Below, piece by piece: positions 1 to 64,000 of a stretch of DNA of 64,000 nt. Each line of letters opens with the position of its first letter. The first letter of the stretch is position 1. The notes under the pieces are model-generated. The model was not told the DNA's origin. It searched no databases and saw only the letters and a list, made by a program, of their open reading frames with translations. A program made the translations under genes and the position numbers. The stretch comes from Styela clava (Eukaryota), in NCBI RefSeq assembly GCF_964204865.1, contig NC_135259.1, forward strand, positions 12,524,001-12,588,000. Direction: 5' to 3'.

Positions 1-1135
1 AACTCTACACATACAATGGCAGAAGAGCCATAACTGGAAACGCCGACCTTCAGAAGAAGGGAGCACAAAATATATCTTCTTTCGCAGATAGCAGATACAA
101 ATTCGGATGTCAACACAATACACAGACCCGATGAAACAGCATAAACATGAAAAATACATACTCTATATAAACACGGACACTATGGCCCGTACACAATTAA
201 AAACACTTTAATATTTTTATCATTCAGAATTATTTTTTAAACACGTTCTATCATATTTGCAACAACATTCAAAAAAATTCATGATTAGGATTTCTTCATT
301 TTTTTTATTGTAAAAGGCAGTCGAAGTACTGGAATTTTACGTATCACGGAAGTGCCGATTTTGAATGTAATGAGCCTCTGATGTTTTCGCGGCTCATGAT
401 TCACAGGATACAGCCGTTAGAATCGCTCCATTTTATATTGTTTCGAGATGATGTCATTGAAAACAATCGAATCACATTCAATGATTTTGAGGAAGTGATG
501 TGAAAAATAGATCTAGGGAATGAACTGAGCTCGTTGTCTGAATTCACATCAAACGCGAATGTTCAAAGTATGATATCTATAATACAGTGATGGCATTAAA
601 AATACCAAGTGCAGATTCTCTTCATAGTGACTGAATCTGTTGTGTGACTTAATGGGTCAATGTTCCAAGCTCTAAAAAGAAAAAAAAATAAATCTTTTGT
701 CCATGTTCAAATTTGAAATTGAAACATTTGAAATAGTTTCCCTTTTCTTGGGTGCTTATAAACCACTCTAATTATGAATGAATAATTTTATCCATCAATC
801 TTCACAGTTAATCTGCTCTAGCTCAAGGAAAAGGTTGGCAATTATGTTTTCTAGTGTGTCAATTTGTTCATTTCAATGTCAAGATATACGTTTGCCTGCC
901 GATGAAAAATTTATATAAAACCAGACCTGAGGACATTCACGTATAAAATCACTTCTCGTGCTTGGCACGAGTGCCGAGGTTGTAGATTCCTGCTTTAGGT
1001 TATATTCAAGATCTTGATTAACATATAACTCCCACAACGTTTGTTTTCGAGGTTTAACTTCAATACTGTTAAAAATGTTTGAGTAGCATTTTGCCGTAAC
1101 TTCTATATATACTGTTGAGGGGGTATGATTGAATT

Positions 1136-1785
1136 CAATTGTTTTATCAATAAGACTACTTGAATTACCATTTCCGATTGCAGATAGTATTTTAGCACTC
1201 TAATATTATCCATGCCTTACCAAATTTCGGAGCCAGTGGGATTTCAGTCGTTTGAACCCGACTATCCAGAATTAAGTTTCTTTACATATTAAGAATTTGT
1301 TATCATCTCGAACATCTCATCGATTTTATCGCTCGTCAAAAAGCGTGTGCGGTAAAGTTAGGTCATATTTTTTCTTAGAGTTTCTGGAATAAAATATTTT
1401 GTGCTCTAAATATGCCATCACGACACCGCGATTTCAATCATTTTGAGAAAATTGTTTGCAATTGTTGTTGCAATTGTTTTATCAATAAGACTACTTGAAT
1501 TACCATTTCCGAATGCAGATAGTATTTTAGCACTCGAATATTATCCATGCCTTACTAAATTTCGGAGCCAGTGAGATTTTAGTCGTTTGAACCCGACTAT
1601 TTAGAATTAAGTTTCTTCACATATTGAGAATTTGTTATCATCTCGAACATCTCATCGATTTTATCGCTCTTCAAAAAGCGTTTGCGGTAAAGTTAGGTCA
1701 TATTTTTTCTCAAAATTTCTGGAATATAATATTTTGTGCTCTAAAAACGCCATGACGACACCGCGATTTCAATCATTTTGAGAAA
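1136..1785. repeat. Direct duplication of a ~315-bp unit (1136-1450 and 1471-1785)
   Basis: Both copies run caattgttttatcaataagactacttgaattacc...gcgatttcaatcattttgagaaa with only scattered substitutions. Confidence 0.95.
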
Positions 1786-3445
1786 CTCTTTATTATACAT
1801 TTGCAAACGAGAATACCGTACCGTCGGCGTCTGTTTCAAATACATTTGCAAAAGAAAATACCGTGCCGTCGGTGTTTCTGTTCAACGTGACCCTATGAAA
1901 GCAAAAATAATAATCGATGAGAGCTAAGATGTTCTCGATAAATGTCCCAACTTTGCAACCATGAGAGCAAAGTCTAATATAAAGTCACATAAATATAGAC
2001 TTTTTTATAGTTCATACCATACCCAATGACATAATAATTTCCGTCTACACTGTGCTATAACTCAATTGAATAATTTGACATAAAGAAAGCAACGCTAGTT
2101 AACATTCTGTTATAGAACTAAATTCTACTAGTTTTGAGTTTCAATTAATGACGATTTGGTATTGAAAATATAGCATCATCAAAAACGCTTTATTGTTTTT
2201 CATTTACCAATTATTGTTACCATTACTCTGTTAAGTTGAAGATTCTGAGAACGAAATAAAGTGATTTGGAATTTGACCTTTATTGAGTACAAATCAGATG
2301 CTGTTTATTTATGATTGTCAATGCTTCTATATACACTTCATGTCATCTCCCGTTTTTTACTTTTCTGCAGATTTTTCATCGTTGGCAGTTTCAACCTTCA
2401 TCGAAACATGAAACATAACACACATACAAGGGTTGGGAGGGGGTTGCGGGTTCTGAGAATCGGTTGGGCCCTGGAAGGGAGATAGAACACAGCATCGCAA
2501 TCATTATTAGGCAATATTTGTTTGACTAATACTGGTAAAAAATATAGTGACGTAATCCGGTAATGAGGTGATCAATTAAAAACATTCTTTCATTTTAACT
2601 AGCTGAATTTTACATTATAGTTGAATGTCGGTGCCTTCTCTTATAACTTTGAATCTGGATGATGAATGAAGCGTTTTACAAATTTTAATTTGCCCAAGTT
2701 TTTAGGGCGAATATGACAAGATTTTGACTGACAAATCTTTCAGATTGATCATGCTGGTTTGCTGAATTCTTGTAATCCCAAATGGCCTAAGATGGTTAGT
2801 TTCATTTGTAACCAAAATTAAGCGCTTTTCTTTATTATGAGGTCTTCAAATTTGGTTATTCCAATTTTCAAAATCATGATGGGTGGTATGTTTACCCAGA
2901 CAATGATTACTAATGTCATTGTAGAAGTTTTACTTCAAACTGTACACTGCTACCTACATCTCAGTGACCAAATTTATTTCATAATAAACACTGTTTTTAT
3001 TTTTATTGCTAATAATATACCTTAACATGTGAAAAGTCTTTTTTTTTTACCCGGTGTCTTCCATCTTTCGTATTTGAAAGTGACTAATGACTGGTTGCAT
3101 TCTTCCATCTGATTTGTTATATCTCTGATAGTGATTTTTTCGTGTTACAGCAAATTCAAATGTACTTCAGTTTGTAGGGTGCCTGTGACAAATATTTGGT
3201 GACAAACATTCGTTTTATGTATCCATGCTTGGATTATTGCTGAAATCTCATTACCTTGCTTAAAAGTTTCTGGTGTTGGAAATATCGACTCAGTTGAAAA
3301 TATTCTCATGTTAATATACATTGGAAGTTTTGTCTGTAACATATTTTTTCTTCAAAAGAAATGTAAATACGACAGGTATCAATAATATTACTCACAATTT
3401 TAGTTTGGTAAGATGGCGTTTCTGGACAAGTAGACCTATGGATCG

Positions 3446-3788
3446 TTTATTACTTATCGATCCAGATAAGTATGCTGATAAGTATTTGTCTGTCTGTCTG
3501 TTTGTCTGTTAGATGCACGCGATATCTCACGAAAGCGAGGTTGAATCTGTTCCAAATTTTGCATGTGCATTTATCATATCTCGAAGCCTATTGATTTTGG
3601 ATGAATTATGTCGTATATCTAGCGAGTTATTAATTAATTAGTGATGGGGCACACGGTGTCGCTATGGAATAAGAGCGGATGAATCGAAACCGCAGTTTCT
3701 GTTCTGGCACTTTCTGTTCTGTTCTGTTCTGTTTCTGTTCTCTAACTTTCGATCGATAAGTCTTCGGTCTCCGACCGATATTCTCGTT
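3446..3788 (+). mobile_element. Non-autonomous Helentron-like (HINE/DINE-1-type) element
   Basis: Subterminal inverted repeat acttatcgat (3452) / atcgataagt (~3752), (tgtc)n microsatellite near the 5' end, 3' hairpin cggtctccgaccg followed by ctcgtt. Confidence 0.7.
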
Positions 3789-3789
3789 A

Positions 3790-4105
3790 TTATATTATTG
3801 TTGTGCAAAAATCGCTTTTCTCTTCAACTACTGAACCAATTGCTTTGAAAATTTCCGTGTTCGAAGCTTGTTGTTGTCGTTAGAAGGTTATTACCTGTTT
3901 CATATATATCTGTGGTCTCTATTGGATTCGTTTTTTCATTTTGAAATTTCTTGTGACGACGTCATAAAAATTAAAAATTGCGCACGGTGACGTGGTTCCG
4001 TGATAACATCACATTGATCTAGTGGCCAGACTACCTGCATAAAGATTTGATACTACTCCGTTTTGGCCGCTTGTGTCCCATATATTTGAGCATTGCTCTC
4101 CCGTA
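3790..4105 (+). mobile_element. Dispersed ~300-bp repeat family (MITE/HINE-like); other copies at ~16040-16200+17025-17220 (+), ~31505-31578+32432-32555 (-), ~39525-39810 (-)
   Basis: Shared blocks aaaatcgcttttctc...ccaattgc, gacgtcatcaaaa and ccatatatttgagcattg recur in both orientations. Confidence 0.7.
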
Positions 4106-5857
4106 TTCCTAAGTCATAAGAAACTATACTTTTGCAGCGAAGTTTGTTAATCAATACGAAGCCGAATCTAAACACGCGGTGTGGTGCGAACAAAATTCGT
4201 AGTTTGTAGTAAACAGTTATCATTCAACCTAATGTGTTATTTTCCAGATTTTTGCTCCACACTGTTTGTGCAAATAGCCTATTTTCGCAATTCCATTGTT
4301 AATGCTCAGGTATAACACGGTAAGAAACTTGGTTATTTTAATTTTCCTACGATAGGTAGCAAGATAAAGTGTTACCATGGCAATACAAAATATATGCCAC
4401 CTTTCTTTTGATCACTCTGACAGAGATTTTGGGTTCTCAAAAAGGTTGTGTCCCACATTTTTTTCTGATCTTCAAGTATTATATTTACCCGAAGCTAGTG
4501 CAGAACACAAATCCCACTTCATTTGCTCACACAATCTATTTCTACCTTACCTCAGAACAAGTGGGCAAGTTTTGGACATTTTTGATGCACTGAAAGATTT
4601 TGGCCTTATAATAATAAAAACTCGATGTTTATATGATAAACATTGGTATTAGAAACGTGTCCAAACTAAGTCGGTAATTTATTGCAAGCGAAGGTACAAT
4701 TATGAAAAAAAAAGTTTTTACTTTGTTCAACGTTAAGTACGATTTACCATGATTTTTTTCCGGATATGGTGGATATTTTATTACATCACCGGACGAATTT
4801 TTTCACCTGTTTTTCATAAGGTATCATTGATACGGGACGCTTTCCAAAGATGCATACCCATTCCTTTAAAGATTTGATACCTCTTTATAAAACATGTCGT
4901 AAGATTAATAGCAACTTCGCATACATAATAAAACAAATTTTACATTTTTGCAGACCGTGCGGTTACATCCGAAACATTTAAATAAATATTTGCACAATTA
5001 TATCGAAACAACTGATTGGTTGTATTTTGCGACTGACGATCCAAATCCGTTATTTATGTTACTGATAAGTAAATAGTTCATTTCATGTTGGTATACTGTC
5101 AAAAACTTAGTTTGGTCACTGACATATCAAAACGATTTAATCTATTATTATGTGTATTCTAATTGAGCACGGACTGGCGATATATTTTCTGACCAAGCTT
5201 AGTAATAAATATTATTTTAATACATTGAGACTGCCACATTAACGGATATATTTACGTGAATTTACTGGAATTGTATTACTTCATATGTAAGATGTGACCT
5301 GTTTACCTAATCTGCGATCAGGATATAGATAGGAGTATAGAGCGCGTCGATCGAAAAACCTGAAATAGAAAAGTTTCTCAATATTTGCAATTTCTCAAAG
5401 CCCAATGCAGCTTAGAGACAACTCTTAAAGATAAAGATAAATTATATAAATTCACGATAAGATCGAATGCTAATACTATTAGAGAGAGAAGTAGTGAATA
5501 TAAACTGTGAGAAACCTGGAAAGGAAAGGAAGCTATAAAAAAATACAACACGAACTTTGGCGACGTGTTTTGATTGCATTTATCACACTGTGAGTCAGTC
5601 GGTGAACGTAGGTAGCAACCAAACGTGCGTCGGAACTGGACTTCCAACTATGTGGACGCAAGTTAAGATTCTTCCGCTCCGCTCTGCCTCCTTCATCTCT
5701 TTACAAATGTTTCATGGGTCTAATAAATAGTTCTTGAAATAATTAATCGAAGAAATAAATTACAAGAGGCAAATATAGGCAGGAGCATCATTGAGTCATA
5801 TTTATTTATATATATACTTCATGTTTATTAATGAATATTTGCTTACTAAAATTGCAG

Positions 5858-8606
5858 ATGCAAGTAAGAGGTTTAATGATGAGGTGGCTAACCCTGTTAA
5901 TAGTTTGTGGCTGCTTTATTCCTCTAGGTAAATGCGAAAATATTGTTGAAACAGATGACGAGTTGCCATGTGTTGGGGATGATTGTGTGACTGATTATGT
6001 CCCAAGCTTTGAAGAAATTGACTTTGGCGATCTTGAAGTCGATTTTCAAGATACTGGAGACGTACTTTTCCCGGACCTGAATGATTTCTCAGATGATCTC
6101 GGAGACCTTTCAAACACCGATCTTAATGATTTGCCTGCTGTTCTAGGCGACCTTGATGACATTGAAACAGCTGAGCATGACGCCGGCGAAATGGGCACTA
6201 ATATTGACAATTGTAAGAAGAGATGTGGCTATTCATGAGTATAGAATACACGCAATATTTTCTATGTCATCTATTTAAACTCCTTTGGGATATATATTCA
6301 TACAGTATTATACTGGGGTAGGGAATTTGAAAGTCATTAAATACCTAAAATATAAATCGTATGTAATGTACAGTCCTGTTTAAATAAATGAATGAGTGCG
6401 AGTGCATCTATCATTTATACTCATTAAATGTTGAATGTGTTTTTAAACCAATATTAGAATTTGTATTTAATATAAAAACTTGAATGCAAAGTATATTATG
6501 CATCAATTGACTGCCTATTTACAACGAAATTTAATTTCGTCATATTCACCTGTCATATTCACTCACCTATTTGAGAGGTAACAATTTCAAAAGATTAGGA
6601 TGACTGCCCATTTATTAGGTTGCATGTTGAACAGCGAATACGAACATGAGATGGCGGGAATCGACGATCACCAATGTCTTAATTCCCGTCGCTTTTACGG
6701 AAACTTATTTCTTTGCCCATATGTAAATTTTTCTATAAACTTTTCTATACAGTTTTTGATCAACTGAACGCAAGAATGTGTGAACTTGATTCTAAGTTGG
6801 AAGAAATCAAGAATTCGTTTTCATCATCGTTGGAAACTCTTCGATCAGTTACACATGATGGTTCGTAGCTGCTTGTAAACATATATAAAATGTCAGAATA
6901 TGTCCTATTTACTATTATCTTCGTCGTCTTGTGGCGTTTGCTTCTAAAGCTATCTTGCCGTCATCTCATTTTGTAACATTTGATTATTTTATACGTTTTA
7001 ACGATTCGAATGTAATTGTACCCGTAGTATATGTTTTTCATAATTCATTTTAGATTTATTCAAATCATACAATTCAGATCTAAGGCCTGCCTAATTTTAG
7101 GTCGTAGAAAATTCCTTCATAAAACTCTGCCAAGTATCTGTGTACTATTTAAACAGCGGAAAATAAATATTTTCAACCCATAAATGTTACATGACTGATC
7201 AAACTTCAGTAGCATATCCTATCTAATTTACAATTTCCGTCAAGTCCGATTTTTCGCTCCCATGGAATTAGAAAAAAAATATCATGGTTTACGCATGTAC
7301 AGTACAGCATTCCTTCTGTTTTACAACACACAACAGGCGCTGTATGAAACTGGTTCAAGGCAATTTTTTTGTGGTATTTTAATAAATTTACTCAACATCA
7401 AACGCGATCGATTACTCGAGACGATCGCGATCGACGTGTTGGTCACCACTGTTATAAATCTAATACGTTTACGCGTCGCTTGTAACTGTCCTAACTGTAC
7501 TCTTTTAAGTTTCCAGAGCAAGCTATACAAAACGAACTTGGGGTTGGGTCATTATTTTCTAAATGAATGGGAAAACTGATACCCAATACTACGAACTAAC
7601 ACAAATGAAGTTTTAAAATTAGTTTGCTTGGACAATTAGAAATAATTGGTGTTGGGCTGAAGTAATCACTTCGACCACGATGTCAAAGTGACACAATCCA
7701 AAACTTATATTTTGCGAAAACTACATATCATTCTTCATTAAATTATTACACTTGTAGTTTTCTTTCTTTTCTAAAAAACCTTTCGAAAATTGTTTTTGCT
7801 CTCATTTCCTATTTTCAATTCTTATCTCGTAACTTTTTACTGATAAAACATTCAGGTAAATGTGACGTTAAATACTCTGGAAAATGTTTCCACGTTGTCT
7901 GGAAAGAATCCAAGGATATCACACAAGCTAATGCGAGAACAATTTGTGGAAACATTGGTTGGGATCTGGCAAACATATATACCGAAGAACATTACATCAA
8001 GATTGAAGAATATTTACGGCTTCAAATGTTTTTGAACCAGATGGACGGCGATGTATGGCTGGGAATGAAGTTTGATCCAAAGGTATGATATGCACTTCAT
8101 GGGCGATTGGGTACTTCCACTCAGGACTGTTCTTCTATGATATAATACTCAATACGAAAGCTAGCAATATTGTTGGGGAATCAATCTTTTAAAGTGATAA
8201 GGTTTATATTCACAAAATTTAGTTCATATAAAAGGGAATTTTGAATCCGTGTGATTTAAGCAAACACAGCGTTTATATTTTCCAAGAGGCATTTTTTACA
8301 GGGCCATTTCTAGCTTTTTACACTATATATCTGGAAGACAAAATATAGACGATTCAACCAGAATAATCACGTGTTGATTTGCATGACACATAATGTTAAA
8401 ATTTATGTACGCAGACAAATGAAGTCCGATCTGAATCCAATGCGCCAATAGATTTTTCTGAAGTAACCTGGCATCCATCCTTCCCATCATCTGAATCGAA
8501 TGAAGAAAGCATGGCTCTACGTATTGCAAGAAATAATGAAGAGGATCAAGGCATAATCAACGTTCACGCTGGGTCACACCTAAGCGGTGCTTTATGCGAA
8601 CTATAG
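5858..8606 (+). CDS. Secreted divergent C-type lectin-domain protein with Asp-rich N-terminus (lectin 1, ~293 aa; exons 5858-6212, 6753-6860, 7856-8082, 8415-8606)
   Basis: Signal peptide MMRWLTLLIVCGCFIPLG, Asp-rich tract, coiled-coil exon (QLNARMCELDSKLEEIK), CTLD C..KCF..C..LANIY.E..VWLGM..TW.P..GALCE; all junctions GT-AG and in frame. Confidence 0.85.
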
Positions 8607-10020
8607 GTTGACACGGTTTTGCAAAGCACAGATAATTAACTTCAAATCAAAAAACTAAATTCAAACCTACAGTAGTGTGAAAATGAATTCGTATATGATC
8701 GGAATCAGTAAATTTATTCGTGATTTTTGTGCCATCGAACCAATTTATATAACATGACCCAAAGAAATATCAGGTTTAATTTCTAATGAATTAAACTAAA
8801 ATCAATTTTTGTAATCTCACTGTCAGTTGAATATCTGTCCGACAACTGTTTATCCATTATCAACATCTCTCTTTCTTTTATTGGTTTAATATTCAATATG
8901 TTTTATATCTCGACCAGAAACCTCAAATGATATAAAGCAAAATTATATTTCATACGATTTCTTTTAGCAAATTCCCAATTTAAATTATCATATTCGGAAA
9001 ATATAAGTCAAATCACATAATATAGTAGTCTATGGATGTTAGCACGTGTAACTTTTTAGGTGTTGTTAGTTGTTTTAGTTAAGTTCAAACATGATCTTCT
9101 TCATCGAGTCAAATCAATGTCGGATATCTGTTAAATCAAGAATTTCACAATAGACATAGTTCTGAATACTGAAAACTGAGCAAAAACAGATCCGATTTTT
9201 GTAAGCTCAGCTGCAAAAGCTATGAGAAGGGGCAAAAATGAAAGTTATCAATTGAAAGGCTAATGGGGTTAGATTCAGGCAGTCATAGATGAGTGATAAA
9301 GGTTGTATATCGTGTCCCTACTCCTGCAGGGAGGCAAAATTAATTCAATATTGGGGCTAACCGTAAAATATATATATTGAAGAAAATGTAGAATAGATTG
9401 GTTTCACGAGTAGACGGATAAGCCAAGTTACCTCATTCAAGAAAATGTACGTATATATCTCATTACGTAAGATGCATTACCAACGCGCGCTTTACATATA
9501 TACATACAATGCATAACTTGGCCAAATATAACGTAAGTCCTTAGCTGCGGGTCACTTTGCCCATTTGCTATATGGTCTTTTAATGTCTACCCTTAAGACA
9601 AAACCCTAAGACACAATAACCGGTACTAAGACATTCGAAGAATGGGTTCGGGAGCACCCGCTAAATCCATCCACTGGTAATCCTTGATTTCATTAGCCTT
9701 TCATTACAATTTGGTTGTAATTTGTCGTAATCTCCATCTCCAGGAAAAAATGTAGGCGAACAAGATTAGTTACCTCCATATTGGTACACACACTTCTGGA
9801 GCGCCGGATTGCCGATATATACTCGATATTTCAGAACAACAGAGATTTTTGTAATCGCATGGAATTATTGGGGTGATGACATTGATTTGACAAAGTATCA
9901 GCTTGTTTATTCGAAGTACTATATTTGTCATCTTAATTTATACACTATTGAAACTTTTCGAAATATCGAACTGTCCATTAAATCAAAATATACATCGATA
10001 ATGAATAATATAGTCTAGCG

Positions 10021-10450
10021 CAGGGGTCGGCAAACTTTTGTCATTCGCGGGCCAAAATTAAAGGTTGCAAGTCATTGGCGGGCCGCACATATTTTTAGAA
10101 AATTAAAAACCGAAGAAATGGCTATTGAATCACATTTTTTCACACAGATTTCAGTTGAATTTTAAGCAGTGTGCGAAGACTGATCATTTGAATATTTTCT
10201 GCGTCGTTAAACGATTTGCACTCAGTATCAACTTTTTTCAGTCTGTTGCCATTTCTCTAACTATAATCAATTATAGGTTTATTAAACGAGGGATTGTGAA
10301 TTATATACCTATTAGGTTATAGTATAATTTAGTGTCTCAAAACGAATTCTGTGAAGTAAAGAATATAATCGTCAATACAGCTGTTTTGTTAATATAATTC
10401 AGTGAAGCGTCGCGGGCCGGATTATATTGCTCCGCGGGCCGGAGAGTTGG
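10021..10450. mobile_element. hAT (Charlie-like) MITE
   Basis: Starts caggggtcggcaaact after gtctagcg; repeated gcgggcc subterminal motifs at both ends; right end degenerate. Confidence 0.7.
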
Positions 10451-11281
10451 CGAACTGATATTTGGAAGATAGCTTCATCAGATAATAATCAGAAAAAGTC
10501 ATATCGGATGGCTTTTATCCGGCAAGATTTTCGTCAATAAAACAGTGCTTTTAATAGTAGCAAGTATCCATTAATTAGCATTTGATAGGCAGCCTAATTA
10601 AACCAGACAATTAAATTGTGTAAAGACTCACACTATAAATATCATTACAATTATTCTAGTTGTGAAATGATATTAGTGTGTGATCAAAATATCACAACAC
10701 TCATTGAAGGCATTTTAAATATGTAGAGTGCAATATGGAAATGCATTGCGGGGAAAATTTTCCGCCTATACATGATTGATCACTGTTATGTATGCAACGC
10801 AGCACACAAACGCGTATTTGTCTCTTGAAGAATGACCAATTATCCTTACGTTAGCATTCAGGATGTCATTCGTTGTAGTCATTGAATTGCATTGTATCAT
10901 TACTGATTTAGCTTTGTATAAAACCGCTGTTTCTAGTGCTTATTTTGTAATGTGAGGCGGTAGACGTGCCTGGTGGGCGTTTTGAAAAATTGATTAGCTG
11001 CAAACTGGCATTTCAATGTTAAAATTAAACATTTTCAGTACTATTACGAAGGATTGCAATATTAGTATAGTTTGATATTTCAGAATTATACCCAGTATTT
11101 ACGATTTTGTATATACTGAAATGTAAATAATCAACTTTACAGAAAAACAAAGACAGTATATTATAAAATGTAAACGGTCAACTTTACAAGAAAACAAAGA
11201 CAGATGTTTTTTGGTCGTATGGAATTAGAATTAGAGCAGCTATAAATCGTACTCTCAAGGTGAAGTAACCATATCTGCACA

Positions 11282-13571
11282 ATGGCGACTGTGTTACTTT
11301 ATATTTTGCTGCTTTTCTTTGGAATAGGAATATGTCAAAGTGAGTAATTTAAAATTTAATCATTTTCAGCATTCAAGCTAGCTTTCATTATAGAGATTTG
11401 CATCCATTTGACTGCATGTCATGCTGCTAAATAACCGCACTAGTCTACGTGGCATACACAGAAATCTGATAATTCGACTTCTTCGAATAAAAATTCACGA
11501 TCACTCCGTGACAATTTGCATCGATACCGCTGAAGCCGTAGCGGCAAGCACCGGCTTTGTTGTACTATTTTGACGTACTGCCGCGTGGTGGGGCAATATG
11601 TTCAAAATAAACAATATTTTTGAAGAAATATCAAACCCGTATAACTCCGAAATGATTTGTAAAATATTAAATAAATATAATAACCATTTAACTACTTCTT
11701 CCACTGTTATTTACTGAAACTCTCAAACCGATTTTTATCCGGTACGATTTTTTCCAAAAAAAAAACAACTTCAACAACATTTAGCGAATCGATCGATAAT
11801 GCCCACTTTCTGTACGATTACGTATAATATATTAATACAATCTGGATTTATTTTTGTCATTAATAAATTAAATGTGAATGATTAAATGTATTGATTTTTG
11901 GATTATATATCAGTTGAAATTCGATCAAGCATTTCAAGCAAATCTCAATGTTCCTCGGAAAAAGACGAATGCATCTCTCTGTCATTCAACTCGGTGTGTA
12001 TATCACTCAGCATTTACGGTTAAAATTGCAACAAAAATATCATAAAAAATGTGAATATTTTTATTTTATTTTTGCAGGTACAAGATTTGAAAAGTGAGTA
12101 ACAACTTTTTAGATAACTGGATATCGAATCGTTTTGAATGTTGACTATAAATTAATATGTGACCAATCAACTAGAAAATGACGCTTATTTCGTTGCAGAA
12201 ATATTACTGATAAGGCTGGAAATTGTTAACCGGTTAACCGATTTTAGATGGTTAACGGTTACGATTTATTTTAACCGTTAACTGACATCTCGGGTACAAA
12301 TCATTTTTATACTGTACAATTTCTTCAAAAATGATTACGTCATCGCAAATTTATCTCCTGTGGCGTTTGTTTCAGAAGAATATCACTAACTGTATTGGTA
12401 AGGACCCGAAAATCTGTAATTTAAATAATTAAGTACAATGATTGCTGATTATAAAAATTTACAATGATAAATTCAGAATCAGTCTACAATCGAAATATAT
12501 TGTTCACGATTTTATTGCAAAATCGTATATATATTCAATGTCATCCAACAAGTGCACAGATGATGCCGTTTTTCTTTATGATATTTCGGAGTAGAATTTG
12601 TACATCGATCACTGAAAATTTGTCACATAGATGACGTTTGGTAACGGAATCGGGTTTTCTACAATACTTCCACATGTCCTAACCACGCTGCGCATATCTC
12701 TCGCAAAAGAGCAATCATGTACTATCTCGATTCGTGAATAATTTTGAGCGATACCGGGATAAGATCACGCGAAATTGCTTTATAACCATTGTGACGTAAT
12801 AACGGTTATATCGTAATAAAGTATCTTTGAATATTTAAATTAGCTCGTATACATATAAATGCTGTCAACATTTTTGATCATTTTTTGTTTGTGATTTTGC
12901 ATTCGCAGACAAACTTGAGGACAAAAATTTCCAAGACCGTCTTGCTGAGCAGATTAAAAGACAGCTATTGAACGAAGCAGGTAATCATTTTTCAGATAAA
13001 AAGGAATAGGGATATTGTAATAGTAATGAGCCAACTAAGTCTATATGATTAGAATATTGTGTTTTCCACCGAAATTCCAGCTATATTACAACCGTTTCAG
13101 AGAAACCAACGTCACCAGAGGAAAATGTTGGCCAACTTCTTTTCATCAATAAAAGCATGACGTACAAACAATCGAAAGAGTACTGCCATAATATGAGCCG
13201 AAATTTAGTATCTGGTTACATTCGCAATAAAACTGTGCTCAATTTTACAAAGATTGGAGATGCACATTCGTAAGTGTAGAAATAAATTGAAAAAATATTT
13301 AGATAAAATCCTAATGGAAGAGAATAAATATTTTATTACTTTTAGCTTGTGGATTGGTTTAGACGAATTGAATGGATTTTGGCGTTGGGCGGATGGAGTC
13401 AATTCTACTGCTAATAACACTAATTGGGGTACAAACCAGCCAGAGAATAATAACGAGAAATGTGCGGTTGTTTTCCCTAAAAACAATTGGACAATTCATG
13501 ATTATCCTTCTGATAATCCTCCGCATAATTTTTCTTTTATATGCGAAAAGAAGATAACTGATCAATGCTAA
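11282..13571 (+). CDS. Secreted C-type lectin (lectin 2, ~206 aa; exons 11282-11339, 11914-11993, 12078-12093, 12909-12980, 13101-13269, 13346-13571)
   Basis: Signal peptide MATVLLYILLLFFGIGIC; helical neck; CTLD with SKEYC, LWIGL, WRWADG, NWGTNQPE, EKCAV, IHD, FICEK; exon lengths sum to 621 nt, in frame. Confidence 0.88.
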
Positions 13572-15184
13572 CATTTACAAATGACCGAGAAAACACATGA
13601 ATGCAATTTTGTTGTATTTTATTGTTACGTTATAACTAAAGAAATTACCAATTTACATTTCAAATATGAATGTTTTGATTCTGCTTTCATTCTTAATTTT
13701 TGTGAAATTAATTTTTGGTTCTAACGGTTTTCAGAAGAGTTTCATTTGATATATTTTAAATAGGTATTTTTGTCTGAACGTATTTTGTCAATGCATAACA
13801 CATTTATCTGATGAAATGACTCTATATATCCAACGATAATGGCTTTGTTCCTTGATTGACTCATGTACACAAATTAGAATGCAAAATCGATGCACATCGA
13901 TGCTTGAACCCGGAAAAGCATGCCCTGTTTAGGATCAAAATGCTACGCCAGAGGCTAAAATACTCACAATAGGGTATTGTTTTTGCAACTTTGGGGGGGT
14001 TACAAAAGTGTCTTGGTGACATCTGTTGGTACGCTGAATTACATGACACTATTAAAACTATTCTATATCATTTTAATAAGACTACAGTAAAGAAATCAAG
14101 CGTCATTCTCAATCTTAATATTTATAAAAACAATCATAACACAAACAATATGTTATATGTTCGGTCATAAAACAAAATATCAGATTTGGAGTAAATTATC
14201 GTAAAGTTAGAATACTTTTCGTTCCCGCCTATTATCTCGGTATTAATCTTAGTTGGGCTAGTTTTTCATTTTATTCAAAGCTCGAATTCGTCGCATACTC
14301 GCTTCAATAAAATCTGGACCAAGTCTGTATTGGTTGTAATCTGTGTAACAGCAAATCGTAATTTTAAAGATCGTTAGCAGTTTTCTTTTTGAATTATGAA
14401 TGATTGGTGATTTTAACAAAATAACTAAACGTAGATTCTGCTATGCTGAGGAAAATCAATGAAGACGTGAGTGGACGACGCTGTAAATGTTATTATACTT
14501 TATTTCGTTTACCGAGTCGCGCACAAAAATTGATTCTACAATTATTTTTAAGCCCACGTTGCCTTTATGTTTTATCAAGCTTTTATAAAACTTTGCTATC
14601 ATTTTATTGTCTGTGTTTACATCGTATTCAATTGTAATTTCACTTTTATCAATTATAAAAAATAAATAAACTAATATTTAATTATCGTAAATTTAGTATT
14701 TTGTTCGAGTTCTTCTAAATACTTCCAAGTCATGCGGAAGTTTATGGCAGTCAATGCAGGACAATGCGGACGTTCGCTTAACGAGCAGGCGTAGGTAGAG
14801 ATTCGTCATAGCTTCCTCATTGAACTATTTTGAGCATTTTGAGCGTTTTAAAGCTAACCATGGCCATGCATATATCAAGAATGAGAATGTAATTTATCCC
14901 TGGCCACTACTCAGACCAATACACCATACATTTAAATATCCATAAGTGAGATACTGTGAATAGTCAATCAGGTAGAGACTGGCGTTGTTGATGCCATATT
15001 GTTGTTCCGACTTGAATGAATGTATTAGCGCAATTTAGGCACAAGGCAGTTTGTTTATCAGGTCGAAACAGCAGTCTAGTTCCAACTTTGTCATCGCTAA
15101 CTGCAAATCAATACAGACTTTTGACGATGTTAGTATATTTTTGATGTTGTCGTTGAATTGAAGATGTAGAAAACGGAAAACATC

Positions 15185-18100
15185 ATGAAGATAGCCATCG
15201 AACTATCGTTGTTTTTCCTAGTTTTACAACTTACAAAAAGCTGCGATGGTAAGAACCCCTTTTATTAATTTCTCCTTTCTTAAAAATATCAATGCTCGGT
15301 CTCACTGTATTGTGTAGCAAGGCAGCCTTCAACAACTGACAATACTTCTCAAAATTAGAATTATGTTAAAACAAACATTATATATGTTTTTTTAGACGGC
15401 AGCACTGAATTATCCATTGAGGAAGAAGACAGCAAGACGTTTGAAATCAACTTTTCATCGGTGTGTTAATAATTTTAGATGTAACGAATATAAAGATATC
15501 AATTCTTAAATAGATCAAGGTCTTCCGATATTCTATATTTCTAATAACATCAATGACTGACACTTTGATAAACAAGTTTGCAGAATATCTTGAATAATAT
15601 GAATAAATGGGAACCCCCAAAAAATCTCAATTAAATTTGTAGCAGAAATTATGTTCTTTTATTTTCTATTTTTGATAAAAGATATTTTACATTTGTTTTA
15701 CAGCCTGAGGAATTAGAACGTAAGTATATGTGTGAGTAGATTATGTTGAATAAATTTTGGTTTAAAATATACTATTAATATTGATAGCATGTAGTCTACT
15801 CGCGCGATCAAACAGTACAAGTTCAAGGTAGGGAAATGAAAATAATCATATATGCTTGGATATTGAAAGCATCAAATCCGAATCAAATACCACGTACCGC
15901 TTCAATCTGAGGATGCCGATGGATGGAGATAGATTTATTTGCGTTTTTGAAATTAAAACTTGTGAATGCGTTTCAAATAAAAATGATTAGACTTTTGAGA
16001 CTTTTGGGACATACGAATCATTTTGTTATTATGTTGTTGTTGTTAAATTTTTTTTATTTTTATTGTTGTTATGAAAAAATCGCTTTTCTCATTATTTACT
16101 TGACCAATTGCATTGGAATTTTCAGAGGTTTAAAGATTGTATTTTTGATATAAGGGTATTTTTTTTAATTTCAAAAATTTTTGTGGGTTTAAGTGTCTGA
16201 AGCAATGGTCGAAAAATTTCATGTACTTGCGGGCCGCATTAATTTCCGCCTACGAACAATCGCCGCAGTCGCACCTTCTTTGCTGTGTTAAAACCCTTCC
16301 GCAATGCGACGTGTATGTGGTCTTTTTCGATATATCATCAAACATTACTTTTTTTATTCACTTCTTATCAATGTGAAGGATGATGTTGTTTCTGTGTCAT
16401 GGCCAAAGCGTTAAAATCAAATGGTACTTTTGTTGGCCCCGAATACGTCGACCAAATGACGATCTGACAAGCGAGTACAAAATTTATTTTTGTGTAACGT
16501 ACTTTATATAAAACTGCTCACAGAAATATGTGTCTCCGAACGAGCACATCACACGTTTTCTACTGTAGCACGGATGAGTATTGGCGCAACCCCGGGTCTC
16601 GTGGTCGAATTTCGTATTCGCAAGACACGTTCCATAATGACGTTTAATCCCCTAATAACTGCGATGCTGACATGGCAAACTGGTTTTGAAATGCGCAAGA
16701 ATGAAAAATATCATTCCGTCCAAGCACTTTCGAATGTTCGGCCCTGGTCGCAAACTCTCCTCCATCTCCCATTCATTTTTATATTTCAAAAATCAACATA
16801 AACTTACCTTATAGTAAAACGAACGATGGGGCGTTCACCAGGAAAAGGCAGAGAACTGACGCTCCTCACTACAAAACAAGCGTCGTACAGCAGTACTTGA
16901 TACCCCATAAATTCGTGCGAAGGCAATTATAATTTTAGGATTCATTTTTGTTTTATGCATTAAAAGTTGGGTCGTTCGAGGACCGCAAAAAAATAGTTTT
17001 CGGGCCGCAGTTTATCGACCCCTGGTCTAAGGGATTTGTTTATATTTTTTTTGTGCGATTACGTCATCAAAATTCGAAATTGCGCTAATTGTGGCGGTTC
17101 CGCCTTCTCGTTAGCGATCTGATGGTCAGTCAGCACCTGTAGTCTACTATAACAGATTCCATGCCCTTACTACTTAGTTTTGGCTTTCGTGTCCATATAT
17201 TTGAGCATTGATCTGTTGTTAACTTTCAGAGAAAATACGAGACAATGCGGAGTTACAAGAGCTTTTGTTGAAACAGTTATCTAAAGAAGCAACCGGTTGT
17301 GATTCTACGAGTAATTATATTGTTATTTATAGTATATAAAACACTGTGAAATCAACTAAAATTGGAAAGATGTAGTTGTTTGGTTTTGATTTTGGCGCGA
17401 TAAAATCAATCAATGGAAACCTGTAGAATACTATACTATACTCCAAGTCGGTGGCTTTCGACCTTTGCCCAAGAGTATTAAATTAATTTAAATATTATTC
17501 TAATTAATAATTATTTTGCCGATATTGCGGTGTTTTACTGTGATATTTATGTTTACTGTGCTATTTTCATTTTGCCTTTGCTAGCGCTCGAATTTATTTA
17601 TTTTTTGGGTTATTTGATATGGATCTTAGCTGTCTGGAGTAATGAACGAATTAAATGGATTTCAAAATTTCTCATATATAATGGTTTATACAACTTTATA
17701 GCATGCATTCATCAAATTGAGAACTAAATTTTGGTCGATTCTACAGTAGATTGTCGTTTCCGAGAAAAACCGCCCAAATATGTTTGCACATGATCAGGTT
17801 CTATATCCTCGATAAATAAATAAAAAAAGGTTGTTGTTCCGTTATCAATTGATTGCTGCTTGCATTTTGATTGTGCAAAAATATGTATACGTCTATTGCA
17901 TAATTTTAACGTTTCTCTCACTTCAATACAGGTACTGTATCAATTGCTACAACCGTCATCAATAGTCTAATGTCAGAAGGAAATATGGTCACTAAACAAT
18001 CAACAGTAGTTCCTACTCACAACACACGCACACAAGCTGGTAGTAGTGCCACCCAATCTACTCAAACGCTTACGTCTAGTGAAACCAATCAAGGTAACTA

Positions 18101-19992
18101 TCCTTTTGTTTTCTGTAGCATAAGAAATGTATATATTCGGATGTATTCAATATAATGCTTATAACCATTGAGTCAATTTGATAGAGAAATCAATGTAGTT
18201 TTGATTTCAAAGCTAAAATTATTTCCTTTTTGAAAAAAATGTATTTGTTTTGTGGAGTCACAATCTATGCATCAAACTCTGCATTTAGATTCCACAACAT
18301 ATGGTGTAACAACTCGTGCTGAAACAACGACGCCTTCTACACAAACTACTAAAACACTTTCATGTGCTGAAAAATATCCCGAACTGTCTTCACCCTCACC
18401 CACAACCAGTAAGATTACATTCAGTTACAATAACTTTTTTTTTTTGAAAGGCAATTCATACGGTATTACATCTTGTCATTGCTCTATAAATTTAAATTTT
18501 GACGTAATAAAACAGTTGGTGTTGATTACCAACTTGCTTGATTACCAATCTTGCTAATTGCCATTTACCGAAACAAAAATGTGGGATAACTATAAAAAAG
18601 GAAATTCGGAAATTCTGTTTTCGCGAGAACCTACTTTGCAACGAAGCATAATTATATATGTTTGGCCGATGCAAATTCATTTTGTTTAATATCCTACAAG
18701 CCTAATCCCACAAAAGCCATTTCTCTCAAAATTGTATTTTTGCAAAAAGTGGGTTTTCGCAAAACTAAATTATCTTCTGCATTAGTTTATTCTAAGCGTT
18801 ATAAATCCCCTCTTTCCTGTATGTTTGCTTGCATATTCGATCACCTGCGCAAACGTATACGTTATCAAACACGCTTTGTTTTTTAGAAACTCGACAACAG
18901 TAAACTTTAATATGATATTGTTTCTCGGTCACATTTTAAACTTCATTCCAAACTTCGTTCTATTTTTATACATTTACAGGCGATTTCAGTTCAGGCGATG
19001 CATGTTTAAACGGAACATGTTTCCGAGCGATTATTTCTGAACGTCAAAATATAACATATGACCATGCAGGGGTAATGTGTCAACAGCTCGAATCGAATTG
19101 GAGTCTTGCAAATATTTACGATGAATGCTATTTTGAACTTATCAAAAATTATTCAAAAACGCAGGACAAAAAAGAATTTAACCTATGGACTGGGATGACT
19201 ATAACACCAGAGGTTTTTAAACTTTATCTTACAGCTTGTTTAGTTGATCCAATTGTTCACATAATATTTTGTCAATAATGGGGGTGAAATATCAATAATA
19301 CATTCAACAATGCTCCTTCATAACTAGTTATTTATTTATCATTAAATAGTATTACTGAAGATTCCATATTTAAAGATACACGAAAAAATTGAAACTTGGT
19401 CGCTTTACTTATGTTCACGCGTTAAACCTGACTGACACTGCATAAAGTATCTCTTTTCATTGAGATGACATTTCAAATGTTTTTTGAACATGACGGTAGA
19501 CAGGTATCATATAACATCCATATCATCCATTTTTATTGGATATCAATTGACTAGTAAAAGAGTAAAATTAATAAACATATATATATATTATTTGCGTATT
19601 TCGCTCCAAACAAGGCCCTGTACAAGCAGTCACTGATATCCCATCAAATCTAGGCTACTTACCACGTACAATCATTATATAGAAAACACCTAGGGTCGGA
19701 CTCAAAAATGTCCCCGGGCGATGTCGCAATAGCAACCGTTTATCTCAGTCACACCGATTTCGTGCTCCGATCAGAAAAACTGTTATTCTTTTTATAGAAT
19801 TCAACAGCATACTTTCGTTCGGGTGAGATCACAAGTTGGTCGATAACTTGGTATCCAAATGATTATCCTAACAATGAAAACGTATTTACCAACTTGGCTT
19901 TTCGATACAGCGGTATCTGGAAATACGACGGCCTTGTGAACATACAACCAGACCACAATTATGATGGAGCTCTTTGTGAGAAGCAGAATTAA
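15185..19992 (+). CDS. Secreted mucin-stalk divergent C-type lectin (lectin 3, ~306 aa; exons 15185-15248, 15396-15460, 15704-15719, 17230-17295, 17932-18093, 18289-18408, 18980-19212, 19798-19992)
   Basis: Signal peptide MKIAIELSLFFLVLQLTKS; two Ser/Thr-rich phase-1 exons; CTLD CLNGTCF..C..LANIYDE..LWTGM..TWYP..GALCE; 921 nt in frame. Confidence 0.85.
16203..17024. mobile_element. hAT MITE nested in the dispersed ~300-bp repeat
   Basis: Ends caatggtcgaaaaa / tttatcgacccctg, gcgggccgca motifs, imperfect 8-bp TSD gtctgaag/gtctaagg. Confidence 0.7.
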
Positions 19993-21968
19993 GAAAAATA
20001 GAAATGGACGTTGTTATTAAAAACAGTACCATTTTAACAACCACACGGGGAAAACGCTTGTTTTTCTCGTGATATAAGGTATCCTCAATGCAGTGGTAGT
20101 GGAACTTTTAAATAACTTGGACTGAGTATATACAGAATCAAACAGTGAAAGATTTTGGAATGTTGCTAAATCTTATCATGAGTGCAAAATTTACTTCAAA
20201 TTTTATAAAATTCATAGACATTCAAGGACAAAGTACGAATTAACGTTTCCAAATAAATATACAAATAAGAGTTGAATATATATGTTAGATACATATATTA
20301 CAATAGTATAAACAAACCTATTTGACTCATCTGTTGTCTGTTTTTGAAAACAATATTCTTTTTTATATGATGTACAAACTCAATCATTATATTTTTAACT
20401 TTTATGAGTATACTAGTTCCAGCTACATTCAACGAGTGGTCCAAACCAATTCTTATTCGGTCAATGACGGATGGTATATAATATCAATATGTTTGTAATT
20501 GTTTGTTAAATTTATATCAATACATTGTATTAAAACGAGTAATTGTATATTATTTTTACCTATCAATTTTGTTGCTTTCATTTATTTTCACAATATTTGT
20601 TTAAAATTTCAAAAGTATTTGTAGAGCTTACACGCCTTTGTTGCACTTTATCAAACTACCAGGGAATCGGTAGCAACTTACTATTTGATTGGTACAATGG
20701 GAAGCGGGACTACCGCAACAAAAATTAACACGTTTTATTTTGAGCGCTTAGCTATAATTTTTAGTGTATTTCTATAAATCTGAATCAAAATAGCTTATTG
20801 CGTTTCTTGATATCAAATAAATAATATCCTAATTTTAGTAGACTTTTAAATCAATATAACAAATTAAATTTGTAACATTAAAATTATGCAACAATTTTTT
20901 GTTTCTCAATTTTTGTTCATTCTGTTGCAGCTTTCACAGTAATTTGGCTACTGACTGAAATTCAAGACGATTTTATTCCATATTTGATTGTTCTTATATA
21001 TTGTAATTTAATTAAATTATTTATGTTTAATTAAGAAATAGCAGTTTTGCTTGATTTAGTTATTACACAAGACTTTATGTTTGCAAATATGTGAAACGTT
21101 CTTTGCTCGAATAACAATAATAAATAGTACTTGTTATATTTATAATACTTATTATAATAATTTTGGAACCTAGACTAGACTCTGAACGCAAATTTGTAAA
21201 GAGACCTTACATAAACTATGCTGTAAATTACCGCTAGAAAACTGTCTTGCATTCTATCCCTCGATTAGAGTCCTCTATTTCTGACTGTGACACAAAGCCA
21301 GCAAAGAGGCTATAAGCCTGTGGCAATGTCGACGAACTGAATTTGGAAAAAAACGAGATGCAAAACAAACATTTAACGCTTATACATAGAATGTCTTCCC
21401 GAATAAATACACCACATTCTTAAGTCAACATAAATTTTTTGACTGGTTAGCAACTTGCTCTGCAATAACTGATATTGTTGCAAAAATACTCCTACAGTCA
21501 ATTATCACAACGTCAAAGCTTTTTTGTCTTAGAAATGACTCCACTACTACAGATTTTCTTTGTGTTATTTAATAAACCAATAAACAAACAACGTTTGAAT
21601 GATTTTTCTTTTGCTCGATAGAAGACGCGATAATCATTTATTGAATATTTTCAGAATTTTTTTGAGAGAAAACAAATCAAAACTTTAATTGTGAGAAGAT
21701 AATGCAGTATGCTAATAGTTCATATGCGCTTCAATATACATATTAATCCTAGATAGGCGGTCAGTATCAAATTCCGTGGTACTTACGTCACTTTGCCTAT
21801 CAGGAATTCACACGTGAAGATTTTCTCTAGGGACAAAGCATCTATGTAAACGAGCTGGCCCAACTTTGAAAGGAATGTAATTGTGATTGATATTATTTAT
21901 ACCGGCGTTATACACTAGGCAAGGCGTTTTAAGATTTCAAAAAATAATTGAAATAAATATTCATAGTT

Positions 21969-22220
21969 TAGGCTTACCATATGAAACAAAAAATCGGGAC
22001 AGTGCGGATTGGATAAACCTTGGTTCGATTCAGAGGATTAGTAATATTCAACTTATATGAATATTGGTAAAACTCAAATCAAGGAAAAGTGCTCGTAATT
22101 GTATAGTAATAATAAACAAAAAACTCATGACGGCCATACTGCATGACCGGGGCATGACGTTACGGCGGGACAGCGTGTCAAAATCGGTACTGGCCCAGCT
22201 GAACCGGGCCTAGTCACCCT
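21969..22220. mobile_element. Degenerate hAT-like MITE
   Basis: taggcttacca.../...tagtcaccct ends with internal cgggac subterminal repeats. Confidence 0.45.
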
Positions 22221-23374
22221 TTCGCTTACAATTATCCAAGCGTAATTAGTATTGATTCAGGTTTTGATTCAGATAGAAGATGGGCTTGTTCAGACTGATA
22301 TCAATGTGTCAAACTCAATGAATGCGAACACTAAGCATAAATAGCTTTCACGCGTGTGGGAGTATTGTCGGATACAATCATTTTTGATTTTGACAAATCT
22401 CCTAACTGTATATCACTGTTACAAATGAGTAGTAAAGGCGATGTAACTTTTTGATAACATGACAAAAAACGTAAATTTTGTTAAAGTTTCAAATTGCAAA
22501 TTAAATATGAATTCATATTCATAATTTGTAAAAATATCTTTTGGAATTATTTATCGAATTACTTTCAGATTAAATGAAATAGTTTCACGACTGTATGCAT
22601 AATATTCACAGCTTTTGTGAGGTTACGTCAGATGCTAATTGACATCGTATGCAGACAGCTGGTCTTGATTGAAAGACGAATTGTACCCGTTGTATGCTTA
22701 TATTTTAGTAAAGAAAAGTGTAATTTATAGAGATTGTGATCATAGACAAATAATATATTAGCAGTAAAATCATGTATTAATTAGGAATGGAAATACAGTA
22801 TTCAAGATACAATTGTTTTCTTCGAATTTACATTATCCATCATATCAAGGGAAATATGAGCGTAAATGAAATACAAAGCGTATACCAAGTTTGTCGTATT
22901 GTAGCATTAAAAGGCATCCTAGTCGTGATCACAAATGATCAGGGTGGAAACAATTACACTTTCGACGTGAGATCTCCTGATATACCGTAATCTGCCGGGT
23001 ATTTGGAACGACCTCGGCAGATAGAGAATGTTGTTGGGTACGAAATGTACATACAGTGTTGTGAAATTGTTATGTATCCGTTGTTGTGCTGTTTGAATAT
23101 TGTACTGATCGATTTCAAGCTTCCCAAGATGCTATTTTTTGATACTTCAAAATTTCTTCAGAAACTATAAGGCTCAGTATTTCATTATAAAGATAATTTA
23201 TTTCATAGGATACTTATATTATATGACATATTGAAACATTTCGTTAGACAATCGGCCTTTTTACTTATTCGTTAGTTTTATGATGACGTCGGTTTTATTT
23301 TACAAATAGTTTAGAAACAATTTAAGTTATAATTGTTCTGTTCGGTGTTTGACTGATATTGTTATAATATCAAA

Positions 23375-26300
23375 ATGCATATTAGTCGATGTTCAGCAGC
23401 TCTGCTTTGTACCTTTGTTTTGTTTCTCTTCATTATACAAGGTAGGTATATTTTGAGAAAAATATTACGTTTATATAATTAAATATTCATTTATGATCTA
23501 TATCCAATGTAAATGTTAAATAAATACACAGACTTTTGTATAAAAAAAACGCTCAGTTAACAAACATTGTCTTTTTAACGCTAATGTCTCATGGTTTTCC
23601 GTAATCTCTCTTTCTTTTGTCAAAAGGCTTACTCATAGGTATGCTGATGTGGTATATATGTGATAATGCAAGTGTTCCGTCTGGTGGCTCAAACAACTCT
23701 AAGGTAATCGATGAAGAAAGGCCACGCGAGGATGAACCAAAGGTGATATCTTACTTTTAAGGTTTCACCTGCTTTCAATATTTCACGCAGTTACCTATAG
23801 GGCTATCTTATAATTATATAAATTATATATGTAAACAATATTTCAGTGGTCCTCAAACTTTTTTTGCTCTCGGTATATTAGGCAAATAAAAATAACATTT
23901 TGCGGCACGCTTGTAAAAAACTGAAGTTAGCTTTAAACAAGTTTATTCTGCAAATGTTAATGCGATGTGTGTGTCTGTTTTGAGAATAATGGTAACAAGG
24001 TTCCGTCGCTCTCTTTTTTGATTTTAATTTCAGTCGGAGCGGAAAATCCGTGTTCATAGAGCCATGGAAATGGCTAGGTTTTTTGTGGCTCTTGCATGGG
24101 ATGATTGGATATAATTTGTAAGCAGATATCCAAAACTCACCCAAAATTGCTTTCTTGTTAGCCCAACTAAGCGAGCAAGTCAACATCGTGAGAGGTGGAC
24201 GTCTTGTTTACAAATACATTATAAAATACCAAGACAAATATAACGTGACAATCACCCTCAATACAACGAAAGACAAATGCAATATTAATATCAGTCTAAT
24301 AATGGATGGTGCGGATGCTCGTTGCATGCATGCCAATGTGTAATATTATTTACTAAAATCTCAAAAAGCTTCTGGTCCCACCTGAGAAACGTAGCAATAT
24401 TTCCTCTTCCCCAATTGAAAACAAATTTATTCCTCATTAATATCAGTCGGTTAAACGGTAATTTCAATACATTATAAAATGCTTTATTTAACACTTCGCT
24501 TTGTATGTAACAACAGAAACCGTGGACAGATATCCGCCTTCCTAATAATCTTATTCCAAATTCTTACGATATCAACTTGAGACCGATTCTGGATGATGCA
24601 ACAAGCAATGCTTTGTATGGATCAATGGACGTTACTTACCTCTGCAAAATCCCAACGAAGTATACTTTGTTGCATTCCAAGTGAGTTATGCTTAATATTT
24701 ACTTTCATTTCTGCCAGGGTTTATGGGGAACTGATTATCAGATATTCAAAATCGAAAAAAATCGGCTACTTTTAAAACCTTTTTCGCTACTCGATCAGGT
24801 TTCTTTTTTTTTTATAATATCTTATGGGACCCGGTGTGTTGAGACGAATCGCTTCCGAAAGTTGCTGTTGCTATTAGAATATAATTGTTTATTTCAGCAA
24901 CTGAAAGATGTCACTATTACTTTATATATTTTTTATTTTATTTTTTAAGTTTTTTTTACATCCCACTCACACACATGTGTATGACCTCGACCTCGTTGCG
25001 CATAAATGTAAGCATGTTTGACCTAAAGAATAAATCAAAATAACATAAATTTGTTACGTCTTTCATTAACTCAATAGAAAACATTTATGACAAATGATAT
25101 TAAGTGGTAGGTGGACTGAATTAATTTCTGCTAATTTAAAATTAAAGAATTTTTTACTGAGATAACGCATTTAACGCTGAACGGCAGATGCTATTTTTAT
25201 TGAATTGCTAACATTTCTGAATGCTGTCACTGGACTGAATTTTCTGTTATTCCTTGAAGTCGTGTGCTTCTAATTTTCAAGATATATCAAATTCGACTCA
25301 TCAAAAGTATCGTTGAAGACTGGAAATTGCGATGTCGAAATAACCAACGTGACATTTTATGAATTACATGAATATGTTATATTTGAATCAAAAGAGAAGT
25401 GCGATGGAGGAAAATATTACACACTTTCTATTTTACAATATGTCACGTCCCTGTCACATAATTTATGGGGATTATATCGAAGCACTTTTGAAATGGAAAC
25501 AGGAGAAACCAGGTGAGAAGACTTATCCATTAAATATCACTGTGTGCAAATCATTTTTTCCCGATTTTTCCAATTTAATTTGGAACCAGAAAATTGGAAG
25601 TCATTGGAAGTCAAAATTGGAAAACCAAATTTTGCGTAATACCATAGCCTACTACCAGCGGTTCCAAACTTTTTGGGGAAAGGGAAAACTCATGGCGCAC
25701 GAGAAAAAATGCGGCTTTTAAATTAAACTCAATTTTGTGATCGTTAATATGTATGTCATTAAAGTTTGTAAACATGTAAACCTAACGAATAAAAGCAATG
25801 TCAACTTCTTTTTCTTAATCTTTGCCTGATTTTTCTTACACTCAAATACGCGTTCAACTAGGTTCAATGAATAAATAAACTGCAGATGGCTAAATTGCAA
25901 CTAGTAGTGTTCATGTGCACAGCATTTAAGAAATAATAATGCATCAATACTACATGAAATGTGTAAAATATTCAATTATATATTAGTCATGTTTAACACA
26001 ATTCTGTTAATTTTCAAGACGCACTTAGCTAACCCCCCCCCCCCCCCCCCTTTTTGGGAACCACTGGCCTAAACCAAAAAAGCCTATTGGGCTACCAGTA
26101 TGGAATATTGAGTGAGGGTATTAGAAAGAAATAGCATATTGGTATGCAAGTTGAGAAAACATTCTCACATGGTTGTCCCTTATGAACAGCAATAAGATAA
26201 CTTGAGGGTCGTTACAACTATGTTTATTTAAACAGGACAATACTTTCAAGTCACATGCAGCCAACTGGTGCAAGAAAAGTATTTCCTTGTTTTGATGAAC

Positions 26301-29300
26301 CTGGATTTAAAGCCAATTTTACAATAACAATATGGTTTAGACCTGTTGAAAATCGTCTCGCAATCTCAAACATGCCGGCGAAGAAACACACGGTAAAATG
26401 AATTTATTTCAAGTTAAAATAACACAAAAGCTGCAGAACATAAGCATAGCATCTAATTTTTCAGAAAAATAAAAAAAAAAATTAGTGAATTGTTTTTATG
26501 CACAAGCATAACACGCAATATATACCCTTATACCCTTGATATGCTTTTATTGCTAAACTAAAATTGATAGTCTTATTTTTTATATTTTTATCCGTAATTT
26601 CTCATCTCATTTTAACAAGACTAAAGAAATTGATGGCGTGTTATGGAATTCAACAACATTTGAAGAGACTTTCCCGATGGCTACTTACATTTTGGCATTT
26701 GCGATATGTGATGATTACTCATTTGCGGAAAGCTCCAGCGCAACAGGGATTAAGGTACATAATTTTTCATGTGTGTATGATATGTTGTTATCTATTTTGG
26801 GGTTGTTGCAATTAAAATAAGGTATAGCATCTGCAAGTAGGATGAAAAGTGCATTCATTATTGGCCGGTTCATAGTTCATAGTTTTCTACAGTGTTTACA
26901 AACCGACCGAGTGATACTTTTGTAAATTTCTCAATTCCGCATTTATTTACACAAAGGTACGCACCTTCGCACCAAAAGAGTGGATTGCAAATGGCACAGC
27001 AGATTACGCCACCAAGACTGCACCAATTATATTAGACCATTTCCAAGATTTCTTCGGTGTTAAATATCCATTAACCAAAGCAGGTTACCTTATGTTGATT
27101 AAAAAGTTGCATTATCATATACATTACATTGTGAACACCAATGTTGTAATATACATGAGTACATGAGCAGTCTAGAGTCATAAGATCTGAAATTTTGTTT
27201 GTGATGATTTTATAATTGCTCTGTGAAGTTTAAAGAGGCTACAGAGCAGTGTTAGGGGGCCACAATACTAGGCGCAACAAAATTTCTTTTAATGCAAACC
27301 CATTTGCATACTTTTCTCTTCATGAACAATTTCCGCGTCTTCCTATTCTCATTACCGAATTTTGTCCACTATGTTTGGTTGTCAGGCCATCCGATTCTAA
27401 TTGAGCCATCTCGCCTGCGGACAACTGTCGAACCTAGTCTACTTATAGCGGTAATATGCGAGATAGTTGTCATAAACGTATTGTAGACGCAATAAATATA
27501 TCTAAATTTCCAAAATTACCAAGAATCGGAAATGTTCAGAATGTACAAAGCGTGCTTCGCTCGTATTTTGGATTGATGAGCAGGGAGTCACGAGCCATAT
27601 AAGGTTGGAATAAATATTTAAAGGTTAGAGAGAAGTCACTATCTTAGAGACTCTCATCGCCTCCTGTCATCTTCAGATTATTTGCATCCAAGTCAAAATA
27701 CAACCAGGTTTAAATTATATTTCAGATCAAATCGTCGTGCCACAACTTGTATTTGGGGCGATGGAAAATTGGGGATTGGTAATGTATAAAAAGAAGTTCC
27801 TTTTGGTTGACGACAATTCGACTATTCGTGATAAACTTGAAAGTGTCAATACTATTTCACATGAACTCGTACACATGGTAAGTATATGTTTTTTTTCGTA
27901 TGTAATGTTTGTACTATATAAGGTATAGTTATAAATAAATTATAGTCACAAATACAAAAAAGTGGACGATAATGCAGAATTACAGTTTGTTAATAAGCAA
28001 GGCCTACTTAAAAGAAGTTTTTTGATTGTTGACGCAACCCGTAATTGCACATGTACATTGGTTACAGCACTTTCAAAACGCGACCAACAGCGGATACACT
28101 AACATGTGTAACTGACTTATTTTTTAAATGATATTAGTTCAATTCCGAGTAATGTATCACATAAACAAGATGCAGATGTAATACATTTGTCCCGACTCGA
28201 GGCAATGAGACTTGAGGTTATAAAGAAAAGAGCTAGATGGAAACAACTACCCGAAAAGTTTTTCAATAATACAAATTATATTTATATAAAGTGGTTTGGC
28301 AACTTGGTCACCCCGACGTTCTGGAACGATATTTGGTTGAACGAAGGATTTGCAACATATTTTTCATATTCTGGGGCAGAATCTGTTTATCCAACATGGA
28401 ACTCGGTGAGTTTGTGATTAAAAAATTAGAAAAACTAGCAATAAACGTCTTTTTATTTTTTTCATTAAACCTAGTTGGATTTTTGACGCAACCTATATAA
28501 CTACTTTTGTACTTTCATCAAATAATATTTTTTTTTCATTTCAAGAAACAATTATTTTTCCTGGAAATTTTTTATCAAGCAATGGACGCGGATGACACTA
28601 ACTTGTCACACCCTATAATACATGAAGAAGAAAGACCAGATGCAATATTCAATATGTTTGACTCCATTGTTTACAAAAAAGTTTGTATGCAGTTACTATT
28701 ACATGCCCATTCGAATTCGCGAATGTTGTTTAGCTGATGTTTTTTTGCGTAAAAACAAAACCTAATTTTTATCGAAAGTCCCAAAATTGTTAAATTAAAA
28801 CAGTTCTCATGTGCTGTATGATCAGGATCTGGTGGGGTTGTACGTTCTGATTGCAAGGTTACTGCAGAAAGAATTAAAACTGCTATATTGAATGGTTGAA
28901 AGGTTTTGCATCACACTTCCATAAACTAACGTTACATTCTGTAATGTTTTCGTCTAACCAAAGTCAGACTTTCTAACCCAAGCCGTTTTTAACAAAGATA
29001 AGAAAAGAATATTCACGAACTCTTTGTCTGATTTTGGGCGGACGAAACGTTGCAGAATAAAATTTGTGAAAGTGTGATGTTAATCTTTTATGCGGAATAG
29101 GGAATTTTGATTATATATAGTTACATGTAATCTTGTTATACCTGTGACTCACCAGAATCTCAAGATAGAGTTAACCTTAACTGTTACTCTCATTGATATA
29201 TATATAGAATTATACAAAGTTAAATGTCCTCACCAGAGCGTAGTGCAAAATACTAATTTTTATATTGAAGACACTAAATCATAGCTATCTATACCACTCA

Positions 29301-32300
29301 TATTTTCCAAATTTATAAATGGTATTGGCAAACCTTTTGCTTTTTATACGTGAATAAAAATTGGAACAAATATTATTTTCATTAGTATTTAATTGATGAA
29401 TAAGAGTTGCATAAAGCTTTAGAAGCACTCATCGATAGCTGGTTTGGAGACTTTCGAGTTATTAGAAGTTCATGTATAATACAGTGGTAATTGTCAAATA
29501 CACTGTTGCTTTCGCTTAAATTATCCTTCTACTTTTCAGGGTGGGTGTATGTTACGCATGATCAACGCTTTTCTCGGCGATGAAGTATTTATGAATGGAC
29601 TTAAAGTAAGCCTAGCAATTTCCACTCGAGTTTCTAGCACTTTTTGAAAAAAAATTCAAAGTTTGCATATGGCGATAAGTTTTTATCACATAATATTGTT
29701 TTCATAATTTAAAGTTGAAATAGCGTGAAATTTTCTTTTTTTTCTGGCAGGCGTACTTGAAAGATCTTTCTTACAACACAACTACGACAGACACACTGTT
29801 CAAATATTGGGAGAATGTAAGATCGTTTCGAGTTAAAATCTATAACGTATTCTAACAATGAATATTGATTTCGTCAGGTTTGATTTTCAAATTAATTGAG
29901 ACTGAGACCTGAAAACCTGTAGAAATAATTGCGAAGAAAATTCAAGTATTAAGCAATTTGAAGGTTCAATATATATACTTTTTCCGTTTAATTAAAGCCG
30001 CGTTGAAAAATACCAGATTCCTAACTTCTTTGTTAATTATTCTAAATATTATAAGTTATATTTTCATTTATGACCGACATCAGTTTCGTGAAATTTGAAT
30101 TCAGTTTATTGGAATTATTTTATCAGGCTATTAACAAAACAGAAAATTCGTATCCGGCATCCATATCAGAAATGTTGACACCGTGGACTACACAAGCTGG
30201 ATATCCCGTTTTGAATGTTAAAAGGGAAAACGATGTGTATTCAATAACGCAAGAAAGATTCTTGAGAGATGAGGAATCTTCATACGATAAGTATAGAATT
30301 GAATTAATATGACAAAAGTAGCAACAAGTCAAAATAACTTAAAAAGAAAATAAACCTAAACGTTTCACCAATATTTGCGGAAATATCCCAAAGTCTTTAC
30401 CTGCGTCATGACTGAATTTCACTTGATTTCTCTGACTACTGGAAATATCTACGATAATCTACTACATGAGGACTTATCGTTGTTAATTGTTGTATATATA
30501 TTCATTTAGCATTCACTTTTTGTTTCAGAAACAGTTGGTATGTTCCTGTCATGTACAAAGTTATGAATGGTAATAATTCTAAGTCCAACAAATTGTCGTG
30601 GATGTTACCTAACGATAAATGTAAGTTAACTACTTCTTTTTTATATATATACTTTATAATTGGCTTTAAACTGGTTGGTTCAGTAAAGATGCGAGGTTCA
30701 ATTTGAGTTTACAATGTCATTATTTTAGAAGTAATTAAATAACTTCAAAACCCAAAACTGGTTTTCATAAATATTAATGCCTTTCAGTTACAATCAACGA
30801 AAAAGATTTAATATTGGTGAACGCTGATGCAACTGGATTTTACAGAGTTAATTATGACGAAGACACCTGGAACAAAATTATACAATATCTCAAGTCTGAC
30901 AAATTCGAGGTAAGGAACAAGAATTGTCAGCCTTATTCGTTTAAGTAGCTCATGACACGTCTATGGTCTTTCTAAACTTTGCTCTGAGGTGGGTTTAATT
31001 CGCTTACTTCACAATGATTGTACGTGGCCTTTCTTTGAGAAGATCCTTACAAAGCAGTTATTTTCAATTGTTTTCAGGAAATACCAGTGGAAAATCGTGG
31101 ACAGCTCATCAGCGATTCATTTGCAATGGCAAGGTGGTATATTTTTTTTTAATTTTCTCAAAAACATTTTTAATTGTTTTTCATCATTGTCGCCTAAAAT
31201 ACATGTTGATGTAACAATAGAGAGTGAAAATGCTATTGTTCAAATATGATATCGTATTCTGCGTCTTCGTACAAATTTTACTTGTAAATTAGATAGAATT
31301 ATATTGCTGTTTCAACTTACGAATTCTTTCATTTGCAGAAGCGGACGATTGAATGTAACGATACCTCTCAAATTATCTGAGTACTTGCTGAACGAGACAG
31401 AATATTTACCTTGGAAAATATTTACTTCAAGTATAGAGCACCTCGACAAAAAATTGTTCAAATCTTCTTTATACCAACAGTTCAGGGTCAGTGTTTACTG
31501 TTGTATAAAAAACATAGGCGCAATGCTTCAATGTACACGAAGGCCATTACAGTACCGATAACCTGACCACAAGATCATTGTAACAGCCGTTCTTTGTGAC
31601 CTGGACGACACCGACTGCACACTAGATATTTATTAACAGTTCAATAACGCGGTCTTTCAAGCCCCAAGTTCGTATCCTCAATCCAGAAAAACACACAACT
31701 CGAAGTATACAGTTGACACGGTTATCTTAATACAAACGTAAAACCAAATCAATACAAAATACTTGCAATAAATAATTAATCATACACAATTCGGCCTTTA
31801 GAAAGCCTACTCAAATTTATGAACATAATTATCAAACATAGTTAATTATTAAGTCGAACCAAATTACTATTGAATAACTTGCAGTCTTCAAATCAGAAAG
31901 AGTTACAAATTATAACATACCGAATTTGTCTGCTATTCCAGGCTTAAATTATCATAAGTTGAACATGAAATCATTCGTCAATGAAATCCGAACAAATCAA
32001 TTAAATAAACTATAACTGTAAAATCAATCACAAAAGGCCATTTAATGCTCATAAAATATCCCTAAGATAGGCCTATGTGGGCAGCCATAATCTACATTAT
32101 TTAATCGTCCTACAGTCAAAACAGAAAGCCAAGGTCGCTGAACAAGTTTAACTTATTTACAAATTACAACGAAACGAGCGCCATTCTCTGCAAAAGTAAA
32201 GCGCCATCTAAAGCAAATTACCGAAACTATCCATGTCTAAGCGAGACATGGTTGGGCAAGCAATTGCCACGAAGACTCTCTCAATTGTTTCGTAACAAAG

Positions 32301-35300
32301 TGTGTAGAAGCACACTGTCAATCAAGGGAAATTACGGCGTCAACAATAACAAATAAATTACTACACAAGTTAAACAGACGCAATGTTTAAGTCAATACAA
32401 AAATCAAGTGAATGCGATTCTCGATGTAACAATCATTGAGATATAATCACGGAACCACGGCGCGCGATTATTAATTTTGATGACGTCATCACACAAAACG
32501 TCGAAGTAGAAAACGAATCACATAGAGCCCACAGATATTTTTGGAATAAATGGAAGTAATTTTGATTCTGTCCATTTATACCTTCGTCTGTTGCGCTGTA
32601 TTTTATTTTGATAAATTAATTACTGGTTCTCAAACTTTTCAAAAAATCATGCATAACGGTCCCCTTGCAATTTTTCTGAGGACTCGCGCTCCACTAAAGA
32701 AATGAAAGCAAATACCAACGCGGTATATCAAGCATTCATCTATTGAATGACATTAAAACGGTTCAATGTGAAGGGTGCGCCTGATTGGCTTCGACTAGTT
32801 CTTCTACTTTGGTTTTCTATTTTGTACAATGCAACTCTCATATCATGTCCCACGTCCATTCTGTTTCAACATATTTTATTAATAGCGAGTAACGTGGAAA
32901 AAGCTGCCTCACATTCGTAAGTTGGTGCAAATGAAATGAGCATTTTAGTACCATTTTAGCGACATCGGGATAGGACGGTGCCACCGTGGTTTTTCTTTTC
33001 CTCCAGAACTATCACAGCAAAACCTAATCTCACATATGAATCATTATATCAAAATCTATTTTTTACGGCCAGGAGGGCATTTTTAAATAAACCTGAAAAA
33101 ATTTACAATCAGATGCACACGCCTTCCATAAACAATACGATCTTAGTTGCCGTACTTGGCACGTTAACCAACGTTTGTTACGTAATAATGTCGTCAGTAT
33201 AACGTGACGTGCTGCGTAGAAACACTGTGAAAACATGACATCAAAATTTCTCCTTAAATCAAAGTGCTCCTGTGCCGAGGTTAAAGTTGTCTCGCGGTCC
33301 CCTCCGCTTCACGGACCCCTAAGCGACCGCGGACCCCAGTTTGAGAACCAATGTCCTGAAGTATTAGCACCAAGATGGCGCACAACCTGAACTCAGGGTG
33401 TGTACCATGTTAGAGTTCAGGTTGTGCGACATCTTGGTGCGCATACTTCAGGAGTACCCTTTTTTCGGTATGTTCATGCGTTGTTCTTTCCTTGATATCC
33501 AAGCAATAATTTTAAGTTCCTTATTCCTTATTCATATTTGTTTATATCAATTTTTTATTTTTTATTCAGAAATATGTGGCAAAGTTGGTATTGCCATTAT
33601 ACAAAGAATATGGCTTTATGGATGATTCTTCTATGGAAGATTCCGATCTGTTTGACAGGTAGGGTGGAAGATATTGACTTGATAATTTGAAAATACTTCC
33701 ATAGTAACTTACACATAGCTAATCTGAGTAATTGTTCGTCCGGTAGCGGCTGCTGTTATACACTATCTTTACGGTATAAAAATGGATCCAAAAAGTGTCT
33801 CAACTGTGACTATTCTAAGCTTAAGTAGGGACTACCGGAGAAGAGTATTTATGGGTTCTGATTTTTGGGGGGTTAATTTAAAAAATATTTATTGCCCTTT
33901 TTTTTATCAACTGGTCTCAATTCAAATTATGAATTCCAATTCAAGTTAAAGGGCGTAATCATAACGAGGTAATCACTGTTTAATTTATTATTTCTCATTT
34001 TGTTTCTAAACAGTTTAACCATTCAACTTGCGACTCATACAGCGTGTTACTATGGAAGTGAATTCTGCATCGAAAACGCAAAACGACTCTATGCATCTTG
34101 GATGAAGAATCCGGAGGAGAAAAGGTACCTTCGTAAAGTTGTATGTCGTAAAACCAAGTTAAACTATATATTTGATAAGATCAGTCTTTGTGAGTCTTTA
34201 TGGCATGGTTTCAAAAGCATATGTACAAATTTTCGGACTTCCTGAAGTATGCGCACCAAGATGGCGCACACCTGAACTCAGGTTGTGTACCAGGTTAGGG
34301 TTCAGGTTGTGCGACATCTTGGTGCGCATACTTCAGGAGTACCGAATTTTTAAATCTGGAGTCGCAGTTAGAATCCAATTTCAAATGAAGTAGAATTGGG
34401 TGTTGTTTTTCCCAAACTTCTCCGCGCTGATTTTATTACATAATTTCGTGTGAGGTGTTTTCATTAATTTACTGCAATCAAAGCTCTGCCTAAGCGCCAC
34501 TGAAACGTGACGCCGGCATACCTAGGCTCGCCTGTCCATCGGGACAGCAAAGTATTTATGATCTTCCGTAACTATGGTACAATGAAAAAAGGGCCATTTC
34601 AATGAACAACAGAGAAGAGGTATACTGCACAGCTTTGCGAAACGGGGGATGGGATGAATGGAATTTTGCAATGAAAGAACACATTAGCACACTGGATAAA
34701 GAAGAGCAAAGAAAATTAAGGTATTGAATGTACTCTGGAGCATTGAGCTATAACATCTATTTATATCACAGTTGTTAACAGAATTAGTGTACTTATACAA
34801 GCCAAAATCGACTGAATATTGGCCATTTTGAAGTTCATATCCTAGTAACAGATATCGCAACATCGATATTAATTGATGAAAATCTAAACTGCACTATAAA
34901 AGTCTTTTATGGACTGTAACTGTGATTTTTGTTGCTGGATATTGTAAGCACAATAGTGATAAGGATTTGATTAAAAATCCTGAATTCTACAAATTATTCC
35001 AATAATTTAGCAATAAAAAAATAAACGACAATCAACGTCCATTTACTTAGATTTGGATTGTCTTGCGTTGAAGATGAGACAAAATTGTGGATATTGCTTG
35101 CCAGATGTTTGGCGGAAAATGCGATAGTTGAACGTGATGAAGCTTGGTCAACATGTGTGGAATTTGTCATGAAAAACGAATACGGTAGACGTATTGTATG
35201 GAAATATGTAATAGAAATGAAGGGGTAATTAAATAATAGAGATCACTTTTAATCTTCACGCTTGTTTAGAACAAACCTTTTAAGAGTTGCTTTGCAGTGG

Positions 35301-36405
35301 TGGAGAAACAATGCCGACAGAAATGGCGTAAAGTTTTGCGGTTCTACATATAGATAAACTTAACTTATTAGCAAGAAGTGATGGAGTTTAACCCTCGTGA
35401 TTTCCACTCATCGATGCTGACTTTTTAACGCAGTAGGCGCCAGGCCGTCGCATTAGTAAAAAATGAAATGAGTGGAAACTTTATTTATGTACGACGCTGA
35501 TGCTTCGCTCTTTTGACCAATACTTATAAAAATTGCATCATATTGTGGAGAGATGTTGGATCTCCCAGACCGAACAGAGAATATTTGTTGGGGATCGGAA
35601 TCACTTTTTTGATGTCAAGAATATGCGACCAATTGCCCTGTCTCCTATTCATGAACAGTCCAGAATATATATATTTATACAGGGTGGTCGCTAGAAAAGC
35701 AGAAATTTGAAGGTCAGATTAAATTATGAATAAAATGCGTAAAGATATAAGTTGAATCAAAACAATATTCTACAAGTTAACCTTTAAAACGCTCGCGAGC
35801 TTAGACTTCTAGGTTGAGACACTACTCTGAAGTGCAACGACGATATTTTGAGCATATATGAGTGTAATATATTATATAACATATAATATAAAAAAAATTT
35901 GCTAAAAGTCATGCTTTGTAAAAAGCGATCACCACTCGTCAGATTTGGAATTTGATCGCGACAATCTCTTGTTGTTGTCTTGTGCTGTTTTTTATTTAAA
36001 TTAGTAACCTGCATAACAATATGTTTGTATTGTTTCAGGATTCAATTTTCTCATCCATTTTTTGAGTATTTGACAAATACCTTTTCTAGCAAAGATGATA
36101 TAAAGTTGGTGAGTGAATCCTGAACTTATCGATTAAAACGAATGGTCTTGTTCAATGTTGATCTGATTTAGCTCAAAAAATCTATTAGTTTTTTTCCAAT
36201 CTGGAAATTCACAAAAAAACGCTTTTTCACTTTAGCAAATTAATTTTTATGTTTCTATTTTTGTCACAAGCTGACTGATCTGAAAAAGCGTGGAGAAAAT
36301 GGAAAATCAAGACAGCCAGGTGTTAAAGGAGCAATCAAGAATGCAGAAAAAAGTTTGAAATGGTTGGAACTAAACGAAGAAGATTTGAAAAACTGGTTGA
36401 TGTGA
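23375..36405 (+). CDS. M1-family zinc aminopeptidase (aminopeptidase N-like), type II membrane anchor, 23 exons, ~940 aa
   Basis: N-terminal hydrophobic anchor; PW..RLP..P..Y (24517); [11 protein letters not shown] (~26270); GAMENWGL and HELVH (27726-27876); WFGNLVT..WLNEGFA (28292); catalytic Tyr in IVYKK|GG; GFYRVNYD; VYCTA..GG..EW; stop at 36403-36405. Confidence 0.95.
25656..26066. mobile_element. hAT MITE in an aminopeptidase intron, containing a C18 run
   Basis: Terminal inverted repeats (TIRs) cagcggttccaaa / ttgggaaccactg. Confidence 0.65.
31579..32431 (-). mobile_element. Solo LTR (853 bp)
   Basis: TGT...ACA termini, perfect 5-bp TSD ATCAT (31574-31578, 32432-32436), AATAAA on the minus strand near 31630; the flanks rejoin into one copy of the dispersed repeat. 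Confidence 0.85.
32621..33353. mobile_element. hAT MITE
   Basis: TIRs tactggttctcaaact / agtttgagaaccaatg with ggacccc subterminal repeats. Confidence 0.7.
33354..33458. mobile_element. Short palindromic Merlin-like MITE (left end truncated)
   Basis: cctgaagta...caagatggcgcac / gtgcgacatcttggtgcgcatacttcaggagtacc; near-identical to 34235-34343. Confidence 0.75.
34235..34343. mobile_element. Short palindromic Merlin-like MITE
   Basis: GG...CC ends, long TIR, imperfect 8-bp TSD aaattttc/gaattttt. Confidence 0.75.
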
Positions 36406-36715
36406 AACATTTTTGTGATAAAATAAATTGTTGGATTGCAAATAAGTTGTATATTTTAAATATAGGAGTGAAAACAGGGCCGAATAAATCACTGGTCACA
36501 GCCTTGTGTATGTGTATATTTCTTAATTATCACTGTTTGACATCCAACAGCCAAGCCAATGTCGTGGTAATTTTGGCAATTTTTTAACTAGCTTGATGTT
36601 CGGATAAGCTGCTCCCAAATGCGAATCCCTTTTTTCGGTCGAGAATTTTTAGTGATATTTGTATAGCAATGTTGCGCAACGAGCGTTTAACGTGAGTGCA
36701 TTTTTGTGTTTATAG

Positions 36716-37073
36716 TAGGGCTAGGCATTCTCGAATACCAGGTGATTTCAGGATCAAATCAAACATTTTATTCGAATCTTGAATACTTGGAAGATTGATA
36801 ATAGTACTCCGGAATCATAAATTACTGAAATCATAGAATCCGTCACCTTGACAGTTCGCTTCGTATTCACAAACAACAAAAAACATGTCAATAGCCTACA
36901 TCATTCTGAAGTAAGGAGTCACATGACACTTTGCATTTTAAAAATATGGCTTTAACAAAAAAATGAGGGATTCGCCTCGATCTTTGGAGAACAAAAACAG
37001 ATGGCAGCAATTCGAAATTTTCGAATCAACTGATTCGAATAAATTATTATTCGATTCGGAATGCTCAGGCCTA
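36716..37073. mobile_element. hAT-like MITE
   Basis: tagggctaggcattc / gaatgctcaggccta ends with multiple attcgaat subterminal repeats. Confidence 0.6.
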
Positions 37074-38153
37074 CTTGGAAGTTGTTCTATTCCGGTACCG
37101 GCAGGTTTGTTAAACCGTCGACACATTTGATGACAGTTGACGGTGGGTCTGGTATAGATTGAGAGATTAGCTGCTTTTTTCCTTCCTAGTTTTTTTCCAA
37201 CACTGTCATATAGAATGATAGATGTTTTTCTTCTTCAGTTGATGCCTAGATTTCTATCGCAAGGAAGAACATATATTTATCCCAAGGATTGGCAACCTAT
37301 GGCTCATTAAGGCATAATTTGGGGAATATTATATTGATATATTATTGTGCGTGGCCGACTATCGTAATAGATAAGATTCAGCGACCACTTTGGTCGGTGT
37401 TCAATTTGTGCATTCGTAATTGGATTTAAATCCTAAAGCATATGCACAAATGTGATGAGTTATGGGAGATCCATTACAATCACTTCTAACCTTGGTTTCT
37501 GCATGCTTCTGGGCATGTGTCCTCCGCTTGGCAGGTGCGTAAGCAGCTGCTTTTTACTGATATATTTATGCGTCTATCTAGGGCTAGGCAGTTGAGGAAC
37601 CACAGACCATGCACAGCAAAGAGTATGACGAAGCATATAAATGCAACCATAGGAAGTTCACTCTGGCAACGCCCTTGCTGTTTTTATTCATGTATACCAT
37701 ATCCATATCCTTGCTGTTTTTATCCATAGCCTTACCATGACCAAGAGTTTTCCGCAAGACAGAGGAAATGTAGGTACAAATAGAGGTATCCATAATGTTT
37801 CAAAAGATAAGTAGTCTACGGCTGTTGAAATCTATTTTGCGTGGTGGGATCATGTTCGCAGTATCTGCCTCGATAACTCTGAGCTCGCGAGTAGAAGCGG
37901 GAAGTAGAAACGCGAGTAGAAAAATCTTTCATTTTACTAGTATAGCCAATCCGCTATGAGTTTTCTAATTGATCGCCGGTGCACGACGAAACGTCTGCTG
38001 AAATGAGCATAGTTTTAATTTTTTTTGACAGTGTTGAGACCCATAAAATGTTACGTAGCAGTTTACGATGCAATTGATATTTCAATAAACTCTTATAGTT
38101 GTGATGCTATTAATGCACCTGGATCACGAACATAAATTTCTCATCTCCTAGAA

Positions 38154-38290
38154 AAGAGGTCTCAAACTGTCGCGCCAGACAAATATTTTTGTCAATGCAT
38201 TACAATAAATTGAATTTACAAAAGTTGGGAAATCCATTCACTTTATTCAAAAATATAAATTCTACATTTCTGAAGTCTTAAATATTAAAT

Positions 38291-38343
<53 letters not shown>

Positions 38344-39071
38344 TGCGGTATATATATATATATATATATATATATACCGCAGAATATAGAACAAGAACAT
38401 CATAGCAAACCAAATATACAAGATTTTTAGACAACTATTTTGAGGTTAGCTGTTAGCAAAAAATAAATATTCGCATTTGAGCGGTACAAAATTTAATGTG
38501 ACTTGTGAAATTGGAGCAGTACCTGAAATTACAGTATTATAAGCACAAAATGCACGTTCGACGTTCATTTTAGCACGAGAAACGTACACAGCAACAGTTA
38601 CGCCGAAAGCATGAGCCACGAGTGTGCGAGTGCATCTTTCGCTGAAAACGTTGCGTACCAGTAGAAAATTTTAGCCTATTTTATCACAGCTATTTATAGA
38701 CTAATTTTTGATTTCTGCAATTAAACAGCAACTCCTACGAAGGCAAAATGATGATTGACTTATTTGATTCATACTTCAATTTCCGAAACACAACCAAAAG
38801 CTAACAAATAGCATTCTAAATCGCGAAAACCAGGTATTGTTTAAAACCACGATTGTAGATCTGAGTGACAAAAAGGTCTGAACGGATGCGGATGGTTACG
38901 TCACATTTTGCATCTTGCTGATTGACTATTGTTACAAATAAACAAGTACGGCTATGCTCGGGGAAAAATCCTTCGGAAAAATATTTCGCCCTATTTTCGT
39001 ATTATCGCGGGCCAGATGAAATGACGCCAAGGGCCGAATCTGGCCCGCGGGCCGTAGTTTGATGACCGCTG
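38154..39071. mobile_element. hAT (Charlie-like) MITE containing (TA)n tracts
   Basis: TSD tcctagaa/ccctagaa; right end ggcccgcgggccgtagtttgatgaccgctg. Confidence 0.7.
38295..38388. repeat. (TA)n microsatellites and a perfect 52-bp palindrome
   Basis: tatattctgcgg-(ta)14-ccgcagaatata at 38337-38388, preceded by a ~46-bp TA run. Confidence 0.95.
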
Positions 39072-52700: not shown

Positions 52701-55700
52701 TGTAATATTTCCTGGATTTTCTTATTCGGTATCACCAATATCCAGTAAAACTCCAGTAAAAGCCGATTTGATATATATAATAACTGTACATTGTCAAACG
52801 GTTGTTTGACGTCATCTGCTGCTGATTTCATCAATATGGACTCAACTGGCTGAAATATTTGAATATTCTATCGCGAGTAGTCGTCAATCGCAGTAGAGTT
52901 TATTGTGCCGTGTTTAATTTATGTGTTTATTAAAATTAATTGTACAATATTTCTCGCAAACGAAAATAAATATTTGAATCCTTACCAGGTATTGTATTAT
53001 AGATTGTCATGCGCTTGTGACTGCGCATCGTGCTTTTGAATGAGTAAGTAAAGAAACGTGTATGAGTAAAATTTAAGCGTCATTTTTATCATCCATATAT
53101 CAAAATTTTCAAAGACTTAAAATGTAAACAAGCCTTAAAGTTGCCTATTTTTTTGATGTTCTAAAGAGCTTTTACAGTCAAACGAAGACTCCCAAATAGA
53201 GAAGACTCACCCCTATTTGTATCATTTATTATCATTATTTATTCAAATGACCATTTACATTTGTTTCAGCATCTTCGGAAGGTTCCGTGATTCTTGTGCT
53301 TGGTTTAATTCTTGTTCTGGAATACAAAGATCGCGGATTCATGTTTTTGTGGCCAACGAAACTTTCGTCTGATTCGATTGCAAAGCGAATACGGTAGATA
53401 TATCTAAACTTATTTGAAACGAAGTGATTTCCACAGCAAATATTCACTGTGCTTTATTTTAGTTTTCTAACGAGCAAGATTTTGTACGTTGTTGTACAAA
53501 AAGCAACAAACCATAACTGAAAGCTAAGTCTGTAGATCCGCCATGATTCAGAATTATACACACAAGGAAGTAATCAATACTACAATATATCCTGGTATTC
53601 TGATACGTGGAATATTAAATTACAGACCCAATTACGAACCAATAAAGATCGTGCGTAAGTACCACGGATACTTAATATGCTGGGCAACAACATATACATT
53701 CTGGTACCATCCGATGGAGAACACGTGGGGACATGTACTTGGCTTTATTCATGGAGGAATGTTGTTTTTGCAGGGAAGTCTTATATACACGAGATTCCAT
53801 TTAAATAGGTGAGATGCTTTTTCTCGCCACGGATGCATATTATCTAGACTAGATAATACCGCGGTGTAATGAATTTTAATGAACTTTAAAGTGTAATTTA
53901 CTAAGCGTATAGTATTTTATTCTAAATCTAGGCTAGACAAAGCGGGTCATGGAAACTGAAAAATATCTTTAAATTGTACTAACCAAATAATTCATGTTCA
54001 TTTTCATGTCAATTTTAACAATGTATGCAAGTTATCACATTTATACTCATCTCATATGATGTATATAAATAATGCGTAAAATATTTGAAATTCTCTTTAG
54101 ATATTGGAGATTACTCAATGAAATATGGGTGATAATCCACGGCTCTTTCATGGCCTTCCAAACTAGACACGGGGAAGTAGAAGCAAGACAACAATGGCCC
54201 TTATATTTTTTAGGTTTTGGACTTATTCTGTCATGCACACAGGTATAATGAGAAAAATTGTACGTTTACTTTTTATGATTTTATATTATTACATAAAAGT
54301 GATCCATGTTATTTATAGATTTTCGGACTTACTTTTTGGAGAAAAATTCATTTTGCATTTCGTGCTATACCACCCCTGTTGTTTTTTGTGATCTCTCTCA
54401 TTCTCTGCGGAACTGAAGTAATAAGGTATCCTATTTTGAGACTGTATCTGAACTTAAATTTGATTTTAAGGTTCATTGAAGACCTTCCTGATAACCTCAC
54501 ACTAGCAATGCAAGTTGGTGTAGAGCGCTAAAACAGCTAGGAATACAGACCCTACAGTGAAATTTAAAGTCTTTCTGTCGCTAAAATTAATTGCCGAACA
54601 GTCGTGACTCTAATTATAATATCATTTTAAGTATTTAATTTTGGGCTCTGCTTGTTCAAGCGTTCTTCCACGGTTCTTCGATAACGTTCAACTGTGGAGC
54701 ATGCTCGGTTTCGTGAACATTCACCAACATGAACATTTTATCCATATTTTAGAGGCAATGCACCAGGAGAGTCAAGTTTTGCAAGATTGCGAGAAATATT
54801 TTACATTCCATTAGAAATGTACTTGATACTAATTGCAATATGGCTACTTATATATTTGATGCTCAAATTGGAGAAACATGTAATCGATGATTCTGATTCC
54901 AGTTATAACGTTACGGTAAACGGCATATCAGAAATATCATTTATAAATGGCTACTTCACATAGAAATCAAATTAAAATGACTTTTTTTCAGAATCTTGGT
55001 GTTGGAGAAACGGAGGTAACGGTCATCAGCAATGAAAACATTGTTAATGAGGAAAGATCGACTAACACCTCAAATCGTACGAATGAAAATTCTACGGAAG
55101 GTAAACAACAAAATTTGCTGCTACTTGTGTATGCGATCTCATGTTGTGTGATCTTACTGATTTTAAATAAGGTTAAGGTTAAAAACTGAATTCAGTGAGA
55201 ATTTCTTCATGAGATTAAATGCATAACAACGTGGCAGCCAAATTGGTGAAGTTTTGACATTCGTTTGAGATCACTTTGTGCAAGTGGCATCGCATACATA
55301 TGTGACAACCAAATTTTTCATGAGATAAAATTATGTAGAAACAAGTACAAACTCAATATGTTTACATGATTCAAAAATTGGACCTGTTGATTACAAATTT
55401 TTAATCGATTTTATGTAATATATGTTACCATTTTCTAAAATACCAAATTGTTTTTATATTAATCCCCCCGAGTCCCACTTCCCCCAGTTTCTACTGTTTT
55501 GGAAATGTCACTGGAACGCTTCTATATTATATCTAGTACACATCTGCATATGACTTCTGGTACAATTCAATCAACTTCTGAATGGAATTTTGCTTCCATT
55601 CTTCTGTTGTTATACTCAATTTTACATTTCAACAATAATACAACCTTTTCACTTTTATCGTAGATATTTGCACGGATGCACAGGATATTGATGAAGAAGA

Positions 55701-55911
55701 GCAACACAATTCTTCAATTTTGAAGCAAGCTCTTGGGATCACTGGATTTTTATTAATTCATGCTATTATGATTGTTTTGTCTTATTTTATACAATGGATG
55801 GATGTGAACATGTCAAACTCAAATATTATGTTCATCATGGTTGCCATATTTACTGTATGCTGGAGTATTGCTGCCATGATGGCAAGGCTTGCCTTGAATT
55901 CCGTAAAATAA
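49763..55911 (+). CDS. Uncharacterised multi-pass membrane protein, ~552 aa, 11 exons (49763-49937, 50491-50598, 51044-51201, 52545-52686, 53270-53393, 53626-53808, 54101-54242, 54319-54425, 54753-54915, 54992-55100, 55664-55911)
   Basis: Exons join in frame (1659 nt); many hydrophobic helices; motifs WYYWKLP, HLGQTHWTYDGLAQ, RKYHGY, YTFWYHPMENTWGH, LQGSL.YTRFH, WPLYFLGF. Confidence 0.88.
51743..51978. mobile_element. Merlin-like MITE with internal TTAGGG repeats
   Basis: ~70-bp TIRs starting GG, perfect 8-bp TSD aaatattg (51735-51742, 51979-51986); related to the 33354 and 34235 copies. Confidence 0.85.
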
Positions 55912-57231
55912 TTTAACAACATGTATTTTATTAGTTATTATTTAAGAATTTGATTTTGAATTGTATATTTGAACATTGATGAGTATTCCTAATATATCAA
56001 CAAGGTCGAACGTTATCATGTGGAAATGAATCTACTGCTTAGCAGATTTAATTATCAACTGACAGGTAACTAACTTATCGAGGTCGCGTCAGATTTCTCG
56101 AGTTGATTAAACTATATTAGACCATATTCCAAAAGTGCAAGAGCGCTCGATAAAACACCCATAGCCCCAAGGGGATGCTCAAAGTCTTTCGTCTGTTCGC
56201 CGTCGGGCGGTGTGAATTGCTTTGTGTAACTCATTGTTTAAAAGCATAACTACAAACATATATATATACATTAAAAATAATATAGAAAATTGGGTGCTAC
56301 TCTGGTATGGGATCTTAGCAGCGGTTATGACATCTCAGTGATTTTAGTTATTTTATGAGAATGTCTTTATGAGAATAAATTTATCTTTGTTGTTGCCACT
56401 TTGGCAGGCAATTGAGATCACGTTAAGCAAGTGATATCGCATGCCAAAGTGGCAGCGAAACTTGTAGATAGTGAAGCATATATTGTCTGGTAGTAGGAAG
56501 TTTATCACTCATGTGAAATGCGTAGATACTGATGTTACAAATGCTATCAAAAATTATGAAGACGTCAATTGTGCGTTTTGAACTGTCATCAGTATATACC
56601 TATTTTCAGCTGTTCTGGGGTCATGCCATGCAACCGAGCCTATGTCATAGACATAGATACAAAATTTTACATACATATTTATATAAGCAGTTAGTATGTT
56701 CAGAAAGATATAAGGGTAAGTATTGTATTGTAAAATGAATCAATTATCCATCTCATTCAAACAAATCTGAGCATAATAATATTATTGACGCTGACACCAA
56801 ATTAACCTGTAAATGTTTACCATGGCATGCAGCGAATTTCATTTTTAATATATATAATCGGTTTTCCATTGATCAAACCCTCAATGGCTCAAGGATTACA
56901 TTACAAAAACAGTCAAATATATTTTCATGGCCGGTTATAATAATATTAACCTTAAATATATCAAGAGCCGATTAAAAACATTACTCACAAAATCATAAAA
57001 AAATAATTTTAATGGTCATAACATAAAACCTTTAGAATGTAATTTTGTCCTGCATATGACCAAAGCGTAGCTTCAGTATCGGCCAATTGACTTGGCCATT
57101 GTTATCGTACAAAAAACGCAGCATTGTCAACGACGTTAGTGAATTAAGATAATCAGCTATTTTGCTCTCAGCCAAATATAATAAAGTTATTAAATATTGA
57201 TTTCATTGTATTTTTTACCTTATTTGCAAGA

Positions 57232-58752
57232 ATGAAGTTTCGTTGTTTCCTGTTGCTGTATATTTTTATCTTGCCGAACGAGCTGATGATATGTGGTAAA
57301 ACAGGTTTGTTTATATTTTGTCGTTATTTAAGTAATGCTTGGTCTAAGCTAAAAAATTGAAGGTTAATCAGTTTGGAAAATTTATCAAACCAAATATCAT
57401 TAACTAAATAAAGCAATGCTTGTCAAAATCTAATCAGGCTGAATGAAAATAGTGATAAAGAATAAAAATCAAAAATATACATCTCAACTAATATCTGTAA
57501 AATAGCAGGAAACCTGGTCACGTTTTTGATAATGAGTACGAATGCTGGTTTCAACTATGTAAACTTAAAAACAAATAATTTAGCTCAAAATAATTATCGT
57601 TTTCCCATAACTTTGATTGATAAAGATGAAAATATAAGAACAACTCAAATCTTTTGTTATATGTTACCGGTGAATTGTTCTATTTCATTTTCTACAAACA
57701 TTTTGGAATGATCACTTCAAGTTTATACGCGTTAGGTAAATTATATACAGACAAGGAGTCACGAATAATAAAAACTTTTGCATTTAGGTGACTTGTGCAT
57801 CCACAAACTTGTTAAAGGTCGTCTCGTTACTGAAGGTTTCTGTGAGACTCCAAATGAACAAGGTGGGAATATGCATTGAATAGCACGTTATTGTCAAGAT
57901 TTTTCGTGAGAATTAATTTTTATTTTATTTACAACAGATATTATCACCCAACTGCGAAACGATGTAGAAGCTGCAAAGGAAAGGGGTAAGTAAAAAAGGG
58001 GGGAGGGGATGATGGATTAAAAGAGGTTAGGTTTTGTATGATAAATGGTATAAGATGTTAAAAAAATAAAATAAAATCAATACGTTGATAAAGACGTAAC
58101 GGCCATTAATTCACTAAACTATTTTACAGAAAAACTTAAAACCTGGTATAAAGCAAGCAACAACTTTTACTACAAAATGTTCTTGGACCAGGTTTCTTAT
58201 GCGACTGCCAAAGCAAACTGTCAAGAGAAAAAAGGCAAGTTTAGCTTCCGTTGGTGTTCGCGATTCTTCAATAAGAAAGTGAGTATTGAATTATTGTTTC
58301 AAATACGAAAGCGATGAAGTATAAGTTCGATTACAAAATGCAATACACATTGAAAGAACTTGCTATGTTTTATATCAGAATATTATTTATACAAATAGCT
58401 GCATGATATGTTTGCGGAATAGTGTTGTTTATTTAACTATGTTTTTTATATATTACAAAAACAATATTTTACTCTTATCATCAATAAACATTCAATAATG
58501 TTTTTAATCCACAGTCATTTAATCAGTCTTGCCAGTGGAGAACATGTGTGGATTGGATTGAATGATATTGAACATGAAGGCAACTTTATTTGGGAGGATG
58601 GCGTCGTTTCCACCGCAGATAATACTCCTTGGATAGATCCACAACCTGATAACGCTGCGGGAAATGAAGATTGCGTCGAATTGACGGAAAATTCATTAAA
58701 TGACCTTGATTGTTCTAGTTTATTACCGTATATATGTGAAAAATTTGTTTGA
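57232..58752 (+). CDS. Secreted QPD-type C-type lectin (lectin 4) with a +1 frameshift in exon 4 (pseudogene, null allele or sequencing error); exons 57232-57304, 57788-57862, 57938-57985, 58130-58278, 58515-58752
   Basis: Signal peptide; WY..SN..YYK..VSY..AKANC; VWIGLND..EG.F.WEDG..W..QPDN..EDCVE..LND..C..YICE; the frame is restored only by removing one base near 58228-58242. Confidence 0.85.
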
Positions 58753-59319
58753 GCACAAACTGATTATAATTCTTTCTTTCTTTGTATCATCAATAGATGT
58801 TGAGTACCGGTAATTAGTATTTTGGCTTTAAATTGGTTATGTAATTCATTCGGTAATTAAATTAATGATTATCTGCATCGAGAATTTCAATAAATATTGA
58901 GGTTTCGTTTTACTTTATTGATTATTTATTTTGTAATATTCAATAGCTGTATGTGCTTTTAAATTTCTTCACTTAATTTTGTAATATATTAAACACAAAC
59001 ATCATACTTTTTTAGGTTTATTCTAACTGTAAAAAACTTAAAGTTTATATAATTCTATATTTGGAACTGCAATAATTTCACAATTTATCAGGAAAGTGAA
59101 GGTTATTTTTTAGGTATATTGTTATCTTCACATATTAAATTTGCAGCGTCAAAATCTGAATTTTAATAGGGCGATATCAAATTTCTTCCAAACTAGGTTT
59201 CAAGGTATGTAGCCGATCAAATTGTTACAAAACTTATGTAGTGTACCCGATCTTACGGTTGTTTTAAGCGTGGTGGTGGAGATAAAAGTCGAGATAATTC
59301 GTTGGGTAAAAACAAGTAT

Positions 59320-61522
59320 AACTAGAGCTGCGTGCAGCTTTAACAGGCTTCCCGCGTAAAAAAAACTGAAGACGCGTTTTGCTCACTAGAGCGTGAAAGC
59401 GTGGTCAGTCATGCATAAAATTTGCATTTTATTGCTGGCTGAGAACTTCTGCACATTTGAGGTGAATTTCAAGTTTGTAGGACCAATTTGAAAAAAAAAA
59501 TAATAAAATAAATAATAATAATAAATAAATATTAATAATAATAAATAAATAATAATAATAACTAGAGCTGCGTGCAGCTTTAACAGGCTTCCCGCGTAAA
59601 AAAAACTGAAGACGCGTTTTGCTCACTGGAGCGTGAAAGCATGGTCAGTCATGCATAAAATTTGCAATTTATGATGGGGGACTTATTATCTGCATGTGAT
59701 GTAAATTTGAAGTCTCTAAGTAGTCTCGTTCTCGAGAAGAAGATGAAAATGTAAAATCCTATATTGCTCACTGGAGCGTATCGCCGAGGTCACTCATGCG
59801 TATCCTTGACATATCGTATCCGGAACATGTCCATTAATCATTGTTATGAATTTCAACCCAATAGCATGTATCAATTTTGAGAAATCGCAAAAAAAACTGA
59901 AGTCGCGTTTTGCTCACTGGAGCGTGAAAGCGTGGTCAGTCATGCATCAAATTTGCATTTTATTGCTAGCTGAGAACTTCTGCACATTTGAGGTGAATTT
60001 CAAGTTTGTAGGACCAATTTGGAAAAAAAATAATAAAAATAAATAATAACTAGAGCTGCGTGCAGCTTTAACATGCTTCCCGCGTAAAAAAAACTGAAGA
60101 CGCGTTTTGCTCACTGGAGCGTGAAAGCGTGGTCAGTCATGCATAAAATTTGCAATTTATGATGGGGGACTTATTATCTGCATGTGATGTAAATTTCAAG
60201 TCTCCAAGTAGTGTCGTTCTCGAGAAGAAGATGAAAATGTAAAATCCTATATTGCTCACTGGAGCGTATCTCCGAGGTCACTCATGCGTATCCTTGACAT
60301 ATCGTGTCCGGAACATGTCCATTAATCATTGTTATGAATTTCAATCCAATAGCATGTATCAATTTTGAGAAATCGCAAAAAAACTGAAGACGCGTTTTGC
60401 TCACTGGAGTGTGAAAGCGTGGTCAGTCATGCATAAAATTTGCAATTTATGATGGGGGACTTATTATCTGCATGTGATGTAAATTTCAGTCTCTAAGTAG
60501 TGTCGTTCTCGAGAGGAAGATGAAAATGTAAAATCCTATATTGCTCACTGGAGCGTATCGCCGAGGTCACTCATGCGTATCCTTGACATATCGTATCCGG
60601 AACATGTCCATTAATCATTGTTATGAATTTCAACCCAATAGCATGTATCAATTTTGAGAAATCGCAAAAATACTGAAGACGCGTTTTGCTCACTGGAGCG
60701 TGAAAGCGTGGTCAGTCATGCATGAAATTTGCATTTTATTGCTAGCTGAGAACTTCTGCACATTTGAGGTCAATTTCAAGTATGTAGGACCAATTTGAAA
60801 AAAAAATAATAAAAATAAATAAATAATAATAATAATAATAAAACACAGGAATACAATAGGTTCCCTGCTGACAAGCAGCGGGAAGCCTAACTAGAGCTGC
60901 GTGCAGCTTTAACAGGCTTCCCGCGTAAAAAAAACTGAAGACGCGTTTTGCTCACTAGAGCGTGAAAGCGTGGTCAGTCATGCATAAAATTTGCAATTTA
61001 TGATGGGGGACTTATTATCTGCATGTGATGTAAATTTCAAATCGCAAAAAAACTGAAGACACGTTTTGCTCACTGGAGCGTGAAAGCGTGGTCAGTCATG
61101 CATAAAATTTGCAATTTATGATGGGGGACTTATTATCTGCATGTGATGTAAATTTCAAGTCTCTAAGTAGTGTCGTTCTCGAGAAGAAGATGAAAATGTA
61201 AAATCCTATATTGCTCACTGGAGCGTATCGCCGAGGTCACTCATGCGTATCCTTGACATATCGTATCCGGAACATGTCCATTAATCATTGTTATGAATTT
61301 CAACCCAATAGCATGTATCAATTTTGAGAAATCGCAAAAAAACTGAAAACGCGTTTTGCTCACTGAAGCGTGAAAGCGTGGTCAGTCATGCATAAAATTT
61401 GCATTTTATTGCTAGCTGAGAACTTCTGCGCATTTGAGGTGAATTTCAAGTTTGTAGGACTAATTTGAAAAAAAAATAATAAAAATAAATAAATAAATAA
61501 TAATAATAATAATAATAATAAT
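59320..61522 (-). mobile_element. Tandem/nested array of Helentron-like non-autonomous elements with internal tandem core repeats and (TAA)n tracts
   Basis: Terminus aactagagctgcgtgcagct (hairpin plus CTAGTT on the minus strand) at 59320, 59560, 60048, 60889; subterminal IR aggcttcccgc vs gcgggaagcct (60878-60888); repeated tgctcactggagcgt cores. Confidence 0.8.
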
Positions 61523-61667
61523 CCTACCTACGGACTGTTGCCTTGTCGTGGCAGGTAGGCTTTAGTCCCTTAGTGAACCCACAAACTGTGCTGGCGGGAG
61601 TTATAACTCCTGGTAGGGTCACCCATGCCAGAGAGATTGTGGGGGAAAGGGCAAACTAAAACAGTCC
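61523..61667 (+). ncRNA. Putative HDV-like self-cleaving ribozyme variant at the retrotransposon 5' end
   Basis: P1 61523-29/61553-59, P2 61532-39/61660-67, P3 61540-42/61550-52 with 7-nt L3, long branched P4, J4/2 CUAA at 61656-59. Confidence 0.65.
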
Positions 61668-61701
61668 ACCGCTTGGGAGTAGCGTTCAATACTCCCATCT
61701 C

Positions 61702-64000
61702 ATGAAAATGATGGAAAAGAAATCAAGTAAAAAGCACAACGGCGTGAATGGGACTGAGTCAACTACGACCAGTGTCTCGCCCGGTACGGTAGACGGGGTT
61801 GTCGACCAGCCGCCTCCGGATCGTCATTCTACTACTGGTCGCCGAAAGTGGAGTAAAGAATCAAATGAAGTGTTAATGAAATGTTATTTGAAAAGTGAAC
61901 CACAGCTTAGAGGCTATAGACAACGAATGAAACGTTTTTGGGATGAGAACAACTTGTTTGATGCATCAGAACAACGATTAGCAGATCAGATTAGACAAAT
62001 AAAGTTGAATGGTTGGTTAACTGTAGTCGAAATAGAAAACATTCAAAGGTCAATTAACTCTAGTTCCGATCCATCGCCAGATGAGCCAGAAAGTTTGCCG
62101 GCAGTAAGGACAATTGAGGTGGAGGAACAACTTTGTGATTGCCGCGAAAACACCGAAGAAGTGGAAGTTTTAGATGATGTTACCAGGAGAATTCTTGAAA
62201 TAGCCCAAGAACAACGTTTACGCCAAGTTCCTTCAGTTCGAACTATTCCAAAATATAAACTATTCAGAGAAACAAGTGTAATAAACCAGGCCCTAAAAGG
62301 AATTAGCTCGACTAACATAACGGAAACAAATAAGTTAATTTATGCCGGAGCAATAGCCGTCACTGAAAGACTAAGCCTCAATGTAAACGGAAGAAAATGT
62401 AAAGAGCCAGCCTGGAAATTACGATTACACAATAAGATACAAGAGATGAGAAGAGATATTGACAGACTACAAAAATTTGAAACGATCAAGAAAAATAAAC
62501 TGAAAAAAGAATTGATGGAGAAATACAGAGTAAAACAGAAAGGATTGTCATGCGCAACTGAAGAACTTCGACAAAGAATAATTGCAACTGCAGCAAAAAT
62601 CAAGAGATATACAGAGAGAACAAGACAATTTCGCCAAAATAAACTGTTTGAAAGCAATCAAAAGCAATTATATCGGGAGTTATCAGGCGATTTTCATACC
62701 AGTAAGGATGTAAGTAGAGAACCACAGAATTGCAGAGAATTTTGGAACAACATCTGGGGATCTAAAACCACTCATAATCAAAAATCTGCTTGGTTAAAAA
62801 CAGTAAAGAAAGAATTGGAAAATATTCCTACTCAATTAAATTTCACGATAACTGAAGAAATTCTCAAAAGGCAATTGAAAAAACTAGCTAATTGGAAGTC
62901 TCCAGGGGTTGATATGGTACAGGCATACTGGGTGAAAAAGTTCACTAGTCTGCATGCACGGATTGCAAAACAACTTGACTACTGTCTTCAGCAAGGCAAG
63001 GTTCCAAGTTGGATTACCGAAGGAAAAGCAGTATTGATTTTGAAAAACGAAAACAAGGGAAATAGTGCTAATAATTTTCGACCAATAACTTGTTTACCAA
63101 TCATATGGAAATTATTTACAGGAATGATTGCAACTAGTATATATGACCACATTGAACAAAACGATTTATTCCCGACGGAGCAGAAAGGGTGCAAGAGAGG
63201 GTCGCGTGGGCCAAAGGATCAACTTTTAATTGACAAAATGGTCTTGGATAACTGCAGAAAACGAAAAACAAGTTTATCCATGGCATGGATAGATTATCGT
63301 AAAGCTTACGATATGATTCCCCATTCATGGATTTCCAAATGCCTGGATTTGTTTGCAATAGCCAAAAATTTGAAAAAACTAGTCATAAACAGTATGGAAA
63401 CATGGAGAACGCATTTGACGGCAAATGGAAAACATTACGGAGAAATTCAAATAAAAAGAGGAATATTTCAGGGCGATACTCTCTCTCCACTTCTTTTTGT
63501 TCTGTGTATGATTCCACTGACGATGGTTTTGAGAAAAACAACACAATCATACTGCATAGGAAAAGGAAAGGAGCGGCTGAACCATCTCTTGTACATGGAC
63601 GATTTGAAACTATTCGGAAAAAACGACAAAGAAATAGACTCTTTAGTGAAAACTGTACACATTTTCAGTCGGGATATTGGAATGGATTTTGGGATAGATA
63701 AATGCGCAGTATTAAGTATGAAAAGGGGAAAAATTACTGACAGTGTGGGAATTTGTTTACCAGATGGGAATAGCATGAGCCAGCTCGAGGAAAGCAATGG
63801 ATACAAATACCTTGGAATATTGGAATCAAATTCGATAAACGAAAATCAAATGAAGAAACTGATCATCCATGAATATACTAAACGATTAAAACAAATTCTA
63901 AAATCAAAATTAAATGGCGGCAACATTATCAAAGCTATTAACATACGTGCAGTTTCGGTAATTAGATACAGCGCTGTTTTTATTGGTTGGTCAAAAAACA
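61702..64000 (+). CDS. Retrotransposon ORF (N-terminal Myb-like region plus reverse transcriptase), 3'-incomplete; absent from the ORF track because it has no stop in the window
   Basis: RRKWSKE..CY..GYRQRM..W..SEQRLADQIR; NWKSPGVD; NFRPITCL; WIDYRKAYD; RGIFQGDTLSPLLF; HLLYMDDLKLF; YKYLG, all in the same frame. Confidence 0.95.
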   Translation, partial: MKMMEKKSSKKHNGVNGTESTTTSVSPGTVDGVVDQPPPDRHSTTGRRKWSKESNEVLMKCYLKSEPQLRGYRQRMKRFWDENNLFDASEQRLADQIRQIKLNGWLTVVEIENIQRSINSSSDPSPDEPESLPAVRTIEVEEQLCDCRENTEEVEVLDDVTRRILEIAQEQRLRQVPSVRTIPKYKLFRETSVINQALKGISSTNITETNKLIYAGAIAVTERLSLNVNGRKCKEPAWKLRLHNKIQEMRRDIDRLQKFETIKKNKLKKELMEKYRVKQKGLSCATEELRQRIIATAAKIKRYTERTRQFRQNKLFESNQKQLYRELSGDFHTSKDVSREPQNCREFWNNIWGSKTTHNQKSAWLKTVKKELENIPTQLNFTITEEILKRQLKKLANWKSPGVDMVQAYWVKKFTSLHARIAKQLDYCLQQGKVPSWITEGKAVLILKNENKGNSANNFRPITCLPIIWKLFTGMIATSIYDHIEQNDLFPTEQKGCKRGSRGPKDQLLIDKMVLDNCRKRKTSLSMAWIDYRKAYDMIPHSWISKCLDLFAIAKNLKKLVINSMETWRTHLTANGKHYGEIQIKRGIFQGDTLSPLLFVLCMIPLTMVLRKTTQSYCIGKGKERLNHLLYMDDLKLFGKNDKEIDSLVKTVHIFSRDIGMDFGIDKCAVLSMKRGKITDSVGICLPDGNSMSQLEESNGYKYLGILESNSINENQMKKLIIHEYTKRLKQILKSKLNGGNIIKAINIRAVSVIRYSAVFIGWSKN

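Follow-up and report, generated by a model that had tools for sequence, protein, structure and literature searches.

A predicted HDV-like ribozyme begins an R4/Dong retrotransposon of Styela clava and has conserved copies behind Helitron-like transposase genes

The window, meaning the whole 64,000-nt stretch of Styela clava DNA analysed here, closes within the single open reading frame (ORF) of a non-LTR retrotransposon whose leader carries a predicted self-cleaving ribozyme (Table 1). The element is about 3.6 kb long and the window copy is frameshifted inside the endonuclease end. The ORF carries an RVT_1 domain, a weak zf-RVT domain and a CCHC motif read by eye, and its C-terminal end holds a motif, likewise seen by eye, of the PD..D..K endonuclease type. 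A single ORF with a reverse transcriptase (RT) and a C-terminal restriction-like endonuclease, inserted in (TAA)n, is the description given for R4/Dong elements in excerpts of PMC7998251. Such an ORF is present here, and TAA-rich 3' flanks were found in 7/7 junction pairs among those listed. The tandemly arrayed repeat that serves as host ends in 11-nt subterminal inverted repeats, a terminal hairpin, CTAG and flanking TT, the Helitron2 layout as described in part of PMC11417382, and because of these ends the retroelement and the Helitron class meet physically. The host repeat is a non-autonomous Helitron2-like element, and the four copies of the retroelement in the genome that include the 5' region all sit in this same repeat family. 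A C-type lectin domain exon lies further upstream, at 58423-58752 of the window.

Table 1. Features of the window around the 5' end of the retrotransposon (window coordinates).
Feature	Position	Strand	Basis or remark
Tandem array of host repeat with Helitron2-type ends	59322..61467	-	Element inserted in the TAA tract of the repeat
TAA-rich target tract	61468..61522	+	Resumes after the 3' end of the element
Predicted HDV-like self-cleaving ribozyme	61523..61667	+	Sequence, descriptor, starts of element copies; predicted cut 5' of C61523
P1	61523-29/61553-59	+	Sequence, pairing check
P2	61532-39/61660-67	+	Sequence, pairing check
P3	61540-42/61550-52	+	GCC/GGC
L3	61543-49	+	UUGUCGU
Predicted P1.1	61544..61561	+	G61545-C61560 (canonical C-G swapped) beside U61544-U61561
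Large P4 domain, ~94 nt	61562..61655	+	Other copies retain the basal helices but vary in the distal hairpins
P4 helices	61567-71/61647-51, 61578-84/61637-43, 61591-95/61627-31	+	Pairing check
P4 hairpins	61597-610 and 61616-24	+	Pairing check
J4/2, with C61656 as candidate catalytic base, followed by the 3' strand of P2	61656..61667	+	C invariant in 6/6 copies
Hairpin directly before the ATG (ATG at 61702)	about 61674..61697	+	Fold energy; stable only in the retroelement copy
Single ORF of R4/Dong non-LTR retrotransposon	61702..64000 (runs past window)	+	RT; zinc finger and restriction-like endonuclease beyond window

The strands of the predicted ribozyme follow one another in the order P1-P2-P3-L3-P3-P1-P4-P2, which is that of the HDV-like nested double pseudoknot. 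P1, P2, P3, L3, C61656, the P4 helices and hairpins and the hairpin before the ATG, all named in a sequence-only reading that preceded this analysis, were found where that reading had placed them and pair as it had proposed. L3 has the form U...CG(U/C) on a P3 of three base pairs (UUGUCGU within GCC/GGC here, UUGACGU in the copy at L009), and J4/2 contains C61656 in six of six aligned copies and reads CUAA in five of them. The sequence-only reading regarded P1.1 as missing, whereas a swapped pair, G61545-C61560, can form in all six copies; because this G-C is invariant in 6/6, the predicted pairing draws no support from covariation. Position 1 is a C-G pair and not the G-U wobble of HDV proper, which places the fold outside the canonical HDV subtype and still within the wider HDV-like class. 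The 45-nt stretch with the hairpin before the ATG folds at -14.5 kcal/mol in the window copy and at -1.5 to -4.2 kcal/mol in three Helitron-side copies.

The folding z-score of the ribozyme region, -3.07, was equalled by 1 of 200 shuffles. A relaxed HDV descriptor, composed after the sequence had been inspected, matched the 64-kb window at 61523 only and gave no match on either strand of 40 Markov-resampled 64-kb windows. As had been anticipated for standard searches, the strict descriptor (purine at position 1, C22-G38) misses the fold, and Rfam returned seven matches on the window stretch at E up to 10, a ribozyme family being among none of them. Covariation among six close copies was not significant (doubly changed pairs were reached by 41 of 500 shuffles and the covariation score by 119 of 500), and P1, P3 and P1.1 are invariant across the six. 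A perfect 8-bp P2 is reached by two routes, the bulged U being absent from the window copy and paired with a changed base in L004. Judged from the sequence, the helices exist as described, and chance does not account for the HDV-type fold.

The departures from the HDV type, taken in the earlier reading to be unusual in kind, have precedents in L1Tc, CPEB3 and R2. The pair in the CPEB3 pseudoknot is oriented C-G. According to passages of PMC9901934, CPEB3 has one pair with an adjacent U-U, and compensatory double mutants at this single pseudoknot pair show positive epistasis; the fold described here likewise combines a single Watson-Crick pair with U-U in a small pseudoknot, and differs from CPEB3 in its G-C pair, its context and its much larger P4. 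The active L1Tc ribozyme, in which P1.1 is a single pair, cleaves at C1 (PMC3185411, in part). The relevant portion of PMC4035085 reports that P1.1 bases vary and that early descriptors were overly strict. The present fold is like those of L1Tc and Leishmania SIDER, as given in the same portions of these two papers, in its predicted cut before C1, its one-pair P1.1 and its being missed by strict descriptors. A highly variable P4 is described for R2 ribozymes in a section of PMC3774820. A natural G-C swap of P1.1 was not found in the literature covered, some of it in excerpt, and earlier papers or their figures may already show one; such a swap together with C at position 1 exemplifies what strict search descriptors miss.

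UUUAGU and ACUAAA, which can pair within the window copy, had also been proposed as an on/off switch. This helix is intact in only two of the six copies, is worth about 2.3 kcal/mol in the window copy and L005 and 0.1-0.3 kcal/mol in L004 and L009, and as a conserved switch it was rejected; the pairing predicted in the window copy is a possible misfold. One alternative holds that the RNA is of real HDV type and yet slow or misfolded in the window copy, with C-G at position 1 and the catalytic C buried, and that the 5' ends of the element arise from an internal promoter. HDV needs its G1-U37 wobble for full activity (PMC1874588, in part), so the C-G pair here may cut slowly; C61656 is paired in the competing helix with a probability of 0.97 under a model that scores neither P1.1 nor tertiary contacts, and the promoter start of L1Tc coincides with its cut site (PMC3185411, in part). 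Nevertheless, the competing helix contributes only those 2.3 kcal/mol or so, a value that leaves P1.1 and tertiary contacts out of account, and the passages cited for L1Tc (PMC3185411) describe a ribozyme that is active with C1, and we consider this alternative very improbable.

Three of the four retroelement copies with the 5' region, which lie on three contigs after different TAA tracts, begin at the base equal to C61523, and the fourth begins 6 nt past P2. That the fold lies precisely at the 5' end of the Dong/R4 element, as had been proposed, is borne out by where the copies start. The flanks of the copies are one repeat in differently arranged arrays, and therefore separate insertions are likely; the common start at C61523 is as expected if cleavage sets the 5' end. 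A ribozyme at the 5' end of Dong is a known arrangement, because self-cleavage following TAA repeats has been demonstrated for B. mori Dong (PMC3774820, in part). In common with Dong, R4 and R2 as treated in that part of the paper, the window element has the 5' end of its R4 clade in TAA repeats, a cut predicted at the 5' junction and a variable P4. Compared by description with Dong in the same pages, it is distinguished by the swapped G-C P1.1, the C at position 1 and the 94-nt P4, and by close copies of the ribozyme that also lie behind a DNA-transposon gene. The window feature is a further member of the known Dong arrangement, with deviations that have precedent.

Four older R4-like copies in the genome, 5'-truncated or decayed, gave no descriptor match. 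Related retroelements were located at 2 loci in viral contigs and 25 in genome contigs, and the relaxed descriptor found the HDV fold in 0 of 9 of their leaders scanned. The leader of L104 may contain a short canonical HDV fold, as seen by eye; Rfam identified no ribozyme family on it and returned no match at all on the leader of L106. The latter element, with 44% protein identity to the retroelement, has a leader that by eye is unrelated, hinting that 5' modules are swapped within the retroelement clade. Part of this leader (L106:130-349), on which Rfam found nothing, resembles a SINE head by eye.

A search of the genome with the leader gave 11 matches, seven of them outside the retroelement. 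Four of the seven follow directly on the stop codon that closes a very long ORF, and the other three (L007, L008 and L010), which lack the 5' strand of P1, lie within the same element clusters. L010 precedes a Helitron-like start codon by about 2 kb, and this element thus carries a copy on either side. The long ORF, of about 2,800-2,850 aa, carries OTU, PIF1 and GIY-YIG domains and was found at L026:181-8793 (-), L017:1050-9658 (+) and four more copies. It also contains HUH and two-tyrosine motifs, which are Rep signatures, so that a HUH Rep and a Pif1-type helicase, the combination of Helitron-like elements (HLEs), stand in a single ORF. Helraiser was the best PDB match, for the helicase part only, and a relative with 34-38% identity maps to Helitron_like_N clusters at 0.94. 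Searching with the Rep region at E up to 0.001 yielded 447 representatives; in the 20 of these that were scanned, Helitron_like_N was present in 17, PIF1 in 19 and GIY-YIG in 13. The Pfam family Helitron_like_N misses the genome's own OTU-Rep-Pif1-GIY-YIG protein. The genes resemble HLE2, as portrayed in a portion of PMC11417382, in the Rep-helicase ORF with OTU upstream; GIY-YIG capture is reported there for one moss family, whereas the present fusion of GIY-YIG to the end of the helicase extends through a broad clade (13/20 relatives scanned). By their domain content these genes form a divergent clade of Helitron-like elements in which a single ORF combines OTU, Rep, Pif1 and GIY-YIG.

A protein labelled Styela clava matches one of the copies at 99-100% across an intron. 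Helitron-like relatives were absent from the viral contigs searched, and a single-sequence structure model of the Rep region was discarded at a pLDDT of 31.8. Near the Helitron-like genes, on the opposite strand, are ORFs of 316-343 aa (L021:7000-8028 (-), L015:6624-7634 (+) and L020:7027-7974 (-)), which have no Pfam match and a weak OB-fold lead with a score of 0.77 or less.

Six copies of the ORF end were compared, drawn from 10 genome matches of which the remaining four are fragments. The whole RNA is present in three, 76-111 nt behind the stop codon, the 5' half in one, and a short relic in two that form a near-identical pair; in these three partial copies an abundant repeat stands in place of the ribozyme's 3' half. 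This repeat is exemplified by L011:1300-1500 (-), with 40 of 193 candidates scored. A decayed copy, C4, retains a 24-nt relic of the 3' part of the ribozyme, and no ribozyme was found at older Helitron-like fragments (40-55% protein identity), from most of which the ORF end is absent. The whole Helitron-side copies are 82-89% identical to the window copy. Between the three whole copies, pairwise identity is 92-97% in the core, 72-85% in P4, 48-58% in the flanks and 35-40% at four-fold sites of the ORF. Conservation of the predicted ribozyme on the Helitron side is far above that of synonymous sites, which points to selection.

It could instead be argued that the ribozyme serves the retrotransposon only and that the copies on the Helitron side, left passively by an insertion, owe their likeness to recent conversion or to 3'-end exchange among Helitron copies. 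Such an account would accommodate the broken ribozymes of three of the six ORF-end copies and the C4 relic, the lack of the 5' P1 strand in L007/L008 and L010, the star-like tree of the six copies, and a P4 that is kept better than a purely peripheral stem requires. It sits poorly with the high identity that ends at both fold edges and gives way to the low flank and four-fold values, with the drop from core to P4 expected under selection, and with the absence of other retroelement sequence at the Helitron-side copies, downstream of which neither a retroelement coding remnant nor a 3'-end remnant was found. Because the identity breaks off where the fold begins and ends and declines outward from the core, selection fits better than conversion, and we regard passive remains as unlikely. 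Copies with unbroken frames of 2,839-2,871 aa carry broken ribozymes, and the ribozyme is therefore optional for the Helitron-like family. In the whole-ribozyme copies the ORF is interrupted at one site (L017:4308-4385, with L014 and L023 interrupted at the equivalent position); in L017 the interruption was confirmed as a GT-AG intron. The ORF is continuous there in the broken-ribozyme copies.

The same sequence might also be read as a DNA-level Helitron2 terminus, composed of inverted repeats and a hairpin, that mimics an HDV fold and was captured by the retrotransposon as its 5' UTR. It is the last sequence common to the Helitron-like copies on their 3' side and is preceded by a T run, its P2 strands and downstream hairpin resemble the layout of subterminal repeat and stem-loop depicted in part of PMC11417382, and a search of five regions of 20-60 kb for Helitron2-type ends of the ribozyme-bearing copies found none. 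Against this, the unpaired features specific to HDV, namely the U...CGU loop closed by GCC/GGC and the C-U-A-A before P2, are kept; moreover, both inverted arms lie behind the ORF and do not flank it, the hairpin downstream has little stability on the Helitron side, and the retroelement copies begin exactly at the predicted cut. We therefore give this reading very little credence, slightly less even than that of a slow ribozyme.

The explanation we favour is that an HDV-like ribozyme, probably active, would free the retrotransposon RNA at C61523, and that the conserved Helitron-side copies would cut the 3' UTR of the transposase mRNA. The retrotransposon would then need no start site of its own: RNA reading through from the host repeat would fold P1-P4, C61656 would act as the catalytic base, and the cut would define the 5' end copied by reverse transcription. 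For the Helitron-like genes, such a cut would sever the coding RNA from its downstream tail, which may lower the output of transposase or provide a fixed, tail-less 3' end. The sequence would have passed once between the two element classes, aided by insertion of the retrotransposon into the TAA tracts of Helitron-type repeats, although the host repeat shows no sequence match to the ribozyme-bearing Helitron-like elements.

Passage from the retrotransposon to the Helitron is slightly favoured; the six-copy tree, being star-like, leaves the direction undecided. For this direction speak the age of such ribozymes in the clade, the start of the common sequence exactly at the first C, and the similarity of L005, which extends to within 4 nt of the ATG. 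For the reverse speak the lack of further retroelement sequence downstream and the unrelated leader of the 44% identical relative (L106). Tentatively, and at somewhat less than an even chance, a rolling-circle transposon has adopted the HDV-like ribozyme of a retrotransposon, and selection maintains it there to cut the transposon's own transposase mRNA; reverse transfer would mean a retrotransposon 5' end rebuilt from the cleaved RNA of a DNA transposon.

HDV-like ribozymes in mobile DNA have so far been described as processors of retrotransposon 5' ends, and the new aspect is the conserved copies of the predicted ribozyme behind Helitron-like transposase genes. Retroelement-derived HDV-like ribozymes in 3' UTRs, with exaptation proposed, are known from SIDER (PMC3185411 and PMC4035085, in part); a SIDER is an entire degenerate retroposon within a host gene, whereas here the ribozyme unit alone is kept, in the 3' UTR of a transposase gene that belongs to another mobile element. 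Terminon and Penelope hammerheads (PMC6431247, in part) are likewise self-cleaving folds that large mobile elements carry at their 3' end; those folds are of the hammerhead class and belong to retroelements, whereas the present one is of the HDV class and lies in a rolling-circle DNA transposon. If the favoured explanation is true, HDV-like ribozymes gain a role in a DNA transposon and move as modules between class I and class II elements, which would suggest a simple route for Helitron-like elements to limit their own expression. A link between Helitrons and ribozymes was not found in the literature covered, which lay outside subscription journals and Repbase; 'ribozyme' has no occurrence in the HELIANO/HLE paper (PMC11417382), and 'Helitron' is absent from a 2026 ribozyme survey.

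A relative of the ribozyme RNA outside Styela clava was not found in the metagenome contigs, the nine leaders or the covariance-model sources. The pattern scan of metagenome contigs gave one match, which was GC-rich, lacked the rest of the fold and was set aside as chance; a covariance model (R1) recovered the known copies only over 47 sources and weak matches only (E 0.6-0.93) over five more. Contigs of two runs from one study, guessed to be RNA, contain several additional ribozyme variants that differ in their 3' flanks, and they also cover diverged Helitron-like ORF ends; two other runs compared with the window leave the core uncovered. The two-run contigs show that further ribozyme copies exist, their strand, level and cutting being beyond the reach of contigs. 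The loose ends of a 207-nt contig of run X4 suggest a ribozyme variant with a flanking inverted repeat of about 18 nt; the inverted-repeat motif has no match in the Styela clava genome, and the contig could represent a fold-back or circular RNA.
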